Below are positions 1 through 64,000 of a stretch of DNA of 64,000 nucleotides, piece by piece. Origin of the DNA: Nanobdellota archaeon. Lineage in GTDB: Archaea; Nanobdellota; Nanobdellia; Woesearchaeales; JAHIVG01. The notes under the pieces are model-generated. The model did not search any database. It saw nothing but the letters and a program-made list of their open reading frames with translations, and was not told the DNA's origin. Location of the stretch: assembly GCA_043806015.1 (NCBI GenBank), contig JAZDHH010000015.1:13796-77795 (forward strand), in the 5' to 3' direction. The translations under genes were made by a program, and so were the position numbers. Positions within the stretch are counted from its first letter, which is position 1. Every line of letters starts with the position of its first letter.

Positions 1-1
1 A

Positions 2-361
2 CTCGTGGCAGGGGCCATCGGCTATTATGTCTACACGAAATACGTGAAAAAGCCGAAGCGGCCTGCCTATCGCCCCCAGTCATTCGTCTCGCCCCCGCCG
101 GCAAGCCAGAGACCGAGCCCTGTCGGACCGAGACAGGCGGCGCCGGCCCCGCAGCCCGTGAACCTGCGCCAGCGCTTCCAGAACGTCATCGAGAAGCGCG
201 CCAAGATGTTCGACGCCTTCGACCGCCGCGTCGAAAGGAAGGAAGGGTATGTTCCCCTGAGGCCGGAGAAAAGGACGCGGCCGATAAGAAACCTGAAGAA
301 AAGGCTGGACCGGGGAAGCCCGCAGGCAAAGCAGAGGAAGAGGGCGACTGGGTCGAGATAA
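2..361 (+). CDS. 5'-truncated hypothetical basic/low-complexity protein; reading frame appears to shift near nt ~240 and continue to 501
   Basis: Frame 2 has strong G/C third-position bias from the window start to ~240 and no stop upstream. Frame 1 (no stop from 1 to 501) becomes the protein-like frame after ~240 (…EDAFKALEGIAREGKSRKEPAKKG…KKISKK*). Confidence 0.35.
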   Translation, partial: LVAGAIGYYVYTKYVKKPKRPAYRPQSFVSPPPASQRPSPVGPRQAAPAPQPVNLRQRFQNVIEKRAKMFDAFDRRVERKEGYVPLRPEKRTRPIRNLKKRLDRGSPQAKQRKRATGSR

Positions 362-511
362 CGCCAAGGAAGGAGGACGCCTTCAAGGCCCTCGAGGGCA
401 TTGCCCGGGAAGGCAAATCCAGGAAAGAGCCAGCGAAGAAGGGAGCGGGCAAGAAGGATGAGGATGTCTTCGAGAAGCTTAAGAAGATCTCCAAGAAGTA
501 GGGGGAAACGC

Positions 512-1003
512 ATGCGAAAAGCCCAGATCCAAAGCCAGGTGTTCGTCTTCATCTTCGCCGCGGTCCTTATGGGGCTCATCTTCTTCTTCGGCTGGAAATG
601 GTTCAACCAGCTCAACGACAGCCGCAGGGAAGTCATGTTCCTCGAGTTCAAGGACGACCTCAAGGCCGCACTCGAATCAAAGCGCTACGGCGACAGGGAC
701 GAGGTGCGGCTGAAGCTGCCAGGCACTGCGAAGGAGCTGTGCTTCGTGGACCTTGACAAGGATGTAACTGCAACCACGTGGCCGGCCTCTCAAGGGCATT
801 CCCTGATGAAGGACAGTGTCGAGTCCGGCCAGCAGATCAACGCCTTCCTCGTGACTTCGAAAACTGTGCCGCTCGATTATGTGGGGAAGGTCACGGTCTC
901 TAATGCGGGTCTCATGTTCCTCTGCATCACCGCAAACGCTAACACAGTAACTTTCTGGCTGGAGGGCAAAGGTGACCATGTCGAAGTCTCGCCGACGACA
1001 TAA
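512..1003 (+). CDS. type IV pilin-like protein with class III signal peptide (MRKA|QIQSQVFVFIF…)
   Basis: Internal Met at 512 is preceded by GGGGG at 501-505. The N-terminus has the [KR][GAS]|Q-I motif followed by a hydrophobic helix. It is the first of five tandem pilin-like genes. Confidence 0.55.
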   Translation: MRKAQIQSQVFVFIFAAVLMGLIFFFGWKWFNQLNDSRREVMFLEFKDDLKAALESKRYGDRDEVRLKLPGTAKELCFVDLDKDVTATTWPASQGHSLMKDSVESGQQINAFLVTSKTVPLDYVGKVTVSNAGLMFLCITANANTVTFWLEGKGDHVEVSPTT

Positions 1004-2090
1004 GCGCGGCGCCATAGAGATGCAGTTCGCCTGGATCTTCATCCTTGTAGTAGGGGCCATCATCCTCGCCTTCTTCGTCATGATGGTGCAGAAGCACCGG
1101 ACCATCGCCAAGGAGGAGCAGATCCTGGAGATACGGACGCGGCTCGGCGCCATCCTCACGAACGCCAAGCAGAGCACAGGGACCTTGTTCAGGGTGACCT
1201 TGCCCAAGGAGCAGATGCGCCTCGACTGCTCTGGCCTCGCGATCGGCGAGAAGGGAGCGCTGATCGAAATGAGGGAAGCCTTCGGCCCAGACCTCATCAA
1301 GTCCAGCACTGGCGACACGTTCCTCTGGGTGGTTGACTGGAGCGTGCCTTTCAAGGTCGACAACATGCTGCTCATCACAACGCCGAACGTGCGATACGCA
1401 GTGGCTTACACACCAGGTGAGGTCGGCGGCGAAGACTTGCTTGAGGCCTTGCCCGACAACCTGTCCGTGACTCCCCTTGACCTAACGAGCACTAGTTTAG
1501 CCGAGGTTGTCCAAGGTCTCTCTGACCAAAACCATTACAAGGTCAGGATCGTAAGAATCAAGGAGTATAATGGGGGAGATCCAGACACGGAAATCGGGAC
1601 TGTGAGCCCCCCCGTCCAGATTACCAAGCCGAAGGACAAGGATGTAACGCTGGTCGCCATTGATATCGTTAAGCAAGGCATCGGAGACCCCCTTGACGGC
1701 TACGGGACCGTCACCTTCTACACGAAGCAAGGCAGCAGCTTTGTCAAGGTCGGCGAAGCGCCCTACTTTGGGCGGGCGCTCCTGTACGGAGCCGTATTTT
1801 CTGATAATTTCGACACCTACAACTGCACGCTCAAAAAGGCATTCGGCCACCTGCGGCAGGTCGCGACCACCCTGAAAATCCGGAGCAGCGAGCTCATGAA
1901 TTATTCCATCCAATACTCGGGCTGGTGCGGCGACCCTGCCCAGTATGACCCGAGCGTCAACAAGCTCAACGACATCATCGCCAACGCCGTGCCAGTCGGC
2001 GAAAAGATGAATTTGCTGTACGCTGCGGGCAGGCAGGTCGTAGGAGCGAACCGAGCCCTGCAGCTGAAATCCTGCCCGCTCATCTATTGA
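972..2090 (+). CDS. large pilin-like/pilus-associated protein, class III signal peptide (…KRG|AIEMQFAWIFILVV…)
   Basis: N-terminal basic residues, then G|A-I-E and a hydrophobic segment. The body is a 372-aa soluble domain. It overlaps the upstream pilin gene. Confidence 0.5.
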   Translation: MTMSKSRRRHKRGAIEMQFAWIFILVVGAIILAFFVMMVQKHRTIAKEEQILEIRTRLGAILTNAKQSTGTLFRVTLPKEQMRLDCSGLAIGEKGALIEMREAFGPDLIKSSTGDTFLWVVDWSVPFKVDNMLLITTPNVRYAVAYTPGEVGGEDLLEALPDNLSVTPLDLTSTSLAEVVQGLSDQNHYKVRIVRIKEYNGGDPDTEIGTVSPPVQITKPKDKDVTLVAIDIVKQGIGDPLDGYGTVTFYTKQGSSFVKVGEAPYFGRALLYGAVFSDNFDTYNCTLKKAFGHLRQVATTLKIRSSELMNYSIQYSGWCGDPAQYDPSVNKLNDIIANAVPVGEKMNLLYAAGRQVVGANRALQLKSCPLIY

Positions 2091-2100
2091 ACAGGAACCA

Positions 2101-2598
2101 TTGACCATGAAACGCAGCCAGATCAAGATGACAGAGAACATCGCGATCATCTTCGTATTCTCGCTCCTCCTGATGGCAGGGCTTGTCTTCTACGTCAGGG
2201 TCAAGGAAGGCATGATGAAGGACAAGCAGGCGGCTGCCAACGACCTCGAGTCCATCGAGGTCGCGCAGCGCATCGCCTACCTCTCCGAGATCCGATGCAC
2301 GCGTGACAACGTTGAAGTGCCCAACTGCATAGACGCCCTCAAGGCAGGGATCGTCGCCAAACATAGTGCCCGTTTCCCTGAAGATTACTTTTTAACCTTC
2401 GGCAGGACCAAGGTCATCCTCCGGATCGTTTATCCTCCGCCTATCGCTCCTGACACAGGCAACCTGACTATCTTCGACTTCGCCTGCACTGACTGCAAGC
2501 AGCACAAGCGGGCCTTTATCCCGGTCTCCATCTACAATCCGACAGCCCCCACAGGGTACGGCTTCGGCTACCTCGACATCACCCTGCAGCTCCCATGA
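2101..2598 (+). CDS. pilin-like protein (MKRS|QIKMTENIAIIFVF…); alternative start at 2107
   Basis: Class III signal-peptide-like N-terminus followed by a hydrophobic helix. It is tandem with the neighbouring pilin-like genes. Confidence 0.5.
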   Translation: MTMKRSQIKMTENIAIIFVFSLLLMAGLVFYVRVKEGMMKDKQAAANDLESIEVAQRIAYLSEIRCTRDNVEVPNCIDALKAGIVAKHSARFPEDYFLTFGRTKVILRIVYPPPIAPDTGNLTIFDFACTDCKQHKRAFIPVSIYNPTAPTGYGFGYLDITLQLP

Positions 2599-3062
2599 AA
2601 AAAGCCCAGACAGAAATCCTCGGCCTTGCACTGGTGATCGTGCTCATCAGCCTGGGGCTCCTCTTCGTGGTGCAGTTCCTGGTCAACAAGCAGCCTGAGG
2701 GAAGCAGGGAAGACTACCTGGACAGCCAGCTGGCGAACCATTTCCTCAGCGCCGTGCTGGTGACGCAGAGCGCGGACTGCAAGGGCAAGCTGCTCCGCGA
2801 CGTGGCCATCGCCTGCGCGGACGGGAACTACCTGACCTGCAACGGAGGGGAGACTGCCTGCGAATATTTTAATGTGACTGTTGCACAAATCATTGCCCAA
2901 TCACTCGTCGTCTGGAAACAGGATTTCGAGCTCTGGATCAACGTTTCCGGCGATGACATGTACCATAATCTCAATGGCACTTGCAAATCCTGGCGGCGCG
3001 CGACCTTCCCGCTGCAGACCCAGACGAGGGGAACGCTGATCGCCGATCTCAAGATTTGCTGA
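2595..3062 (+). CDS. pilin-like protein (MKKA|QTEILGLALVIVLI…)
   Basis: Class III signal peptide motif. Its start overlaps the previous gene's stop in an ATGA arrangement. Confidence 0.55.
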   Translation: MKKAQTEILGLALVIVLISLGLLFVVQFLVNKQPEGSREDYLDSQLANHFLSAVLVTQSADCKGKLLRDVAIACADGNYLTCNGGETACEYFNVTVAQIIAQSLVVWKQDFELWINVSGDDMYHNLNGTCKSWRRATFPLQTQTRGTLIADLKIC

Positions 3063-3124
3063 AAGCCATCGCAACCTTTAAATACTCCTGTGCAGGATAA
3101 TGCCCCAGAAACGAGGTGACCTTC

Positions 3125-3382
3125 ATGAAGGGCCAAGGAATCTCCATCAACGTGATTATCATCGCAGCACTGGCATTGCTTGTCCTTGTCGTGCTCGCGG
3201 TCGTATTCGTCAACAGGACAGACATCTTCGTCAAGAACACCGAAGGCGTGAAGTTCTGCACCGAGACGCTCGGCGGCCAATGCGTAACCAAAGTCAACAA
3301 TGCCTGCCCGACAGGGCAGATGAAGATCGGCGTCTGCGGCAATGGCGAGGACGCGCAGTTCTGCTGCAAGCAAGGCCAATAG
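3125..3382 (+). CDS. small pilin-like protein (MKG|QGISINVIIIAALALLV…) with Cys-rich C-terminus
   Basis: Class III signal peptide followed by a short soluble domain with four Cys. A T-rich terminator lies at 3386-3400. Confidence 0.55.
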   Translation: MKGQGISINVIIIAALALLVLVVLAVVFVNRTDIFVKNTEGVKFCTETLGGQCVTKVNNACPTGQMKIGVCGNGEDAQFCCKQGQ

Positions 3383-3445
3383 GCCTTCTTTCTTTTTTTC
3401 TTCACAACATTTTTAAAACCCGACCCATTCTGCCTTTTCTGAGGG

Positions 3446-4441
3446 ATGACCATGATCCAGATTCCATATGAAGACATCGTCGCCAAGATCGTCGAGAAGA
3501 GCTCGCTCACCCGCGAGGAGGTCGACGACCGGGTGCGACAGAAGTGCGAACAGCTCTCCGGCCTGATCTCCAAGGAGGGCGCTGCCCACATCATCGCCAA
3601 CGAGCTCGGCATCCGGCTGCTGGAAGGCTTCACCGGCAAGCTGCAGATCAAGAACATCCTGCCCGGCATGCGCAACGTCGAGGTCCTCGGCAGGGCTGTA
3701 GACGTCTACGACGTCAAGTCCTTCTCCACTCAGGGCCGCGAGGGCAAGGTGGGATCCTTCATCCTGGGCGACGACACAGGCACGATAAGGGTCACGGTCT
3801 GGAACGAGCAGACCCGGGCTTTCGCGAAGCTCCACAAGCAGGACACTGTCAAGATCCAGGGAGGCTATGTGCGGGACAACAACGGCCGCAAGGAGATCCA
3901 CATCAACGACCGGAGCACGATCACCGTCAATCCCTCGGGAGAGGTCGCCCCCGCGTCAGGGCCCTCGGTCGCCCGCAAGCCCCTCAAGGAGCTCAAGGAG
4001 AACGAGAGCAACGTCGAGGTCATGGGCACGGTGGTGCAGGTCTTCGAGCCCAAGTACTTCGAGGTCTGCCCGAGCTGCGGCAAGCGCATTCGGCCTGAGG
4101 GCGGCAGCTTCAGCTGCGCCGCGCACGGCGTGGTCATGCCCGACTATTCCTATGTCTGCAACGTCTTCCTGGACGACGGCACCGACAACATGCGCATCGT
4201 CTTCTTCGGCCGCCAGTCAGACCAGCTCTTCAAGAAGGACAAGGAGGCCATGCTGTCCTTCCGCGAGAACATCGCGGCCTTCGAGCCACTGAAGAACGAC
4301 CTGCTGGGGAACATCATCAAGGTGCAAGGCAGGGTGAGCAAGAACCAGATGTTCGACCGGCTGGAGCTGCTCGCCAACAGCGTCGAGGTCAGCGTGGACC
4401 CTGACGCAGAGCTGAAGCGCCTCTCTGAGCAGAAGAGCTAG
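3446..4441 (+). CDS. rpa: replication protein A-like single-stranded DNA-binding protein (OB folds plus C4-type zinc ribbon)
   Basis: Tandem OB-fold regions and a CPSCG…C…H zinc motif. A TATA-like TTTTTAAAA lies at 3410-3418. Confidence 0.8.
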   Translation: MTMIQIPYEDIVAKIVEKSSLTREEVDDRVRQKCEQLSGLISKEGAAHIIANELGIRLLEGFTGKLQIKNILPGMRNVEVLGRAVDVYDVKSFSTQGREGKVGSFILGDDTGTIRVTVWNEQTRAFAKLHKQDTVKIQGGYVRDNNGRKEIHINDRSTITVNPSGEVAPASGPSVARKPLKELKENESNVEVMGTVVQVFEPKYFEVCPSCGKRIRPEGGSFSCAAHGVVMPDYSYVCNVFLDDGTDNMRIVFFGRQSDQLFKKDKEAMLSFRENIAAFEPLKNDLLGNIIKVQGRVSKNQMFDRLELLANSVEVSVDPDAELKRLSEQKS

Positions 4442-4797
4442 GCCGGCGCGCGCCGGCATCTCCGCTGAACCCTGGTCGACCGCCCCACCCCGATTTCCCG
4501 TGCCGTGGAACAAAAGAATGCTGCTTGCGCCGGTATTTCGGCGGGTCAGTGTCGATCCGATAGACCAGCCGCCTGGCCTCGAGGTCGAGCCTTACGGTCT
4601 CCACAAACCGGGGGATGTTGCCATCGAATGCCTTGAGCTCCTTCTTCACCGCAACAAGCAGCTCGGCATGCGTAAGAGGGATCCTGCCGCACAGCCCGCG
4701 GAGTATCGCTGTCCTCATCTGATTGTATTTCCCCTTGTCGACGGTTCTCCCGGATTTGCCGCGGGGGTGCAGCGTGAGTATCTCTTCGGCCATCATC
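4389..4797 (-). CDS. hypothetical protein; weak RelE/ParE-like C-terminal motif (…RRLVYRIDTD…)
   Basis: The minus-strand ORF segment from the internal ATGATG at 4797 is the more protein-like reading of the region. The opposite-strand ORF 4500-4940 is Pro-rich junk. No partner antitoxin is evident. Confidence 0.3.
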
Positions 4798-5045
4798 ACC
4801 TGAAAGAGGAGGTGATTAATAAATGCGATTCCCTGAAAGGAGCGACGACAAGGCCGCTGCCTCGCTTCCCCATCGCCCGGGCTCCCTGCCCCGGCAATCC
4901 CGCCCTCAGACCCCACTTCCCACTGGACATCCCGGAATAGGATATTTAAAGAAGGCCGGGCACATGCTCCCTTATTGCACATCGCCTCCCGTCGCGGCAA
5001 AGGCCGTGGCGTGAAACAAAACGCGAAAAGCAAGGAGGAAAGGAA

Positions 5046-5300
5046 ATGGACAAGCCAGAGATAAAGTTCCGCGCTGGCGCTATCAGCGCAACCGTGTGGA
5101 ACAACGAGACCAAAGCCAAGGACGGCTCCCCTGCAGCCTACAAGACGATTTCTTTGCAGCGGAGCTTCAAGGACAAGGAAGGCGTCTGGAAGAACACGGC
5201 ATCATTCCGCACCGCCGACATCCCCAAAGCGATGGTGGTGCTGAACAAGGCGTACGAGCACTTGGTGCTCGCCGCCACTGAAAATGGTGATGATGAATGA
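5046..5300 (+). CDS. small protein, possibly PC4/YdbC-like ssDNA-binding fold, translationally coupled to radA
   Basis: AGGAGG RBS at 5032-5037. Its stop overlaps the radA start (ATGA at 5297). The beta-rich sequence …KTISLQRSFKDKEGVWKNTASFRTADIP… resembles the PC4 C-terminal domain pattern. Confidence 0.4.
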   Translation: MDKPEIKFRAGAISATVWNNETKAKDGSPAAYKTISLQRSFKDKEGVWKNTASFRTADIPKAMVVLNKAYEHLVLAATENGDDE

Positions 5301-6244
5301 AAAAACAGGTTGAGCTGGAGGACCTCCCCGGCGTCGGAGCGGCAACAGCGGAGAAGCTCCGCGAGATCGGCTACACAACGGTCATGGGCGTCGCGGTCGC
5401 GTCGCCCGGCGAGCTGGTCGACGCTACTGGCGTGAGCGAATCTGTGGCCAGACGCATGATCCAAGCAGCGCGAGACAGCCTCGAGATGGGCTTCGAGAGC
5501 GCTGATTTGATCCTTGAGCGACGTCAGAAAGTCGAGAAGATCAAGACCGGCTGCTCTGCATTGGACAACCTCCTCGGCGGAGGGGTCGAGACCGCCGCCA
5601 TCACGGAAGCGTTCGGCGAGTTCGGCTCCGGCAAGACCCAGATCGGGCACCTGCTCGCCGTCAAGGCGCAGATGCTGACCCAGGAAAAGGATCCTATCGT
5701 CATCTACATCGACACCGAGAACACCTTCCGGCCGGAGCGCGTCATCGACTACGCGAAGGGCGTCGGCTTCGACCCGGAGATCGCCCTCAAGAACATCAAG
5801 GTCGCCAGGGCGTACAACTCAGACCACCAGATGCTCATCGCCGAGAAGGTCGAGGACCTCATCAAGAACAAGAACCTCAACATCAAGCTGGTGGTCGTCG
5901 ATTCCCTCACCGCGCACTTCCGCGCCGAGTTCATCGGGAGGGGGACATTGGCCGAGCGGCAGCAGAAGCTCAACAAGCACCTCCATACCCTGCTCAAGCT
6001 CGCGGACGTGTACAACCTCGCCGTCTACGTGACGAACCAGGTCATGGCCAAGCCGGACACGTTCTTCGGCGACCCGACGCAAGCGATCGGCGGCCACGTG
6101 GTGGCTCATGCATCCACCTTCCGCTTGTACCTGCGCAAGGGAAGGAAAGGGACGCGCGTCGCGAAGCTTGTTGACTCGCCGAACCTACCAGAAGGAGAGG
6201 CGAACTTCGTGGTCGAGAAGGACGGGATCAAGGACGTCAAGTAG
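5297..6244 (+). CDS. radA: DNA repair and recombination protein RadA
   Basis: N-terminal HhH domain (DLPGVGAATAEKLREIGY), Walker A GEFGSGKTQ and a RecA fold. Oligo-T terminator at 6258-6278. Confidence 0.95.
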   Translation: MKKQVELEDLPGVGAATAEKLREIGYTTVMGVAVASPGELVDATGVSESVARRMIQAARDSLEMGFESADLILERRQKVEKIKTGCSALDNLLGGGVETAAITEAFGEFGSGKTQIGHLLAVKAQMLTQEKDPIVIYIDTENTFRPERVIDYAKGVGFDPEIALKNIKVARAYNSDHQMLIAEKVEDLIKNKNLNIKLVVVDSLTAHFRAEFIGRGTLAERQQKLNKHLHTLLKLADVYNLAVYVTNQVMAKPDTFFGDPTQAIGGHVVAHASTFRLYLRKGRKGTRVAKLVDSPNLPEGEANFVVEKDGIKDVK

Positions 6245-7520
6245 ACTTTGCCAATTCCTGTTTTATTTTTTCTTTTTCGTGCCAGGCCCTTGTTTCGGCA
6301 GCACGAACCAGGAAGGCTGTCCAACGATCCCAATACTTTTCGCTGAGTTCCTCGTCCGAGTTTAATACGCGTCTCGGTTCCTGAAGATTTCCAGAAAGGA
6401 AAATAAATCCATCAGAAAGACCTGCACCCATAACGACGATGCCATGATAGGTGTCATGCCGGAGCCACCCATCCTCACGTGCCATGTCATAGGCGATGGG
6501 AGCCGAAGCGCCGGAATTGTTCCCCCTTCTTTCTACGCCATGAGTGTAGATGAAATCCGTAACAAGATCGTCATCCGCAGACTTGACAAAACCCTTATAC
6601 TGCTTCGCGGCGGACAACAAACCCGGCTTGTTCGGTTGATGGGGAACGACCTGAAAATTATTAGGCGTGATCAAGGGCAGACCTCGCTCTTCCAGAATCT
6701 TATTTGCTTCAACGATGACTAGCGGCATGCGGTCGCGAAGCGTGCGGACGATGAAAGGATGCACGTCATTCCCTTTCATGATGAAATATGGTCGGGGAAT
6801 ATGATCTAGTGTTTCAGGGACAGGAAATTCGCCTTCTCGGTAGCGGAACGGATTGACGAGGCCGGTCGGCATGAGGATGTGATGTCCCTTCCCCCCATAG
6901 GTAGCAGTATCTATGAAAAGGATCTCTGGAGCCTCACTATCTTCGGCGGAAAGGACAAAGGCCGCTGCGCCATCGGAGGACATCACCCTGAATGTCCGAT
7001 CATTGGCAAGAGGATAATAGGACATTGTATCTGTTGCTAGAACCAGGTTCACTTTAGATAGAAGAGATCTATACTCTGGCCCAAACCTCGCGAAATTCTC
7101 TATCTCTTGATGCTGGAGGTTGTCACGACCGACTTCAACCGCGTTGACAAAACCTGAACAGCCCATGATCACATCCAAGGCAGGCTTTCCTTCGATGCCG
7201 AGAAGGTGACTAACCAAGGCCGAGGCTGGCGGCTCAGTGTATTCCCCACTCACATTATGCGCAACATAGACATGGGAGACATCGTCTAACGTCTTTCCGG
7301 CATCCGCCAGCGCCTTTTCCGCAGCGACGGCCGCGAGCACATAGAGATTTTGATGAGGGCCAATCCACCCGCGCGTTTCCACACCAATGGTATTTTTTAT
7401 CCAATCAGCGGTTGTATTAAGGGCAACAATCCGCTCAAGGTGCGTGTTCGGAACTTGGTACTGAGCATCCGCCCTCCCTGTACCAATAACCCGAATAGGC
7501 CTTATAGGGGAAGAATACAT
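6237..7520 (-). CDS. thiolase-fold condensing enzyme, FabH (KAS III)/HMG-CoA synthase-like
   Basis: N-terminal VIGTGRADAQYQVPNTHLERIV and an active-site-like GCSGFVNA match the FabH family. At 427 aa it carries an extension beyond a typical FabH. Confidence 0.65.
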   Translation of the reverse strand: MYSSPIRPIRVIGTGRADAQYQVPNTHLERIVALNTTADWIKNTIGVETRGWIGPHQNLYVLAAVAAEKALADAGKTLDDVSHVYVAHNVSGEYTEPPASALVSHLLGIEGKPALDVIMGCSGFVNAVEVGRDNLQHQEIENFARFGPEYRSLLSKVNLVLATDTMSYYPLANDRTFRVMSSDGAAAFVLSAEDSEAPEILFIDTATYGGKGHHILMPTGLVNPFRYREGEFPVPETLDHIPRPYFIMKGNDVHPFIVRTLRDRMPLVIVEANKILEERGLPLITPNNFQVVPHQPNKPGLLSAAKQYKGFVKSADDDLVTDFIYTHGVERRGNNSGASAPIAYDMAREDGWLRHDTYHGIVVMGAGLSDGFIFLSGNLQEPRRVLNSDEELSEKYWDRWTAFLVRAAETRAWHEKEKIKQELAKST

Positions 7521-7596
7521 TTTTCTGTAAGAAATAGGGGCATCATTAAATATTTATTGGAAAAAATTATTAAAGAACCATGATGAATCATGATTA

Positions 7597-8103
7597 ATGC
7601 GCGCCTTCATCGCCATCGATTTGCCGCAGGAAATGCATCCCGCGCTGCAGCAGATTCAGGAGCAGATCAAGGCCTTCGGCTCGTTCTCCTTCCCGAGGAG
7701 CTTCCACCTCACGCTGTTCTTCCTGGGCGAAATCTCCGAACAGCAGAAAGAGGACGTCGTGAAAAAGCTGTCGACGGCCCGCTTCTCCCCGTTTTCCTTC
7801 ACCCTGTCGGAGATCGGCTTCTTCGACAAGAGGGTGGTGTGGGCGGGCATCCGGCCTGAGGAAGAGACCATCAAGCTGCAGAAGGCCATCTGCTCTGCCC
7901 TCGGCATGCGGGATGATCGCTTCCATCCGCACATCACGCTCGCGAGGATCAAGCAGGCGAAGCCTGGCCTCAAGGAAGCGTGCGAGGAGATGAGGCTGCC
8001 TTCTGAAGAAATCCGCATCGAGAAATTCACGCTTTATAAAAGCACGCTGCTCGCTGACGGGCCGAGATACGAGACGATTGCCAGCTTCGAAGGATTTAAA
8101 TAA
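7597..8103 (+). CDS. thpR: RNA 2',3'-cyclic phosphodiesterase (LigT/ThpR, 2H phosphoesterase)
   Basis: Two H-x-T/S-x motifs (HLTLFFLG and HITLARI). The length of ~168 aa is typical. Confidence 0.85.
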   Translation: MRAFIAIDLPQEMHPALQQIQEQIKAFGSFSFPRSFHLTLFFLGEISEQQKEDVVKKLSTARFSPFSFTLSEIGFFDKRVVWAGIRPEEETIKLQKAICSALGMRDDRFHPHITLARIKQAKPGLKEACEEMRLPSEEIRIEKFTLYKSTLLADGPRYETIASFEGFK

Positions 8104-8132
8104 GAAGACTTGGCATTGAAGGCTGGTGATGC

Positions 8133-8375
8133 ATGATGCATTTTGACACTTTCCTCCTTCGCGTTGGCGACCTGCTCAAGGAATACGCAGACAAGGAGAC
8201 CTTGCCCCAGGATTTCCGCCGAGAATGCCTCAAGGCGAGAGCATCCCTAGACAATGTCCGGCGACTTTCGGATAATGTGGGCGTCGGGCATATTCAGATC
8301 AGGAAACGTCGGAAATACTTAGGGTTGGGCGGGGAGACGTATCATGCTTCTCCGGAATTGGTGTTCCAGCACTGA
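8133..8375 (+). CDS. hypothetical small protein
   Basis: ORF with coding-like codon bias in its first two thirds. No recognisable domain. Confidence 0.3.
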   Translation: MMHFDTFLLRVGDLLKEYADKETLPQDFRRECLKARASLDNVRRLSDNVGVGHIQIRKRRKYLGLGGETYHASPELVFQH

Positions 8376-8423
8376 TGCTTCTTGGCAAAGCTTTAAAAAC
8401 CGCATTCTGCCTCTTTTCCTTGC

Positions 8424-8498
8424 GGGCCCGTAGCCTAGCCTGGATAAGGCGACAGCCTTCTAAGCTGTAGATCGGGGGTTCGAATCCCCCCGGGCTCA
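8424..8498 (+). tRNA. tRNA-Arg (anticodon TCT)
   Basis: Manual cloverleaf: acceptor GGGCCCG/CGGGCTC with one G-U, D stem GCCT/AGGC, anticodon stem ACAGC/GCTGT, loop CTTCTAA, T arm GGGGG-TTCGAAT-CCCCC, discriminator A. Confidence 0.85.
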
Positions 8499-8506
8499 TC
8501 AGCCCC

Positions 8507-8923
8507 ATGACCTGCAATTTTTGCCGGATCGCGAAGCACGTCAAGCCTGAACACATCGTCTATGAGGACAAGGCAGCGGTAGCCTTCCTGAGCGTGGAGC
8601 AGCTCTCGAAGGCCCATGTGCTTGTCATCCCGAAAAAGCACATCAGGGACATCTTCGACATCGACGAGAAAACTGCCGCCCATCTGATGCGAATCACGGT
8701 GAGGGTCGCGAAGGCTGTCAAGCGGACCGTTCGGCCGGCAGGCATCAACATCTACCAATGCAGCGGCAAAGCAGCTGACCAAGAGGTCATGCATTTCCAC
8801 CTGCACATCTTCCCCCGCTTCAAGGGCGACAACCTCTTTAATATCTATAACAACCATCATCCGAAATTTCGGAGGTCTTCCTACCTTGAAGCGATCGCCG
8901 AGAGGATTAGGAGATCGCTATGA
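8507..8923 (+). CDS. HIT (histidine triad) family hydrolase
   Basis: HFHLHIFPR histidine triad motif and ~138 aa length. Confidence 0.85.
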   Translation: MTCNFCRIAKHVKPEHIVYEDKAAVAFLSVEQLSKAHVLVIPKKHIRDIFDIDEKTAAHLMRITVRVAKAVKRTVRPAGINIYQCSGKAADQEVMHFHLHIFPRFKGDNLFNIYNNHHPKFRRSSYLEAIAERIRRSL

Positions 8924-9555
8924 TCCGCGCAATCTATTTCGACGGGTTCAAGACGCTGTTCAGATGGAAGAAGCCTGATCCCGAAGACATGATCCTCGAG
9001 CATTTCCGGCTGTCGTTGTCCTACACTGAGGTCCAACAGAGGGTCATGACAGTCCATTGCGATGCTTTTGGCCACGACATCGAGCGGTTCGAACTGAGAG
9101 CTGCACAAAACCTAGGATTGGATGGCTCGCAGAGGCAAGAGCTCAGCAGGCTGCTTCATGAAGCAGGCAGGAGGGCCGCGCTTGAGGGAGACGCGCAGCA
9201 CGTCATCGAGGAGCTGAAGGGCCGCGGCTATCGCCTCGGCCTCATCACCGACATCTGGCCGCACCCTATCGCAGATGGCATCATCCCCACATCGTTCATC
9301 CGCTTGTTTGACGTCTTCTCGCCGTCATATGCCGTAGGGAAAGTGAAGCCTGATCCGGAGCGTTTCCTGGCCGCGCTCCACGGAGTGAATCCGCACGAGG
9401 CGGCGATGATAGGGGACTCCATTGAGATGGACATCATGCCCGCAAAAAGCCTGGGCATGACCACCGTGCTCTTCGACCCCAGGCATGAGCATCGGAATCC
9501 GCCAGCGGATTACCAGGTCCCCTCGCTTGCCGACGTGCTGAAGATATTTCCATAA
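8920..9555 (+). CDS. HAD-superfamily hydrolase
   Basis: N-terminal IYFDGFKTLF motif I-like sequence and a C-terminal GDS…D motif. The start overlaps the HIT gene stop. Confidence 0.7.
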   Translation: MIRAIYFDGFKTLFRWKKPDPEDMILEHFRLSLSYTEVQQRVMTVHCDAFGHDIERFELRAAQNLGLDGSQRQELSRLLHEAGRRAALEGDAQHVIEELKGRGYRLGLITDIWPHPIADGIIPTSFIRLFDVFSPSYAVGKVKPDPERFLAALHGVNPHEAAMIGDSIEMDIMPAKSLGMTTVLFDPRHEHRNPPADYQVPSLADVLKIFP

Positions 9556-9588
9556 CGTTTAAAAAGATGGGGGAATGCCTTCCCCTTA

Positions 9589-9765
9589 TTGCGGGGGTGG
9601 CCTAGACGACAGCTTTTTACCCTCTCGGGTAAAAACCGGGGAAATACCGGCTGGCCTCTTCGTGTTTCCCAAATTCACTTGGGCAATGGGGGTTTCGGCT
9701 CTGCCTCAAGCCCCCAAAATCTTTATAAGCCAACAAAAAACAAGCATTCATATGCGGGGGTGGCC
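9589..9765 (+). repeat. 13-bp direct repeats (TGCGGGGGTGGCC at 9589-9601 and 9753-9765) flanking copy A of a conserved structured ~110-nt element (core 9610-9715)
   Basis: Exact 13-mer duplication of the 5' end of the tRNA-Cys gene. The enclosed element shares two covarying hairpins with the element at 49676-49785. Confidence 0.6.
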
Positions 9766-9826
9766 AAGCGGCTAAGGCGGCCGCCTGCAGAGCGGCTATT
9801 CGGGGGTTCGAATCCCTCCCCCCGCT
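9754..9826 (+). tRNA. tRNA-Cys (anticodon GCA)
   Basis: Manual cloverleaf: acceptor GCGGGGG/CCCCCGC, D stem GCC/GGC, anticodon stem GCCGC/GCGGC, loop CTGCAGA, T arm GGGGG-TTCGAAT-CCCTC. A T-rich tract follows. Confidence 0.85.
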
Positions 9827-9833
9827 CTTCTTA

Positions 9834-10403
9834 TTAAGAAACAGACTTGCACTTGGCCAGCAGGCTCTTGACTCTAGCGACCGGGAAGCCGATCACGTTT
9901 TCCTTGGATCCTCTGATGCCCGCGATAAGGTCCGCACCGCGGCCTTGGATGGCGAAGGCTCCGGCCTTGTCCAAGGGCTCTCCGGTGACGACATAATCTT
10001 GGATTGTTGCGTTGCTCAATCGCTTGAACCTGACCTCGGTCACTTCAGCTGCCTTCATCACGCGCTTGGTCTCACAATTGATCAGCGCGATGCCGGAGAT
10101 GACATGGACAGTCCTTCCGGAGAGGGATTCCAGCATGGCGACCGCCTGCGCTTTCGTCTTCGGCTTACCAAGTTTATTCTTCCCAAGGACCACGAACGTG
10201 TCCACGCCGATGACTACGCCTTCTCGTTTTGTGCGGGCCACGGCCTTTGCCTTGCCGACAGCCAGATGCATAGCGAGCGCTCTTGGCGGCAGTGGCAGCG
10301 TGAGATCCTCGCTGAAATCACCCGGCTCGACAGAAAAGGGGAGATTAAGCTTCTTTGCAAGAGCTATCCTGCGCGGAGAACCAGAAGCAAGAATGATCTT
10401 CAT
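9834..10403 (-). CDS. maf: Maf-like nucleoside triphosphate pyrophosphatase
   Basis: MKIILASGSPRRIALAKKLNL… matches the Maf N-terminus. The start overlaps the upstream gene's stop (ATGA). Confidence 0.8.
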   Translation of the reverse strand: MKIILASGSPRRIALAKKLNLPFSVEPGDFSEDLTLPLPPRALAMHLAVGKAKAVARTKREGVVIGVDTFVVLGKNKLGKPKTKAQAVAMLESLSGRTVHVISGIALINCETKRVMKAAEVTEVRFKRLSNATIQDYVVTGEPLDKAGAFAIQGRGADLIAGIRGSKENVIGFPVARVKSLLAKCKSVS

Positions 10404-11176
10404 GCCGGCTCGCAATAGAACCGCTCGAAGGCGGCGAGCTGCTTCAGGTTGCCCTGGAAGGTGAAGGTGATGTCGCTGTCCCGCGCTGCCTCGGCCTCGA
10501 GGGGGGTCCACATGACCATGCTGCTCGCTCCCCGCACACAGAGGAGGGCATAGATATCTCGGCAGCTGAGTATCCTCTCGCAGGTGATGGCCGACCATTC
10601 CGCATATGTCTCCGGATGAAGAGACATGAGCCGGGTGTCGTTCCGCTTGGTCATGATTTCAACATGGAAGGCCTCTGAGGTTATCGGCACGTTGATGCGC
10701 AGGTTGAGCGTCGGGAACTCCCTGACCCTGGCGACGTATTTGCTCCGGATGATCCAGAAAGGATCCAAATACGCGGATTTATACCGGACGCTGTCAACGA
10801 TGTACAGGCTCTGGTTGTCGGCGAGGTATCTCACGTGGTAGTCGAACGCGCCGTTGAGCTCAGGCAGCTGCTCGGCATAGGCCTCGAGGATGTCATCCCG
10901 ATACCAGCCGGAGAAGTTGTGGTAAAGCATGGCCGGCGGGGTGATGTCCTCTTCGGGCTGCACCTGAGGCAGGGGGAAGATGTCGATGATGGTGGCAGGC
11001 TCGGAGGGCTGTCCTGAAGGCGTCAGGTTCGTCGCGTTGCCCGGCTGCGGAGGCGTCAGGTTCGTCAGATCGTTCACGGGAAGCGGTGCCTTCGGCCGCA
11101 GGAAGAAATAATAGCCCGCGCCAGCGGCAAGCAGCAATACTGCTGAGGCGATAATAATGAGCATCAGCTTTTTCAT
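10400..11176 (-). CDS. secreted or membrane-anchored hypothetical protein with N-glycosylation sequons
   Basis: N-terminal signal/TM segment and NLT/NAT/NLT sequons. Translationally coupled to maf. Confidence 0.5.
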   Translation of the reverse strand: MKKLMLIIIASAVLLLAAGAGYYFFLRPKAPLPVNDLTNLTPPQPGNATNLTPSGQPSEPATIIDIFPLPQVQPEEDITPPAMLYHNFSGWYRDDILEAYAEQLPELNGAFDYHVRYLADNQSLYIVDSVRYKSAYLDPFWIIRSKYVARVREFPTLNLRINVPITSEAFHVEIMTKRNDTRLMSLHPETYAEWSAITCERILSCRDIYALLCVRGASSMVMWTPLEAEAARDSDITFTFQGNLKQLAAFERFYCEPA

Positions 11177-11254
11177 GAAGCGAGAATGCGGTTTTTTTCT
11201 TTATAAATCTATCTGAACCAAACATTTTTATACCTTCCCTGAGCACTAGGAAGC

Positions 11255-11983
11255 ATGGGGGCCCGCATCCTGGTCGATGAGCAAGGAAGGCAGTTCTACG
11301 TGAAAAACCCGAAGGAGGACTTCCATACCCAGTACGGCTACGTGAGCGCCGAGGACCTGAAAAAGCAGGCCGGGGCGGACGTGAGCACCAACACCGGCAA
11401 GGGGTTCACCCTGCTCAAGGCCTCCTTCATCGACGGCTACATGAAGATAGCGCGCGCCCCCCAGATCATCCCTCGCAAGGACATCGCGCTCATCATCGCA
11501 GAGACCGGCGTCGGCAAGGACAGCATCGTGGTCGATGCGGGCACAGGCTCAGGCGCGCTGGCAATCTCGCTCAGCCGCATCGCGAAACAAGTCGTGAGCT
11601 ACGAGCTCCGCGAGGACTTCGCCAAGGTGGCGGAGAAGAACAAGGCATTCCTGGCCGTGGACAACCTGACCATCAAGCAGAAGGACGTCTACGGAGGCAT
11701 CGACGAGAAAGGCGTCGACCTCATCACCCTCGACCTCCCCGAGCCCTGGAAAGCGCTCCCGGCGGCGGCCGAAAGCCTCGCTGTCGGCGGCTTCCTCGTC
11801 TCCTTTTCCCCGACCATCCCGCAAGTCATGGACTTCGTCAAGGCATTGGCGCCGCATTTCGTGCATCTCAAGACTTCCGAGCTCATCGAACGCGACTGGG
11901 ATGTCGCGGAGCGGAAGGTGCGGCCGAGGAGCATGACCATCGGCCACAGCGGATTCCTGACATTCGCAAGAAGACTGAGGTGA
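11255..11983 (+). CDS. trmI: tRNA (adenine57/58-N1)-methyltransferase TrmI (Gcd14 family)
   Basis: SAM-MTase motif VVDAGTGSGALAISL and TrmI-like N-terminal domain. TATA-like elements at 11207-11245 in the divergent promoter region. Confidence 0.85.
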   Translation: MGARILVDEQGRQFYVKNPKEDFHTQYGYVSAEDLKKQAGADVSTNTGKGFTLLKASFIDGYMKIARAPQIIPRKDIALIIAETGVGKDSIVVDAGTGSGALAISLSRIAKQVVSYELREDFAKVAEKNKAFLAVDNLTIKQKDVYGGIDEKGVDLITLDLPEPWKALPAAAESLAVGGFLVSFSPTIPQVMDFVKALAPHFVHLKTSELIERDWDVAERKVRPRSMTIGHSGFLTFARRLR

Positions 11984-12216
11984 GGCACATGCAGGCATAC
12001 GTGTTGGTGGCGCTGGAGAGCGCGACAGAACAGCAGGTCGTCAAGAAGCTGGAAAAGCTGAAGGAGATCAAGGAGCTGCACATCCTGTTCGGCGAGTGGG
12101 ACCTCATCGCCGAGGTCGATGTGACCAGTTCTGAGCACCTGGGCGATTTCGTGATGCAGTACATCCGGTCTTTGCCCGAGGTCAAGCTCACCAGCACCAT
12201 GATCGTCGCCAAGTAG
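11980..12216 (+). CDS. stand-alone AsnC/Lrp-type RAM (ligand-binding) domain protein
   Basis: 78-aa βαββαβ-type sequence (…YVLVALESATEQQVVKKLEKLKEIKELHILFGEWDLIAEV…). Confidence 0.65.
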   Translation: MRHMQAYVLVALESATEQQVVKKLEKLKEIKELHILFGEWDLIAEVDVTSSEHLGDFVMQYIRSLPEVKLTSTMIVAK

Positions 12217-12780
12217 ATGCTCAAGCGAGAGCTCCGCGTCCTCGGCATAGACGACACGCCTTTCGACAAGCATCGCGACAAGACAGCGACGCTCATCGGC
12301 ATCGTCTACCGGGGCGGCTCCTTCCCTGATGGACTGCTCTCCGCCACCGTCCGAGTCGACGGGACAGACGGGACGGCGGTCATCGCGCGGATGGTCAACC
12401 AGAGCAAGTTCAAGGAGCAGCTCCGCGCCATCCTCCTGAAAGGCATCGCTGTCGCGGGCTTCAACCTCATCGACATCAGGGCGCTCTCCCGGAGGACAAG
12501 GCTGCCGGCCATCGTGGTGATGAGACATATCCCGAAGAGCGATGAGATGGCCTCTGCCCTCAATAAGCTCGGCCTTTCATCTCAGGCCGCCATCCTAAAC
12601 CGGGTCCCGAAGATCCATCGCGCCGGGAAGCTGCTGTTCCAATGCGCGGGATGCTCGCAGCAGCATGCCGCCGAGGTCATCGCGCTCACGACCACGCACG
12701 GCAACCTGCCGGAACCGCTGCGCGTCGCACACCTCATCGCCAGCGGCATCACGCTGGGCGAGAGCAGGGGGAAGGCCTAG
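12217..12780 (+). CDS. DUF99/UPF0215 family protein
   Basis: N-terminal …LRVLGIDDTPF… is characteristic of archaeal DUF99 proteins. Confidence 0.55.
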   Translation: MLKRELRVLGIDDTPFDKHRDKTATLIGIVYRGGSFPDGLLSATVRVDGTDGTAVIARMVNQSKFKEQLRAILLKGIAVAGFNLIDIRALSRRTRLPAIVVMRHIPKSDEMASALNKLGLSSQAAILNRVPKIHRAGKLLFQCAGCSQQHAAEVIALTTTHGNLPEPLRVAHLIASGITLGESRGKA

Positions 12781-12941
12781 CGCTTCTGTGGTTCCCGAAA
12801 AATTCTTTTTCATTACGTCCTTCTAGAAAGGAATTTTTCTTTCGAAGAGCAGTTTATTCACCCCCGCAGATTCTTTTTCCGGATTTCTCTCCGACAATGA
12901 TAAGAAGAATCGATACAGCGGACTTCTTTGAGGTGATAGTG

Positions 12942-14261
12942 ATGAAATGGATCGTCATGTTCCAATTCATGTTTTTGTTATCATCAATAGCCGTAGCCAC
13001 CGACCACGTCGTCATCAGCGAAGTGTTGTTCTGGGCGAACGGCACGGACACCGGCGGCGAGTTCGTGGAGCTCTACAACCCGACCGAGCAGGACGTCGAC
13101 ATCTCGGGGTGGACGCTCGCGACCGAGAGCTCTGAGACCGATGCGACCATACCGGAGAATATCACCCTTCTCGCGCACCATTTCTACCTCATAGCCGACG
13201 CGGGCTGGGACAGCCTCAAGGACAACCCTGACTGGCCGAGCGCGGACCATGAGGAGACCATCACGCTGTCCAATGCCGATTCAGGGATCGCCCTCGTCTC
13301 GCAAAGCGATATCGTCGACGCTGCAGGTTGGGGAGACCCGAGTGGAATAGAAGAAGGCAAGTATGAGGGCGCTCCCTTCCCCGAGATGGCCAAAGCCTGG
13401 AGCCTTGAACGGAAGCCCGGCATCGAGGATCCTGAAGGGGGGAATGGCATCGACACGGACGAGAATTCCGCAGACTTCCTCCTGCGCATCCCTGAGCCGC
13501 AGGGCTCTGGAAGCGAAGAGACCCCTTTTGCGCCGGACACGGTCAACAACTTCAGCATCCAGTTCACTGTCAGCGGAAATGGCGTGGACATAATCTCCTT
13601 CAGCATTGAAGATGATGGCGCGGGGGAAGGAATCCAAGCGATGCCCTTCCCGGGCGAAAGCCGCAACCTGAGTATCAACGCGACCGTGCTCCATGCCGAG
13701 AACGTCACGGTAAGCTTCCTCAACACCACGGTCTTGCTCACCCCCCTCAACGAGACCCACTGGAGAGGGAAGGTTGCCCTCCCGTTCTTCTCTGCGCCGG
13801 GCAACCATTCTCTCTCCATATCCGCCCAGGGCGCTGAAGGGAATGACACGAACCAGACCCGGATCGATGTCCTTGAGGTCGCCGCCCTTGGCCTCGATAG
13901 CGCGGGCATGACCTTCGCAGCCTCCCCGGGTGAGAGCTTCACCGCCTGGGGAGACGATGACATCACCACCGATGACCGGCCGACTGTCCGCAACATCGGC
14001 AACGTGCCGCTCGACCTAAAGGCCAAAGGAACGAGCTTCAGCAACGGCGAGGCAGTGCTTCCGCCCGAGATATCCGGCTTCAACCTGAACATGAGCCAAA
14101 GCTTCACGCCGCTCTCCGAAAGCTGGGCAACGGTCGAGCTGGGCATGGCCTTCGGTGACATGCTGACCGCTCCCTTGAGCGTCAGGCTTGATCTTCCCGC
14201 TGACGCGGAAGGAGGCACTTACATCGGCAGCATGCTGCTCTCCGGCGTCAAGGCAGAATGA
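12942..14261 (+). CDS. secreted lamin-tail-domain (LTD) surface protein
   Basis: Signal peptide MKWIVMFQFMFLLSSIAVA. LTD signature VVISEV…GEFVELYNPT…DISGW. Multiple N-x-S/T sequons. GAGGTGA RBS before ATG 12942. Confidence 0.65.
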   Translation: MKWIVMFQFMFLLSSIAVATDHVVISEVLFWANGTDTGGEFVELYNPTEQDVDISGWTLATESSETDATIPENITLLAHHFYLIADAGWDSLKDNPDWPSADHEETITLSNADSGIALVSQSDIVDAAGWGDPSGIEEGKYEGAPFPEMAKAWSLERKPGIEDPEGGNGIDTDENSADFLLRIPEPQGSGSEETPFAPDTVNNFSIQFTVSGNGVDIISFSIEDDGAGEGIQAMPFPGESRNLSINATVLHAENVTVSFLNTTVLLTPLNETHWRGKVALPFFSAPGNHSLSISAQGAEGNDTNQTRIDVLEVAALGLDSAGMTFAASPGESFTAWGDDDITTDDRPTVRNIGNVPLDLKAKGTSFSNGEAVLPPEISGFNLNMSQSFTPLSESWATVELGMAFGDMLTAPLSVRLDLPADAEGGTYIGSMLLSGVKAE

Positions 14262-14827
14262 GACTGCTGCTCATCCTGATCTTCCTTCCTGTGGCGGACG
14301 CCCTGACCCTTGGCGTCTCGCCGCCGGAGATACGGCTCGGCGAGGTGGAGCCAGGGAAAAACGTGCCCATATCTGTCATTGCCTTCAATCCCGAGCCAGA
14401 GGCGCAAAGCTTTGTGGTCGAAGGGCTTTCAGCAAAGAAAACCGTGCGCGTCAAGGCCAGAGGCAAGGCGGTCGTTGACGGGATGATTGAAGCGCCGGAA
14501 GAGCCGGGAAACCACACGCTGCTCATCACCTTTTCCCCCAAGACCAAAGAACCTGGAATGGCGCCAGGCATCTCGGTGAAGGTCACACTGATGGTGAAAG
14601 GAAAGCCGCCGGAAGTAAGGCTACCTGGACTTCAGCCCGCAGGGCAGAGCATCACCGCCTCGGCAGTTTCTGAGGCTCCCGAAGGGACAGGAAAGCCCAA
14701 CGGCCTAGTCGGCGGAGCGATCATCGGCGGCATCGTCGGGCCTGGGCTGTTCTTCTATCGCATGGTCAGGCGACGGAAGTGGAGGAAGCCCAATCACAAG
14801 AGAAAAAGGGGAGATGATCAGGTATAA
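14258..14827 (+). CDS. secreted protein with C-terminal TM anchor and basic tail
   Basis: Signal peptide, Gly-rich C-terminal TM segment followed by RRRKWRKPNHKRKR. ATGA overlap with the LTD gene. Confidence 0.5.
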   Translation: MRLLLILIFLPVADALTLGVSPPEIRLGEVEPGKNVPISVIAFNPEPEAQSFVVEGLSAKKTVRVKARGKAVVDGMIEAPEEPGNHTLLITFSPKTKEPGMAPGISVKVTLMVKGKPPEVRLPGLQPAGQSITASAVSEAPEGTGKPNGLVGGAIIGGIVGPGLFFYRMVRRRKWRKPNHKRKRGDDQV

Positions 14828-16560
14828 TACAGTTTCCCGCTATCTTTCTGCTCGCGGTCCTTCTGGCTGCCTTCCTTGTTTATGCGCGGCCTCTTGCTGT
14901 CCGGGTCGCGGCGTAGCGTGATGCCCAGGCCGGCAAGGAAGCGATTCATGCCATCCTCCATGGAGAAGGGGCCTTCAAGAAGACCATGGGCAGCGGGCTT
15001 GCCGGAGAACACGACGAGGCGCTCGGCCATGGACTCGATGAACAGCAGGTCATGGTCGACGACCAGCGCGGAGGCGCCGCTGTGCAGCAGGCGCTCATGG
15101 ATGATCCTCGCCAAGGAGAGGCGCTGCTCGACATCGAGATAAGCGGATGGCTCGTCAAGGAGGAAGAGCTCGGCGTCCTCGGCAAGACAGCGGGCGATGG
15201 CCACACGCTGCAGCTCCCCGCCGGAGAGCTCGGAAAGCTTCTTGGTGAGCAGCTCCTTGAGGCTCAGCGACCGCATGAGCAGCACCTCGAACTTGTCGAT
15301 CGCCTTCTTCAGCACGGTCGCCACGAGCTCGTCGCCTGCCTGCAGGTACTGGGCCTTGTAGGACACCCGGACAGCGCCGGCGATGTCATGGCCCTTGACC
15401 TCTCCCGTCAGGATGCGGGCGAAGCTGGTCTTGCCGATGCCGTTCTCGCCCAGGATGCCGACTGTGGCATGGCGCTCGATCATGCCTTCCTCGGCCTCGA
15501 GCTCGAACCTGCCGAAGCTCTGCTTGAGCCTTGGCCAGGCCACGAGCGGCTGCCGCGCCTTGATCTTCATGGGCGGCTTTTCCTGGAACTTGATCTCATA
15601 CTCCCGGAAGCGCATGTTCTCCTCGCGGAGGTAGCCGGAGAGGTAGACATTGATGCCGGCCCGGCTCGGCTTGGGCAAAGAGACAATGCCATAAGCGCCC
15701 TCCTTGCCGTACATGATGTGCACCAGGTCAGCCATGAAGTCGAGGGCGATGAGGTCGTGCTCGATCACCATGACCGCGGTCTGCTCGTTGCAGAGCGAGC
15801 GGATGAAGGCGCCGAGCTTGATGCGCTGCTTGATGTCCAGGTAGCTGGTCGGCTCGTCGAAAAGGAGAAGATTCGCGTCTTTCATTGCTGTAGCGGCAAT
15901 GGCGACGCGCTGCAGCTCGCCGCCGGACACCTTGGCGATGTCCGTGTCAAGGACGTCCCTGAGCTCCAGCTTGTCCACCATCTCGGCTAGGACGCCGCGC
16001 TCATCAACTTTCTTGAGGAGATCGCCGACCGTGCCTGAAAAAAGCTTCGGGATCTGGTCTATCTGCTGCGGCTTGTAGGAGATCTTGATCTTGCCCTGCG
16101 CTATGGCCTCGAAGAAGTTCTGGGCCTCGCTGCCCTTGAAGAACGTGATGAGGTCCTGGACCGAGGTTTCCTTGTCCTGGCCCATGTTCGGCTTGAGGAC
16201 CCCGGCGAGGATCTTGATGGCCGTGGACTTGCCGATCGCGTTCTTGCCGATGACGCCGACGACCTTGCCGAATATAGGCGTGGGCAGGCTGTACAGATGG
16301 AAGCCGTTCTCGCCGTACTGATGGATGATCTTCTCGTCCAGCTCGTCCGGCAGGTTGATGATATGGATGGCGCTGAAAGGGCAGCGCTTGGGGCAGATCC
16401 CGCAGCCGGAGCACAGCGCCGCGTCTATCGCTGCTTTGCCAATCTGCTGCGTGATGCACTCCTGGCCCGCACGGTTGACCGGACAGAGCCTCATGCAGAG
16501 GAAATTGCCGCAGCCCAGGGGGTTGCATTTCTCTCTTTCCACGATGGCGATGCGTGACAT
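14818..16560 (-). CDS. abcE1: ABCE1/RLI ribosome-recycling ATPase (two ABC domains, N-terminal 4Fe-4S ferredoxin domain)
   Basis: N-terminal Cys clusters (CNPLGCGNFLC…CPVNRAG, CSGCGICPKRC), two Walker A/ABC signature regions, 580 aa. Confidence 0.95.
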   Translation of the reverse strand: MSRIAIVEREKCNPLGCGNFLCMRLCPVNRAGQECITQQIGKAAIDAALCSGCGICPKRCPFSAIHIINLPDELDEKIIHQYGENGFHLYSLPTPIFGKVVGVIGKNAIGKSTAIKILAGVLKPNMGQDKETSVQDLITFFKGSEAQNFFEAIAQGKIKISYKPQQIDQIPKLFSGTVGDLLKKVDERGVLAEMVDKLELRDVLDTDIAKVSGGELQRVAIAATAMKDANLLLFDEPTSYLDIKQRIKLGAFIRSLCNEQTAVMVIEHDLIALDFMADLVHIMYGKEGAYGIVSLPKPSRAGINVYLSGYLREENMRFREYEIKFQEKPPMKIKARQPLVAWPRLKQSFGRFELEAEEGMIERHATVGILGENGIGKTSFARILTGEVKGHDIAGAVRVSYKAQYLQAGDELVATVLKKAIDKFEVLLMRSLSLKELLTKKLSELSGGELQRVAIARCLAEDAELFLLDEPSAYLDVEQRLSLARIIHERLLHSGASALVVDHDLLFIESMAERLVVFSGKPAAHGLLEGPFSMEDGMNRFLAGLGITLRRDPDSKRPRINKEGSQKDREQKDSGKLYYT

Positions 16561-16592
16561 GTGGGGAGGGAAAACGCCTGGCTTTTTAATGC

Positions 16593-17108
16593 TTACGAGC
16601 CGACATCAGCCAGGAAATACAGGAAGATGTTCATGACGATGAAGAGCGAGATGATCACCCAGTTCGAGGTGAACCTGCTCCCCAGGCCGATGCCGAAGAC
16701 AAAAGCGATGGCCAACAGGCCGACGAGCTTGTTCTCAAGGCTACGGCTGTAGAAATAGAAGGCCAGCACCAGGCCTATGATGACCGCCCCATAGGTCATG
16801 AAGGCGCTGCCCATCACGGCGCGGGAGAAGAAGAAGCCGAGGCAGGTGACGATCACCACCAGGAAGCCGAACCAGTCCTGGGTGAAGGTAAACTTGCTGA
16901 ACACCTTGTAATGGATGACCCGGGAGATGCTCGGCCCCATCTCCAGCTTCGAGAAGAACCACGTGAAGAGCCAGAACAGGACGAATATGAGGATGAGGTA
17001 GGCGCCGAGGCCGAGGTGCGTCTTGCCCTGCCACCAGGAGAAGAACTTCAGGATGAAGAACAGCTGCACGAGCAGGAAGATGAACTTGCGCCAGGGAACG
17101 CCTGCCAT
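16593..17108 (-). CDS. hypothetical integral membrane protein
   Basis: Several predicted TM helices. No recognised family. Confidence 0.5.
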   Translation of the reverse strand: MAGVPWRKFIFLLVQLFFILKFFSWWQGKTHLGLGAYLILIFVLFWLFTWFFSKLEMGPSISRVIHYKVFSKFTFTQDWFGFLVVIVTCLGFFFSRAVMGSAFMTYGAVIIGLVLAFYFYSRSLENKLVGLLAIAFVFGIGLGSRFTSNWVIISLFIVMNIFLYFLADVGS

Positions 17109-17205
17109 AGCGAGTTTATCAATAGCTGAGTTTAAAAACCTTGCTGCTCCGCTGGAAAAAACCCCGGCTTATAATCGCTGACCATACCGGAGATATTCAC
17201 CCGGG

Positions 17206-18513
17206 TCATACATTCTCGAAATACCTTGCCCGTTCCCAGTCAGTGACCTGCATCCGGTAGTCGTCCCATTCCGCGAGCTTCGCCTGGACATACTTGTCAT
17301 GCGTTTCCTCGCCGAAAAGGTCCTTCATCAGCTTGCTTTTTTTGAAAGCCATCACCGCGTCGTACAGGGATGCGGGCAGCGTGTCGATTCCCCGCGCCTC
17401 AAGTTCTTCGGCAGTGAAGCGGTAGACATCCTCGTTCACGGGCTCCGGCGGCTCAAGGCCTTGCCGGATGCCCTCGAGGCCCGCCTTGAGCATGACCGCG
17501 AAGGCGAGATAGGGATTGCAGCTCGGGTCTGGGCACCGCAGCTCTGCCCTTGCCGCATGCGTCCTGCCGGGGAAGATGCGGGGGATGCGGATGAGCGCGG
17601 AACGGTTGACCTGGGCCCAGCAGATGTAGCATGCCGCCTCATAGCCGGGAAGGAGACGCTTATAGGAGTTGACCGTCGGGCAGAGGATGGCGATCATGTC
17701 CTTGATGAATGCCATCTGGCCGGCGATGAAGTGATAGGCCATCGGGGACAGGCGATAGCGGTCGTGCTCATCAAAAAAGAGGTTGTTTCCCCTGGAGTCA
17801 AAGATGCTCTGGTGGACATGCATCCCGGATCCATTCTGACCGAAGACCGGCTTCGGCATGAAGGAGGCATAGAGGCCGTGCTGCTGGGAAATGGACTTGA
17901 TGCAATACTTGAAGGTGATGGCGTTGTCGGCAGTGCGCAGGGCGCTGTCATATTTGAAATCGATTTCGTGCTGGCCATGCGCAACCTCATGATGTTCCGC
18001 CTCGACATCCAGGCCGAGCCCCTGCAAGGCCATCACCGCATCTTTCCGCACCGTGTTCGCAATGTCCTTGGGCGAATAGTCAAAATAGCCCCCGACATCG
18101 TTGGGAACCGGTGAATGGATGCCATCCCGCTGGAAGAGAAAGAACTCGAGCTCAGGCCCGGTGTTAAAGATGAAGCCCTGCTTTTTTGCCTCTTGGAGCA
18201 TCTTCTTTAGGATAAAGCGCGGGTCCCCGGCAAATGGGTTCCCGTCGGGAGTGAAGACGTCGCAAAAGACCCTGCCAACCCTGCGTTCTGGTGATGTCCA
18301 CGGAAGCTCCGCGAGCGTTTCCTTCTCCGGAACAAGATACATGTCGCTCTCGTGGATGCGCGCGAAACCCTCGATGGACGAGCCGTCAAACCAGACGCCA
18401 TTCTGGAAAGCGCGCTCGGCCTGCTCCACCGGGATGGACACGCTTTTTATCCTCCCGAAGAAGTCTGTGAATTGCAGTTCGACGAACTTCATGGTTTCAA
18501 TAAGAGATTGCAT
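17206..18513 (-). CDS. glnA: glutamine synthetase type I
   Basis: Full-length GS-I sequence with conserved catalytic regions, 435 aa. Confidence 0.95.
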   Translation of the reverse strand: MQSLIETMKFVELQFTDFFGRIKSVSIPVEQAERAFQNGVWFDGSSIEGFARIHESDMYLVPEKETLAELPWTSPERRVGRVFCDVFTPDGNPFAGDPRFILKKMLQEAKKQGFIFNTGPELEFFLFQRDGIHSPVPNDVGGYFDYSPKDIANTVRKDAVMALQGLGLDVEAEHHEVAHGQHEIDFKYDSALRTADNAITFKYCIKSISQQHGLYASFMPKPVFGQNGSGMHVHQSIFDSRGNNLFFDEHDRYRLSPMAYHFIAGQMAFIKDMIAILCPTVNSYKRLLPGYEAACYICWAQVNRSALIRIPRIFPGRTHAARAELRCPDPSCNPYLAFAVMLKAGLEGIRQGLEPPEPVNEDVYRFTAEELEARGIDTLPASLYDAVMAFKKSKLMKDLFGEETHDKYVQAKLAEWDDYRMQVTDWERARYFENV

Positions 18514-18610
18514 ACTTCTCCTTTGTGAGCTGAATATATAATATTTTTTGAAATAAAGTATCGGAATAGTAAAGAATTTCCGAAAATAATAAATAAATGT
18601 TCACTTATTC
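18514..18610. promoter_or_regulatory. AT-rich divergent promoter region between glnA and lrp with TATA-like elements (ATATATAATATTTTTT)
   Basis: ~100 bp of very low GC in a ~60% GC genome, lying between divergent start codons. Confidence 0.5.
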
Positions 18611-19084
18611 ATGGAAATGATGAAAAAAATTAAACAAACAGCCATCGATCCGGTCGAATTGAAAGTCCTTAATCTGCTGCTGAAAAACAGCCGCCAGTCC
18701 ATCAGGATGCTCGCGAGGAAGGCAGGCCTCTCTGCAGCGACGGTGATGAAGCGGCTGCATCGCCTCGAGCACGCCGGAGTCATCCAAGGGTATACTGCAC
18801 AGCTGGACTATGAGGCACTCGGTTACGACATCCCCGTGCTTATTGACCTACAAGTCTCCAAAGGGAAGCTCTTCCAGGTGGAGCGGAAGATAGCGACGCA
18901 TCCCAACGTGATTGCTGTCTACGACACGACCGGAGGCTTCGACGCCACGATCATCGCCATCTTTAAGACGCGACGCGCCATGGATGCCTTCCTCAAGCTG
19001 ATCCAAAGCTATGATTTCGTGGAGCGCACAGAGACGAGGGTCATCCTCAACGTGATCAAAGATGCGCGACTCACCGTCGATTAA
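18611..19084 (+). CDS. lrp: Lrp/AsnC family transcriptional regulator
   Basis: N-terminal HTH (…LKVLNLLLKNSRQSIRMLARKAGLSAATVMKRLHRLEHAGVI…) plus a RAM domain. Divergent from glnA. Confidence 0.9.
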   Translation: MEMMKKIKQTAIDPVELKVLNLLLKNSRQSIRMLARKAGLSAATVMKRLHRLEHAGVIQGYTAQLDYEALGYDIPVLIDLQVSKGKLFQVERKIATHPNVIAVYDTTGGFDATIIAIFKTRRAMDAFLKLIQSYDFVERTETRVILNVIKDARLTVD

Positions 19085-19712
19085 CAGCAGGATCCGGGAA
19101 ATCCGCGACAGGATGGCGAAAGCTGCCCATCGCTGCGGCCGCCAGCCTAGAGAGGTCAGGCTCATGGCAGCGACCAAGCACGCGGCCGTCGAGCAAATCA
19201 GGGATGCTATCGCTTCTGGCATCGGCCTCATCGGCGAGAACTATGTGCAGGACGCCGCTCAGAAGTCCCCGCAGCTTCCGCAGGTGGAGAAGCACTTCAT
19301 CGGCTCGCTGCAGAGCAACAAGGTAAAGCTTGCCGTCAAGCTCTTCGACTGCATCCAGAGCGTCGACAGCCTCAGGCTCGCGAAGGAAATCGACAAAGCC
19401 GCCCTCGAGCAGAACAAGGCCATGCCGGTGTTCATAGAGATAAACCCCGGCGAGGAGAGCAAGGGCGGCGTGCCCTTCGGCGACGCAGGAGCCCTTTACA
19501 ACCAGATGGTCAAGCTGCCCCACATCAAAATTCGGGGGTTGATGGGCATCGCCCCTTTGCACGGCGATGCCCGCGCTTTCTTCCGCAGGATGAAAAAAAC
19601 CGCGGATGAGCTGGGGCTGAAAGAGCTGAGCATGGGCATGAGCGATGACTTCGAGATCGCCATCGAGGAGGGCAGCACGATGGTGCGGGTCGGGAGAGCG
19701 CTATTCGCGTGA
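19062..19712 (+). CDS. yggS: YggS/PROSC family PLP-binding protein
   Basis: …VRLMAATKHAAVEQI…, the typical YggS TIM-barrel sequence, ~216 aa. Confidence 0.85.
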   Translation: MRDSPSINSRIREIRDRMAKAAHRCGRQPREVRLMAATKHAAVEQIRDAIASGIGLIGENYVQDAAQKSPQLPQVEKHFIGSLQSNKVKLAVKLFDCIQSVDSLRLAKEIDKAALEQNKAMPVFIEINPGEESKGGVPFGDAGALYNQMVKLPHIKIRGLMGIAPLHGDARAFFRRMKKTADELGLKELSMGMSDDFEIAIEEGSTMVRVGRALFA

Positions 19713-21020
19713 GGCTTTCTTTCTTTTCACCGGCTCTTCCGGCTTCTGCGATTTCCTTCGCGCATAGCTCACCGGGTTCCTGATCCGCTGGCAGAGGTTG
19801 TCCGGCGTGCATATGCGCAAGTCTTCGTAGAACGAGCGGCAGTTGGGCGGCAATATCGGCTTCTTCCCCTTGCTGTAGCGCATGTGCCCGGTGATGATGA
19901 CCTGGCGGAGCTGCTGCGGGTTCGCCTGGTTCCATTCCAACAGCCTCTTCTCGATCGCCTCGTGGCCCCAGCCACAGCACGAAAGGAAATTCGTGAGCGC
20001 GAAGAGGAAGCGCTTCTTGCCATCCGGCAATCCCTTGAGGCCGAGGCGCATGCAGGGAGGGAACGCTGTTTCAACTATCGCCTCCTCTGGAAGATCATAC
20101 TCCTTGCTCTCACCATGCTCTTCCGGCAGTTCGGGCATGAAATCAAAGGCTTGTATGGTGAGGCGCCGGGCCTCGCCTGGCTCGGCCTTTCGCCTCAGGA
20201 AAGCCCCTTCCACCAAATGGGGGGCTTGAGCCATTTCAGGCATGAAGGCAAGGATCTCCGCCGGCTTCACAGGAACGGACACCAGGCCGGATTTCTCGTT
20301 GAAGCTGTAGCTTGACCGATAGAGGTGACGAGATGAGATGAGGACTGTGTCGATGGCAAGGAAAGGCTCGACGTTGAGGAAGTGTACGATGTTGCCGGAC
20401 TTGTCCCTCGTCGTTGCCTGGACATCCCTCGCCGCGATGCCCGTCTTCTCAAGAACCCTCGAGAAATCGCCTTGCTCGAGCTCCAGGATCCGCTCTCCCA
20501 AGGGGAGCTGGATCATCGCCTTGAGGTAGAAGGCTATGCGGCGCGGAGCATCGGGGAAGAGCAGCTTTGTCTCGACGCTGCCGATCTTGGTGGGGAAGGC
20601 TTCGAAGGGGATGCCGATGTGGAATCCCTTGTTGCCGGAGAACTTGCAAGTGATCGCATTAATGCCATGGTGCTGCAAGGCCTTGATCACCAGGTCTGCC
20701 GCGATCTTGGAATAGTCCAGGAACTTGCAATCGATGTCGAGGACGAGATCCCAGCCGGTGCGGAGGCTTTCGATGTCGCCCCGCTGCATGCCGGGGCTGA
20801 GCTGCAGGGCGTTCTGCCAGCGCTCCTCAGAGATGTGGAACGACGTCGCGCCCTTCTTCACCAGCTCGAGGACGTCGCTCGGGTTGCGGAGCACGTCAGG
20901 CCGCTTGCCAAAGCCCTCGGCGTAGCGAACAGCCACTTCCTTGTCGGCTGCTTCCTCAACGATGGCTTCCTGCACCTCACGCTGCTTGTAATGCCTGAGC
21001 AGGACACTAGGGTGAATCAT
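19701..21020 (-). CDS. priSL: DNA primase: PriS catalytic domain fused to PriL C-terminal Fe-S domain (ORF extends to 21254; start at 21020 preferred)
   Basis: PriS-like LVLDIDCK region. The C-terminal region has the PPCM motif and four Cys typical of the PriL Fe-S domain. The ATG at 21020 shares the TCATGA site with the divergent Toprim gene. Confidence 0.7.
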   Translation of the reverse strand: MIHPSVLLRHYKQREVQEAIVEEAADKEVAVRYAEGFGKRPDVLRNPSDVLELVKKGATSFHISEERWQNALQLSPGMQRGDIESLRTGWDLVLDIDCKFLDYSKIAADLVIKALQHHGINAITCKFSGNKGFHIGIPFEAFPTKIGSVETKLLFPDAPRRIAFYLKAMIQLPLGERILELEQGDFSRVLEKTGIAARDVQATTRDKSGNIVHFLNVEPFLAIDTVLISSRHLYRSSYSFNEKSGLVSVPVKPAEILAFMPEMAQAPHLVEGAFLRRKAEPGEARRLTIQAFDFMPELPEEHGESKEYDLPEEAIVETAFPPCMRLGLKGLPDGKKRFLFALTNFLSCCGWGHEAIEKRLLEWNQANPQQLRQVIITGHMRYSKGKKPILPPNCRSFYEDLRICTPDNLCQRIRNPVSYARRKSQKPEEPVKRKKASRE

Positions 21021-21450
21021 GAAAAAGGATAAAAGCTGCGGCTTTTTATGTCTTGCCATGGATTGCCTGGAAGGCTGGCTGATGGCCTTGCGCTCGAGCA
21101 GGAAGCTCATCGTCGTCGAGGGGAAAAAGGACGCCGCTGCCCTGGCCCAGTTCGGCATCCCCGCCATCCCCCTTAACCGGAGGCCGCTCTTCTCCTTCGC
21201 CGAGGACATCGCAGCGAGGACAAAGGACTGCGTCATCCTCACCGACCTCGACACGGAAGGGAAGCGGCTCTACGCGATGCTCAAGGAGCACCTGACCAGG
21301 AACGGCGTGCGCATCGACACCCAGTTCAGGGAATGGCTCTTCCGCGAGACGACCCTGCGGCAGATCGAAGGCCTTGTCAGCTATGCGGAGAAAGAGGAAA
21401 AGAAAAAAGAAGGGAAGCTCACTCCCCGTCAAAGCTCGGATTGTCGATGA
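21019..21450 (+). CDS. small Toprim-domain protein (start uncertain; alternative Met at ~21082)
   Basis: KLIVVEGKKDAAAL…VILTDLDTEGKRL Toprim motifs. Confidence 0.6.
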   Translation: MKKDKSCGFLCLAMDCLEGWLMALRSSRKLIVVEGKKDAAALAQFGIPAIPLNRRPLFSFAEDIAARTKDCVILTDLDTEGKRLYAMLKEHLTRNGVRIDTQFREWLFRETTLRQIEGLVSYAEKEEKKKEGKLTPRQSSDCR

Positions 21451-21598
21451 TGGCCTGGTAGTACTCCACCGGCTTGACCTGCGAGATGATCGTCCGGTGG
21501 ACGATGAATCTGCTGTCCGGCGTCTTGAAGATCTTCGACTCGATGAGCGGCATCCTCTTGAGCTGCTCAAGCTTCTTTTCGCTTATGCGTGCGGTCAT
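21419..21598 (-). CDS. small hypothetical protein (59 aa, below the ORF-track cutoff)
   Basis: ATG at 21598 with a GAGGTGA RBS five nt upstream. Translation: MTARISEKKLEQLKRMPLIESKIFKTPDSRFIVHRTIISQVKPVEYYQAIIDNPSFDGE. Confidence 0.35.
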   Translation of the reverse strand: MTARISEKKLEQLKRMPLIESKIFKTPDSRFIVHRTIISQVKPVEYYQAIIDNPSFDGE

Positions 21599-21685
21599 GG
21601 TTTCACCTCGGAATGGACGGCGAATCGCCAGGATTAATGTCTTGCCCCAGAAAAACCGGAAGGAATCCGACGGAGAGCGGAAGGC

Positions 21686-22750
21686 TTACAGCTCGATGAT
21701 TATTGTTTTCGCTTTCAGATCAAAAGCCTTTATGAACTCGTGGGTGGCGAGCCTTTGCTTCATTTCCTCTTTAGGGAGACTATGCACCTCGTCGAGCAAG
21801 CCCTTGACCAGCTGATAATGCTCATAGATGAGCTCGCCCTTCCGCGTGTTCTCTGCGATCTCATGCTCGATCCTCGCCAGCTGCCCCTGCTGCTGCGAGA
21901 TGATGGTGAGCAGCCGGTCGCGCTCCCGGTCTCCGGGCGCCGGACGATGGTGGCGCCGCAGGGACAGCTTCTCGACCGCTTCTGAAAAAGAGGCAACGGC
22001 CGTCAGCTGCTTACCCTCGTGCTCCTTGAGCCTGAAAGGGGCGATATCGCCATCCTCGGTGATGACCGGCTCCACCGGCGAGGAAAGCATCGCCTTGAGC
22101 TCGCTGAAGCACCGCTGCGCGTCCTCGACGTTTAAGGTCTTCGCGGTCTTGTCGATCCCTGCGCGGCCGCAAAGCTCCTCAGCGAACTTGCCGCCGAGGG
22201 AAAGCCCGATCGCGAACCATTTGACGACGCTGTCAAAGTCCTGCTCCTTGAGCAGCGAAGAAAACGCTTCAAAGGAAAGCGAAGGGATGTCTTTGCAGAC
22301 TGGGAAGCGATAGGCTTCGCCCATCTTCAAGATCCTTTCCTTCCAGACCCTGGCTTCCATGATGAGCTCGATTAGGCCATTCTTGGCCACTACCAGGTTG
22401 CCGGTGCCGAAGAGCTCGAAGATAAGGGCATGAGCATCGAGCTCTATGACGATGATGCGCTCAAAGCCATGCTGCTCCACTTTCTGCACCATCGCGCCGA
22501 GCAACAGCTTCCTCAGGCGCTGGCAGAACATGGGCGGCTCCTCCTGCGCCGGCTTTTGCTGCGTCAGGAAGATCAACGTAGGGAACATGACCTTGAGCAG
22601 GCGCTTGCCCTGACCAGGCACATGGAAATCGAAGATGAACTCCTTGTCGTCCGGCTGATAGACCTTCTGCAGCCTGCCGCCTATGAGGGCCTGAAGCTCC
22701 TTCGCGATGATGCCGATTTCCATTACGGAAAGCTCTCGTTGCTTCGCCAT
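21686..22750 (-). CDS. NFACT/FbpA (Rqc2)-family protein, N-terminal half only
   Basis: MAKQRELSVMEIGIIAKELQALIGGRLQKVYQPDDKEFIFDFH… matches NFACT-N. At 354 aa it lacks the C-terminal NFACT-R region. Confidence 0.65.
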   Translation of the reverse strand: MAKQRELSVMEIGIIAKELQALIGGRLQKVYQPDDKEFIFDFHVPGQGKRLLKVMFPTLIFLTQQKPAQEEPPMFCQRLRKLLLGAMVQKVEQHGFERIIVIELDAHALIFELFGTGNLVVAKNGLIELIMEARVWKERILKMGEAYRFPVCKDIPSLSFEAFSSLLKEQDFDSVVKWFAIGLSLGGKFAEELCGRAGIDKTAKTLNVEDAQRCFSELKAMLSSPVEPVITEDGDIAPFRLKEHEGKQLTAVASFSEAVEKLSLRRHHRPAPGDRERDRLLTIISQQQGQLARIEHEIAENTRKGELIYEHYQLVKGLLDEVHSLPKEEMKQRLATHEFIKAFDLKAKTIIIEL

Positions 22751-22823
22751 GCGGCATCATGGTCTACGGTCATTTAAGGCCTTTACGAAAGCTTTTTAAG
22801 AGGCATGGTGCCTAACGGGGCAC

Positions 22824-23354
22824 ATGTTCATCAGGATCAAGAGGATCAACGGCCAGCACTATGCCTACAAGGTCAAGAACGCGTGGACCGAGAGCGGGGC
22901 GAGGCAGAAATCCGTCAAGTACCTCGGCAAGGCGGTCGTGCTCCCCCCTCCAGATGCAACGGCATTCGCCTCCCTGCCCAGTGATGCGGACTACCCGTGC
23001 ATCGTGTCATCCCTCATCGAATGGGAGCTGCTGTCCCGGGGTTTCCGGAAGACTGAGGGCTGCTTTGTCAAGGAAGGCGCGACCCTCGCCCTGAAGAGCC
23101 ATGTCCCCCATGCCCAGGAGAAGCCGGTGGTCCTGAAAATCAACGACGGCTATCTCTGCCAGGAGACCGTGCAACGCATCCTCTCCTTCCGGCGGAAGGA
23201 TGAGGAGGACCATGAGCAGGCAGGCATCCGCCTCGCCAACGCCTTCATCTCCGCAGGCATCAGGATCCCGCCCGAGGTCTTTGTCAAGGCGTACGACAAG
23301 GTCTCCTATTTCGAAGAGCCGCAGGTGAAGGCGGGGATTGAGGATTACCAGTAA
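22824..23354 (+). CDS. hypothetical protein; N-terminus resembles the DNA-binding beta-hairpin of IS1634-type transposases (…YAYKVKNAWTESGARQKSVKYLGK)
   Basis: Pattern similarity only. No DDE domain is present. Confidence 0.4.
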   Translation: MFIRIKRINGQHYAYKVKNAWTESGARQKSVKYLGKAVVLPPPDATAFASLPSDADYPCIVSSLIEWELLSRGFRKTEGCFVKEGATLALKSHVPHAQEKPVVLKINDGYLCQETVQRILSFRRKDEEDHEQAGIRLANAFISAGIRIPPEVFVKAYDKVSYFEEPQVKAGIEDYQ

Positions 23355-23356
23355 GG

Positions 23357-23824
23357 TCAATAATACTTCGAGAACACGTGCTCGTCCTTGTCATCGTAAT
23401 AGTGCCGTGGCAGCACCGCCTCTTTCTTCGCGCCCATCTTCTCGTAGAAGCGGTGGGCGCGCGCGTTCGTGTCATGGGTCATGATGATGAGCTTCCTCGC
23501 TTTGCTGCCGTGGCTCTCGAAGAAGGCCTGCGCGTCGACCTCCATCGAAGTGTAAAGCTGCTGCGCCACGCCGGTGCCGAAATACTGCGGCAACAGCCCG
23601 ATGTGATAGAGCTCGTACAGCCCGTGCTTCGGCCTGCCGTGCATGACCCAGGAGACAAGACCGATTATCTGACCATTGTCGACGGCAATGAGGTAGCGAT
23701 GGTGCTTTTCCATCTCCTGCAAGAACGTCTGCTCGGCCTCCTCTTGCGTCTTGATGTTGAGGAAGCTCACCAGCACCTGGGCTATGCCGGATGCGTCATG
23801 CTTTGTCGCGATGCGGATATCCAC
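23357..23824 (-). CDS. GNAT family N-acetyltransferase
   Basis: Acetyl-CoA-binding motif region (…YIGLLPQYFGTGVAQQL…), 155 aa. Confidence 0.8.
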   Translation of the reverse strand: MDIRIATKHDASGIAQVLVSFLNIKTQEEAEQTFLQEMEKHHRYLIAVDNGQIIGLVSWVMHGRPKHGLYELYHIGLLPQYFGTGVAQQLYTSMEVDAQAFFESHGSKARKLIIMTHDTNARAHRFYEKMGAKKEAVLPRHYYDDKDEHVFSKYY

Positions 23825-25633
23825 CTATTCCACCGTCACTGATTTTGCTAAGTTCCGCGGCTTGTCGATGTCGCAGCCGCGGATATTGGCGATATGGTAT
23901 GCGAGGAGCTGCAGCGGGATCACCGCGAGCAGCGGCTGGATGCTCTCCTTCGCTTTGGGGATGAGGATGACGTGATCGGCAAGGTGCTCGAGATCCTTGC
24001 TCTTCTCCGAGGCGATGGCGATGATCCTTCCGCCGCGCGCCTTGACCTCCTGCATGTTGCTCAGGATCTTCTTGAAGGCGCCGTTGGTCGGCGCGACGAA
24101 GACAGCGGGCATCAGGTCATCGATGAGGGCGATGGGGCCGTGCTTCATCTCCGCTGCGGGATAGCCTTCGGCATGGATGTAGCTGATCTCCTTCATCTTG
24201 AGCGCCCCTTCGAGAGCGACCGGAAAATTGACCCCCCTGCCGAGGTAGAGGAAATTGTGGTTGTGGGCATAGTGCTCGGCGATGGTGCGGATGCCGTCGC
24301 TTTTCTTCAATGCTGCTCGCATCGATTGCGGAACCTCTTCGAGTTCTTCGAGGAGCTTCTTGATCTCTTCTTTGGTCCTCGTGCCCTTTTCTTGCGCGAG
24401 GAGCACGGCAAAGAGGTAGAGGGCGCCGACCTGCGACGTGAAGGCCTTGGTGCTGGCGACGCCGATCTCCGGGCCGGCGTGCAGGTAGATACCGCCTCTA
24501 GCCTCGCGGGCGATGGTGCTGCCGACCACGTTCACGATGCCGAAGGTCTTGGCTTTCCTCGCCCTTGCTTCGCGCAAGGCAGCCAATGTATCCGCGGTCT
24601 CTCCAGACTGGCTGATGACGATGACCAGGTCATCCTCGCCGACAAGGGGATTGCGGTATCGGAACTCGGAAGCGTACTCGACCTCGACCGGTATGCGGGC
24701 GATCTCCTCGATAAGGTATTCGCCGACCAATGCCGCGTGCCATGAGGTGCCGCAGGCCGTGATGACAATGCGGGACAGGCGCCCCAGGAAGCCTTCCGGG
24801 AGGTTGAGGCCGCCGAAGGAAACCCTGCTGCCGGTGATTCGGCCACGCAGGACGTTCATGAAGCTCTCGGGCTGCTCCATGATCTCCTTCAGCATGAAGT
24901 GCTCGTAGCCATGGCGCTCGATGGCCTCGATGGTCCAGGTGATCTCATCAACCTGCTTGTCGAGCTGACGGTTGTGGAGGTTGACGATCCGGTAGCCTGC
25001 CTTGGTGATGACCGCGACGTTGCCGTCGTCCAGGTAGACGACCCGCTTGGTGTGCGCGACCAGGGGGGATGCATCGCTGGCGACGAAGAACTCGTCCTTG
25101 CCCAGGCCGATCATGAGCGGCGACCCGTTGCGGGCCGCGACCAGCTTTTTCTCGTCGACGTGCATGACCAGCAGGCCGTAGGCGCCCTCGACGTGCCTGA
25201 GCGCCCGCAGCACCGCCTTCTCGAGGTTCCCGGCATAATATTTCTCGACAAGGTTCGCGATGACCTCGGAGTCTGTCTCCGAGGAGAAATGGAAGCCTTC
25301 CTCGGTCAAGGCGGCCTTGAGCGCGCTGAAGTTCTCGATGATGCCGTTGTGCACGATGGCGATGGTGCCGCCGCTGCTGAGGTGCGGATGCGCATTCTGC
25401 TCGGTGACCCTGCCATGCGTCGCCCAGCGCGTGTGCCCGATGCCTATGCGTTCGGTCGCGTGCGGGCTTGGCCGCACCTGGCTTATCCTGCCGACGCGGC
25501 GGATCAGGCGGAAAGGCTTTGCCTGCAGAGCGATCCCCCAAGAATCATACCCTCGGTATTCCAGCGCCTTCAGCCCTTCGACGAGAATGGGTTCAGCGAC
25601 TTTGCCTCCCAGATAACCGAAGATGCCGCACAT
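23825..25633 (-). CDS. glmS: glutamine--fructose-6-phosphate aminotransferase (GlmS)
   Basis: MCGIFGY N-terminal nucleophile Cys, glutaminase domain plus two SIS domains. Internal Met at 25633 chosen over the ORF extension. Confidence 0.95.
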   Translation of the reverse strand: MCGIFGYLGGKVAEPILVEGLKALEYRGYDSWGIALQAKPFRLIRRVGRISQVRPSPHATERIGIGHTRWATHGRVTEQNAHPHLSSGGTIAIVHNGIIENFSALKAALTEEGFHFSSETDSEVIANLVEKYYAGNLEKAVLRALRHVEGAYGLLVMHVDEKKLVAARNGSPLMIGLGKDEFFVASDASPLVAHTKRVVYLDDGNVAVITKAGYRIVNLHNRQLDKQVDEITWTIEAIERHGYEHFMLKEIMEQPESFMNVLRGRITGSRVSFGGLNLPEGFLGRLSRIVITACGTSWHAALVGEYLIEEIARIPVEVEYASEFRYRNPLVGEDDLVIVISQSGETADTLAALREARARKAKTFGIVNVVGSTIAREARGGIYLHAGPEIGVASTKAFTSQVGALYLFAVLLAQEKGTRTKEEIKKLLEELEEVPQSMRAALKKSDGIRTIAEHYAHNHNFLYLGRGVNFPVALEGALKMKEISYIHAEGYPAAEMKHGPIALIDDLMPAVFVAPTNGAFKKILSNMQEVKARGGRIIAIASEKSKDLEHLADHVILIPKAKESIQPLLAVIPLQLLAYHIANIRGCDIDKPRNLAKSVTVE

Positions 25634-25634
25634 C

Positions 25635-26318
25635 CTATCCCACCTTCCCCTCGATGAGGGGAATATCCTCCGGCCTTCCGAGGTCGAGCCAGGACGCGAC
25701 ACGCTTCACCTTCACCATACGGAGGCTGGCGAGAGAGGTGATGGCGTCGGTGAGCTCAATCTCCCCCCTTGACGATGGCTTCACGTTCTCGAGCGCCGGG
25801 AAGATGACCGGCGTGAACTTGTAGAGCCCTGTGTTGATGAGGCTGCTAGGAGGATGAACAGGCTTCTCGACAATCTGCTGGAGATAATCATCATCGGTGA
25901 CCAGGACGCCGTAGCGCTCTGGATGGCCGCTCTCGATGGCCGCGACATAGCTGAAGCCGTCGTCGACGAGCATGCTCTTGATGTCTTCGGGCGACCAGAG
26001 ATTGTCCGCGCCCATGACCAGGAAATTCATGGTGCCTAAAGCGTCCTTCGCCTGCAGCAGGGCATGGCCAGTGCCGAGCTGCTCCCGCTGTTCGATGAAT
26101 TCCGCTGCAATGCCCTGCCCCTTGAAGAAGGCATTGACCGTCTCCCCGAGATAGCCGACGACGACCACGAAACGGGTGATGCCCGCTGCCTTCGCAGCGT
26201 CGAGAAGGTAGCCGAGGAACGGCCTGCCGTTTATCGGGATGAGGCATTTCGGCATGGTCTCGGTAAAGGGCTTCATCCGGACCCCTTTGCCTGCGGCAAG
26301 GATGACTGCGGTGTTCAT
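25635..26318 (-). CDS. sugar-1-phosphate nucleotidylyltransferase (GlmU N-terminal domain-like)
   Basis: AVILAAGKGVRMKP…G-x-G-T-R-like motif. One nt separates it from the glmS start, suggesting an operon. Confidence 0.85.
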   Translation of the reverse strand: MNTAVILAAGKGVRMKPFTETMPKCLIPINGRPFLGYLLDAAKAAGITRFVVVVGYLGETVNAFFKGQGIAAEFIEQREQLGTGHALLQAKDALGTMNFLVMGADNLWSPEDIKSMLVDDGFSYVAAIESGHPERYGVLVTDDDYLQQIVEKPVHPPSSLINTGLYKFTPVIFPALENVKPSSRGEIELTDAITSLASLRMVKVKRVASWLDLGRPEDIPLIEGKVG

Positions 26319-26329
26319 GACAAAGCGGA

Positions 26330-26480
26330 AGTGCTCCTCCTTAATTAGCTTTATTACAAATTGATTGATAATTACCCTTTTTTAGACGGGATTATGAGCT
26401 ATGATTTTATAAGAAACAATAATAATATTATTAATTGATTTATAATATTAGTAAAATATTTATACTTGTTTGCGCTCACT
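26330..26480. promoter_or_regulatory. AT-rich (~80% AT) divergent intergenic promoter island
   Basis: A run of TTATAA/TATTA-type elements in a GC-rich genome, lying between divergent genes at 26318 (minus) and 26612 (plus). Confidence 0.45.
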
Positions 26481-26611
26481 TTCCCCATGAACACGAAAGA
26501 GTTCCTTTCCGTCGACTTCCATGACATATGGAACTGGATTCTGGGAATCATTGCCATCGGCCTGCTTTGGTGGGGGATCAGCACCATCGTCAAGGTGATG
26601 AGCGTGAAGCC

Positions 26612-27541
26612 ATGAAAGAACGCTATTTCCTCCTCCGGGAAGGCGAGGAGTTCGCCTTCGCCCCCGCGATGCTGCTGCCGACGCCGGAAAGCGCCCAAAT
26701 CCTCACGAATCCGACGAGGATGCAGATCCTCAGGCTGCTCGCGAAACGCGAGATGTACCCCGCAGAGATCGCCCAGAAGATCGGGATGCACGAACAGAAG
26801 GTCTACTACCACATCCGGCAGCTCCTGAACAGCGGAATCCTCACCATCACCGAGAAGACCGAGATCAGGGGCACGGTGGCGAAGCGCTTCAGGCCCGTGT
26901 CCATGAACTTCTGCCTCAGCCTCGGCAGCGACTGGAAAACAATGGTGAATCCCTTCGGGGCGAAGAAGGACGCTCCAGAGTCGAGATTCCTCGAGCCGTT
27001 CGTCATGGACAACGCCCTCAACGCCTCCATCGTCGTCGGCAGCCCGGACCCGCACGGCCCGCTCAAGGCCCGGGCGAGGGACAGCCATTATGCCATCGAG
27101 CTCGGCCTCTATCTTGGCCAGTTCTGCCAGACAAAGACTCACTTTTCCGCTATGCTGGACGTCGACGTGCGCCTCTCCAGCGACCCGGGCAACCTCATCC
27201 TTGTCGGCGGCCCGATCACCAATCTCATCATCGCCCAGTTCAACGACAACCTGCCGGCGCGCTTCAGCGACAAGAAACCCTGGGAGATCATCGGGCCGAG
27301 CGGCAAGCATTACATCGAGGAGACCACCGGCATGGTCGCCAGGATGCGCAATCCGCTCTTCCCGAAGAGCTGGATACTGGCCCTGGCAGGCATACGGTCT
27401 GTCGGAACGAAAGCTGCGGTTTTGGCCTTGGCCAAGGGCGTCTCCGCTGATTTCAAGGGCCAGGAGCCCTATTGCCATGTCATCAACGGATTTGACCTTG
27501 ATGGAGACGGGAGGGTAGATAGCTATGAGATACTGGACTAA
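26612..27541 (+). CDS. ArsR-like winged-helix transcriptional regulator with large C-terminal domain of unknown function
   Basis: N-terminal …TNPTRMQILRLLAKREMYPAEIAQKIGMHEQKVYYHIRQL… HTH. GGTGA RBS before ATG 26612. The antisense 359-aa ORF was rejected. Confidence 0.6.
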   Translation: MKERYFLLREGEEFAFAPAMLLPTPESAQILTNPTRMQILRLLAKREMYPAEIAQKIGMHEQKVYYHIRQLLNSGILTITEKTEIRGTVAKRFRPVSMNFCLSLGSDWKTMVNPFGAKKDAPESRFLEPFVMDNALNASIVVGSPDPHGPLKARARDSHYAIELGLYLGQFCQTKTHFSAMLDVDVRLSSDPGNLILVGGPITNLIIAQFNDNLPARFSDKKPWEIIGPSGKHYIEETTGMVARMRNPLFPKSWILALAGIRSVGTKAAVLALAKGVSADFKGQEPYCHVINGFDLDGDGRVDSYEILD

Positions 27542-27572
27542 GACTCACTTTTCCGCTTTGAGGTGGTGCTAG

Positions 27573-28226
27573 ATGCTCGGTTTTTTCCGTAAAAGGGATG
27601 CTGAAGAGATGTCAAGCCGGGTCGAACAGGCATTTTCCAAGGTGGACACGGACCTCCGCCATGTCCAGACGTGGATCAACCATGTCCAGGACAGGCATCA
27701 GGAGCTTGAGATGGCTCATCAGGACCATCTAAGCATCACCCGGAGGGATGTCCAGCACCTGAACAGCTGGGTGCAATACCTCCATAAGCACCTTTCCGGC
27801 CTCCATGGGGGGGTGAAGCAGCTCTCTGAAGGCCTAAAAATGGTCCAGGAAAGCCAAAACAGGCTTTCACAAAGGCTTGAAAGCCTTGAGCAGAAGTCTC
27901 ACTTTTTAGGTTTGGAACAGCCAAAACAGGCATTGGCGCCTCCCAGGATGGTGCCTAAAGGGCCGGATACGGGAATGGTGCAACTCCATAACGTGGATCT
28001 TCTTTCACCATCAGAACGCGATGTGGTCAGGGTCCTTGTCCATAGCCCGGAGCCGTTGGATTACCATGCCTTGGCATCCAAGCTCGGCCTCAATTACACA
28101 ACAGTCAAGAACCTCATCTATCGCATGAAGAAGAAAGGTTTTGTGATCAGGAACCGGCTGAATGCGCAGGGCGAAAAGGAATTTTTCCTTGACCAGATGT
28201 TCCGCATCCGGGTCAGCGGCAGATAA
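27573..28226 (+). CDS. coiled-coil protein with C-terminal MarR-like winged HTH
   Basis: Heptad-rich N-terminal half. C-terminal …LSPSERDVVRVLVHSPEPLDYHALASKLGLNYTTVKNLIYRMKKKGFV…. Confidence 0.55.
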   Translation: MLGFFRKRDAEEMSSRVEQAFSKVDTDLRHVQTWINHVQDRHQELEMAHQDHLSITRRDVQHLNSWVQYLHKHLSGLHGGVKQLSEGLKMVQESQNRLSQRLESLEQKSHFLGLEQPKQALAPPRMVPKGPDTGMVQLHNVDLLSPSERDVVRVLVHSPEPLDYHALASKLGLNYTTVKNLIYRMKKKGFVIRNRLNAQGEKEFFLDQMFRIRVSGR

Positions 28227-28265
28227 TAAATGGATGGAAATGCATAGAAAACTGGGATAGAAAAC

Positions 28266-28620
28266 GGGTGTCACCATAGTGTCACTTTGGTGACATAGAC
28301 GAGGAAAATGGCGTTTTGCCCCGGGATTCCGCAAGCAGGCTTCCGCCTGTTTTCACGGATATCTCTCTTCTCCGTCGGAGAATCCGTTCACGCCCGCGAA
28401 AAATGACTTCCTGCCTCAGAAGGATGCGCGTCACACCCGTGTCACTTTGGTGACATAGACGACAAAAGGCCTTTTTGGTGACACGAGTGACGTGACACGT
28501 CACCGATGACACGCTCCCGGTGACAACGCCTTTTATCGACGAGAAATAGAAAATGCTACGCGAGAGCGGAAAAGAGCCACCGACGATGTCACCACGGTGT
28601 CACTTTGGTGACATAGACGC
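28266..28620. repeat. three copies of a ~33-bp repeat GTCACnnnnnGTGTCACTTTGGTGACATAGACG (cores at 28279-28301, 28439-28461, 28597-28619), spaced ~159 bp apart, plus extra GTGAC/GTCAC half-sites at 28478-28525
   Basis: Read directly from the sequence. The core contains the perfect palindrome TGTCAC-TTTG-GTGACA. The region is non-coding and lies between convergent gene ends (28226 and 28600). Confidence 0.75.
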
Positions 28621-29106
28621 TGTTGAAAAACGGCGCAGGGCCATAAAAACCTTGTTCGCGAGCGCCCGCGGCGTCGCGCGCGTGCTGTCCGCGACCAGTA
28701 CGCGATGCTTCCCAACCCTTGCTTCATGCCCACACACATCGAGCAGTTCACAATCCAGGTTTTCCTGGATTTTTTCAGGGCTGTATCTACGGGCTGAGAG
28801 GCGCTTGCGGAGGATATCGGTCTGGCAGCGCAGGAGGATGCAGGCGTCAAAGAAATGGGGGGGCAAGGTCTGGCTCAGATGTCCTTCAACGATGTAGCCG
28901 CCTTTGGGCAGGTTCGCCCTGAGGCTTTTCTCCAGCGCCTTGGGATCGATGACCATGCTCTCTCGCTTGGAGTCATAGGCTTCCGCGAGCCTGTGGCGCT
29001 TGATGTATTGGGTGAGATGGATGACTTTCGTCCCTAGCAAAAGTGAGAGCTCGTCAGCCAGTGAGCTCTTGCCGACCCCGGGCGTGCCGGTTATCGCGAG
29101 GCGCAT
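28600..29106 (-). CDS. Fap7/AK6-like P-loop kinase (putative adenylate kinase involved in small-subunit rRNA maturation)
   Basis: MRLAITGTPGVGKSS Walker A, ~168 aa, NMP-kinase-like. Confidence 0.7.
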   Translation of the reverse strand: MRLAITGTPGVGKSSLADELSLLLGTKVIHLTQYIKRHRLAEAYDSKRESMVIDPKALEKSLRANLPKGGYIVEGHLSQTLPPHFFDACILLRCQTDILRKRLSARRYSPEKIQENLDCELLDVCGHEARVGKHRVLVADSTRATPRALANKVFMALRRFSTASMSPK

Positions 29107-29137
29107 GAGCTATCATCCAGGCCATTTGCTTATAAAG

Positions 29138-29740
29138 CTAGCCTTTTCGCTTGGCGATGAAATAGGTTAAAAGAAGAACCGCGGATACTGCTATTCCGCC
29201 AACGAGGAACCAGAACCAGGATCCTAGCGAAACAGAGGCTTTGGCGACTTCTCCGGCCGCATTCTGAGCCACGAATGTCGCGCTTTCGTCTGCTGCAGAC
29301 CTTAATGCCTCTGGAGCGGCGGCCATCATCGTCTTTTCCCGGGGCAACACCCGGTAGAAGTAAAGGATGCCGGCGCCAAGGAGAAGAACGCCGAGAGCAG
29401 GGAGTGTATGCCGGATGCTGACCTTCAGGCCCTCCTTCGACTCTGGAGCGATGATGATGAACTTGTTGGCGAGGGCGTAATGATTGACCTCTTTGCCCTT
29501 CTGGCTGTAATGGAACTCTTCCGCTGTCACGAGATTGGCGGCAAGGAGCTGCTGCAGATTGTAATGCACGGTCGAGAGAGGCATCTGCAGCTCATCGCCG
29601 ATCTGCGTCTCTGTGGCCTCCTTCTGGGCGAGGAGGTCGAGGATGCGGCGGCAGGTGTCGCTGGAGATCACCTGGGCGAGCTTCTTGGCCTTGTCCTCCT
29701 TCATGGAGACAAGGAGAAAGGTTTCCTTTTTCGGCTTCAT
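29138..29740 (-). CDS. membrane-anchored ArsR-family HTH regulator
   Basis: N-terminal wHTH (…CRRILDLLAQKEATETQIGDELQMPLSTVHYNLQQL…) followed by two TM helices. Confidence 0.7.
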   Translation of the reverse strand: MKPKKETFLLVSMKEDKAKKLAQVISSDTCRRILDLLAQKEATETQIGDELQMPLSTVHYNLQQLLAANLVTAEEFHYSQKGKEVNHYALANKFIIIAPESKEGLKVSIRHTLPALGVLLLGAGILYFYRVLPREKTMMAAAPEALRSAADESATFVAQNAAGEVAKASVSLGSWFWFLVGGIAVSAVLLLTYFIAKRKG

Positions 29741-29844
29741 GTCGTCCTGGGAGGCGACGGCCTATATAAACATTGCTTTGGCTTTGAACAGGATGGAAGG
29801 CTTCAACGATAGCTATTTATATGCCGGCCGGCAACGCATGGACT

Positions 29845-30243
29845 ATGCCGTCCTTCAGTATCCAGACCGAAGGCAAGGAGTCCCTGACTGACATCACGGC
29901 CGAGGTGGAGCGGCTCGTCGCCGCATCAGGCGCACGCGAAGGCGTCTGCAGCGTCTATGTGCCGCACGCCACCGCCGCCCTGGCAATCAACGAAAACGCT
30001 GATCCGGCCGTGCAGGATGACATCCTGGAAGCCCTGAGGGGACAGGTCAAGGACAGCGGCTGGAGGCATGACCGCATCGACGGGAATGCCGCCGCCCACA
30101 TCAAGGCGGCCATCATCGGACCGAGCGAGACCATCCCGATCAGGGAAGGGAAGCTCGCCCTGGGAACCTGGCAGGACATCTTCCTCTGCGACTTCGATGG
30201 GCCGCGGCAGCGGAAGGTCCTGGTGACGATCATCAAAGCGTAG
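29845..30243 (+). CDS. YjbQ/UPF0047 family protein
   Basis: …LAINENADPAVQDDILEAL…HIKAAIIGPSETIPIREGKLALGTWQDIFLCDFDG… matches the family's conserved motifs. Confidence 0.8.
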   Translation: MPSFSIQTEGKESLTDITAEVERLVAASGAREGVCSVYVPHATAALAINENADPAVQDDILEALRGQVKDSGWRHDRIDGNAAAHIKAAIIGPSETIPIREGKLALGTWQDIFLCDFDGPRQRKVLVTIIKA

Positions 30244-30385
30244 ATGAGGCAGAAAAGCTGGCATCGGACTGGTGCCTAAGGCGGATTGTGCGTGATGACT
30301 GAGTGAACACCAACTGAGCGCAAGCGATGATGAACAGAAGTAACTTAGGAGCGCATCCAAAGCCTTAGCCAGAACATGCAGACAG

Positions 30386-30805
30386 CTAGCTCGATTTCTT
30401 GAAATACTTCCACTCGTGGAGGAGGAGGAGCAGCGTCACCGCGAGCGTGGTGACCATGGCGCCAAAGTAATAGCCGAATCCTATGGCGATGCCGATGAGG
30501 CAGACAGCCCACAGCGAGGCCGCGGTCGTGAGGCCGCGGACATGCCCGCCGAAGTGGATGATGGTGCCCGCCCCCAAGAATCCTATGCCGGTGATGAGGC
30601 CTTGCGCAATCTTCGCCGCAGAGTCTGGGTCTGGGAACGTGGTCAATGCGATGAGGATGCCCAACGTCGACCCGAGGCAGACCAGGATGTGCGTCCTCAG
30701 CCCTGCTGCCATGTGCTCATGCTCGCGCTCGAAGCCGACGGCCCCACCGAAAAGCACCGCTAGGAAAAGGCGCAGGAGCATCTCATTGAGGCCGATAACT
30801 GACAT
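30386..30805 (-). CDS. MgtC/SapB family membrane protein
   Basis: …LFGGAVGFEREHEHMAAGLRTHILVCLGSTL… MgtC signature, 139 aa. Confidence 0.8.
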   Translation of the reverse strand: MSVIGLNEMLLRLFLAVLFGGAVGFEREHEHMAAGLRTHILVCLGSTLGILIALTTFPDPDSAAKIAQGLITGIGFLGAGTIIHFGGHVRGLTTAASLWAVCLIGIAIGFGYYFGAMVTTLAVTLLLLLHEWKYFKKSS

Positions 30806-30860
30806 AGGGCTTGTTCAAAAGAAGCATAGATAAAAAGCTTTGTTGCCATTCGGGAATGGG

Positions 30861-32009
30861 TCAGCCGAACATCTGCAGGAATTCCTCGTCCTTCTCCTGC
30901 TGCTTGACCTTGGCGATGGCGGCCACGAAGTCCTTTTCGATGATCTTCTGCCGGTTCGCGCGTATGGCGAAATAGCCGGCTTCGGTGCAGGCCGCCCTGA
31001 TCTCCGCGCCGGAGAAGCCCTGCATCTTCAGGACCAGGGCTTTCACGTTGTGCGTTTCCTCCAGTTTCATGTTCCTGCTGTGGATTCCGAAGATCTGCTC
31101 TATGCCTTCCTTGGACGGGAGCGGGATGAAGATCTGCCGGTCGAGACGGCCAGGCCGCAGGATCGCAGGATCGAGGATGTCCCTGCGGTTGGTGCAGCCG
31201 ATGACCTTGACATTGCCGAGAGGCTTGAAGCCGTCAATCTCGGCGAGGAGCTGCATGAAGGTGCGCTGCACCTCGCGCTCGCCCGAGGTGCCGATCTCGA
31301 TGCGCTTGGCCGCGATGGCGTCGAGCTCGTCGATGAAGATGATGGACGGGGCGCGAGCCTTGGCGAGCTCGAAGACCTCCTTGACCAGCTTGGCTCCCTC
31401 GCCGATGAACTTCTGCACCAGCTCCGAGCCGACAATCTCGATGAAGGTGCTGTTCGTGGACGCGGCGACCGCTTTCGCGAGGAGCGTCTTCCCCGTCCCC
31501 GGATCGCCATAGAGAAGGATGCCTTTCGGCGGCGTGATGCCGACCTTCTTGAAGAGCTCCGGCTTCTTCAGGGGAAGCTCGATGACTTCCTGCACTTCGG
31601 TGATCTGCGCCGAAAGGCCGCCGACGTCCTCCCACGAGACCTCCGGCTTTTCCATGATGACGAACTTCTCGACATCGAACTTCTTGCCTACCTGCAGCTT
31701 CCGGAGGACCGTGAGGTTGCGCTGCTCGACGAGCGCAGAGTCACCGGCCGCTATCGGCCCGCAGCTCTTCGAGATGTTCACGAGGAACTGGTTGCCGTTG
31801 GGAACCCGGATGATGGCGTGCTCGCCCTGCACCTCGCGGATGTCGCAGATCATCAGCGGCGTCGCCTTGAAGCGCTCGAGCTCGTTCCTCAGGTTCTGGA
31901 TGGTCTCGCGGAGCAGCCGGTTCTCTTCCTCGAGCTGGGAGGCCTGCATCGTGAAATTGTAGATCACGTTTTCAGCGTCCTTGTCTTCTTCCTTGGTTGT
32001 CATGGTCAT
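30861..32009 (-). CDS. pan: proteasome-activating nucleotidase (PAN), AAA+ ATPase
   Basis: Coiled-coil N-terminus, OB domain, AAA Walker A GPPGTGKT. ATGA coupling with the upstream pmbA stop. Confidence 0.95.
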   Translation of the reverse strand: MTMTTKEEDKDAENVIYNFTMQASQLEEENRLLRETIQNLRNELERFKATPLMICDIREVQGEHAIIRVPNGNQFLVNISKSCGPIAAGDSALVEQRNLTVLRKLQVGKKFDVEKFVIMEKPEVSWEDVGGLSAQITEVQEVIELPLKKPELFKKVGITPPKGILLYGDPGTGKTLLAKAVAASTNSTFIEIVGSELVQKFIGEGAKLVKEVFELAKARAPSIIFIDELDAIAAKRIEIGTSGEREVQRTFMQLLAEIDGFKPLGNVKVIGCTNRRDILDPAILRPGRLDRQIFIPLPSKEGIEQIFGIHSRNMKLEETHNVKALVLKMQGFSGAEIRAACTEAGYFAIRANRQKIIEKDFVAAIAKVKQQEKDEEFLQMFG

Positions 32010-33313
32010 GCCGTCGAGGTGGTGATGCCCACGCCCTTGACCAGGGCGTGCGGGGTGACCACCGGATGCTCTGTCTCCCAGCACATCACTTGCCTGGAAT
32101 CTTTGCCGAGGGCGGCTGTCGCGGAAAGCATGCGGGGCAGCACGTCGCTGATGCGGAAGCCGCGGACAGGCCCCGCGATCTCGCCATCCTTGATGAGGAA
32201 CACCGCATCCCTGGGGACAGTCGAGAACTGGCCCGAGACATAGTTCTGGAACCGCGTGTACCAGAGGTTGGTCACCAGCAGCCCCTGCTTAACCTGCCCA
32301 ATCAGCTGCCCCTTATTATTTTTTCCTTTTTTCAGGACAAGGTTCCATGGCTCAGGGGCGACGAGGCCGGCGTTGCCGGTCGTCTTGGTGTGATACTTCC
32401 GCGCAAGCGAGGTGTTGTAAAGGTAATGCTCCAGCACCCCTTCTTTGATGATTGCCGTCCGCCTCGTGGGGACGCCCTCCTGGTCAAAGGGCGATGAATG
32501 GAAACCATCAGCAAGCCTGCCATCATCAAAAAGAGTGATGATCGGAGAGGCGACCTTCTTATGCAGCGCGCCAGCAAAGAAGGACACTCCGGCCTCCACA
32601 CTGAACATCGAGGCTGCTGATCCAACGAGATCGATGAGGTTGGCGAAGGCCAACGGCTCGAAGACGATGTCATAGGTCCCTGGCGCGAGGCGTTTTGGTC
32701 CCATCGCAAGGGCAGCTGTCTGGCCGGCTTCTTTCCCCGCCTCCGCCGGATCGATGCTAAGGGTTGAGCCGCAGCGCACCTGATGGCTTGAGGCGTCCTT
32801 CGCGGCAAACGATCTCAAGGAGAGGTAAATGTTCGTGCCTTTTGCTGTTGCGTCCACCCCTTCTGAAGTGAGCAGATGACGCTCAGAAGAGCCATATTCG
32901 AAAACACCGCTCGAGCGGACCGCACCCGCGTCCTTCGCGGCTTCGATCGCGTCCTTGACCATTACGGGCGCCCGGCCATCCAGACCGATGATGCGGCGAT
33001 CAAAGCTTTGCGGGACAGGAGCATAGCGGAACGGCCCCTTCGCGATGCCGAAGAACTCCTTGTTCTCGGGCAGCGACGCCGAGAACGCGATGAGGCGCCG
33101 GGCGACCTCCTTCGGTCCAGCGACAGACTGCAGCGCCACCACCGCGGTGCGTCGCTTGTAAGAGAAGAAAACCTCCACATGGCTCTGGTTCCAAAGCATG
33201 GGGGTGATGATGTCGTTGTTCACGAACTTCAGATGCGTGCGGTCGCTCTTCGTGTAGGCGATGGCGATGTCCTTCGCGCCCTGCTTTTCCAGTTCCCTCA
33301 GGAGCTTATCCAT
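32006..33313 (-). CDS. pmbA: TldE/PmbA family metalloprotease
   Basis: TldD/PmbA fold, paralogous to the adjacent tldD gene and overlapping it by 8 nt. Confidence 0.8.
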   Translation of the reverse strand: MDKLLRELEKQGAKDIAIAYTKSDRTHLKFVNNDIITPMLWNQSHVEVFFSYKRRTAVVALQSVAGPKEVARRLIAFSASLPENKEFFGIAKGPFRYAPVPQSFDRRIIGLDGRAPVMVKDAIEAAKDAGAVRSSGVFEYGSSERHLLTSEGVDATAKGTNIYLSLRSFAAKDASSHQVRCGSTLSIDPAEAGKEAGQTAALAMGPKRLAPGTYDIVFEPLAFANLIDLVGSAASMFSVEAGVSFFAGALHKKVASPIITLFDDGRLADGFHSSPFDQEGVPTRRTAIIKEGVLEHYLYNTSLARKYHTKTTGNAGLVAPEPWNLVLKKGKNNKGQLIGQVKQGLLVTNLWYTRFQNYVSGQFSTVPRDAVFLIKDGEIAGPVRGFRISDVLPRMLSATAALGKDSRQVMCWETEHPVVTPHALVKGVGITTSTA

Positions 33314-34700
33314 TGCGCACTCCCAGACGGACGCCTCTCAGCCTGATGGAAGGGCCACCCATGGACACCGGTATGCCCTGCATCGGCTCGCCCTTGCCGC
33401 ATGTCCCGGAGAAGAGCTGGAAGTCCTTTCCCACCGCGTCGATGGAGCCGTAGAGAGACTGGGTCGTGAGCTCAATCACCGGCTGGCGCAACGGGACTGT
33501 CAGCTTGCCGCCCTCGATGAGGTAGGCTTCGCTGCCGACATATTTTTGGTTGACCCGCGTGTCATCGATGTTCCATTCCATGAAGCTCTTGATGAAGACA
33601 CCGCGCTTCACCCCTGAGATGAGCTCCTCCTGGCCCTGATCCCGGGGAAGGATGAAGGTGTTGGACATTCGGGGGATAGGCTCCCGCTCGAAGCTCGCGG
33701 CCCGCGCAGAGCCGTTGCTCTGCACCTTGAGGTGCGCGGCCGTCTCCCGGCTGTGGAGCAGCTCGGTGATGATCCCTTCCTTCACCAGAAACTTCCTCCG
33801 CGCCTTGACCCCTTCGTCGTCGAAATGATAAAAGCCCGCTGAATGCTCAATGGTCGGGTCATCGACAAGGGTGATGCAAGGGGCGGCGATGCGGCTGCCG
33901 ATGACCTTCGGCGTGATGAAGGATTCGCCTGCCTGGGCTCCCTCGCGGCCGAAGATGCGGTCAGCCTCGTAGGGATGCCCGCCTGATTCGTGGACCAGGA
34001 TGCCGGTGACCTCCGGAGCGGCCACGACGTCCAGGATGCCTTTCGGCGAGGCTTCCGCCTTCGCCACGTTCCGCTGCATCGCGGCGATGTCTTCGCTGAG
34101 CATGCTTTCCATGCGCCAGGCCTTGACCTCTTTCCGGCCGCCGACAGAGCCTTTCTGCCAGAAGCGCTGCATGCTGCCATCGCCCAAGGTCCCCATGGCG
34201 AAGAGGCTGATGGCGGGGTAGGTCGACTCGATCTCGGTGCCTTCGGACGTCGCCACCCGCTTAAGAGTCTCTGAGGATGACAATGAGAAAAAACGGGTGG
34301 AGAGCGGCTTCGCTATCCGGTCAAGGTCGGTGAGGTAAGCCAGCGTCTCCTCTGGTGTCATCCCTTCTGCAGGGATCCTCACTTTAGCGTTGCGCTTCTT
34401 CGCAACCGCAAGCCTGGACTGCGACGGCGTCACGAGGTTGGATGCCTTGGCAGCCTTCGCCGCCCGCGCCATGATGCGGAAGAGGGATGCTTTCGTGAGC
34501 GTGTCGGTGGAGCAGAAGCAGAGCTTCCCTGCGACCATCATCCGGATGCCGACGCCTTCGCGCTCGGTGCATGCGCTGATCTCGGGGATGCTGTTCTTGA
34601 GGAGGAACCCTTGCGAGACCGCCTTCTCGTAGCGTGCCTCGGTATAGCTTGAGCCGAGCCTTTCGCCTTCTTTCAGGATAGAGGTGATAACCTTGTTCAT
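33306..34700 (-). CDS. tldD: TldD family metalloprotease
   Basis: HESGGHPYE metal-binding region, 464 aa. Confidence 0.85.
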   Translation of the reverse strand: MNKVITSILKEGERLGSSYTEARYEKAVSQGFLLKNSIPEISACTEREGVGIRMMVAGKLCFCSTDTLTKASLFRIMARAAKAAKASNLVTPSQSRLAVAKKRNAKVRIPAEGMTPEETLAYLTDLDRIAKPLSTRFFSLSSSETLKRVATSEGTEIESTYPAISLFAMGTLGDGSMQRFWQKGSVGGRKEVKAWRMESMLSEDIAAMQRNVAKAEASPKGILDVVAAPEVTGILVHESGGHPYEADRIFGREGAQAGESFITPKVIGSRIAAPCITLVDDPTIEHSAGFYHFDDEGVKARRKFLVKEGIITELLHSRETAAHLKVQSNGSARAASFEREPIPRMSNTFILPRDQGQEELISGVKRGVFIKSFMEWNIDDTRVNQKYVGSEAYLIEGGKLTVPLRQPVIELTTQSLYGSIDAVGKDFQLFSGTCGKGEPMQGIPVSMGGPSIRLRGVRLGVRNG

Positions 34701-35644
34701 CGGAATACGCTGAGATCTTCAACGAGCGCCTGCGCGACCGCCACCTTGAGGTCCTGCGGATGCAGGCCTTTGGAGAGGTAAAGCGTCTTGAGTTCATCGT
34801 GAGATGCTATAGTGATGTCGCCGCCGTGCTTCGCAGGCCGCCGGACCTCCAGCTTGCCCATCCGCGGCAGGATGAGGAGCTGAGCAATCGCGAAGATCGG
34901 GTTGTCTTCGGTCAGGGCTTCTGGACAGAAAGCCTTTGCCACTTTCTTCTGGATGGCCTCGGGAGAATCCGCAAGGGCGATATGCGATTCCGGCACAGAA
35001 GAGCTCATCTTGCCGCCTTTCTGCAAGGAGGGGATGAGGGGGCTGTGCACGCAGACCGGGGCCCGATAGTTCAAGAGGGGGAGCAGCTCGCGGGCGAGCA
35101 TGTGGATCTTGCGCTGCTCGATGCCTGCCTGGGCGATCTCCACGCCGAGCGCCTTGATGTCCTCGACCTGCATGAAAGGATAGATGATCTGGGATACCTT
35201 GGCGTGCTCGATGTCGCGGGCAATCTCCTGCATGCTCCGGAGGGCGCGCTGCAGCGTCGTGTCCAGCGACATCTTCAGCAGATCATCAAAATAGTTGAGG
35301 TTGCGCTGGAAGCTCGAGCCTAGGACGAACTCGGCATCGTCCAGCCCTGCCTTCTTGAAGGTGTCCTGCCACACCTTGGCCTGGTCGTGGATGAAGTCCC
35401 ATTCGCCCTTCTGGTTGAGATATGTATGCCAGTCTGCGAACAGCACTTTCACCCTGCAGCCGGCTTTCATCAGGTCCATAAGCTTGGTGATGGTGACGAG
35501 ATGGCCGAGATGCACCGGCCCTGAGGTCTCATAGCCGCAGTAGGTCACGGGATGCTTCTTGCGGTCGAAGAGCTCGATGAGCTCTTTCTCTTCAACAATT
35601 TCAACGGTGTTACGCTTGATGAGTTCGAGGCTTGCGGAATCCAT
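34697..35644 (-). CDS. tyrS: tyrosine--tRNA ligase (archaeal type)
   Basis: HLGH (PVHLGHL) and KMSSS-like motifs, 315 aa. TATA box TTTATATA at 35672-35679 about 28 nt upstream. Confidence 0.9.
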   Translation of the reverse strand: MDSASLELIKRNTVEIVEEKELIELFDRKKHPVTYCGYETSGPVHLGHLVTITKLMDLMKAGCRVKVLFADWHTYLNQKGEWDFIHDQAKVWQDTFKKAGLDDAEFVLGSSFQRNLNYFDDLLKMSLDTTLQRALRSMQEIARDIEHAKVSQIIYPFMQVEDIKALGVEIAQAGIEQRKIHMLARELLPLLNYRAPVCVHSPLIPSLQKGGKMSSSVPESHIALADSPEAIQKKVAKAFCPEALTEDNPIFAIAQLLILPRMGKLEVRRPAKHGGDITIASHDELKTLYLSKGLHPQDLKVAVAQALVEDLSVFR

Positions 35645-35975
35645 ACCTCAAGCCAACCTTTCAGAATTTATATACCTTTGGTTTCAGACGAGAAAGCCGG
35701 GGGTGGGGGCCATGTTTACCTAAGAGAATGAGGGGGCATATGGAGTTGGATGGATAAAGCGGGTGCCCGTGATCGATGAGTCTGGGGCGAACATTTATAA
35801 ATCATGCCCGAATCCCCAATCCCATTACCAACCGACCCTGGAAAGCGGGGGCGAATCTTGCGTGAGGTCATAAAAACCGCAAGGCTTTCTTGCGCAAGGT
35901 AATACCAGGCCACTGAAAACAAAGGACGGACAGCACAAAGAACGATTAACGAAATTAATACGAGGCGGTGATACC

Positions 35976-36575
35976 ATGGCAGAAGAGACCTTTTTAGTCC
36001 CGACGAATGTTTACCTGAAGGCGGGCATCCATATCGGCACCAAGTTCCAGACAAAGTACATGGAACGCTTCATCTACAAGACCAGGCCGGACGGCCTCGC
36101 CGTGCTGAACCTGCAGAAGATCGACGAGCGCATCAAGATCGCGGCGAAGATGCTTTCCTTCTACAACCCGGAAGATATCATGGTGGTGAGCAGGCGCGAG
36201 AACGGCTGGAAGGCGGCGAAGATGTTCGGTAAGGTCATCGGCTGCAGGGTATTCGCCGGCCGCTACCCGCCAGGCATCCTCACCAACCCCAAGCTCGAGA
36301 TCTTCACCGAAGCGAAGGTCCTGATCGCGACGGACGCGTGGCCTGACCGCAACCCGATCAACGACGCGATCAAGATCGGCATCCCGGTCGTCGCCCTCTG
36401 CGACACCAACAACCAGACGAACAACATCGACCTGGTGGTTCCCTGCAACAACAAGGGCAAGAAGAGCCTCGGCCTGCTGTTCTTCATCCTCGCCAAGGAA
36501 TTCCTCAAGGAGAAAGGCACCATCAAGAGCGACGAGGAGTTCAAGCAAACGATCGAGGACTTCACCGAAGAATGA
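35976..36575 (+). CDS. rps2: 30S ribosomal protein S2 (uS2)
   Basis: Conserved uS2 sequence. GAGGCGGTGAT RBS. Confidence 0.9.
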   Translation: MAEETFLVPTNVYLKAGIHIGTKFQTKYMERFIYKTRPDGLAVLNLQKIDERIKIAAKMLSFYNPEDIMVVSRRENGWKAAKMFGKVIGCRVFAGRYPPGILTNPKLEIFTEAKVLIATDAWPDRNPINDAIKIGIPVVALCDTNNQTNNIDLVVPCNNKGKKSLGLLFFILAKEFLKEKGTIKSDEEFKQTIEDFTEE

Positions 36576-37582
36576 ACCTTGCTGAGCGGATCAAACGATT
36601 CAGAAGCCGTCCGTTCACGGATCAGCTCGAAGCTGCCGTCGCCCTGAGCGACGTCGATGACACGCTCATCACCAACGCACACAAGGCCGCCGCCCGGCTC
36701 GCACTCCTAAAACAGCACAGAATCGGCTTGCTTGGCAAAGCGGCCTTCGCGGCAGCGAGCTGGGGACAGGAGCAGCTCCCTCGGCCTTTCCGGCCGAGCT
36801 ATGACCGAAGCATCAGACGGCGCGCACGAATGCTCAAGGGCGTGCCAACCGAACTCTATGATACGCGGGTCCCGGAGCTCGTCTATCTCCTCCCCACCGC
36901 TATCTATGCAGCGCTCGCGACGCGGTATGCGCTCCGGCTGGAGGGGGCTCCGGACATCATCCCCATTCTCGAGATCACCCGAAGCTGCGAGCCGACATAC
37001 GACCGCATCCAGCAGACTCGACTGCCGAACAACCCAAACGCCGAACTGTTGAACGGAATGGTCACGATCGGCGGCCGCCGCCTCGACCTTGCCCCCTTCC
37101 TAGACGGTTTCCCCGAGGTCCAAGAAGCACGAAGAGGAGCTATGGAACAGGACACGCATTCCATCTATGGCATCCTCGAAGCGTACGGCATCGTCCTGGT
37201 CGGGCCCGTCGGCAACCGCCTCGGGCGGCAGAACGGCACCTTTGACGGGACGGTCGAGATTGGCGAGCATGCCCTGGATGTCCAAGCCTATCAGGCTGAG
37301 CGTGGCGCTTCCTTCGATGGCTGCAGGCTCGTCTCCCAAGACTGGAAACTCAGGCTCCTCACCCAAGGCCTGGGCGGCAGGGAGCTGGTCCTCCTCGGCG
37401 ACCGGGAAGAGCATCACGCCCTCGGGAAAAGCCTGGAAAGCGCGGGCAAGCAGCACCTCCTCCTCAATATCGGCGACCATCATCTTCTGGAACATAACAT
37501 TGAGGAACTTGTCCGGCATTATAGCCTCCATCCTGAGCAATATCAGGCTGCCTGGGCAGCTGTTCGAAGCCTTTCTCGATGA
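36572..37582 (+). CDS. hypothetical Ala/Arg/Leu-rich protein, translationally coupled to rps2
   Basis: Strong G/C third-position bias on the plus strand. ATGA overlap with the rps2 stop. No recognised domain. Confidence 0.5.
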   Translation: MNLAERIKRFRSRPFTDQLEAAVALSDVDDTLITNAHKAAARLALLKQHRIGLLGKAAFAAASWGQEQLPRPFRPSYDRSIRRRARMLKGVPTELYDTRVPELVYLLPTAIYAALATRYALRLEGAPDIIPILEITRSCEPTYDRIQQTRLPNNPNAELLNGMVTIGGRRLDLAPFLDGFPEVQEARRGAMEQDTHSIYGILEAYGIVLVGPVGNRLGRQNGTFDGTVEIGEHALDVQAYQAERGASFDGCRLVSQDWKLRLLTQGLGGRELVLLGDREEHHALGKSLESAGKQHLLLNIGDHHLLEHNIEELVRHYSLHPEQYQAAWAAVRSLSR

Positions 37583-38171
37583 TCCTGAAGCGACATGAAG
37601 CGCCTTCTGCGGTGAACCGGTGCTTGCGCAGGATGGCCAAACGGCCTTGCCCGTCCCGCCGCAATTCGACGATGCACTTGCTCCAGTACTCGAGAAGGTC
37701 TCCTCCCGCCTGCTGCACCTCTTCGGTGCCGAACGGGGTATAGGCATGGTTGACCAGGATGACCGGTATGTGCGCCCTTCTGGAGATGCGGGCCAGCACC
37801 GCGAGTTGGACCGCCATCGCCCGGTTGACCATCACCGGGTCCTTGGCCTTCGCAAGCTCTAGGCGATAGGGCGTAGCGATTGAGTCCACGATAAGCATGG
37901 ACAACGGAGGCAGCTGCCTGGAAAGAGAGAGCAGGTGGCGCTGCAGCTCCAAGAAGGAATACGCCGGCAGGACGGTGAACGGAAAAGGCCCTATCTGTTT
38001 CAGCCGTTCGCCGGAAACGCCGCATTCAGTATCGATGACCAAGGGGTTTCCCTGCACTGCGACCGTCTTTGCCGCGAGAAGGCAATAGGTCGTCTTGCCT
38101 ATGCCTGCCGGTCCGAAGACCGTTGTGATGATCCCCGGCTCGATTTCGAAGAATGAGAGCGGATCGATCAT
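37464..38171 (-). CDS. radB: RadB/KaiC-like RecA-superfamily ATPase
   Basis: Walker A GPAGIGKTT, ~235 aa. Its 3' end overlaps the convergent gene 36572-37582 by ~118 nt. Confidence 0.75.
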   Translation of the reverse strand: MIDPLSFFEIEPGIITTVFGPAGIGKTTYCLLAAKTVAVQGNPLVIDTECGVSGERLKQIGPFPFTVLPAYSFLELQRHLLSLSRQLPPLSMLIVDSIATPYRLELAKAKDPVMVNRAMAVQLAVLARISRRAHIPVILVNHAYTPFGTEEVQQAGGDLLEYWSKCIVELRRDGQGRLAILRKHRFTAEGASCRFRIIEKGFEQLPRQPDIAQDGGYNAGQVPQCYVPEDDGRRY

Positions 38172-38289
38172 ACCCCTATAAATCTGAAGATGCATTCATA
38201 TAGTTATCCCCCCTTTTTCCGGAAAAAAACAGTTCTTTGCCGCACTCTTTTCGAAAGGTTTTTTATACTCTCGTCGATTCCCCGACGCC

Positions 38290-39759
38290 ATGAAAACAAG
38301 GAATCTTTGGATATTGGCTGGGATCTTCCTTGCCGTCCTCTGCCTACGGCTCGTGCTCGCCTTCCGGACACCGTATTTTGAGTTTGATAGCTACGGGGCC
38401 TTGCGTCAGGTGACCGCAATCGAGGAAACCTGGCGGCCTCTCCGCATAGACAACCTCGGCTATGGCGGCCGGGAGCTGTCGCCACAGCCATTCTATGACT
38501 ATATCCTCGCCTTCGGAAAAAAAGCCACCCCTCTCGCCCTCAAAATCCTCCCCAACCTCTTCATAAGCCTGCTAGTCATCATCGCTTTCGTCACGGCGAG
38601 ACGCGTGACGAAAAACGACGAAGCCGCGCTCATCGCCGCCTTCGCCGCCGGCTTCGTTCCCATGGTCTTCCAGACGACCATCTACTCGCTCTCCCCATTG
38701 GCCCTGGCCACCCCCCTCCTGTTCCTTTGCCTCTACTTTTTCATCGACATCGACAAAGAGCATGCCCTCATCAACTACCTCCTGTGCTTCCTCATCCTGG
38801 CTCTCATCAGCCCGCTCGTCTTCGTCCTCGTCATCGGACTCCTCCTTTACCTTTTCATCGCAAAGCTCGAACGCTTCCCCACCGGCAGGGCGGAAGTCGA
38901 GGTCGCCCTCTTCTCCACATTCTTTTCCCTCTGGCTCCAGTTCGTGATCCACAAAAAACCAATCTTACACCACGGCCTGAACATGATCTGGCAGAACGTC
39001 CCCAAGAGCCTTCTCGGGGAGATGTTCTTCAACCTCTCTTTCCTCGATTCCATCAACCGCATCGGCCTTCTGCCCTTCCTCTGCGGCCTGTTCATCGTCT
39101 ACCGGTACCTGTTCAAAGAAAAGAACAGGGTCATGCACCTCTTCATCAGCCTGGCCCTTTCCCTCGGCGTGCTCCTCACCCTGAAGCTGATGCCGCTGAT
39201 GATCGGCCTGTGCATCCTCGGCGTGCTCCTCACGCTGCTCTTCGCGGTGTTCCTCGACCAGTTCTTCGGCTTCATCGAGAAGACGAAAGTGCGACAATAC
39301 CATCTCCTGTTCTTCATCGGCATCATTTCCTTGTTCATCATTTCCTCCGTCCTGCCGGCGCTGTTGCTTGCCGACCGACAATTGGCGGGGTCAGTCCCCG
39401 GTCCCGATGAGATCGCCGCCATGTCCTGGCTCAAGGCGAACGCCAAAGGCGCTGTCGCGGCGCCGCTCAACAGCGGCTTCCTCATCGAGGCTGTCGCCGA
39501 ACGGCCGACCATAGCCGACAGGGACTTCCTCATGGCGCCTGATGTGCAGCAGCGGCTTTCGGACATCGACAAGACGTTCACCACACCCCACAAGACCGAT
39601 GCCTTGGCCTTGCTCGAGAAATACGGCGCCAGTTACCTGTACGCCCCTCCGGACATGGTCCTCAAGGACACAATAACGGCAAGCGACTGCTTCCAACTGG
39701 TCTTTGACCGCGGCGCGATGATCTACAAGGCTACCTGTAGGCTGGGGGCATCCCCGTGA
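38290..39759 (+). CDS. polytopic membrane protein, GT-C/PMT-like glycosyltransferase candidate with extracytoplasmic C-terminal domain
   Basis: At least 10 TM helices, then a soluble C-terminal domain. Confidence 0.5.
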   Translation: MKTRNLWILAGIFLAVLCLRLVLAFRTPYFEFDSYGALRQVTAIEETWRPLRIDNLGYGGRELSPQPFYDYILAFGKKATPLALKILPNLFISLLVIIAFVTARRVTKNDEAALIAAFAAGFVPMVFQTTIYSLSPLALATPLLFLCLYFFIDIDKEHALINYLLCFLILALISPLVFVLVIGLLLYLFIAKLERFPTGRAEVEVALFSTFFSLWLQFVIHKKPILHHGLNMIWQNVPKSLLGEMFFNLSFLDSINRIGLLPFLCGLFIVYRYLFKEKNRVMHLFISLALSLGVLLTLKLMPLMIGLCILGVLLTLLFAVFLDQFFGFIEKTKVRQYHLLFFIGIISLFIISSVLPALLLADRQLAGSVPGPDEIAAMSWLKANAKGAVAAPLNSGFLIEAVAERPTIADRDFLMAPDVQQRLSDIDKTFTTPHKTDALALLEKYGASYLYAPPDMVLKDTITASDCFQLVFDRGAMIYKATCRLGASP

Positions 39760-41042
39760 AAAAAGAACACCAACTGCTCTTGCTCCTCGTCGCCGTGGCG
39801 CTCATGCTCGCCATCCCCTTGGCCATCAGAGCGAAGCACGATGGAGGACTGCTCATCGGCCCTGAGCCGTATCTTGCCCTGGCTCACCGCGAGCTCACCG
39901 CTTTCAGCCTTCTCATCCTGGCCGGCGAAGCCATAGGCCCCGAGCACGTCGTGCGTTTCCTGCCCGGCATCTGCCTCCTGGCCGTCGCCCTCGTAAGCTA
40001 TACGCTCATCAGGAAAAGAGGCCGCGGCCACCGCTTCGCCATCATCGCTATCGGCCTTTTCGCTTTTTCGTCCGCGGCGATTGCGGCAGGACTCCGCTTC
40101 GGAGAGACCGCCCTCCACTTCGCCCTCGCAACTCTCGCCTTGCATTTCTTCCTCAGGCGGAAGGCTTGGCCGGTCTCCATCCTGTTCCTCAGCGTCATCG
40201 CCTGGAGCAATCCGGCGTCCGGCCTCATCACCCTCGTGAGCCTTTTCGCCTTTTCCGTAGGCTTCCGCCGACTCCTTCGCTTCTGCGCCGTCCTTATCCT
40301 TCCTGCCCTGACCATCCTTCTGCGAGGGCTTCATTTCCCCCAGGTCGCCTCTGCGGAAAGCATCGTCGCTGACTTCGGGTCGGTCATCGGCATATCCCTC
40401 TTCGCCATCCTCGCCGGCATCGGCGGCCTGGTCATCTGCTGGAGGCGGCGAGAGAAGCTTTCCGCCCTGTACCTCTTCCTCGCGATCACCCTGGTCGCCT
40501 TCCGCTTCTGGCCTGTCGAGGCTATGCTTTTCCTGGCTTTCTCTTTCGCCCTGTTCGGCGCCTTCGCGGTCGAGCGCCTATTTTCCATGAGATGGCAGCT
40601 CCAGCTCATTAAGTCATTGACGCTCATCACTTTTGCCTGCGGCATATTGTTCTCTGCGCTGGTGAGCATCCAGACCATGACGGCGGAGAAGCCCACTCCG
40701 GAGATGGTGCAGAGCTATCTCCAGCTGCATCGCCTGCCCCCCGGCATCGTCCTCAGCTATTCAGACTATTCTCCTTTCGTCAACTTCTTCTCCGGAAAGG
40801 GCGCTGTGCCCGAGGAAGCCGGCGACGCAATCTTCTATGCCCAGGAATTCCAGGATACTGTCAATCTTCTCCAACAGCAGAACGTCAGCTACATCTGGAT
40901 CGACACGGAGATGCGGCACGGCCTGGTATGGGACAATGAGGAGCAAGGCCTGCTCTACATGCTGCGCAACAACGTGACGTTCAAGAAGATCTACAACCGG
41001 AGCGGGATCGAGATCTGGACGGTCAATGCTTCCGCAACTTGA
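39756..41042 (+). CDS. polytopic membrane protein, tandem paralog of the upstream gene
   Basis: Same architecture as 38290-39759. ATGA-coupled to it. Confidence 0.5.
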   Translation: MKKEHQLLLLLVAVALMLAIPLAIRAKHDGGLLIGPEPYLALAHRELTAFSLLILAGEAIGPEHVVRFLPGICLLAVALVSYTLIRKRGRGHRFAIIAIGLFAFSSAAIAAGLRFGETALHFALATLALHFFLRRKAWPVSILFLSVIAWSNPASGLITLVSLFAFSVGFRRLLRFCAVLILPALTILLRGLHFPQVASAESIVADFGSVIGISLFAILAGIGGLVICWRRREKLSALYLFLAITLVAFRFWPVEAMLFLAFSFALFGAFAVERLFSMRWQLQLIKSLTLITFACGILFSALVSIQTMTAEKPTPEMVQSYLQLHRLPPGIVLSYSDYSPFVNFFSGKGAVPEEAGDAIFYAQEFQDTVNLLQQQNVSYIWIDTEMRHGLVWDNEEQGLLYMLRNNVTFKKIYNRSGIEIWTVNASAT

Positions 41043-41463
41043 TCAAGTCACCGATGGTCAACTGGCCTGAGGGCGCGACCTTCTGCGCTCCCTGCTGCTC
41101 ATCGACCTGTTCCACAAGCCGTATCCCTAAAAGATGCTCGAACTTCCGAGCCATCGGGATCGGCGGCTCGAAGCTGGAAGTCTCGATCTTGTGGATGAGC
41201 GAGACCTTCTCAGTTACCTTCTTTGCGAAGTCCTCATGATTCAGGCCGAGGGCTTCCCGCTTCTTGCGCATGCGCTCCGCGTAATCGGCCATGATGTGCT
41301 GCTCGGTCTTCGGCTTCTGCGGCAAAGCCTGCGGCTGCTGCCTCGGCTGTACCGCGCGGACCATCATGCCATGGCGGCTGCAGCGCTTGCAGACCGTCAG
41401 ATGCGTCCCTTCGATATCCACAACGAAGAGCTGGTCCTCTGAACCGCACATCTCGCATTGCAT
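41023..41463 (-). CDS. mbf1: archaeal MBF1-like protein (zinc ribbon plus XRE-type HTH)
   Basis: CEMCG…CKRC zinc ribbon and HTH …LGLNHEDFAKKVTEKVSLIHKIETS…. TTTATA about 24 nt upstream of ATG 41463. Confidence 0.8.
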   Translation of the reverse strand: MQCEMCGSEDQLFVVDIEGTHLTVCKRCSRHGMMVRAVQPRQQPQALPQKPKTEQHIMADYAERMRKKREALGLNHEDFAKKVTEKVSLIHKIETSSFEPPIPMARKFEHLLGIRLVEQVDEQQGAQKVAPSGQLTIGDLIKLRKH

Positions 41464-41495
41464 AGCCCTGGCGAGGCTTTCCGAGTATAAAAACG

Positions 41496-42323
41496 TTATG
41501 CTGGCCGAACAGAGAATTTCTTCACCAGCCTGGAGGGGTGGTAGCTCAGCTTCGCCTTCCGCAGCCCGGGGATGCCCAGGTCCTGCTCCCGATTGATCCA
41601 TGGGAAAGCGGAAAGGCGCTCGGCAAAGGCCTTGTTGACGAATGCGGAAAGCCCCCGGTAGTCGTTGTTGGCCTTCTCGAAGTGGATGACGTACGTGTCC
41701 TGGTTAAGGGGCTCGCCGAGGGCGAAGGCCTCGATGATGCCGTTGACGCGCACCGCGACTCCCTGGACAGCCAGTTCTTTGAGACACCTGAAGGATGCTT
41801 GGATCGCGTCATATTCGCCCTTGAGGAGCTCCCCTTCGCAATTGTGTTTCCTGCACCAGTCTTCCATGACCACGAGGCATTCATCCCTGTTTTTCAGAGA
41901 GACCTCCTCGACCTCAGGGGACAGCGCCGTGGCGCTATTGACGAAGCTGCGCTTCTCCTCATAACGGCTTCCCTGCAGCGTCGCAAGATCGCCCTGAGCG
42001 TAGACGTAGTCCTCTTGCGGCCGGTCCTCCTCGACAGCGAATCCCAGGGCTTTTGCTTTGGCAGCGAAAGACTCGTCCGTACGCAGCACCGGAGCATCGA
42101 TGCTTGGAAGCAGCTTTTCCGGAGCAGCCCCCACGGGCATGAAGAAGAAGGGCTTCATGACAGCAGCCTTGATGAGCAGATGGCCTTGTCGCTCTTCCCA
42201 GATTATTGGCCGAGCCTGCGTCCAGCAGAACAGGTTGGTGAACGTCAGCTCGGAGATGACAGGGGGGAAGCGGTTGAAATAGCGGTCAAAGAGTGTCTTG
42301 TCCTTGAGCTGGATTTCCTGCAT
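41496..42323 (-). CDS. DUF2156 (MprF C-terminal/GNAT-like) domain protein
   Basis: …LFDRYFNRFPPVISELTFTNLFCW… is typical of the DUF2156 family. Confidence 0.55.
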   Translation of the reverse strand: MQEIQLKDKTLFDRYFNRFPPVISELTFTNLFCWTQARPIIWEERQGHLLIKAAVMKPFFFMPVGAAPEKLLPSIDAPVLRTDESFAAKAKALGFAVEEDRPQEDYVYAQGDLATLQGSRYEEKRSFVNSATALSPEVEEVSLKNRDECLVVMEDWCRKHNCEGELLKGEYDAIQASFRCLKELAVQGVAVRVNGIIEAFALGEPLNQDTYVIHFEKANNDYRGLSAFVNKAFAERLSAFPWINREQDLGIPGLRKAKLSYHPSRLVKKFSVRPA

Positions 42324-42327
42324 GCGT

Positions 42328-43488
42328 TCAGATGCCCGCGTCCTTTCGGATGATCTCTGCCTTGTCCGTCCTCTCCCAGGTGAAGTCAGGATCATCCCTG
42401 CCGAAATGGCCGTACGCGGCGGTCTTCCTGAAGATCGGCCGTCGCAGCTTCAGATGCTCGATGATCGCTGCCGGCTTCATGGAGAAGTGCTTGAACACCA
42501 GCTCGCTGATGCGCTCTTCAGGGATCTTGTTCGTGCCGAAGCATTCGACCGCCACCGAGGTCGGCTGCGCGACGCCGATGCAGTAGGACACGGACACTTC
42601 GCATTTCTCTGCGAGGCCCGCGGCAACGAGGTTCTTGGCAATATAGCGGGCCATGTAGGCACCGCTCCGGTCGACCTTGCTCGGATCCTTTCCGGAGAAG
42701 CATCCTCCGCCATGGCGGCCGATGCCGCCATACGTATCGACGATGATCTTCCTTCCGGTGACCCCGGTGTCGCCCTCCGGTCCGCCGATCACGAAGCGGC
42801 CGGTCGCGTTGACAAATATCTTTGTCTTGGGGTCAAGCCATCTGCCCATGACCGGCTGGATGACGTTGGTGATTATGTCCTCCCGCACCCTCGCTTCCGC
42901 TACGGATTCCTGATGCTGCGCCGCGATGACCACCGCGTCGGATCGCAGGGCTTTGCCATCATGATATTCGATGGTGACCTGCGCCTTGCCGTCCGGCCCG
43001 AGATAGGGCAGCAGCTTGCCTTTCCTGACTTCCGCGAGCCTCCGCGTCAGCTTATGGGCGAGCAGGATGGGGAGAGGCATAAGCTCAGGGGTCTCGTTGC
43101 AGGCGAAGCCATACATTATGCCTTGGTCGCCGGCGCCCTGCTCATGGTCCTTGTCCTGGTTGACGCCGGCGGCGATGTCCGGGCTTTGCGCATGGATGGA
43201 GACGAGAACGCCTGCGTCATAGGCATCGATGCCATAGCTCGGGTCGGTGTAGCCGATCTCCGCGAGGACATTGCGAGTGAGCTTCTGGACATCCACGAAG
43301 CCTTTCGTGGTGACTTCGCCGGCGCAGATGATGAGGCCGGTCGTGGTCAAGCACTCAATCGCGACCCTGGACGCGGGATCCTGCCGTATGAGCTCATCGA
43401 CGATAGCGTCGCTGATCTGGTCGCAGATCTTGTCCGGATGGCCTTCGGTGACACTCTCAGAGGTAACTAATTTTTTCATCGCAATCAC
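42328..43488 (-). CDS. mat: S-adenosylmethionine synthetase, archaeal type (MAT)
   Basis: Full-length archaeal MAT, 386 aa. TATATAAAT at 43512-43520 upstream. Confidence 0.95.
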
Positions 43489-43521
43489 CCGGGCGAGGGG
43501 CTTGAGAAGACTATATAAATA

Positions 43522-44217
43522 TTATGGGGCGGGGAAGGCGTAGAACCGGTCTCCGAGCACGAAGCATTGGCGGAGCCGTGCCTTGCGGAGCAGCGGGCCG
43601 AGCCTGCTGCCTTGCACATCACTGCCTTCCACGAGCGGATGGAAGGAAGGCAGCACGAGCAGCTTCTTCCTCTTCCATGTCGCCCAGACAAAGCATTTGA
43701 ACCGCTCTTCCCTGACGCCGGAGCGGACGGTGAAAGCGGGATGCTCATGACCGATGAACAGCACTTTGGCGCTTCTCACGATCAATTCCCTGTCGCCATG
43801 GAGAAAGGCATACGCACCCACCGCATGGCTTTTCACCAGGGATACCCCCCGTTTTGCGAGGATCGGCCTGAGCGCCGTGTCATGGTTCCCTTCGACCACG
43901 ATGACCTTCCGGCCCTGCTGCAACAGGTCGAGAAGCCGCAAGGTGTCCCTCCATTCCTGCTCATTGATCCCGCCAAAGTCATGCTTGACATCTCCCAGGA
44001 TGACGACGGTCTCCGGTCTTAACTGCGAGAGCAAGGAGGCCATCGTCGCCCTGATCTGCTGGAACTGCGTCTTGGGCACCAGGATGCCTTTCTGTAAAAG
44101 CGCTTGCTCATAGCCGAGGTGCAGGTCTGCTATGACGAGCGTCCGCCCCCTACGCAGGAAGGCAGCGGGGCCACAGAGCAGGATGTCCTCGGTGAGGGCA
44201 TAGCGGGGGAGCGCCAT
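43522..44217 (-). CDS. calcineurin-like metallophosphoesterase
   Basis: D-x-H…GD…GNHD motifs (IADLHLG, ILGDVKHD, EGNHD). Confidence 0.8.
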   Translation of the reverse strand: MALPRYALTEDILLCGPAAFLRRGRTLVIADLHLGYEQALLQKGILVPKTQFQQIRATMASLLSQLRPETVVILGDVKHDFGGINEQEWRDTLRLLDLLQQGRKVIVVEGNHDTALRPILAKRGVSLVKSHAVGAYAFLHGDRELIVRSAKVLFIGHEHPAFTVRSGVREERFKCFVWATWKRKKLLVLPSFHPLVEGSDVQGSRLGPLLRKARLRQCFVLGDRFYAFPAP

Positions 44218-44270
44218 GACTGCAGAAAGGTGAGAAAACTATTTAAACACTCCGACCTTCGAGACCTCTT

Positions 44271-44435
44271 ATGTGGGCTTGGAAAAAAAAGAGGGCTCTC
44301 CTCGAGGCGAGGCGTGTCGAGCGCGACATCAGGAAAGACCTCCCCCTCAGAGACATCAAGGAGTCCCATGCCGCCTTCGACCGACAGGTCAAGCAGCTGG
44401 AGTCCATCGTCTCCAAAAAAAAGAAAAAGCGCTAG
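44271..44435 (+). CDS. small basic coiled-coil protein (54 aa, not in the ORF track)
   Basis: TTTAAA about 25 nt upstream of ATG 44271. Strong GC3 bias. Translation: MWAWKKKRALLEARRVERDIRKDLPLRDIKESHAAFDRQVKQLESIVSKKKKKR. Confidence 0.35.
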   Translation: MWAWKKKRALLEARRVERDIRKDLPLRDIKESHAAFDRQVKQLESIVSKKKKKR

Positions 44436-45217
44436 TCCTTCAGGAAAGACTGCAGCGACCGCATACCCCTCGGCATTTTCATCTGCTTCGCGACCGCCTG
44501 CGCTTCTTTGTGCTCCAGGAGAATCCTGATGAACCTCTTCCTCGTCCGTGACGTCAGGACGCGGGTCAGCAAGGCGTCCGCCAGCCGCTCTGGCTTGGTG
44601 AGCGTCGATTCCTGCAGCATCGAGACAAGCATCTCCTCCTGGGCTTCCTTGCCCATGATCTTCTTGAGGTTGTCCGCGCTGAAGAGCTCCTGCACAAAGC
44701 GCTCCTTGGCCTGCTGCTTGAGGATCTTCTGGTCGCCGGTGTCGCTCAGCAGGCTGGCGAGCAGCTGCGGATTGGCCATGAGGATGTACTTCACGATCTG
44801 CATCGTGCGGACGACGCTGTTGCGGTAGTTCTGCTTGTCCAGGTGCAGGATGACCTCGGCCAGGATGCTTTCAAAGGAGATGACCTCGATGCCCTTCACC
44901 TTGGGCTCGCGCGCCAGGCCGAGGACGAGCACCTTGCGATATGGCTTGCTTGCGCCGACGAAATGCTCGATGAGGTCGTTGACCTTCTCCACCACCCCCT
45001 TGTCGAAGAACTTCGCCTCGTAATCCTCCGCCTTGAGGTTCTCCGACGGAGTGATCGACACCTGCGTCTCCATGTGCATGACATCCTTGAGGTTGCCGTC
45101 CTCGAGGCAGATCGCGAAGGTGTCCACCTCCCGGTTGTGCGCGACGCGGATGCTGTTCATGGTGAAAAAGCCCTTCTTGTGGAGCCACCAGTTGATGATC
45201 TCCTTCTCCGGATTCAT
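44432..45217 (-). CDS. hypothetical protein, possible PD-(D/E)xK-like N-terminal domain plus alpha-helical C-terminal domain
   Basis: …VDTFAICLEDGNLKDVMHMETQVS… candidate nuclease motif. Last gene of a four-gene minus-strand cassette. Confidence 0.45.
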   Translation of the reverse strand: MNPEKEIINWWLHKKGFFTMNSIRVAHNREVDTFAICLEDGNLKDVMHMETQVSITPSENLKAEDYEAKFFDKGVVEKVNDLIEHFVGASKPYRKVLVLGLAREPKVKGIEVISFESILAEVILHLDKQNYRNSVVRTMQIVKYILMANPQLLASLLSDTGDQKILKQQAKERFVQELFSADNLKKIMGKEAQEEMLVSMLQESTLTKPERLADALLTRVLTSRTRKRFIRILLEHKEAQAVAKQMKMPRGMRSLQSFLKD

Positions 45218-45909
45218 AGCGACACCCCCATCTTGCCCGCGAGCACGTCCCGCAGGTCATCTTCAGGAATAGAGCAGCCCCTGAGGCGCAGCCCCCAGAG
45301 CACGGCATCAAGCAAAACTTTTTTCGGCATCTTTTCAGGAAGATAATCGTCCAGCAGCCCGAGCTCCACCGCGACGAGGCAGAGCTCGAGCGAGCGTATC
45401 ACCCTGAGGCCGGACAGCCGCTTCTGGAGCGCGCGGAAGTTCTCCATGTCCACGACGATCTTGGTATGGAGCTTCTCCTGAAGGATGTCGCGGAGCCCCA
45501 AAGGCTGCTCGATGAGCAGCCGCGAGGTGCGCTCGTCGATGACGATGGCCTTCGCCTCATAGGCAAGGGCGCCGGCGATGGCCTCCACCTCCGCCTGGTG
45601 CAGCAGCGTGATGCTCGTGCCTTTCGCCGAGTAGAGGTTGTTTGCGAGGGCGAACAGTACGTCGCGGTCCTTGTCCAGCTTGCCGCGCGGCGCGATGACG
45701 AAGGTCCCGGTCTTGATCTCACGCAGGACCTGCAAGGCCTCGAACTCGAAGCGCTTGATGGCGAGCGGCTGCTCGACGAGCTCCCGCCTGACCGCCGGCG
45801 TGAGCAGGAACTGGCCCCTGAACCGCTCCTTGAGCGGCTTGAGGATCCAGAGCAGGTTGTTCGTGGCCAGGCTGATGACCGGTCCTGAGTCGAAGCTGAT
45901 GGTTCTCAT
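45214..45909 (-). CDS. hypothetical protein with PIN-like N-terminal region
   Basis: MRTISFDSGPVISLA… and …AIVIDERTSR… resemble PIN acidic motifs. ATGA-coupled on both sides. Confidence 0.45.
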   Translation of the reverse strand: MRTISFDSGPVISLATNNLLWILKPLKERFRGQFLLTPAVRRELVEQPLAIKRFEFEALQVLREIKTGTFVIAPRGKLDKDRDVLFALANNLYSAKGTSITLLHQAEVEAIAGALAYEAKAIVIDERTSRLLIEQPLGLRDILQEKLHTKIVVDMENFRALQKRLSGLRVIRSLELCLVAVELGLLDDYLPEKMPKKVLLDAVLWGLRLRGCSIPEDDLRDVLAGKMGVSL

Positions 45910-46439
45910 AGGTTGAAGAGCGATTTCGCCGTCTCGAAGCGCGCTTTCATGCTGATCTTTCCCTTGGGCGAGGGAAGCTCGTGCAGCTTCCCAACATAGC
46001 CCATGAGCTCCCATTGCGAGACACCCAGGATGGAGGCGGCCTGCGCCAGGGAGATGCCGTGCTCATATAATTTTGTCCCTTTCTTGATCTCGGCCTGGTT
46101 GATGACCTCGATGATGTAGAGGCGCAGCCGATGGTCCGCAGATTGGATGATGGTGAAGAGGGAACGGATGGTCTTGCGGTACGCGCCTTCATCGCCAGAT
46201 TTTAGTTGACATTCCGCCTGCGCGAGGCCTTCCCAGACGCCTTTGGGCATCCTGCCCTCCCGTTCCGTTATCTTGGACATTGCATAGAGCAGGATCGCGA
46301 CAGCGACAGAATCCTCGTCCTGGAAGATGGACGCGTTGTGGATGGTGTGGTTGCTCAGCTCCTTGATGGCCTGGACGCTCAATGACGGGTCGAGGGACCT
46401 GAGGACCTGAAGAATGTCATCGCGGACAACCGGTTCCAT
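45906..46439 (-). CDS. hypothetical HTH-containing protein
   Basis: C-terminal …GISLAQAASILGVSQWELMGYVGK… HTH. Confidence 0.5.
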   Translation of the reverse strand: MEPVVRDDILQVLRSLDPSLSVQAIKELSNHTIHNASIFQDEDSVAVAILLYAMSKITEREGRMPKGVWEGLAQAECQLKSGDEGAYRKTIRSLFTIIQSADHRLRLYIIEVINQAEIKKGTKLYEHGISLAQAASILGVSQWELMGYVGKLHELPSPKGKISMKARFETAKSLFNL

Positions 46440-46460
46440 ACTGTTGGAAAAAGCATGAGA

Positions 46461-46586
46461 TTATTTAAAATTTTCCTGGCGATCCCTTTCTGTGAGCCGC
46501 AAATCGACGACTTCCTGCTGCTTCAGCATGGACTCGACTTCAGAACGTGTCATCCCTAACAACGCTGCGAGGTCATCCACTTTCAT
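46461..46586 (-). CDS. small HTH (excisionase/MerR-like) protein
   Basis: MKVDDLAALLGMTRSEVESMLKQ…. The ORF may start further upstream, at 46685. Confidence 0.3.
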   Translation of the reverse strand: MKVDDLAALLGMTRSEVESMLKQQEVVDLRLTERDRQENFK

Positions 46587-46717
46587 TAGCCCGAAACGTG
46601 CATGAGGTGATTCATAAATGTTTTGGTTCTCAAAAAACGCGCCATTTCTCCATGCATTGAAAAAGGATATGCACGACAATAGCAACGTTTATAAACATCC
46701 CTAGCCAAAAATAATGC

Positions 46718-47308
46718 ATGGCCAAGGCAAAGCCGCTCGGCGTCCACGTCACGAACTATGAAGTGAAAAGCCAGGACTTCCCTTTCCATGCCCGGAGCTT
46801 CTATGTCATGGTGCATGAGTGGATGCTCGAGCATGAGTTCGCCCCCGACGCCGCCGACCCCAACTTCCCGGAGACCATGTACTACGAGGCGAGACAGCAG
46901 GACGGCAGGCGGGAGATCTGGTGCTGGTGGCGCAACAAGTACGTGCCGCAGAACAACCCATTCTACCGCTACGCCCTCAACGTGAACATGCACTGGCTCG
47001 GCGCGAAGGACACCGACATCGTGCAGAACGGCCGCAAGCTCAAGCTCCAGAAAGGCGAGTTCTGGTTCTCGGTGCAGGCAGTCCTCGAGGTCGACTACCA
47101 GAACAAGTGGCGCACCCACTGGCTCCTCAAGCATCTCCTGGAGACGTTCTGGAAACGCTTCATCTGGAAGGACCTCGAGAAGCACCGGCACACGCTGTAC
47201 AAGATATCCTATGACCTGCGCAACGATGTCATGCAGTTCCTGCAGATCCGGCAGCCGGAGCAAAAACCGAAATCCTGGTGGCCGGCGATGGGCTATGTGG
47301 AAAACTAA
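46718..47308 (+). CDS. hypothetical Trp-rich protein
   Basis: GTTTATAAAC TATA about 25 nt upstream. 14 Trp residues in 196 aa. No recognised domain. Confidence 0.5.
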   Translation: MAKAKPLGVHVTNYEVKSQDFPFHARSFYVMVHEWMLEHEFAPDAADPNFPETMYYEARQQDGRREIWCWWRNKYVPQNNPFYRYALNVNMHWLGAKDTDIVQNGRKLKLQKGEFWFSVQAVLEVDYQNKWRTHWLLKHLLETFWKRFIWKDLEKHRHTLYKISYDLRNDVMQFLQIRQPEQKPKSWWPAMGYVEN

Positions 47309-47365
47309 AAATATTTAAAGCGGCCTCTTCTTTTCGTCCTTGCCCGCCTCCGGCGCAGCAGCAAA

Positions 47366-47392
47366 AAACCGCCGGTTTTTTGGTCGCTCCGC
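47366..47392 (+). terminator. perfect palindrome AAAAAACCGG/CCGGTTTTTT followed by T-run
   Basis: Read directly. Lies downstream of the gene ending at 47308. Confidence 0.5.
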
Positions 47393-47493
47393 AGGCCCCG
47401 CCTCCGTAGCATAGTAGCCATTGCGGCGGACTTGTATATTGCCGGAGAAATCCGCAGGTCGAGGGTGCAACTCCCTCCGGAGGCTCTTTGCCC

Positions 47494-47922
47494 ATGGACG
47501 CCAAACTCATCAAGCAGCACAACCTGCCCTGGAACGAGCTCGAGCTCGCCTTCGATCTCGACGACGCCAAGACCGTCCGCGACGTCCGCAAGAAGGTCGG
47601 CGAGCATTTCGACTCCTACGCGAAATACGTCGAGGAGCTCGTCCAGCCGGAGGCCACACTGGCGAACCTGACAGAGGCCAAGCAGTTCACCGAGGCAGAG
47701 AAGAAACGCATGTTCGCCCTGTACCGCCGCCTCATGTTCCTGCAGCGCCTCAGCCTCGAGGTCGGCATCGACAATGATGAAAAAAAGGATGCGCAATTCC
47801 TCAAGGAATCGCTTTCCGAATGGACGCAGCTGAAGCCGGAGATCAAGGCAATATTCTCCAAGCTCAAGGAAGCGTGGAGCGGTGACAGCGACGCGAAAGA
47901 GGAAGCGGAATATTTCGGGTGA
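47494..47922 (+). CDS. hypothetical acidic alpha-helical protein upstream of adk
   Basis: Strong GC3 bias. Six nt upstream of adk. Confidence 0.5.
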   Translation: MDAKLIKQHNLPWNELELAFDLDDAKTVRDVRKKVGEHFDSYAKYVEELVQPEATLANLTEAKQFTEAEKKRMFALYRRLMFLQRLSLEVGIDNDEKKDAQFLKESLSEWTQLKPEIKAIFSKLKEAWSGDSDAKEEAEYFG

Positions 47923-47928
47923 GCACAG

Positions 47929-48612
47929 ATGCGAATGATTCTCATCGGACCGCCGGGCGCCGGAAAAGGCACCCAGGTAACGCTAATCCAAAACTATTAT
48001 CAGAAGCATTTCGACCAGAGCATGCCGCAGATCTCCACGGGAGACGAGCTCAGGGCCGCGGTCAGAAATCACACCGCGGAGGGCATGAAAGCGAAAAGCT
48101 ATATGGATGCTGGTCGGCTCGTGCCTGACGAAATCATAATCCCCATTCTTATGGAACGAATCCTTCAGCCGGACTGCGCGTCCGGCTACATCCTTGACGG
48201 CTTTCCCCGAAACCTTGCCCAGGCAGAGAAATTGGACTCCGTCTCAGACCGCGTGGGGACGATAGAGGCCGTTACCTACATCGATGTTCCCGATACTGAA
48301 ATTGTCCGGCGGCTCGTCAATCGACGGGTTTGCCCCCAATGCAAGCGCGGATACAACCTCCTGTTCCAAAAACCCCGTAGCCCAGGCATCTGCGATGAAG
48401 ACGGGACGCCCCTCGTGCAGCGTGACGACGACAACGAAGGGACAATCAGGAATCGGCTGGCCGTGTTCCATCACCAGACGCAACCCCTCCTCGACTTTTA
48501 CAAAAAAAGGGGGATCCTGTACCGCATCGATGGGGCACCATCTGCCCATGTTGTGAGCACTGCTCTCGAGGCTTTGTTGCAACAATTATCGCCTAGCGAA
48601 AAAGCGCCCTGA
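47929..48612 (+). CDS. adk: adenylate kinase (long form with zinc-binding LID)
   Basis: GPPGAGKGTQ P-loop and CPQC…C…D LID motif. Confidence 0.9.
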   Translation: MRMILIGPPGAGKGTQVTLIQNYYQKHFDQSMPQISTGDELRAAVRNHTAEGMKAKSYMDAGRLVPDEIIIPILMERILQPDCASGYILDGFPRNLAQAEKLDSVSDRVGTIEAVTYIDVPDTEIVRRLVNRRVCPQCKRGYNLLFQKPRSPGICDEDGTPLVQRDDDNEGTIRNRLAVFHHQTQPLLDFYKKRGILYRIDGAPSAHVVSTALEALLQQLSPSEKAP

Positions 48613-49537
48613 CCGCGATCGTGGCATAGCTCCCCTTCGGCAAGGAAAAGCTGACTGTCCTTTTCTGGAAACCGGGGTTCAGGTCGTCCGGCTCGGCTGA
48701 TGAGACGGCAAGATCCCCGAGAGGGACAAACGCTGGACGAAAATAACCTTCAGCGCTCAGGCCGTGGAGCTGCCGGATCACAAAATCCCGCTCAGAGATG
48801 CCCTCTTGCGCAAGAAGTGGTGGGATGCGCTCGTCCTCGATCCCGAAACCCGGGACGGGCAATGCGCATTCGTCCACCACTTCCTTCGGGAAAGCCAACT
48901 CCCCTGTCGGGAACTCCACAAGATCATGCAGGCCCTTCCTGATCTCTGCATCGAGAAGGCGGTTGAAGAGCAGACTTTGATAGGAGTGAACCATTATGCC
49001 CAATAGGTTGGTGCGTGCGGAGAGATGCCTCAAGGGATCGTTTCCTTCATAACCGAGCATTCTGGCTGCCCCGGAAAAGTCTTTGGTGACGAGCAGCTTG
49101 CCTATGAGATGATTTTTTCCGGCGACACCGAACCGCTGCTCCCCGAAGTAGTTCGGCATCTTGGAAAGAGCCACGGGGCCATGGTCGAGCTTGCGGACAA
49201 CAAGGGAAAAGCGGTTGCCTTCAAGCTCTCCGAGGGAAAGGCGCTCCTCACGGGAGCCGAGGAAGCTCAGCGAAAGCTGCGGAAGCTCGAGATCGCTGTG
49301 CGGCCCGTTATATAGCGACACGAACTGTGAGGTCACTGCTCGCTTGTCCTTTAGCCCTGCGAGATTGAACCATTTTGCAGGCTTATGCAAAGCTTCTGCA
49401 AGCCGGGTGATGGCCTCGTCATCCGTGAGGTCTCTCTTGGTCAGCCGATAGAAGGCGTAGGGCCCCTGCCCCTTCACATCATGATGGGCGATTTCCTCGA
49501 CCACGAAATCCTCGGGAAGGCGCTTGACCTCAAACAT
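48593..49537 (-). CDS. truD: tRNA pseudouridine synthase TruD/Pus7 family
   Basis: MFEVKRLPEDFVVEE N-terminus and NYFGEQRFG motif. The ORF-track extension to 49753 overlaps the tRNA and was rejected. Confidence 0.8.
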   Translation of the reverse strand: MFEVKRLPEDFVVEEIAHHDVKGQGPYAFYRLTKRDLTDDEAITRLAEALHKPAKWFNLAGLKDKRAVTSQFVSLYNGPHSDLELPQLSLSFLGSREERLSLGELEGNRFSLVVRKLDHGPVALSKMPNYFGEQRFGVAGKNHLIGKLLVTKDFSGAARMLGYEGNDPLRHLSARTNLLGIMVHSYQSLLFNRLLDAEIRKGLHDLVEFPTGELAFPKEVVDECALPVPGFGIEDERIPPLLAQEGISERDFVIRQLHGLSAEGYFRPAFVPLGDLAVSSAEPDDLNPGFQKRTVSFSLPKGSYATIAVRALFR

Positions 49538-49590
49538 GGCAGGGGTAAGGTAAAAAGGTTTAAAAAGCTGCCGCAATAGCCAGGTATCAC

Positions 49591-49835
49591 GAGCCTGTAG
49601 CGCAGCCTGGTAACCTCGGCGAAGGTTGGGCAAACAGCGCGAGTGCCTCCTAAGCACTAGGTCGGGGGTTCGAACCAGCTTTTTCCCCTCGCGGGGAAAA
49701 ACCGGGGAAATACCTGATTGACCCAGGTATTCTTCCCAGAAAAGAAAGGTCAATGGGGGTTTCGGCGTTCCGCCTCAAGCCCCCCAGTTGCTGCAAGGCA
49801 ACATCCCAGAAGCTCCGAAAGTCCCCCCAGGCTCG
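49591..49835 (+). tRNA. tRNA-Arg (anticodon CCT) with two putative non-canonical introns (D-loop ~49615-49636; T-loop 49676-49822)
   Basis: Acceptor GAGCCTG pairs with CAGGCTC 230 nt downstream. D stem GCGC/GCGC, anticodon stem AGTGC/GCACT, loop CTCCTAA, T stem GGGGG (49664-49668) with CCCCC (49823-49827), discriminator G then CTTTTTTC. Confidence 0.55.
49676..49785 (+). ncRNA. copy B of a conserved structured element (core of the putative T-loop intron)
   Basis: Shares CAGCTTTTT-hairpin-AAAAACCGGGGAAATACC and CAATGGGGGTTTCGGC…GCCTCAAGCCCCC with 9610-9715. Compensatory changes: ACCC/GGGT versus CCCC/GGGG, and GGC/GCC versus GGCG/CGCC. Confidence 0.5.
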
Positions 49836-49846
49836 CTTTTTTCACC

Positions 49847-50938
49847 ATGGACCCTGTGTTGATCAATGAGGGATGGCGCATCTTTTTACGACGCCTGCGG
49901 ATCGGGTTATGCGGCTATCCGTCGTATGAAGGCTCGAGCGATGACATATGCGCCGCCATCGTCGACCGATGCTGGAACGGCACGTATTTCATGACCAGCG
50001 CAGGCCATTTCCGAGAGTTCTGGACGCGCGACTTCGGGCTCTGCATCGACGCCCTCCTCGCGCTCGGGCATAAAGAGAAGGTGAGGTCGACTCTTGCCTA
50101 CGCGCTCGACCGATTCTCGAGAACCAGGTTGACTACCACCATCAATCCCGCAGGGAAGCCTTTCGACTTCCCCACCTATGCCCCTGATTCCCTGGCCTTC
50201 CTCCTCCGAAGCCTCGCAAGGCTGCATGACCGGACGCTTGTCGACCATCATCGCCCTTTTCTCGAGAATGAAATCCGGCGCTTCCGGGAGACTGTGTTGG
50301 ATGAGCAAGGCGCGGTGCGTAAGGACCGGGAATTCTCATCCATCAATGATCATGGACGTCGGAGAAGCTCCTGCTACGACACGTGCATGGCCGCGATTGT
50401 CCAGCGCTATGCACGGGAGCTCGGCCTTGATGCTCCTTGCGAAACAGACTATCCGCGACTCCTGAAACAGCGATACTGGAAGGGGGATCGCTTCATCAGC
50501 GATCTCGGCCAGGGATTGGTGACCGGTGATGCCAACGTCTTTCCCGCCTACTGCGGCGTCTGCAGCGATGCGATGGCCAAGAAGGCGCTTGCCGCGATCC
50601 GACTGCTTGGCCTTGATAAGCCAATGCCTTTGAAATATCACGCAGGTCGCACGACAAGAGGCAATGCCTACAGCTGGCTGGCGCCGGGCTATGAACGACA
50701 CACGGTCTGGCTGCATCTCGGTTTCGCCTATCTCGATGCGGTGGCAATGCATGAGCCTCATCTTCTCAAACCCTATCTCGACGCTTACGACCTGTTCATC
50801 GGCAAATACCGCAACTTCTTTGAGGTGGTTGACGACCGGCTCCGACCGTACCATAGCCTGTTCTACGCGTGCGACGACTCCATGCTTTGGGCCGCCAATT
50901 TCCTCAAGCTGAAAAAGCTTATAAAGCACCGCAGGTGA
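49847..50938 (+). CDS. (alpha/alpha)6-barrel glycoside hydrolase-like protein (GH63/GDE-like)
   Basis: …GYPSYEGS…FWTRDFG… motifs. Internal Met at 49847 chosen because the ORF extension overlaps the tRNA. Confidence 0.45.
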   Translation: MDPVLINEGWRIFLRRLRIGLCGYPSYEGSSDDICAAIVDRCWNGTYFMTSAGHFREFWTRDFGLCIDALLALGHKEKVRSTLAYALDRFSRTRLTTTINPAGKPFDFPTYAPDSLAFLLRSLARLHDRTLVDHHRPFLENEIRRFRETVLDEQGAVRKDREFSSINDHGRRRSSCYDTCMAAIVQRYARELGLDAPCETDYPRLLKQRYWKGDRFISDLGQGLVTGDANVFPAYCGVCSDAMAKKALAAIRLLGLDKPMPLKYHAGRTTRGNAYSWLAPGYERHTVWLHLGFAYLDAVAMHEPHLLKPYLDAYDLFIGKYRNFFEVVDDRLRPYHSLFYACDDSMLWAANFLKLKKLIKHRR

Positions 50939-50948
50939 TGCCAAGACC

Positions 50949-51992
50949 ATGGCTCGCATCCTCTACGGTGTTGGCGGGCAGGGCATGGGCCACGCCACGA
51001 GAAGCGCTACAATCATCAAAGAGCTCGGGAAAGAGCATGAGCTGGTGATCGTCTCCGGCGGCCGCGCTTTCGCCTACCTTTCAGAAAAGTTCCCGAACGT
51101 AAAGAAGGTGCACGTCCTGCACCACAGCCAGAAAAACGACCGCATCCTGAGCCCCGAGACCTTCGCATCGAACCTGGTCTCGATCCCCAGGTACTACCGC
51201 TCCTTCCAGCGCGTGTCTTCCATCATCCGCTCCTTCAAGCCGGAGATGGTGCTCTGCGATCTCGAGCTGTTCACCGCGCTGGCCGCGAAAAAATCCCATC
51301 TGCCGCTGCTCAGCATCGACAACCAGCACATCCTCACCAAGACGAGGCTCGGCATCCACCAGCAGGCATCCGGTCTCGCATTGAAGTTCCTCATCCGTTC
51401 AATGGCGCCGCGCGCCACGGACTACATCATCACCACCTTTTTCCTGCCCAAACGGAAAGCCCTCAACGTGCATCTCGTGCCGCCCATCGTGCGCGAATCC
51501 ATCATCCGGGCGAAATGCTCCATCGGCAAGCATGTCCTGGTCTACCAGACATCGAAGACCCACACCACGCTCCTCGAAGAGCTGCAGAAGATCGATGAAC
51601 AGTTCATCGTCTATGGCTACGACCGAATAGGCCGACAGAAGAACTTGATCTTCCGTAAATTCAACGAAAAGCAATTCTTCCGCGACCTCGCAAGCTGCAA
51701 GGCGATCGTGACTAACGGCGGCCTGAGCCTCATCGGGGAAGCGGTGTATCTCAAGAAGCCTGTATTCTCCATGCCCATCCGGGATGACTTCGAGCAGTAC
51801 GTCAACGCGTACCATATCCAAAAGAAGGGGTATGGGCTCTCCAGGCCGGTCTTCACGAGACGCGCCTTCCTGCATTTCATGAGCCGCCTGGACAGCTACA
51901 AGGCCGCGCTTAGGGAGCACCGTCAGGACGGCAATAGGCTCCTATTGGAGAAGCTCCGCGCCTGGATCACGCTGTACGCAGGAGACGCCTGA
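50949..51992 (+). CDS. GT-B glycosyltransferase (MurG/GT28-like)
   Basis: N-terminal GGQGMGH Gly-rich loop and a C-terminal UDP-sugar-binding-like region. Confidence 0.65.
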   Translation: MARILYGVGGQGMGHATRSATIIKELGKEHELVIVSGGRAFAYLSEKFPNVKKVHVLHHSQKNDRILSPETFASNLVSIPRYYRSFQRVSSIIRSFKPEMVLCDLELFTALAAKKSHLPLLSIDNQHILTKTRLGIHQQASGLALKFLIRSMAPRATDYIITTFFLPKRKALNVHLVPPIVRESIIRAKCSIGKHVLVYQTSKTHTTLLEELQKIDEQFIVYGYDRIGRQKNLIFRKFNEKQFFRDLASCKAIVTNGGLSLIGEAVYLKKPVFSMPIRDDFEQYVNAYHIQKKGYGLSRPVFTRRAFLHFMSRLDSYKAALREHRQDGNRLLLEKLRAWITLYAGDA

Positions 51993-53751
51993 GCGTCTCG
52001 ACGATATCCTTCCCTTCCGCGCGGCCGCGCAGCGTTTCCATCGCCTTGCCGACGAGCGCATTGAATGCCATGCCCGCGTGCTGATTGATGATCTCTTTCA
52101 GCCCGACCTCCAGCTCTTCCGGCGATAACGTCCTGTAGCCCATTGGATCCGGATGCTTCCCCTGCCCGATCTGCACCAAGAGCTCGAAAACAGCGTCGCG
52201 CGTGATGGCCCCCTGGTCCCAGAGCGCCACCAGCTGCTGGCCCTGCCCGAGGGGGTCGACCTCGATGTTGAAGCGACGCTTGATCTCCTTCCCCGAATTG
52301 AGGAAAAAATCCGCGAGCGCGTTGAGCGGGATGTTCCGGTACGCTGCCTGCAACTCTTCCAATGGCAAGTCATCCGCCAAGACAAGCTTCGTCATCTCGT
52401 GCGAAAGCCCGAGCTTCTCGTAGTGGGCGAAACGCTGCTCATAGGTCAGCGGGAGCGTGACCAGTTCCGGGTGAGGCACGACCGGCTTGGTGTCTGTCTC
52501 CGGATACATGCGAGCCGCGCCAGGGATGGGTCTGAGGTAGCTCGATGTTCCGTCAGGATTCGCCTTGCGTACTTCCTGGGGGGTGCCTTTTTTCAGCAAG
52601 GCGCAATGATCGCGCACTGCCTGGAGCGCCCGGAGAGCGCGCCAGCTCTCGCCGAGGACGATGATGAAGCCAGCGTCATCATGGCAGCCGAGCGACGCCC
52701 TGACAGCGTCGACCTCTTCCAGGGTTATGCCGTAGCCGGGGAGCTCATCCGCGTGCATCAGGCCGCCGATGCCGGTCTTGACTTTCGCGACGTCCGAGAA
52801 TTCGGTGCCGAGACGCCTGCCGGGCTGGATCAGCTGCCCGAAAATGCCCTTTGCCTTGCCGCATCGCATGCCGAAGACAGATCCGTTTGCCTGGAGCACC
52901 TTCTGGACCATCTTCGAGCCGGTATGCATCATCGACGATGTCACTTCCTCCGCCGGGCCAAACGATACGTCTGCGAGACATTTTCTCAGGGGGATCATGT
53001 TCTGCTGGCGCTGCACCTCATAATCCACGAGCGTCGGAAGCAGCCGGAGGTCCTGCGCGCCCTTGATCTCGATGCGGTTGCCGCCTTCGATGGAGATGTT
53101 GACATCCTGCCGTATGGTGCCGATGCCACGACGGACTCTTCCGGTGGAGCGGAGGAGCATGCCGAGCTGATGGGCGACGCTCTTGCATTGCTCTGGCGAT
53201 GTGATGTCCGGCTCGGTCGCGATCTCGATGAGCGGTATGCCGAGGCGATCGAGCCGATAGGAGACACTGTCCTGGCGCTGCTCGATGATGCGGCCAGACT
53301 CCTCCTCGATGCAAAGCGTGGCGATGCGGATGCTGGCGTCCGGCGTCTTCAGTATGCCGTTCCTCGCGACGAGGGCTGTGCGCTGGAAGCCCGAGGGGTT
53401 AGATCCGTCGATGACAATCTTGCGCATGATCTGTATCCGGTCGACCACGCGCATATGCAGCAGCTTGGCGAGCTGCAGCGCCACGCCCAACGCCTCGGGA
53501 TTAAGTTCGTGCGGAGGCTCGTCGTCAAGCTCGACCAGGCAGGTCGTGTCCGGATAGAACTCGTAGACAAAGGTGCGCTCCCTTCCGGTTTCATGCATCG
53601 CGGCCTCATCGACAACCCCGAGCTCGCCGGACACCGCCCGGAGCTTCCGGACCACCTTGCCTGGCGGCGGATCGTCGCGGAGCGCGCTCGGGCAGCCGCA
53701 GAACAGCTTCTTCGTCGCGAGCTGCTGGTGGATCTCGAGGCCGATTTTCAT
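51967..53751 (-). CDS. gatE: Glu-tRNA(Gln) amidotransferase subunit E (GatE)
   Basis: MKIGLEIHQQL N-terminus, 594 aa, GatB/E fold. Confidence 0.9.
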   Translation of the reverse strand: MKIGLEIHQQLATKKLFCGCPSALRDDPPPGKVVRKLRAVSGELGVVDEAAMHETGRERTFVYEFYPDTTCLVELDDEPPHELNPEALGVALQLAKLLHMRVVDRIQIMRKIVIDGSNPSGFQRTALVARNGILKTPDASIRIATLCIEEESGRIIEQRQDSVSYRLDRLGIPLIEIATEPDITSPEQCKSVAHQLGMLLRSTGRVRRGIGTIRQDVNISIEGGNRIEIKGAQDLRLLPTLVDYEVQRQQNMIPLRKCLADVSFGPAEEVTSSMMHTGSKMVQKVLQANGSVFGMRCGKAKGIFGQLIQPGRRLGTEFSDVAKVKTGIGGLMHADELPGYGITLEEVDAVRASLGCHDDAGFIIVLGESWRALRALQAVRDHCALLKKGTPQEVRKANPDGTSSYLRPIPGAARMYPETDTKPVVPHPELVTLPLTYEQRFAHYEKLGLSHEMTKLVLADDLPLEELQAAYRNIPLNALADFFLNSGKEIKRRFNIEVDPLGQGQQLVALWDQGAITRDAVFELLVQIGQGKHPDPMGYRTLSPEELEVGLKEIINQHAGMAFNALVGKAMETLRGRAEGKDIVETLRRLLRTA

Positions 53752-53798
53752 GGGGGGCTTGAGTTATGACCTTTTTCTACCGGTTGCTTTCGATGGCA

Positions 53799-55076
53799 TT
53801 ATCTTAAAAAATCATCCGCCTCGCTCCTCTCGGAAAGCTCGCCGGCGAGATTCTCCATGAAGAGCCGCGGAATGTCCTCCTTTGCGCGGTTGCTCAGCAG
53901 CCAGGCGAGCTTGATGAAGGCTGCCTCAGGCGTCATGTCCGAGCGATGGCCGATGATGCCGAGCCTCTGCAGCTCGCGGCCGGCGGAGTAGACGTTGAGA
54001 TCGACCCTGCCATACACGGTCTGCGCAGCCATGACGATGGGAGTCCTCTTCGCGAGCCGCTTGAGCTTCTTCTTGATGTCGAGGTTCTCTGAGGTCATCC
54101 CCTCGTCGCCGATGGGGAGATGGCCGAGGCCGGTCCCCTCGACGACGATGCCATCCGCCTTTGCCGGGAATTCCTGCGCGAACATGTTCGGATGCGCTTT
54201 GATGACTGGGATGCATAATCCCCCGTTGAAGGACGTGAACACCGGCGGCCTGTTCACGGGTTGTGGAATGGCGATGAGCTCGATGCGCTTCTCAGCGACG
54301 GATACGCGCGCGATAGGCTTCGCGTTGACCGGCCGGAACGCATCGCGCCTGCTCGTGTGCATCTTCCTCACTTTCAGGCCGGGGAGCACGTGGCAATAGT
54401 CGTCGTTCTGGCTCTCGTGCATGCAGATGCCGACGCAGGGCACCTTGGCCTGCGTGATGAAGAGAATCGCGGAGAGGAGGTTGAGGCCGGCATCGCTGCT
54501 GCCGCGGTCGGCGCTGCGCTGCGCGCCCACGAAAAGGATGGGGATCGGAGGAGGGTTGACGAGAAACGAGATCGCCGCGCTCGTGTAGTGCATGGTGTCG
54601 GTGCCGTGCGTGACGATGATGCCGGCGACGCCTGTGCCGATCTCCGCCTCGATCTCCTTGGCGAGCGCGTTGTAGAAAGAGAATCGCGCATTCTCGCTCA
54701 TCATGTTGGCGACGAGCCGCGCCTTGATGTTCGCCATGCCACGCATCTCCGGGAACATGGCAAGCAGCTCCGCCGGCGTGAAGGAGGCGATGACCGCTCC
54801 GGTGGCGTAATCGATCTTCGAGGCGATGGTGCCGCCGGTATGCAGGATCGCGATGGTCGGCAGCCCTCCTTCCAGGGCCTCCTGCGACGGGACCGCAGCG
54901 TGGCGCTGCGGCAGGGCGACGGATTCGATACTTTTTATGGCATTCTTTTTTATCCCGAGATTGTAGCCGTTCTTCAGCTTGAGGACTGTGAAGTGCTTTT
55001 CCTCTGGGAGAAGCGTGCCTTCGAGCACCTCATTTCTGGCATGGATGCGCACCCAGGAGCCTGGTTCCATGGCCAT
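53799..55076 (-). CDS. gatD: Glu-tRNA(Gln) amidotransferase subunit D (GatD), asparaginase-like
   Basis: HTGGTIAS asparaginase motif. Start at 55076 overlaps the nif3 stop (TGATG). Confidence 0.9.
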   Translation of the reverse strand: MAMEPGSWVRIHARNEVLEGTLLPEEKHFTVLKLKNGYNLGIKKNAIKSIESVALPQRHAAVPSQEALEGGLPTIAILHTGGTIASKIDYATGAVIASFTPAELLAMFPEMRGMANIKARLVANMMSENARFSFYNALAKEIEAEIGTGVAGIIVTHGTDTMHYTSAAISFLVNPPPIPILFVGAQRSADRGSSDAGLNLLSAILFITQAKVPCVGICMHESQNDDYCHVLPGLKVRKMHTSRRDAFRPVNAKPIARVSVAEKRIELIAIPQPVNRPPVFTSFNGGLCIPVIKAHPNMFAQEFPAKADGIVVEGTGLGHLPIGDEGMTSENLDIKKKLKRLAKRTPIVMAAQTVYGRVDLNVYSAGRELQRLGIIGHRSDMTPEAAFIKLAWLLSNRAKEDIPRLFMENLAGELSERSEADDFLR

Positions 55077-55819
55077 CAGAGCCCTGTCGGAAGGTCGACG
55101 AAACGCGTGGTGATGTTGAACCTTTTTTCGAGATGCTTCGCGAGAGCCTTGAGGCCTAAGGTTTCCGTGGCATAGTGGCCTGCGAAGAGCACGTTCATGT
55201 CCAGCTCTTTTGCGAGCGGCATGTATTGGTGCTTGGTCTCGCCGGTGATGAGGGCGTCCAGGCCGAGGTCCTTGGCCTCCTCCAGCGCGAAGCAGCCGTC
55301 GCCTGAGACGATGCCGACACTGCGGATCGTCTGCTTGCCATAGGCTGCGACCACGCACCGCGTGTGCAACTTCCGGTTGAGCATGTCAATCAGCGCCTTC
55401 AAAGGCAACGGCCGGAGCTTGGCTTTCATGCCGATCTGCATGCCGTGATATTCGCCGAAAGGCTCAACCGAGGTTGTGGACAGTAGCCGCGCCAGCTGAG
55501 CGTTATTGCCCAACACCTGGTGGGCGTCGAGAGGAAGATGCGAGGCGTAGAGGGCGAGGTCCTTCCGTATGCATGCCTTGATGCGCTGGAAATGGCTTCC
55601 GGTGAGCAGCAACGGCTTCCTCCAGAACAGGCCGTGATGGACAAAGAGGATCTGCCCGGGAGATTGAGTGATGCTCTCCAGCGACGCGTCCACAGCAAAG
55701 CAGGCAGTCTTCACTTCTGACAGGCCCTGGACCTGAAGGCCGTTCTGCGAAAGGTCCTTGATGGCCTCGGTATTGAGGAGGTCGTCGCAATAATCCACGA
55801 TGCGCCTAGTCTCTGCCAT
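55076..55819 (-). CDS. Nif3-family dinuclear metal centre protein
   Basis: Nif3/YbgI conserved N-terminus, ~247 aa. Confidence 0.8.
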   Translation of the reverse strand: MAETRRIVDYCDDLLNTEAIKDLSQNGLQVQGLSEVKTACFAVDASLESITQSPGQILFVHHGLFWRKPLLLTGSHFQRIKACIRKDLALYASHLPLDAHQVLGNNAQLARLLSTTSVEPFGEYHGMQIGMKAKLRPLPLKALIDMLNRKLHTRCVVAAYGKQTIRSVGIVSGDGCFALEEAKDLGLDALITGETKHQYMPLAKELDMNVLFAGHYATETLGLKALAKHLEKRFNITTRFVDLPTGL

Positions 55820-56669
55820 GCAGCGCCTCCGCGATGAGCGGCGCAACGTCGATGCGGTTGCTCTGATGCGGGATCGTGTTGGTCGTGACGACCACCGCGC
55901 CGAGGCGGCGCAACTTTTCGTCTGCGTTTTCAGCGAAGATGCCATGCACCGCGAGGCAGACAATCCGTTTCGCCTTCTGGCGCTTTGCCTGCCGGATCAC
56001 TTCTAGCATGGTATGGCCGGAGCTGATGATGTCGTCCACGATGGCCACAGTCTGACCGCGCAGAGACTCCCTCGCTTCAGTTATATGGACGTGCTCGTCA
56101 TCAAACCGCTTTTTCTTGAGCACCATCGCCCGGGTCTTGGCGAGCCCTGCCACAGCCATCGCCCATTGGAAGCTCTCCTCGTCAGGACCGACGATAATCG
56201 CTTTAGGATAATGCGCTCGCAAGAATGCCGCCAAGAGTTTGACCGCGGTCAGGCGTTTCCCTTGCGGGAAGAGGGACTCGATGTTCGAGACCCGGTGCAG
56301 GTGCGGATCGATGGTGATGATCCTGCCCGCATATGCTGAGAAGAGACTGGTGAAGATGTGGTTGGACACCGCCTCGCCAGAATGGAATCTCGCGTCCTGC
56401 CGAAGGTAAGGCATATAGGGCACGACGAGCGTGATGCGCCTCGCACCCAGGTCGCGCAGCGTCGAGAGCGCGAAGATGAGCGGCAGGATCTTCGCGTTGG
56501 GATAGTGCAGCTGCGACACCACGACGACCTGCTGCTGCGGCTTCGGCACCTTGACGAGCGCCTCCCCGTCAGGGAAGTCGTGCTCCTGCAGGAGAGCGAA
56601 CGGCGCGCCGAGGATCTTCGCGACCTTCTTTGCGAGAGGGGCGGCGTCGGCAAAGGAAGTGACGAGCAT
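55806..56669 (-). CDS. prs: ribose-phosphate pyrophosphokinase
   Basis: PRPP synthetase N-terminal domain and PRPP-binding loop. Confidence 0.9.
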   Translation of the reverse strand: MLVTSFADAAPLAKKVAKILGAPFALLQEHDFPDGEALVKVPKPQQQVVVVSQLHYPNAKILPLIFALSTLRDLGARRITLVVPYMPYLRQDARFHSGEAVSNHIFTSLFSAYAGRIITIDPHLHRVSNIESLFPQGKRLTAVKLLAAFLRAHYPKAIIVGPDEESFQWAMAVAGLAKTRAMVLKKKRFDDEHVHITEARESLRGQTVAIVDDIISSGHTMLEVIRQAKRQKAKRIVCLAVHGIFAENADEKLRRLGAVVVTTNTIPHQSNRIDVAPLIAEALHGRD

Positions 56670-56704
56670 AGTGTCTCGCTGGCGCGGGGATTATATAAAG
56701 GTTT

Positions 56705-58309
56705 TTACAGCGCATCAGGATTCAGGAAGGTGCCGTCCACGCAGCTCCTCAGACCTTTCGAGGTCGCGCACCTGCCGCACAAGCCATTGCCGCACATGGT
56801 GCGGAATTCGACCGAGGACAGGATGCGCTCCGGGGGGAGGGAGCGCTGTTCGATGCGGATGGCCTCGCGGATCATGGGCTCGGGGCCTGCGTTGAGGCAT
56901 AAACCGGGCTTCAAGGAAGGAAGCTCTTTCGCGAGGAGCTGGGTGACCAGGCCTTTGAAGCCCACTTCCCCAGAATCTGTAGCAAGATGCATCCGGCAGC
57001 GCGTCTTGATATGCTCGACGCAGGAGAGGTGCTCCTTGGTCCTGCCCCCGAAGAAAGCCACGCAATCCGGATATCGTTTCAGGAACAGCGCCATGGCCGC
57101 GATGCCGGAGCCTCCGGCAACGAGGATTGCCGTGCCTTTCGGCTCAACGGGATTGCCGTAGGGGCCACGGAGATACAGGTCGTCCTTAGGTTTTAGGTCG
57201 CTCAGCCTACCTGAGACGAGCCCCCTCTTCTGGACGAGGATCTTGCAGGGCTGGTCGTCGAAAACAGCATAGGGCTTTTCCCCGGCGCCCGGCAGCCAGA
57301 CGAAGACGAATTGGCCGGGACGTATGCTGAAGCCGTGGTCGAGCGTAAGCAGCGAAAGGTCCGGGGCGAGCTGCTCATTTTCGGAAATGACGAATTTCTC
57401 GTATTGCATCGTCGACTCATGTAAAAACGCCTTCGCCGTTGCTGTGCCTTGCGCGAGGTCTTGAGAGAACGCGGAGAAATACGCTTTCGCCTGCTGCGTG
57501 CTCATGCCTGCGAGGGCTGATCCCACTCCGAAGAACTGGGCGCCTGCTTCCTTGTACGCTTGGACGTCTTCGGCAGAAGAGATGCCTCCGCAGGCGATGA
57601 TGGGCAGCTCGGTGAGCTGCCTGAGCCTTTTCACGTAGGCGACTCCTGCGGGAAGGATTGCCTTGCCTGAAATGCCGCCGACCGTGTTGCTCAGCACAGG
57701 AAATCCGTCATGCTCAAGCCGTATCGGTCCTTTAGTGTTAATCGCGACAAATCCTGCTGCCCCGCCTTTCAGCGCCGCCTGGACAACAAGCTCTGGCTCA
57801 AGGTTTGGCGAAAGCTTCACAAGGACCGGCTTGCCTTCTTTCGCTGCGGCTTCTGTGAGGGCATTGACAAGGGACGGATCTTGGCCACAAACCTGGCCGT
57901 AACGACGAGAATGGGGGCAGGAGACGTTGAGCTCGAAACCGTCTGCGTGGGGGCTGAGGTCGCGAGTGACTTTGCTTATCTCGTCCGGCGTACTGCCAAA
58001 AATCGAGGCGAGGAGGAAACGATCCGGCGGTAGCGATATTATTGAGAGTTGAGCGGCGAAGGCCTCGCTTCCCGGATTTGCGAGACCGACCGCATTGACA
58101 AAGGAGAGCCCTTGTTCATCGTACTGTGCGATGATCGGATCCTTGTTGCCTTCTTTCGGCTCAGGGCCTATGCTCTTCGTCGTCAGGATGCCGAGCTCGG
58201 GAATCTCGCGGGCTAGGCGCTCGATGGCCTGCGCCTGGGTCATGGCGATGCCCGACGGTATGGTGAAGGGGCCGCTGATGCGCTTGCCGAAGAATATGCA
58301 GCCGGGCAT
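56705..58309 (-). CDS. pyrD: dihydroorotate dehydrogenase (class 1B catalytic PyrD) fused to PyrK-like electron-transfer subunit
   Basis: N-terminal TIM-barrel DHOD sequence. C-terminal FAD/NAD-binding domain ending in CGNGLCGRC…C, a 2Fe-2S motif typical of PyrK. Single 534-aa ORF. Confidence 0.8.
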   Translation of the reverse strand: MPGCIFFGKRISGPFTIPSGIAMTQAQAIERLAREIPELGILTTKSIGPEPKEGNKDPIIAQYDEQGLSFVNAVGLANPGSEAFAAQLSIISLPPDRFLLASIFGSTPDEISKVTRDLSPHADGFELNVSCPHSRRYGQVCGQDPSLVNALTEAAAKEGKPVLVKLSPNLEPELVVQAALKGGAAGFVAINTKGPIRLEHDGFPVLSNTVGGISGKAILPAGVAYVKRLRQLTELPIIACGGISSAEDVQAYKEAGAQFFGVGSALAGMSTQQAKAYFSAFSQDLAQGTATAKAFLHESTMQYEKFVISENEQLAPDLSLLTLDHGFSIRPGQFVFVWLPGAGEKPYAVFDDQPCKILVQKRGLVSGRLSDLKPKDDLYLRGPYGNPVEPKGTAILVAGGSGIAAMALFLKRYPDCVAFFGGRTKEHLSCVEHIKTRCRMHLATDSGEVGFKGLVTQLLAKELPSLKPGLCLNAGPEPMIREAIRIEQRSLPPERILSSVEFRTMCGNGLCGRCATSKGLRSCVDGTFLNPDAL

Positions 58310-58585
58310 CTTTTCAGGGAGGTGGATAGCGGGGTCATTATTAAACCCTGCCTTCTTTTTATAGGGGATTGCCCCGAAGTTCTGTTTCCATAGGAAACGA
58401 TGGGGTGTTTTTTAGCCGTTTTTCCACACTGAGGGCTTCCCTTTATATGGGAAAGAGGTCTTAAGGGGCGGTTCCACGAGAAACTGAGGTGCCACCCTTT
58501 CTTGAAGCTATAGCTTGAAGAGCATTTAAAAACAGCAGGGTTTATAAAGGAGTAATCCTTTCTGTTTAAAAAGGGGGTGTGAACC

Positions 58586-59128
58586 ATGGGCAAGAAAGAA
58601 ATCCAAGTGGTCAACATCGTTGTCAGCACGAATCTCAAGCATGATATCCCGCTCGAAAAGATGGCTGCGACGCTCAGCAACACGGAATACAACCCCGAGC
58701 AGTTCCCCGGCCTGGTCATCCGCATCAAGGATCCGAAGACCAGCGCGCTGATCTTCTCCTCGGGCAAGATCGTCTGCACCGGCGCCCGCTCCATGGATAA
58801 GGTCGAGGAGAGCATCAAGAAGATCATCAAGAGTCTCGAGAAGATCAACGTCAAGATCACCATCAAGCCGGATATCAAGATCCAGAACATCGTGGCTTCC
58901 GGAACCGTCGGCATGGACCTCAACCTCAACGTGCTCGCCATGAAGCTCGACAACACGGAGTACGAGCCAGAGCAGTTCCCCGGCCTGGTCTACAAATTGC
59001 CTGAGGCAAAAGCGACCTTCCTGCTGTTCAGCAACGGCAAGGTTGTCTGCACCGGCACCAAGAGCGAAGAGGAAGTGCACAAGGCACTCGATAAGCTGAT
59101 CGAGAACCTGAAAAAAGTCCTCAAGTAA
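58586..59128 (+). CDS. tbp: TATA-box binding protein
   Basis: Two direct TBP repeats (…NIVVSTNLKHDIPLEKMA… and …NIVASGTVGMDLNLNVLA…). TATA-like elements at 58441-58563. Confidence 0.95.
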   Translation: MGKKEIQVVNIVVSTNLKHDIPLEKMAATLSNTEYNPEQFPGLVIRIKDPKTSALIFSSGKIVCTGARSMDKVEESIKKIIKSLEKINVKITIKPDIKIQNIVASGTVGMDLNLNVLAMKLDNTEYEPEQFPGLVYKLPEAKATFLLFSNGKVVCTGTKSEEEVHKALDKLIENLKKVLK

Positions 59129-59197
59129 CCGGAATATTTTCGTTTTTCCACCCTCATCCATATAAAGAGGTGAATCATCCCCTAGTGGGAACCCTGC

Positions 59198-61261
59198 ATG
59201 GAAGACGACGTCATGGAGATGGAGACCGCGAAGCCCGCCTTGAACGCGGCAGAGCAGATCCAGAAGTTCCAAGAATTCTTCGAGAGCCGCATGATGACCG
59301 AGCTCCTCGAGCAGGTGCGCAAGGGGCACACGTTCATCGTCATCGATTTCAACGAGATCTCCAAGCATGACATCGGCCTCGCTGAAGAAATCTTGGAATA
59401 TCCTGACGAGGTGATAAAAGCGGCCGAGCTCGCGGTGCTGCAGTTCGACCTGCCGGCGGAGCTCAAGCATTTCCATGTGCGTTTCCGCAACCTGTCGCAG
59501 AACGCGCAGGTCATGATCCGCGACATCCGCAGCAAGCACATCAACAAGTTCATCAGCATCCAAGGCGTGGTGCGCCAGAAGAGCGAGGTGCGACCCCAGG
59601 TGACGACCGTGCGCTTCGAATGCCCGAGCTGCGGCAACGTCATCACCATCCTGCAGCTGGACAGCTCCTGGAAGGAGCCGAGCCGATGCTCCTGCGGCCG
59701 CAAGGGCAAGTTCAAGCAGCTCTCCAAGGAACTCGTGGATGCACAAGGCCTCGTGGTCGAGGAATCCCCGGAAGACCTGACGGGCGGCGAGCAGCCAAAG
59801 CGCATGAACATCTTCCTCAAGGACGATCTCGTCTCGCCGCTGTCAGAGAAGAGGACCAACCCCGGAACCAAAATCAGGATCGCGGGCGTTGTCAAGGAAG
59901 TGCCCATCTTCACCCGCATGGGGACCAAAAGCACAAGGTTCGACCTGCTCGTCGAGGCCAACGGCGTCGAGGCGATCGCTGAGGACTTCTACGAGATCCT
60001 GATCACACCGGAAGAGGAGACGCAGATCAAGGAGATCGCTGCCGACCCGAAGGTCATGCAGCGGCTCGTCAACAGCTGCGCGCCATCCATCTACGGCCAT
60101 GACCGCGTCAAGGAAGCGCTGCTCCTGCAGCTCGCAGGCGGCGTGCACAAGACCAGGAGCGACGGCATGACCACGAGGGGGGACATGCATGTCCTGCTCG
60201 TCGGCGATCCCGGCGCTGGAAAAAGCCAGCTCCTCAAGCGCGTCAACCAGATCGCGCCGAAGTCGAGGTATGTGAGCGGAAAGGGCGCCAGCGGAGCCGG
60301 CTTGACCGCCTCTGTCGTCAAGGACGAGTTCCTGAAAGGCTGGAGCCTCGAAGCAGGGGCCTTAGTGCTCGCGAACAACGGCGTGTGCTGCATCGACGAG
60401 TTCGACAAGATGGACGTCGAGGACAGAGCTGCGATGCATGAAGCACTTGAACAACAAACGGTCTCCATAAGCAAAGCAAACATCCAAGCAACGCTCATCG
60501 CCCGCACTACCGTGCTCGCTGCCGCGAACCCGAAGCTCGGAAGGTTCGATCCTTACGACCTGCTCGCCAACCAGATCGACCTGCCCAGCACGCTCATCAA
60601 TCGTTTCGACCTCATCTTCCCCATCAAGGACCTTCCGGACAAGGATACGGACACCAAGATGGCCGCCCACATCCTCAGCCTGCATCAGAACCCGATGTTC
60701 GAGGAGCCGGAGATCTCCACGAATCTGCTGAAGAAGTACATCTCCTATGCGCGACAGCGCATCTCCCCGGTCCTTACCGACAGCGCCATCGAAGAGATCA
60801 AGGACTATTATCTCAAGATGCGGGACAAGAGCTCGACCGAGGAGGGGGGCATCAAGGCCGTGCCTATCAGCCCGCGCCAACTCGAAGCCCTGGTGCGCCT
60901 CGCAGAAGCTTCTGCAAAGCTCAGGATGAGCGACAAGGTGACCAAGCGGGACGCCAAACGGGCCATCGACCTGCTGCACTACTGCCTCCAGCAGATCGGC
61001 ATCGATCCGGAGACCGGAAAGATCGACATTGATCGCATCGCCACAGGGGTGCCTGCGACCGAGCGCAGCAAGATCGTCTCCATCCGGGAGATCATCCAGG
61101 ACCTCGAGAACCAGCTGGGCAAGACAATCCCCATCGATGACGTCATCAAGCTCGCCGCCGAGCGCGGCATCACCGAGGAGAAGGTCGAAGAAGCCATAGA
61201 AAAGCTCAAGCGCTCGGGCGATATCTTTGAGCCGAGGCACGGCTTCATCTCGAGGATTTAA
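59198..61261 (+). CDS. mcm: MCM replicative helicase
   Basis: Zn finger CPSCG…C, Walker A GDPGAGKS, Walker B/arginine finger regions, 687 aa. Confidence 0.95.
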   Translation: MEDDVMEMETAKPALNAAEQIQKFQEFFESRMMTELLEQVRKGHTFIVIDFNEISKHDIGLAEEILEYPDEVIKAAELAVLQFDLPAELKHFHVRFRNLSQNAQVMIRDIRSKHINKFISIQGVVRQKSEVRPQVTTVRFECPSCGNVITILQLDSSWKEPSRCSCGRKGKFKQLSKELVDAQGLVVEESPEDLTGGEQPKRMNIFLKDDLVSPLSEKRTNPGTKIRIAGVVKEVPIFTRMGTKSTRFDLLVEANGVEAIAEDFYEILITPEEETQIKEIAADPKVMQRLVNSCAPSIYGHDRVKEALLLQLAGGVHKTRSDGMTTRGDMHVLLVGDPGAGKSQLLKRVNQIAPKSRYVSGKGASGAGLTASVVKDEFLKGWSLEAGALVLANNGVCCIDEFDKMDVEDRAAMHEALEQQTVSISKANIQATLIARTTVLAAANPKLGRFDPYDLLANQIDLPSTLINRFDLIFPIKDLPDKDTDTKMAAHILSLHQNPMFEEPEISTNLLKKYISYARQRISPVLTDSAIEEIKDYYLKMRDKSSTEEGGIKAVPISPRQLEALVRLAEASAKLRMSDKVTKRDAKRAIDLLHYCLQQIGIDPETGKIDIDRIATGVPATERSKIVSIREIIQDLENQLGKTIPIDDVIKLAAERGITEEKVEEAIEKLKRSGDIFEPRHGFISRI

Positions 61262-61263
61262 TC

Positions 61264-61839
61264 ATGGCACTACGACCCGTCGCAGTCAAGCTGGACATCG
61301 GGACCGTACTCAAGACTCCCCTCCAGAGCCAGGGCGATTGGCAGCCTAACCGGCTGCTCCTGCATGACGGCACAGTGGCGGAGCGGCTGAACATCGTCGC
61401 CACGGTGGTCTCGGTCGCGGAGAAGGACTGCGCCATCGACGATGGAACAGGCATCGTGTCCTTACGCTTTCTCAGCGATATCCCTCCGGTGGGCAGCGTC
61501 GTGCAGCTCATCGCGAGAGTCCGGGAACTCAACGGCGAGAGGTATCTCACGTCGGAAATCTTGCGCGTCGTTGATTCCCGATGGCTGCAGGTGCGGAGGA
61601 AAGAGCTGCTGCCTTCCGGAGAGCAGCTGCCTGCGCCCCCGCCCCCTGAGCCGGTGGATGACCGACCAGTGGAAGCGGTCCTGAAGGCCGTCCGTGAGCT
61701 TGACGCCGGCCAGGGAGCGGACACGGATGAGGTCATCGCCGCGAGCAAGATCGGCAACGCCGAGGCCATCATCACCTCGCTGCTGAAAGAAGGCGAGATC
61801 TTCGAGCTGCGGCCAGGGAAGCTGAAAATTCTTGAATAA
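61264..61839 (+). CDS. OB-fold plus winged-helix protein, RPA32-like
   Basis: N-terminal OB-like beta-rich region and C-terminal wH-like …IIASKIGNAEAIITSLLKEGEIFEL…. Three nt downstream of the mcm stop. Confidence 0.45.
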   Translation: MALRPVAVKLDIGTVLKTPLQSQGDWQPNRLLLHDGTVAERLNIVATVVSVAEKDCAIDDGTGIVSLRFLSDIPPVGSVVQLIARVRELNGERYLTSEILRVVDSRWLQVRRKELLPSGEQLPAPPPPEPVDDRPVEAVLKAVRELDAGQGADTDEVIAASKIGNAEAIITSLLKEGEIFELRPGKLKILE

Positions 61840-61841
61840 AG

Positions 61842-62762
61842 TCAGAGCAGCGGCGAGACGTAGACCTCTACTAACGCCGCGACGACAAGCAAGCCAAGCG
61901 CGATGAAGACCAAGTTGGCGGTGTCGATCACGATGTTCCTGAAGCGGTCGGTCTCGAAGCTGTGGCGCACGATGGCGATGGAGATTATGCCGCCGGCGAC
62001 GCCCACGATCACATAGGCGAGGATCTCGAGGCCGCCGTGGAAGGCGACCCGCAGGAAGCCGTGTGAAAAGGACGCGAAATAGCCACCGATCTTAGCGATG
62101 CCGACCGCGCCGAGATAGGTCGCCAGCTTGTTGTTGATGAGGTTGCCCATGTAGACGCCGATCACCGCCGCGTTCCACAGCAGCACGAAGATTGCGCCGA
62201 ATCCGTACACCAGGGCGAAAAGCAGGCAGAAGAACATCACGCCGAGATTGTTGATGAATATCCGGAGGAGGGCGCCCGAGCTGAAGGCGTTGCCTGTGAC
62301 GTTGGAGTTGATGCTCTGGATGGTCTTGATCTGCGCCTCGAAAAGCGTCGCGGTGATGCCGCCGGGAAGCACGAGGAACCAGAAGAGCACGGAAAGCAGG
62401 GCGCCGAGGAACAGGTAGAAGAAGAGCATGACCGCCTTCGAATGCTCCTTGAGCAGCGGCAGTTCGGAAGCCGAGGTCTCGTCCTTCTTCTCCTCCAGGC
62501 GAAGCGTGTTGTAGATCAGGGGGATGGCCGCGAGCGTGGTCAGGAACACCATGATCATAGACGCGTAGCTCATGAAGATCCACCAGGAGAGGAACAGGGC
62601 TACGGAGTTGTAAAGGAACCCCACGAAGAGCATGAGATATGGCTTCGATTCCGCAGAAAGCGGGTTCGATATCGACTCCAGCACCATAGACGAGAAAAGG
62701 ACAAGCCGGTCTTTTAAATGTTTCGACAGCTTTAAATAGCATCGAGGATTCCCCGATAGCAT
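61842..62762 (-). CDS. DUF95/SpoIIM-family membrane protein
   Basis: …FINNLGVMFFCLLFALVYGFGAIFVLLWNAAVIG… is the typical topology and sequence. Confidence 0.6.
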   Translation of the reverse strand: MLSGNPRCYLKLSKHLKDRLVLFSSMVLESISNPLSAESKPYLMLFVGFLYNSVALFLSWWIFMSYASMIMVFLTTLAAIPLIYNTLRLEEKKDETSASELPLLKEHSKAVMLFFYLFLGALLSVLFWFLVLPGGITATLFEAQIKTIQSINSNVTGNAFSSGALLRIFINNLGVMFFCLLFALVYGFGAIFVLLWNAAVIGVYMGNLINNKLATYLGAVGIAKIGGYFASFSHGFLRVAFHGGLEILAYVIVGVAGGIISIAIVRHSFETDRFRNIVIDTANLVFIALGLLVVAALVEVYVSPLL

Positions 62763-63168
62763 GGATTACGAAGCCATGCTGGACAAGGGCATCGAGCAGC
62801 TGCCTGAATCGACCAAGAATACCGAACGTTTCGAGATACCGAAGGTGCTCGGCCATGTGCAGGGCAACAAGACAGTGATCAGTAACTTCGCCCAGATCGC
62901 GCAGACGCTCCGCCGCGACCCCGCGCACCTCCTTAAGTATATCCTCAAGGAGCTGGCGACACCCGGCGAACTCGACCAGAACCGCATGATCATCGGCCGC
63001 AAAGTGCCTGCGAGTGAAGTGAACCAGCGGATCGTCCAATATGCCACCACCTTCGTGATATGCACGGAATGCAAGCGCCCGGACACCGCGCTTGTCAAGG
63101 AAGGCAACACTACCACCCTCAAATGCTCGGCCTGCGGGGCCTCGAGACCGGTCCATGCAAAGATATGA
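62761..63168 (+). CDS. eif2b: translation initiation factor 2 subunit beta (aIF2beta)
   Basis: C-terminal CTECKRPDT…CSACG zinc ribbon. eIF2beta core. Confidence 0.85.
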   Translation: MDYEAMLDKGIEQLPESTKNTERFEIPKVLGHVQGNKTVISNFAQIAQTLRRDPAHLLKYILKELATPGELDQNRMIIGRKVPASEVNQRIVQYATTFVICTECKRPDTALVKEGNTTTLKCSACGASRPVHAKI

Positions 63169-63457
63169 TCTCACGCTCAAGAAGCATTACACTCCCGACG
63201 GCAGACTTCTCCTCGCAATCTGCGATTCTGAGCTCTTAGGCAAAAGGTTCTCTGAAGGCAACCTCCAGCTTGACCTCCGCCCTGGCTTTTATCAGGGTAA
63301 ACAGATGGCAGAAGCGGACGCCCTCAGGCTTATGCACGCCGCAAGCATCGTCCATGTGGTAGGCAAGAGGAGCGTCGCTGCGTTGAAGAAAGCGGGCTAC
63401 ACCGTCGCTCCCTTGAGCATCGATGGCGTGCCCCATGCCCAGCTCGTCCTCCTATGA
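63155..63457 (+). CDS. DUF424 family protein
   Basis: …LLLAICDSELLGKRF…IDGVPHAQLVL… pattern. The DUF424 assignment is by sequence-pattern resemblance only. Confidence 0.55.
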   Translation: MQRYDLTLKKHYTPDGRLLLAICDSELLGKRFSEGNLQLDLRPGFYQGKQMAEADALRLMHAASIVHVVGKRSVAALKKAGYTVAPLSIDGVPHAQLVLL

Positions 63458-63708
63458 AACGCATCATCGTGAAGGGCGTCGTCCAAGGGGTTGCCTACCG
63501 ATATTTTGCGAAGGATGCTGCCCATCGCCTAGGCATCGATGGCTGGGCGCGGAATCTCGAGGACGGCAGCGTCGAGATTATGGCCGAAGGGAAGAAAGTG
63601 GATGTGTTTCTTGCACTGTTGCGAAAAGGACCGATAGGCTCACACGTAACAGAAATCAGTGCCGAGGAGAAAAAAGGCCGTATCGCTCCCGGCTTCTCCA
63701 TCCGCTAG
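63454..63708 (+). CDS. acyP: acylphosphatase
   Basis: VKGVVQGVAYRYF…GWARNLEDGSVEIMAEG motifs, 84 aa. Confidence 0.85.
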   Translation: MKRIIVKGVVQGVAYRYFAKDAAHRLGIDGWARNLEDGSVEIMAEGKKVDVFLALLRKGPIGSHVTEISAEEKKGRIAPGFSIR

Positions 63709-64000
63709 CCGAACCATCTCCCCAAGCCTTCCTGCTTGTCCGCTTCCTTGCCGAAGACCGCCTCTATCCTGCGTTTGGTCAGCTCGAGGACCTGCTTGAG
63801 GTATGGAGGGAGGTCGTATTTCTCCGCGAGGCTGATGCTTGGCCCCATGTATTTGGTGACCGACCCTTCGCTGATCGTGAACAGCAGCTTGCCGCCGCAT
63901 TTGGTGCAGGAGCCGATAAGCGGAGGCCTCCGGAACTTCTGGTTGCACTTGACGCAGCGGAACTGCTGCATGGAGAATTTTCGCAGATTCCCTTTGGTGT
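63705..64000 (-). CDS. C-terminal part of a protein with a C4 zinc ribbon (CVKCNQKF…CTKCGG); 5' end lies outside the window
   Basis: The ORF is open to the window edge in frame. Confidence 0.4.
   Translation of the reverse strand, partial: TKGNLRKFSMQQFRCVKCNQKFRRPPLIGSCTKCGGKLLFTISEGSVTKYMGPSISLAEKYDLPPYLKQVLELTKRRIEAVFGKEADKQEGLGRWFG

Follow-up and report, generated by a model that had tools for sequence, protein, structure and literature searches.

Directly behind the gene for a 217-residue coiled-coil/winged-HTH protein, the window (the whole 64-kb stretch analysed here, chromosomal DNA of 58% GC from a Nanoarchaeota (DPANN) MAG) carries a dense array of short half-sites, and a half-site array lies directly 3' of the homologous gene in all 12 of the further related loci with readable downstream DNA. 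An array tied to one locus and placed behind a gene suggests an anchoring or centromere-like device, not terminators or a replication origin. We read the gap that holds the array as a set of cis-acting cognate sites for the adjacent protein, on which a single large nucleoprotein complex would form as a centromere-like element or membrane tether, a reading to which we give slightly less than even weight.

Layout of the array and its restriction to one locus

The gap between the two converging genes covers positions 28227-28599 (373 bp), and the array begins right behind the stop codon of the gene for the 217-residue protein (27573-28226). The first-pass annotation of this DNA had described three palindromic repeats in the gap at a regular spacing, and reading of the sequence together with a repeat search found them in that place, as three composite copies of 33-38 bp each. 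The repeat, GTCACnnnnnGTGTCACTTTGGTGACATAGACG, lies at 28270-28307, 28430-28467 and 28588-28625, with start-to-start distances of 160 and 158 bp; identity between copies is 82-100%, and one of the 122-bp intervals is itself packed with half-sites. The perfect 16-bp palindrome TGTCACTTTGGTGACA (TGTCAC-TTTG-GTGACA) starts at 28280, 28440 and 28598. The gap had been called non-coding, and this holds for its 373 bp but not for the whole of the third repeat, which is partly coding: the kinase gene on the minus strand ends in a stop codon (28600-28602) within the palindrome, and its last ~8 codons overlap the repeat.

Beside half-sites there is a second box, ACAT(C/A)GACGA(G/C)AAA (box B), which can lie on the gene's strand or on the opposite one and is 12-fold denser inside arrays than outside. 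Its occurrence on both strands and its enrichment in arrays favour recognition at the DNA level over recognition at the RNA level. Copy 1 (28268-28309, plus strand) consists of GTCAC (28270), the palindrome (28280-28295) and the box B TAGACGAGGAAAA (28296-28308). Copy 2 (28428-28469, plus strand) has the same order, with GTCAC (28430), the palindrome (28440-28455) and the box B TAGACGACAAAA (28456-28467), and its 17-mer GTGACATAGACGACAAA is identical in both copies at the related locus L001 and in the copy at L015. In copy 3 (28581-28625, plus strand) we find CGACGATGTCACC, GTCAC (28588), the palindrome (28598-28613) and a box-B-like TAGACGCTG. A central cluster at 28476-28526 contains six half-sites in both orientations (GGTGACAC, AGTGAC, GTGACAC, GTCACC, ATGACAC and GGTGACA); the extra half-sites reported earlier at 28478-28525 are located here, as single GTGAC pentamers at 28478, 28487, 28492 and 28520 and a GTCAC at 28499. 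A free-standing box B, TTATCGACGAGAAATAG, is found at 28533-28549 on the plus strand and matches the box that most of the relatives have as a single copy in their arrays.

The motif is strongly concentrated in the gap. Allowing up to three mismatches, the 16-bp palindrome has five matches in the 64 kb, all of them in the gap, where 0.19 would be expected, and none of 100 shuffles reached five. Eleven of the window's 19 GTGACA/TGTCAC hexamers fall within 28269-28613 (345 bp), the mean density over the window being 0.12 per 400 bp, and the eight outside the array are isolated and mostly intragenic. The same interval holds 14 of the window's 81 GTGAC/GTCAC pentamers. The commonest spacing between neighbouring half-sites is 11 bp for the same orientation and 9 bp for opposite orientations. 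GTGACA shows a 3.6-fold deficit when judged against base composition alone; under a Markov-4 model its avoidance elsewhere in the genome is not significant (8 observed vs 11.5 expected), and we thus dropped avoidance as evidence.

A genome-wide motif search had been proposed as a check, and its outcome is a locus-specific motif that is not dispersed, in the 64-kb window and in one whole relative genome. When 185,579 species genomes, which are GTDB representatives and do not include the source MAG, were scanned with a pattern, the composite motif occurred in the relative GCA_018816705.1 at the orthologous locus only, a uniqueness that applies to the long composite motif in this one relative. 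The other matches in the scan were one Nanoarchaeota MAG and five isolated bacterial hits, the latter as chance predicts.

The adjacent protein and its array in related lineages

The presumed array binder (P0001, 27573-28226, plus strand) was characterized from its translation, an AF2 model and a family alignment. Its predicted layout is a single helix (residues 2-108), a disordered linker (110-142) and a wHTH domain (146-205; AF2, pLDDT 72). The protein begins with the hydrophobic/basic motif MLGFFRKR and ends in SGR, which is invariant in the family alignment. The N-terminal motif (M-G/F-F/W-F/L-x-K/R-K-K) is conserved among 158 family representatives, in which positions 2-5 are 51-78% hydrophobic and positions 6-9 are 39-51% basic, and 80% of them have F or W within residues 2-7. 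Matches in Pfam are to generic HTH (MarR/TrmB/sigma-r4) and coiled-coil models, all weak and every one under the gathering threshold. Foldseek against the PDB returned only generic MarR/Fur/ORC2-type winged helices, and a profile search against PDB sequences returned a generic archaeal wHTH protein (2d1h) and coiled coils; no match to ParB or RHH was found for family proteins by Pfam or PDB profile searches, in the AF2 model or by Foldseek. The family comprises 515 protein clusters at 50% identity (E<=1e-3), and its named members all come from Nanoarchaeia, Nanobdellota or Woesearchaeota, where they are labeled "hypothetical protein" or "winged helix-turn-helix domain-containing protein". A metagenome scan with peptide patterns confirmed at least four loci. 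The protein family is without prior description.

Comparison with related genomes, also suggested by the first-pass annotation, showed the array to be conserved at each of the 12 readable loci (L001, L005, L007/L009, L008, L011, L021, L022, L023, L024, L025, L026 and L027). In these lineages the array starts 0-60 nt past the homologue's stop codon and consists of short, ~11-bp-phased half-sites, with 14 to 23 half-sites per array over a span of 150-400 bp. This holds over a GC range of about 27-58% and protein identities of 25-50%, with varying genes upstream and downstream. At L015 a single repeat copy lies at a contig end, and the family gene was not detected. Dispersal of the motif and lack of conservation were the two outcomes that the first-pass annotation had named as refuting it, and neither was observed.

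The half-site drifts alongside the recognition helix of the 217-residue family, through GTGACA, GTTACA, ATGACA and GTAATT. The helix LNYTTVKNL(I/M)Y is paired with GTGACA, LNYGTVKNR(V/L)Y with GTGACA and GTTACA/GTAACA, NIIY..RKKK with ATGACA, and NIIC/NAIY with GTAATT(AC) and GTGTCAYGATGACAY, while a sister subfamily, whose helix differs (GHSINTVRVNMN), has the half-site CATTGCAATG at an 11-bp phase. The P-values for pentamer enrichment count each site on both strands, and we used their ranking alone. The helix of the adjacent ArsR-type protein is invariant throughout the alignment (MHEQK(V/I)YYH(I/V)(K/R)QL), so the ArsR-type protein does not appear to be the reader of the variable half-sites. 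Both neighboring wHTH proteins had been put forward as binders of the array; the proposal stands for the product of 27573-28226, whose gene always adjoins the array and whose helix co-varies with it, and not for the ArsR-type product of 26612-27541. Shared ancestry could produce part of the co-variation. From adjacency and co-variation in the sequences, we consider the 217-residue protein the likely binder of the array, with good confidence.

The roles of the other neighbors are less clear-cut. The ArsR-type gene (26612-27541, plus strand; an HTH protein with an S_layer_C-like domain according to Pfam) is probably co-transcribed with the gene for the 217-residue protein and often adjoins the family gene, but is absent there in L005, L007/L009 and L021, and its membership in the system is uncertain. 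The same apparent operon is headed by a 42-codon ORF (26487-26615, plus strand) with a hydrophobic middle, read by eye, which overlaps the ArsR start (ATGA) and has an equivalent 42-residue gene called in L002-L004; its product is possibly a membrane peptide, and whether it is a part of the system is likewise uncertain. The converging gene (28600-29106, minus strand) encodes a Fap7/AAA_18-type nucleotide kinase of 168 residues (Pfam AAA_18, E=5.6e-24). It is also next to the array in L001, L008, L011, L025 and L015, with another neighbor in L007/L009; it is a frequent but non-universal neighbor and probably lies outside the system. No ParA/CbiA/MinD-type or other motor gene has a Pfam match among ~50 ORFs of the window, and the genes called at 10 related loci include no ParA/CbiA/MinD-type gene.

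In the mechanism that we propose, the 217-residue protein would dimerize or oligomerize via its ~107-residue N-terminal helix, and the C-terminal wHTH domains would read half-sites of 5-6 bp, GTGACA in the source genome. The arrangement of half-sites as short palindromes and ~11-bp-phased direct repeats would load many copies abreast on one face of the DNA, with the core composite site (half-site, palindrome and box B) in triplicate at ~160-bp intervals in the source genome. The outcome would be one large nucleoprotein complex, confined to a single place on the chromosome. It might mark or anchor the chromosome, as a centromere-like element or a membrane tether that works without a motor, and contact to the membrane or to a partner would be made by the conserved hydrophobic/basic motif at the N-terminus. 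Membrane binding by this motif is suggested by its composition, and an amphipathic helix is usually longer than its eight residues. The centromere-like element listed in the first-pass annotation is a plausible reading. We propose a function in chromosome anchoring or segregation tentatively, with confidence appreciably short of even. That the gene and its array form an undescribed motor-less centromere/membrane-anchor system, apparently widespread in Nanoarchaeia/Woesearchaeota, in which a single protein reads a species-specific iterated site beside its gene and uses its N-terminal motif and coiled coil to fasten the locus to the membrane or division apparatus, is a possibility that we rate on the unlikely side.

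The DPANN archaea are tiny, mostly uncultivated, host-dependent cells with genomes of ~1 Mb. We found no study of DPANN chromosome organization or partition in the literature searched, and the subject appears to be undescribed. If the proposal is true, these ultra-small, host-dependent archaea would have in this pair their first candidate segregation element. Its place directly behind the gene makes the cis-element predictable from the sequence of each genome. The pairing of helix and half-site (GTGACA, GTTACA, ATGACA, GTAATT, CATTGCAATG) would offer a natural specificity series for a winged helix, amenable to in vitro work without cultivation, and the module would remain a conserved landmark in these genomes even with a regulatory function.

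Alternative explanations for the array

We considered the possibility that the protein is an ordinary transcription factor, with the downstream array serving in autoregulation or datA-like titration, as a roadblock to converging transcripts, or in the control of an unannotated antisense promoter. A wHTH of the MarR/TrmB/sigma-r4 type is typical of regulators, the sites are at the meeting point of converging transcripts and overlap the kinase 3' end in both the window and L001, and KfrA-type coiled-coil HTH proteins autoregulate (PMC7821693). We nevertheless think this explanation unlikely, though far from negligible. The apparent operon promoter (26400-26480) has no half-site, nor does any other promoter-like stretch of the 64 kb, the array lacks a strongly AT-rich promoter-like block such as the one upstream of the operon, and 14 to 23 half-sites far exceed what known operators use. 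Furthermore, the downstream gene varies by lineage, and thus there is no common regulated target. An improbable alternative is a replication element, either an Orc1-independent origin fired by the adjacent wHTH protein, for which WhiP, the wHTH initiator at Sulfolobus oriC3, would be a parallel, or a fork barrier like RTP/Ter. Iteron origins and RTP/Ter have iterated sites near the binder, and the RTP wHTH gene adjoins its own sites; by analogy, the iterated, phased sites beside a winged-helix gene resemble both. AT-rich relatives have 200-500 bp of non-coding DNA past the array, unusual in compact genomes, and the L027 gap has additional tandem repeats (four of 15 bp and three of 14 bp) with A/T tracts. 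In L007/L009 the array is 4.4 kb from cdc6/polD, but the distance to an origin is not conserved, as cdc6 is missing from the window, which covers -28/+36 kb around the array, and tblastn with the L007 Cdc6 finds none. Archaeal Orc1/Cdc6 origins have ORB or mini-ORB elements (TTCCA..GGAAA and a G-string) that, as a rule, flank an AT-rich unwinding element in inverted orientation. The array has no ORB match, and an ORB-like pattern has only two weak matches in the 64 kb, both at 58.4 kb and equaled by 11% of shuffles. L007/L009 have a separate ORB-bearing region beside cdc6, which in L007 includes a canonical ORB-like box, TTCCAGATGAAATGAAGGGGG, with repeats directly upstream of cdc6 and apart from the array, and the L007 gap is only 176 bp and filled with half-sites. 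Reading of the window's gap shows no obvious AT-rich unwinding stretch, and half-sites in both orientations are a poor fit to a polar fork barrier. The origin-like element that the first-pass annotation had listed is therefore disfavored by the lack of Orc1/Cdc6, of a significant ORB match and of an apparent unwinding stretch, and the GC skew that it recommended inspecting has no inflection at 28 kb.

Recognition of the array as RNA, whether as transcribed hairpin terminators, as 3'-UTR hairpins for stability or autoregulation, or as a small RNA gene, is in our estimation highly improbable. The palindromes do fold as single strands, at -6 to -9 kcal/mol, with z-scores of -2.6 (copy 3) and -3.5 (copy 1), and in several relatives the first T-tracts come after the array, which would probably place it within the 3' UTR. 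However, T5 tracts precede the array in L021 and L026, the half-sites occur as direct repeats at variable spacings that cannot form hairpins, and the strand of both these and box B, seen from the gene, varies with lineage. Hairpin terminators and REP-like palindromes would have stable GC-rich stems ahead of a T-run and would recur at many gene ends across a genome. The stems of 6-9 bp are followed by TAGACG instead of a T-run, a bacterial-type promoter/terminator scan returned neither promoters nor terminator-like sites in the gap (28227-28600), and the motif does not recur at other gene ends; the hairpin terminators considered earlier thus fail on weak hairpins, a missing T-tail, the scan and the confinement of the motif to one locus. 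Rfam has no match in the gap: at gathering thresholds it reports only three tRNAs elsewhere in the window, and at E<=5 nothing over 27900-28900. A reading of the ATGATGA cores as C/D-box sRNAs was rejected by eye, as there are no D boxes and the strand is inconsistent. Palindromic, extragenic, regularly spaced repeats between converging genes would also suit a repeat family or mobile remnant, such as REP/BIME-like palindromes, transposon-end sites, the iteron origin of an integrated plasmid or a degenerate CRISPR-like array, and we regard this as the least credible of the explanations. The repeats are at one locus in the 64 kb and one in a relative's whole genome, in a neighborhood of housekeeping genes conserved across lineages of 28-58% GC; no transposase, integrase, rep or cas domains are found in ~50 neighboring ORFs, and the protein has no virus or plasmid relatives in IMG/VR, PLSDB or INPHARED. 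A CRISPR array has at least four near-identical repeats of 24-48 bp, unique spacers of ~26-72 bp and usually cas genes and a leader. The first-pass annotation had excluded one, and rightly, given only three copies, 122-bp intervals and no cas domains in the scanned ORFs; "spacers" of 122 bp with half-sites between the repeats do not fit a degenerate form either. In plasmid iteron origins, tandem direct repeats of 17-22 bp adjoin the rep gene of a mobile replicon, and we rejected this candidate in view of the housekeeping chromosome, the absence of plasmid relatives and long repeats that are ~160 bp apart and not tandem.

Comparison with known anchoring and partition systems

The proposed anchoring device most readily invites comparison with RocS of Streptococcus pneumoniae and RicO/ricS of Staphylococcus aureus. 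Both are DNA-to-membrane tethers that combine an HTH DNA-binding domain, a coiled-coil oligomerization domain and a short terminal membrane element, an amphipathic helix (PMC11500499; bioRxiv 10.64898/2026.03.06.710092), and RicO reads a specific motif at particular chromosomal positions (bioRxiv 10.64898/2026.03.06.710092). The protein studied here has the coiled coil and wHTH by prediction and an N-terminal motif that is compatible with membrane targeting, but short, and no dedicated motor gene is described alongside RocS or RicO, as here. The order of the modules is mirrored, however, with the putative membrane motif N-terminal and the wHTH C-terminal in our family; our hosts are archaeal, and the sites are packed in one 150-400-bp array 3' of the gene. 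No Pfam or PDB match indicating homology to RocS/RicO (e.g. DUF536 of RocS or the conserved RicO DNA-binding domain) was found among 14 family members.

In the SegAB system of the Sulfolobales, the centromeric sequence adjoins the binder's operon, and one full segS consists of three repeats (PMC12139799). Like our candidate, SegB is a site-specific archaeal DNA binder with sites beside its own operon (PMC12139799). It differs in that segS is upstream of segAB whereas our array is downstream of the gene, in that its partner SegA is a ParA-like ATPase, of which none was found in the window, and in that SegB has ~51 shorter sites dispersed round the chromosome. With ParABS and SegAB generally our system shares an iterated site cluster adjoining the putative binder's gene, here and at all related loci, although the protein has a coiled coil and a MarR-like wHTH and is neither a ParB (HTH and CTPase) nor a ribbon-helix-helix protein. 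The fold of SegB is ribbon-helix-helix, not wHTH.

In TubR/tubC and ParR/parC, a small DNA binder (a winged HTH in the case of TubR) coats sites phased at ~10-12 bp that adjoin its gene and thereby builds one large partition complex. The likeness is in the iterated, phased sites by the gene. Those arrays are, however, upstream, autoregulate a par operon with a motor (TubZ or ParM) and are plasmid-borne, and the binders have no long coiled coil. RacA of Bacillus subtilis binds the short GC-rich inverted repeats ram and fastens the chromosome to the pole. KfrA of IncP/IncU plasmids is described as a coiled-coil DNA-binding accessory of partition complexes (PMC7821693; PMC7783346). Both resemble our protein in joining an HTH head to a long coiled coil, but the domain order is reversed and no homology was detected. 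RacA has its ram sites scattered across hundreds of kb, and KfrA binds an operator in its own promoter.

MatP organizes the Ter macrodomain of E. coli by way of matS, GTGACRNYGTCAC, and L001 and L007 contain GTGACACGTGTCAC. The half-site pentamer is the same and MatP also carries a coiled coil, but the spacing is 4 nt vs 3, the commonest palindrome here is oppositely arranged (TGTCAC-N4-GTGACA), MatP has a ribbon-helix-helix/four-helix DNA-binding domain, and matS is dispersed over ~800 kb. The resemblance to matS is probably coincidental.

The family gene and its array

The 217-codon gene at 27573-28226 (+), encoding the coiled-coil/winged-HTH protein P0001, converges on a 168-codon minus-strand gene (28600-29106) for a Fap7/AAA_18-type kinase. 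The gap between them, 28227-28599, holds three copies of a composite repeat, GTCAC-N5-GTGTCACTTTGGTGACATAGACG, starting at 28270, 28430 and 28588 (spacing 160 and 158 bp) and 82-100% identical over 38 nt. The first-pass annotation had described three palindromic repeats here, and they are where it placed them: the 16-bp perfect palindrome TGTCACTTTGGTGACA, with up to three mismatches allowed, matches five times in 64 kb, always in the gap, against an expectation of 0.19 (0 of 100 shuffles reached five). The extra half-sites it reported are also real, six of them clustering at 28476-28526. Within the gap lie 14 of the window's 81 GTGAC/GTCAC pentamers and 11 of its 19 GTGACA/TGTCAC hexamers (window mean 0.12 per 400 bp). 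The first-pass annotation calls the gap non-coding, which is right for 28227-28599, but the third composite copy extends into the minus-strand gene, across its stop codon and final eight codons.

Homology searching in two rounds yielded 14 members of the family, at 25-50% identity. Comparison of the locus in related genomes, which the first-pass annotation had proposed, finds the array kept behind the family gene wherever the DNA after the gene can be read, with related half-sites starting 0-60 nt past the stop codon. Locus L001 has two copies of GTGTCACACTAGTGACATAGACGACAAA and about 10 more GTGACA sites, with 14 of the locus's 19 hexamers in 270 bp; L005 has TGTCAC and GTTACA sites up to the contig end; L007 and L009 have a 176-bp gap full of GTGACAC and GTAACA; and L008, L011 and L021-L026 each have a half-site array after the gene. 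The GC content of these genomes ranges from 27-28% to 58%. The flanking genes are inconstant: upstream, some loci have the ArsR-type gene and others have either NFACT or an unrelated 201-aa gene, and downstream, Fap7 is found at some loci but L007/L009 have an unrelated 317-aa gene; thus, the conserved unit is the family gene plus the array directly 3' of it.

We scanned TGTCACNNNNGTGACATAGACG over one genome per species from 185,579 species, a collection without the source MAG. Since nothing emerged from the L001 genome beyond the two L001 copies (one relative, and a long motif), the repeat does not appear to be a generic dispersed hairpin, the case that the first-pass annotation had named as refuting its reading. 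The other matches were five isolated bacterial ones of a chance-level kind and a single composite copy, GTGACGTGTCACACTAGTGACATAGACGACAAA, in L015, a contig of another Nanoarchaeota MAG (7780-7830, minus strand, beside the Fap7 3' end). No family gene was found by tblastn in the remaining ~200 nt up to that contig's end, and the lone copy reflects either gene loss or decay, or else an assembly break at the repeats.

The array elements are of two kinds, 5-6 bp half-sites and a longer box B, ACAT(C/A/T)GA(C/G)GA(G/C/T)AA(A), fused to a half-site; the window's 33-bp repeat thus combines half-site, palindrome and box B, a composite present once or twice in relatives and triplicated in the window. 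Half-sites form palindromes such as TGTCAC-N4-GTGACA (window, L001), GTGAC-ACGT-GTCAC (L001, L007) and GTGTCA-YRA-TGACAC (L008, L011, L022-L025), and also direct repeats; neighbours are most often separated by 11 bp if they point the same way and by 9 bp if they point opposite ways, about one helical turn. Box B in its strict pattern occurs 1-3 times in 10 of 13 arrays of the P0001 subfamily, with close variants in the remaining three, and its density in arrays is 12-fold that of the surrounding 175 kb. It shares the strand of the gene in the window, L001, L007, L008 and L026; in L011 and L022-L025 it is on the other strand. One composite-like site, CATCGACGATGTCACTT (box-B-like plus half-site), stands by itself at 52930-52950, within a GatE-like gene (51967-53751); it is similar to 28581-28593 and to the beginning of the L023 array, and could be chance.

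The protein family and the reader of the half-sites

In the AlphaFold model of P0001 (pLDDT 72), residues 2-108 form a single helix, residues 110-142 a disordered linker and residues 146-205 a winged HTH. All Pfam matches of P0001, to generic HTH and coiled-coil profiles, fall under the curated threshold; other members match only generic HTH models, and PDB sequence and fold searches returned only generic MarR/Fur-type winged helices. We found no description of the family or its array in curated families, structures or the literature. An exhaustive HMM search gave 515 clusters (50% identity) at E<=1e-3 and 202 at E<=1e-10, nearly all of 190-350 aa and matched end to end; the named members all come from Nanoarchaeia, Nanobdellota or Woesearchaeota MAGs. 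In the alignment the recognition region LNY(G/T)TVKN.IY..RKKG, a GEKEFFL motif and a C-terminal SGR are invariant. Over 158 representatives the N-terminus reads M-(G/F/L)-(F/W/L)-(F/L)-x-(K/R)-K-K-K, positions 2-5 being 51-78% hydrophobic and positions 6-9 39-51% basic, with F or W within residues 2-7 in 80%.

When the alignment is set beside the arrays, the half-site varies together with the recognition helix. Helix NYTTVKNL(I/M)Y goes with GTGACA, NYGTVKNR(V/L)Y with GTGACA mixed with GTTACA/GTAACA, NIIY(S/G)LRKKK with ATGACA, and NIIC/NAIY with GTAATT(AC) plus one GTGTCAYGATGACAY. A sister subfamily with a differing helix (GHSINTVRVNMN.LKKKG) and C-terminus (EKIKKMYNL..L) gives the sharpest test of this co-variation; the context examined is that of one member, L027, on a 1.84-Mb contig. 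Its neighbourhood has the same genes (Fap7, ArsR-S_layer_C, PGM, nucleotidyltransferase, GlmS) in rearranged order, and its array begins 4 nt past the stop codon with another word, CATTGCAATG/CATTATAATG, in 11-bp phase, 12 of the 14 occurrences in the 20.8-kb locus lying inside 300 bp. The L027 gap is 1.15 kb in all, very long for such genomes, and holds two further tandem-repeat sets at 11119-11178 and 11239-11292: four 15-bp units (TTTTTAnnCCAGGAn, with phased A/T tracts) and three 14-bp units (AGTCCCTCAGGAAA).

The first-pass annotation had offered both adjacent wHTH proteins as binders. The ArsR-type one (26612-27541) has an essentially invariant recognition helix, MHEQK(V/I)YYH(I/V)(K/R)QL, in all six loci compared, L027 included. 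Because the half-site tracks the helix of the coiled-coil wHTH protein while the ArsR-type helix stays constant, we consider the former the likely reader of the variable half-sites, on adjacency and co-variation, to which shared descent could contribute; for these sites the evidence points away from the ArsR-type protein. Box B is conserved while the half-sites drift, which suggests a conserved second reader, for which the invariant ArsR-type neighbour is, speculatively, a candidate.

Possible roles of the array

The evidence throughout is computational, and from it we tentatively favour a centromere-like or anchoring role, because of the number and phasing of the sites and the character of the N-terminus. 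The array has 14 sites in the window and up to 23 elsewhere, which with their phasing is nearer to centromeres (parC, tubC, segS) than to operators. The pairing of a conserved aromatic/basic N-terminus with a coiled-coil DNA binder parallels RocS and RicO, bacterial tethers that are reported to link specific chromosomal DNA with the membrane and to have no dedicated motor (PMC11500499; bioRxiv 10.64898/2026.03.06.710092). In the most likely mechanism, the long helix would hold the wHTH domains in pairs or higher oligomers, the ~35-residue linker would give them reach, and several of them, seated on phased half-sites, would make up one large complex at one place on the chromosome. The gene-plus-array resembles known HTH/coiled-coil chromosome anchors and iterated centromeres in its manner of working, while falling outside ParABS/SegAB, iteron replicons and ORB origins, and outside RocS/RicO on homology.

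A regulatory or titration role, which we rank second, seems rather unlikely; no half-sites were found at promoters. A replication role, as origin or fork barrier, ranks third and appears improbable. The window has neither an ORB nor cdc6, no GC-skew inflection was found, and no AT-rich stretch is apparent on reading the 58%-GC gap, so the origin-like element entertained in the first-pass annotation is disfavoured. L007 and L009 carry a separate repeat-rich region immediately ahead of cdc6-polD, at a distance of 4.4 kb from the array, and this is probably the chromosomal origin: 400-600 bp of degenerate ~50/74/99-bp repeats (TGTTATGC..TGCTGTTGCTATC), then a textbook ORB-like box, TTCCAGATGAAATGAAGGGGG (L007 12560-13000 and 13115-13135, L009 12590-13180). 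L009 has more repeat units than L007, with a 222-aa ORF called across them. The first-pass suggestion of hairpin terminators is not supported, nor is an RNA element: there is no Rfam match to the array and no terminator-like site in the gap, the hairpins are weak and followed by TAGACG instead of a T-run, T5 tracts come before the array in L021 and L026, and half-sites and box B both occur on either strand. The first-pass exclusion of a CRISPR array stands, and extends to REP and mobile elements, given three copies at 122-bp intervals, one locus per genome (long motif, one relative), no cas, transposase or rep genes, and no protein relatives in IMG/VR, PLSDB or phage records.

Just one origin-like candidate was seen in the window, a set of three or four TTCCA-type, loosely mini-ORB-like boxes (TTCCATAGGAAACGATGGGG, TTTTTCCACACTGAGGG, TTCCACGAGAAACTGAGGTG) at 58386-58405, 58421-58440, 58472-58491 and 59141-59154, in a 275-bp divergent region upstream of ORF 58586-59128 (TBP by eye), shortly ahead of MCM (59198-61261); the boxes lack statistical significance (11% of shuffles).

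Chromosomal setting and neighbouring elements

A 'Nanoarchaeota archaeon' MAG encodes, on an 84-kb contig, a hypothetical protein identical to P0001. The window itself is ordinary chromosomal DNA, with genes for RPA, RadA, primase, glutamine synthetase, ABCE1, NFACT, GlmS, a sugar nucleotidyltransferase, PAN, TldD/PmbA, TyrRS, ribosomal protein S2, SAM synthetase, adenylate kinase, TruD, GatD/E and MCM and, identified by eye, a probable TBP gene; no Orc1/Cdc6, ParA, transposase, integrase or cas is found among its genes.

The ArsR-type gene adjoins the family gene in most lineages, the sister subfamily included. Its start is placed at 26612 because a 42-codon ORF (26487-26615; hydrophobic central stretch MNTKEFLSVDFHDIWNWILGIIAIGLLWWGISTIVKVMSVKP) overlaps it by ATGA. 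Its C-terminal domain is highly conserved and uncharacterised (SPDPHGPxKARARDSHYA ... GFDxDGDGxxD), with a weak match to Pfam S_layer_C. Between these two genes and a divergent nucleotidyltransferase gene lies a ~130-bp block (26340-26470; L001 8700-8830) that reads as very AT-rich against the 58%-GC genome. It carries a TTTATA box and a palindromic stretch, the latter kept in L001 (GATAATAATATTAT.AATTGATT.ATAATATT), and probably serves as promoter of the operon, with an operator included.

Around the locus a second short motif is repeated, (C/G)TCTCACTTT(T), which resembles the left arm and spacer of the palindrome (TGTCACTTTG). It occurs in the window at 26475-26483, 27542-27552 and 27896-27906 (+) and 29039-29049 (-), where it is not significant alone; in L001 at 8839, 8963, 9493, 9902 and 10324 (+) and 11386 (-); and in the gap of the distant L027 at 11392-11403, beside a TATA-like TTTAAATA. 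The 5 matches in L001, where 0.57 were expected (0 of 100 shuffles), all lie no more than 2.6 kb from the array and face it. Some copies immediately precede start codons or sit at the operon leader; others are coding, as KSHFL in the family gene and as ELSLL in the kinase.

Elsewhere in the window, a 539-aa ORF (12642-14261) matches the Lamin Tail Domain (PF00932, E=1.6e-15) and is probably a secreted or surface protein. The tRNA-Thr(TGT) at 47400-47486 is called at 87 nt, with an 86-nt Rfam match to a 71-position model, which suggests an intron or insertion.

Follow-up and report, generated by a model that had tools for sequence, protein, structure and literature searches.

An interrupted tRNA-Arg(CCT) gene of a DPANN archaeon and a structured intron module present in three tRNA contexts

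The 64-kb stretch of archaeal DNA analysed here in its whole length (the window) carries, at 49591-49843, what is with a probability of nearly nine in ten a functional gene for tRNA-Arg(CCT) from a DPANN archaeon, split by two introns of the bulge-helix-bulge (BHB) type that would be excised by protein enzymes. A tRNA-Arg(CCT) with two non-canonical introns had been proposed at this site by a sequence-only reading, and in silico splicing, the folds of the BHB motifs and the orthologous genes of relatives confirm it, with slightly changed boundaries. The exons are intact, splice motifs lie at both junctions, the intron positions are conserved in relatives, and the larger intron contains a structured module with homologues elsewhere and with covarying base pairs. 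The gene as such belongs to the already known multi-intron archaeal tRNAs; the module is an additional finding, and looks like either an intron family moving between tRNA genes or a small RNA made by way of tRNA processing.

Exons, introns and splice junctions

All features of the gene lie on the plus strand. An archaeal TATA box, TTTAAAAA (49559-49566), ends 25 nt before the mature 5' end, and similar boxes precede, with the same spacing, tRNA-Arg(TCT), a tRNA-Cys 5' fragment in the window and the tRNA-Arg orthologues of the related loci L001 and L002; its promoter function is suggested by this position and recurrence. Exon 1 (49591-49610) provides the 5' strand of the acceptor stem, U8, A9, the 5' strand of the D-stem and the D-loop up to G19; exon 2 (49634-49674) the remaining D-arm, the anticodon arm, the variable loop, the 5' strand of the T-stem and U54-A59 of the T-loop; and exon 3 (49822-49835) U60, the 3' strands of the T and acceptor stems and the discriminator G, the CCA end not being encoded. 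A run of six T residues (49837-49842) is probably an oligo-T terminator of the archaeal type. The acceptor strands GAGCCTG (49591-49597) and CAGGCTC (49828-49834), the CTTTTTTC that follows them at 49836-49843 and the CCT anticodon (49649-49651) are all found where they had been read in the sequence, while the limits of the introns had been set 1-4 nt off. Thus, intron 1, correctly recognized but placed at about 49615-49636 (22 nt), is a 23-nt insert following G19 in the D-loop (49611-49633), and intron 2, whose length of 147 nt is unaltered, moves by 1 nt from 49676-49822 to 49675-49821, between A59 and U60 of the T-loop. Both assignments come from a scan for BHB motifs, the minimum free energy (MFE) fold of the precursor and the comparison with relatives, and the register of both introns is fixed by the BHB geometry together with the uninterrupted D-loop of L002 and the colinear intronless gene of L025.

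As long as the introns are in place, neither ARAGORN nor the Rfam tRNA model reports a tRNA at 49591-49843, so that the check by ARAGORN that had been suggested fails on the raw sequence and succeeds on all spliced versions, every tested splice register being called as tRNA-Arg(CCT). The tRNAs that the two programs do report in the window are tRNA-Arg(TCT) at 8424, tRNA-Cys at 9754 and an intron-containing tRNA at 47400, with no others and, in particular, no second tRNA-Arg(CCT) in the 64 kb. The genome would, therefore, seem in an annotation to be devoid of tRNA-Arg(CCT). Removal of both inserts restores a canonical cloverleaf, as is the case for archaeal BHB introns: the product is a 75-nt tRNA-Arg(CCT) in which the T-loop reads canonical UUCGAAU, and U8, A14, G18, G19, U33, G53, U54, U55, C56, A58 and C61 are all kept.

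The archaeal splicing endonuclease cuts between the second and the third nucleotide of each 3-nt bulge. With this rule, all position pairs were scanned for a 4-bp central helix, 3-nt bulges cut after the second nucleotide, and flanking helices; the best pair for the large insert is 49674 as last exon base with 49821 as last intron base, and that for the small insert is 49610 with 49633. At intron 2 the motif is a near-canonical hBHBh', with the 5-bp T stem as exon helix, a central helix of UUCG (49669-49672) with CGAA (49816-49819), and bulges AA↓C and AG↓U (arrows, predicted cuts). Beyond the bulges, one C.C mismatch is followed by a 7-bp helix of AGCUUUU (49677-49683) with AGAAGCU (49808-49814); the mismatch in the place of the first pair of this outer helix, and the competition of the helix with the first module hairpin, HP1, for the U run, count against it. 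At intron 1, the relaxed HBh' form is found, with a central helix of GCCU (49605-49608) with GGGC (49628-49631), a 5' bulge GG↓U, a 5-bp intron helix (AACCU/AGGUU) and, on the 3' side, a 5-nt loop, AA↓ACA. The motifs that were to be sought at both junctions are thus present, the full pair of bulges around a 4-bp helix at intron 2 and only its relaxed variant at intron 1.

The unconstrained MFE fold of the 245-nt precursor contains the acceptor, D, anticodon and T stems as well as both motifs (-101.1 kcal/mol, z = -3.3). The intron 1 fragment, when folded alone, is not more stable than its shuffles, and the support for this intron is mainly comparative. The fold of the precursor, the orthologues and the match to an intronless gene together bear out the proposal of archaeal BHB introns at the non-canonical positions 19/20 (D-loop) and 59/60 (T-loop). 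A chance control, in which a motif was defined by a 5-bp exon helix, a 4-bp central helix and an intron helix of at least 7 bp, returned 14 motifs of the quality of intron 2, its own included, among an estimated total of roughly 5x10^7 position pairs in the window, or ~3x10^-7 per pair; such motifs are not rare across the window, but only one pair rebuilds the cloverleaf, so that a chance match precisely there is very unlikely.

In the proposed course of events, transcription would start from the TTTAAAAA box a few nucleotides upstream of 49591 and end at the T6 run, and the precursor would fold into a cloverleaf in which the D-loop intron is presented as HBh' and the T-loop intron as a near-canonical hBHBh'. 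The splicing endonuclease would then cleave each bulge between its second and third nucleotide, and an RtcB-type ligase would join the three exons into the 75-nt tRNA, with predicted joints ...AGCCUGG-ACAGCGC... and ...GGUUCGAA-UCCCCCC..., and probably circularize the introns, the predicted circular junction of intron 2 being ...CUCCGAAAG-CCAGCUUUUU.... Neither the endonuclease nor an RtcB ligase is among the roughly 60 ORFs of the window that were scanned with Pfam.

Host and orthologous genes

The genes of the window, as assigned by Pfam on ORFs, include GatD/GatE, ABCE1, MCM, RadA, RPA and an archaeal primase. ABCE1 and the gene that directly follows the tRNA match proteins of an NCBI MAG labelled 'Nanoarchaeota archaeon' (locus tag V1735_05405) at 100% identity, the next-closest relatives are Nanoarchaeota and Woesearchaeota MAGs, and the G+C content of the window is 58%. 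Judged from these gene sequences, the host is a DPANN archaeon, Nanoarchaeota/Woesearchaeota-like. Splicing endonucleases (EndA) with an extra loop have been associated in DPANN archaea with many disrupted tRNA genes, some of which escape detection (Kaneta et al., PMC5829648), a picture into which the gene of the window fits.

The tRNA lies in a block conserved in relatives, which consists of ADK, TruD (on the opposite strand), the tRNA, a 363-aa protein, a glycosyltransferase and GatE. The number of introns in the syntenic tRNA-Arg(CCT) genes varies from three (L001) to two (L002 and L114) to none (L025 and L155), and in these genes introns are found only at D-loop 19/20, anticodon 37/38 or T-loop 59/60. 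The L001 gene (2178-2328) contains a 21-nt D-loop intron after G19, an anticodon-loop intron and a 35-nt intron at 59/60, and that of L002 (1418-1520) an anticodon-loop intron and a 12-nt intron at 59/60. With its uninterrupted D-loop, AGTCTGGATA, L002 sets the register for intron 1 of the window. In the anticodon loop, the introns of L001 and L002 have relaxed motifs only. ARAGORN leaves the orthologues in L001, L002 and L114 uncalled, as it does the gene of the window.

Further 59/60 introns in tRNA-Arg(CCT) were found by a pattern scan over species-representative genomes, with lengths of 12 nt in L016, 33 nt in L030 (Aenigmatarchaeota), 44 nt in L114 (Nanoarchaeota), 75 nt in L052 (Woesearchaeota) and 139 nt in L108. 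The introns of relatives at this position, therefore, span 12-139 nt, most of them 12-44 nt, as compared with 147 nt in the window. The two long ones, in genes on the reverse strand at about 2303-2515 (L108) and about 2691-2864 (L052), are unrelated in sequence to the module. Introns at 19/20 recur in L001, L016, L052 and L114, and their central helix covaries, being GCCU/GGGC in the window, L001 and L016, GCUU/AAGC in L052 and GUUU/AAGC in L114.

The intronless Woesearchaeota gene of L025, GAGCCTGTAGCGCAGCCTGGATAGCGCGGCAGCCTCCTAAGCTGTAGGTCGGGGGTTCGAATCCCCCCAGGCTCG, is colinear with the spliced product of the window, from which it differs by hand count at six of 75 positions (69/75, about 92% identity); five of the six differences fall in the anticodon stem, and every pair is still formed. 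L155 likewise holds an intronless tRNA-Arg(CCT) at the syntenic site. Orthologues, thus, carry either introns at the same sites (L001, L002, L016, L030, L052, L108 and L114) or an uninterrupted junction (L025 and L155). On this comparative evidence, the gene is a bona fide tRNA-Arg(CCT), the 19/20 and 59/60 intron sites are old in the lineage, and the intron content turns over rapidly at this one syntenic locus.

The module of intron 2 and its copies

The conserved element that had been noticed in the large intron is real. The first ~110 nt of intron 2 match 9610-9716 of the window (76% identity over 110 nt, E 7e-16), and homology, folds and a covariance model delimit a structured module at 49676-49786, in which CAGC is followed by hairpins HP1 (49680-49701) and HP2 (49704-49737), a linker and hairpin HP3 (49755-49784); a further hairpin, HP4 (49787-49802), comes after the module and is specific to the copy in tRNA-Arg. 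Both copies of the window fold into the three hairpins. HP1, which is UUUUUCCCC-UCGC-GGGGAAAAA in the Arg copy and UUUUUACCC-UCUC-GGGUAAAAA in the copy at 9610-9716, shows a compensatory change of C-G to A-U; in HP2, the 5' strand is invariant between the two, while apex and 3' strand differ with pairing kept; and in HP3, GGGGGUUUCGGC...GCCUCAAGCCCCC, one base pair at the top has gone from both strands together. By hand count, about 4-6 of 73 columns differ in HP1, the HP2 5' strand and HP3, as against about 22 of 36 (about 60%) in the HP2 apex and linker; invariant blocks of 18 and 16 nt stand beside diverged segments. A 2-nt indel between the copies destroys any shared reading frame.

A third member was found with a covariance model, R1, built from the two window copies only and, therefore, without knowledge of the sequence it retrieved. 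This is L114 7117-7190 (minus strand; 22 bits, and 56 bits after refitting), the interior of an 81-nt canonical 37/38 intron (7111-7191) in the tRNA-Thr(UGU) gene at L114 7075-7228 (minus strand) of the Nanoarchaeota MAG RS_5_44. A canonical BHB (CUUG/CGAG) with bulges UA↓A and AG↓A is formed at the intron, splicing in silico gives a 73-nt tRNA-Thr(TGT), and ARAGORN does not call the gene, which lies upstream of ADK and is syntenic with the tRNA-Thr at 47400 of the window, where a 13-nt intron alone is found. As in the Arg intron, the module begins directly after the 5' splice site; it comprises HP1 and HP3 without HP2, and these two make up almost the entire intron. Homologous introns are, thus, found in non-orthologous tRNAs at different positions, 59/60 of Arg(CCT) and 37/38 of Thr(UGU), the pattern by which a transposed intron is recognized.

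Across the three copies, six of 25 base pairs are changed on both sides and 98.6% of cells are paired, whereas slid controls give 0-1 such pairs, figures that come from three sequences only and from an alignment fitted to the model. Independent folds of all three give HP1 and HP3 (z = -3.4, -2.5 and -3.3), and the sequence in the middle of HP3 (GGGUUUCG/CUCAAGCCC) does not vary between genomes. Both the compensatory changes and the unevenness of the conservation suggest that selection acts on RNA structure, whether in favour of some role of the RNA once released or of the module's own propagation. As to its distribution, there are two copies in the 64 kb, one of them outside any intron and without a BHB; the module is absent from the orthologous Arg introns of L001, L002 and L114, and no further copy was met in roughly 1.2 Mb of relatives' loci, including the ABCE1-flank loci of the closest relatives and L155-L157. 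When genome, metagenome and viral collections were scanned for exact patterns, zero or chance matches only were obtained, and phage and plasmid collections gave none, which leaves a viral or plasmid origin without any match in the collections.

The copy outside an intron is at the tRNA-Cys locus, on the plus strand. A strong, consensus tRNA-type TATA box, TTTAAAAA (9558-9565; assigned by position and recurrence), is followed by a decayed copy of tRNA-Cys nucleotides 1-19 (9591-9609), the first 12 nt of which are identical to 9754-9765, by the module at 9610-9716 (HP1 at 9614-9635, HP2, HP3 at 9688-9715) and by an intact tRNA-Cys(GCA) at 9754-9827, detected by ARAGORN and Rfam (61.6 bits). Residual similarity to the Arg intron runs on past the module to about 9747, and in this tail a weaker TATA-like TTTATAA (9722-9728) corresponds in the alignment to the region of HP4 in the Arg intron. 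The relic exon breaks off at about D-loop 19/20, the same site as that of the D-loop intron in tRNA-Arg. A direct repeat of 12 nt, GCGGGGGTGGCC, stands on either side of the insert.

In the BHB scan, no BHB can be drawn at this locus in any register. Splicing of the Cys copy was, therefore, rejected, an alternative fold through the upstream acceptor strand being a trivial effect of the repeat; so was a split or permuted tRNA gene, as a complete tRNA-Cys (61.6 bits) adjoins the fragment and there is no BHB. By its layout, the locus may represent a stage on the way to the gain or the loss of an intron. It may derive from a former tRNA-Cys with a 19/20 intron, to which an intronless copy was later joined; or intron-derived DNA may have been inserted with duplication of the target, by analogy with the tRNA-Thr fragment of Caldiarchaeum (PMC3293823); or it may be an independent small-RNA gene under a tRNA promoter.

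Several known identities were tried on the module or the insert and discarded. For a box C/D RNA, there is no UGAUGA in any copy, the only CUGA (49715-49718) is not kept in the Cys and L114 copies, and a K-turn is missing; the boxes and the pocket of an H/ACA RNA are absent when looked for in the sequence. In Rfam, no snoRNA, ribozyme, RNase P or SRP family matches the module at E<=10 and no family reaches its threshold. A group I intron was set aside because Intron_gpI does not match at E<=10 and 147 nt are too short for its core; a small peptide gene, because of the frame-breaking indel; and an intrinsic terminator, because a U run is missing after HP1 on both strands. The module bears what we take to be a loose likeness to an ORB-like dyad of replication origins, in the wrong context. 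A CRISPR repeat was likewise dismissed, as the match to CRISPR-DR57 (24.6 bits) stays below the threshold of 39 and concerns one copy only, with no array and no cas gene in the scanned ORFs; the resemblance, which consists of HP1 and the following GGGGAAAU (49677-49713) and is not shared by the Cys copy, is probably due to chance.

Readings of the module, known systems and neighbouring genes

Multi-intron tRNA genes with non-canonical BHB introns were reportedly described in the work of Marck and Grosjean in 2003 and of Sugahara in 2008. They occur in Thermoproteales, in ARMAN/Micrarchaeota and in other DPANN archaea (PMC3239211; PMC5829648). The gene of the window resembles them in having several protein-spliced introns outside the anticodon loop, with strict or relaxed (HBh') BHB motifs, and in being missed by tRNA finders; it differs in its host, an uncultured high-GC (58%) Nanoarchaeota/Woesearchaeota-like MAG, and in a 59/60 intron of 147 nt, a considerable length beside the 12-44 nt of most relatives, two of which, however, have introns of 75 nt (L052) and 139 nt (L108). 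Here, the 59/60 intron, short in most relatives, would have been enlarged by the roughly 110-nt three-hairpin module.

For Thermoproteales, related introns in different tRNAs have led to the proposal of transposition, the mechanism of gain or movement being unknown (Fujishima 2010, as summarized in PMC4090602). As far as that summary goes, the family described here resembles those introns in joining different tRNA isoacceptors and canonical as well as non-canonical positions, and is unlike them in belonging to DPANN, with three members known from two genomes, in its structured module with compensatory changes, and in having one copy outside an intron, behind a tRNA-type promoter of its own. 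The tRNA-Thr(GGU) of Caldiarchaeum subterraneum, with a 5' fragment upstream of the complete gene and an insert between the two, has been linked to intron gain (PMC3293823); the Cys locus has the same order of tRNA 5' fragment, inserted DNA and complete gene, but the Caldiarchaeum insert is 1.8 kb long and encodes a recombinase, whereas that of the Cys locus is about 150 nt long, non-coding and homologous to a tRNA intron. Finally, a box C/D sRNA resides in the intron of archaeal tRNA-Trp, and animals produce tricRNAs (PMC4536317). The module would be similar to these as a structured RNA in a BHB intron with predicted release by splicing, probably as a circle; it is dissimilar to the tRNA-Trp box C/D sRNA in the absence of C/D boxes and K-turn, and no guide function is evident.

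Our preferred reading of the module is an intron family whose members have moved from one tRNA gene or position to another, in the manner proposed for Thermoproteales. It would form a small family of intron-resident RNAs, with sites at Arg 59/60 (window), at Thr 37/38 (L114) and, as a relic, before tRNA-Cys (window). Among the accounts of its nature, the one to which we give the most weight, somewhat short of even odds, is that of a selfish or neutral passenger, which spreads between tRNA genes, is tolerated by virtue of BHB splicing and has no function, the Cys copy being a dead relic. The presence of the module in three tRNA contexts and positions in two genomes is in line with it, and so are its absence from the counterpart introns in close relatives (L001, L002 and, in L114, the Arg intron) and the Cys copy without BHB, flanked by the 12-nt direct repeat of the tRNA 5' end. 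Precedents are found in tRNA 5' fragments left after integration of mobile elements (PMC3293823) and in the related introns of unrelated tRNAs, to the extent that these are covered by the summary of Fujishima 2010 in PMC4090602. Against it stands the uneven divergence of the window copies, with HP1, the HP2 5' strand and HP3 near-identical and the HP2 apex and linker mostly changed, and the compensatory changes speak for selection on RNA structure, although a structure required for mobility would give the same signal; moreover, no recombinase or transposase is among the scanned ORFs of the window. The same features, namely the invariant 18- and 16-nt blocks next to diverged segments, the covariation of HP1 and HP3 around an invariant HP3 middle and the significantly stable folds, together with the strong TTTAAAAA boxes in front of both window copies, are those to which a functional small RNA that exploits tRNA promoters and tRNA-processing enzymes would appeal. 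We regard this as possible and distinctly less probable, given that box C/D and H/ACA features are lacking, no Rfam family attains its threshold, HP2 is dispensable in L114 and only three members are known. By analogy with the box C/D RNA in the intron of archaeal tRNA-Trp, such an RNA might be cut out of BHB introns and circularized, or else be freed from the tRNA-Cys leader by RNase P or by termination of its own.

It is very improbable that we are dealing with a pseudogene, in which a repeat element has inserted into a tRNA-Arg(CCT), destroyed it and ended its processing. The failure of standard detectors, the unusual length of the insert and its copy outside any intron could be taken as signs of decay. 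However, all exon positions are intact in a product about 92% identical to its intronless orthologue, promoter and terminator are retained, the BHB motifs sit exactly at the junctions, relatives have introns at the same sites, including those of 75 and 139 nt, and there is no other tRNA-Arg(CCT) in the window. More speculative than either account of the module given above is a composite view in which HP1-HP3 would be an undescribed RNA family of tRNA introns (37/38, 59/60 and perhaps 19/20) of Nanoarchaeota/Woesearchaeota-like archaea, spliced out as a stable, probably circular RNA, the HP3 core (GGGUUUCG/CUCAAGCCC) would be a protein site serving a cellular role or the movement of the intron, and the Cys locus would be a preserved intermediate of gain or loss. 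Whichever account holds, a structured intron module in three tRNA contexts, together with a locus of seemingly half-finished intron gain or loss, makes up a family that can be traced across DPANN genomes.

Some observations concern the neighbouring genes. tRNA-Arg(TCT) is preceded, at a distance of 320 nt, by a gene for a LigT-like 2H phosphoesterase / 2'-5' RNA ligase (7597-8103); two tRNA genes and a copy of the module are in this region. The tRNA at 47400 is a tRNA-Thr(TGT) (47400-47486), mistyped as Ser(AGA) by the intron mode of ARAGORN; its 13-nt intron at 37/38 (47437-47449) forms three of the four central-helix pairs, and within 50 nt upstream there is no TATA box, while a palindrome, AAAAAACCGCCGGTTTTTT, is present at about 47363-47381. 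Two long ORFs, 48593-49753 (minus strand) and 49718-50938 (plus strand), extend over tRNA-Arg and the intron in it; the TruD/Pus7-like protein in fact begins at 49537 and the conserved 363-aa protein, which has no Pfam domain, at 49847. Such spurious ORFs are set by gene callers over genes of this type and could easily bury the tRNA; in L002, the corresponding intergenic region contains a called 'gene' of 103 aa immediately after the tRNA.
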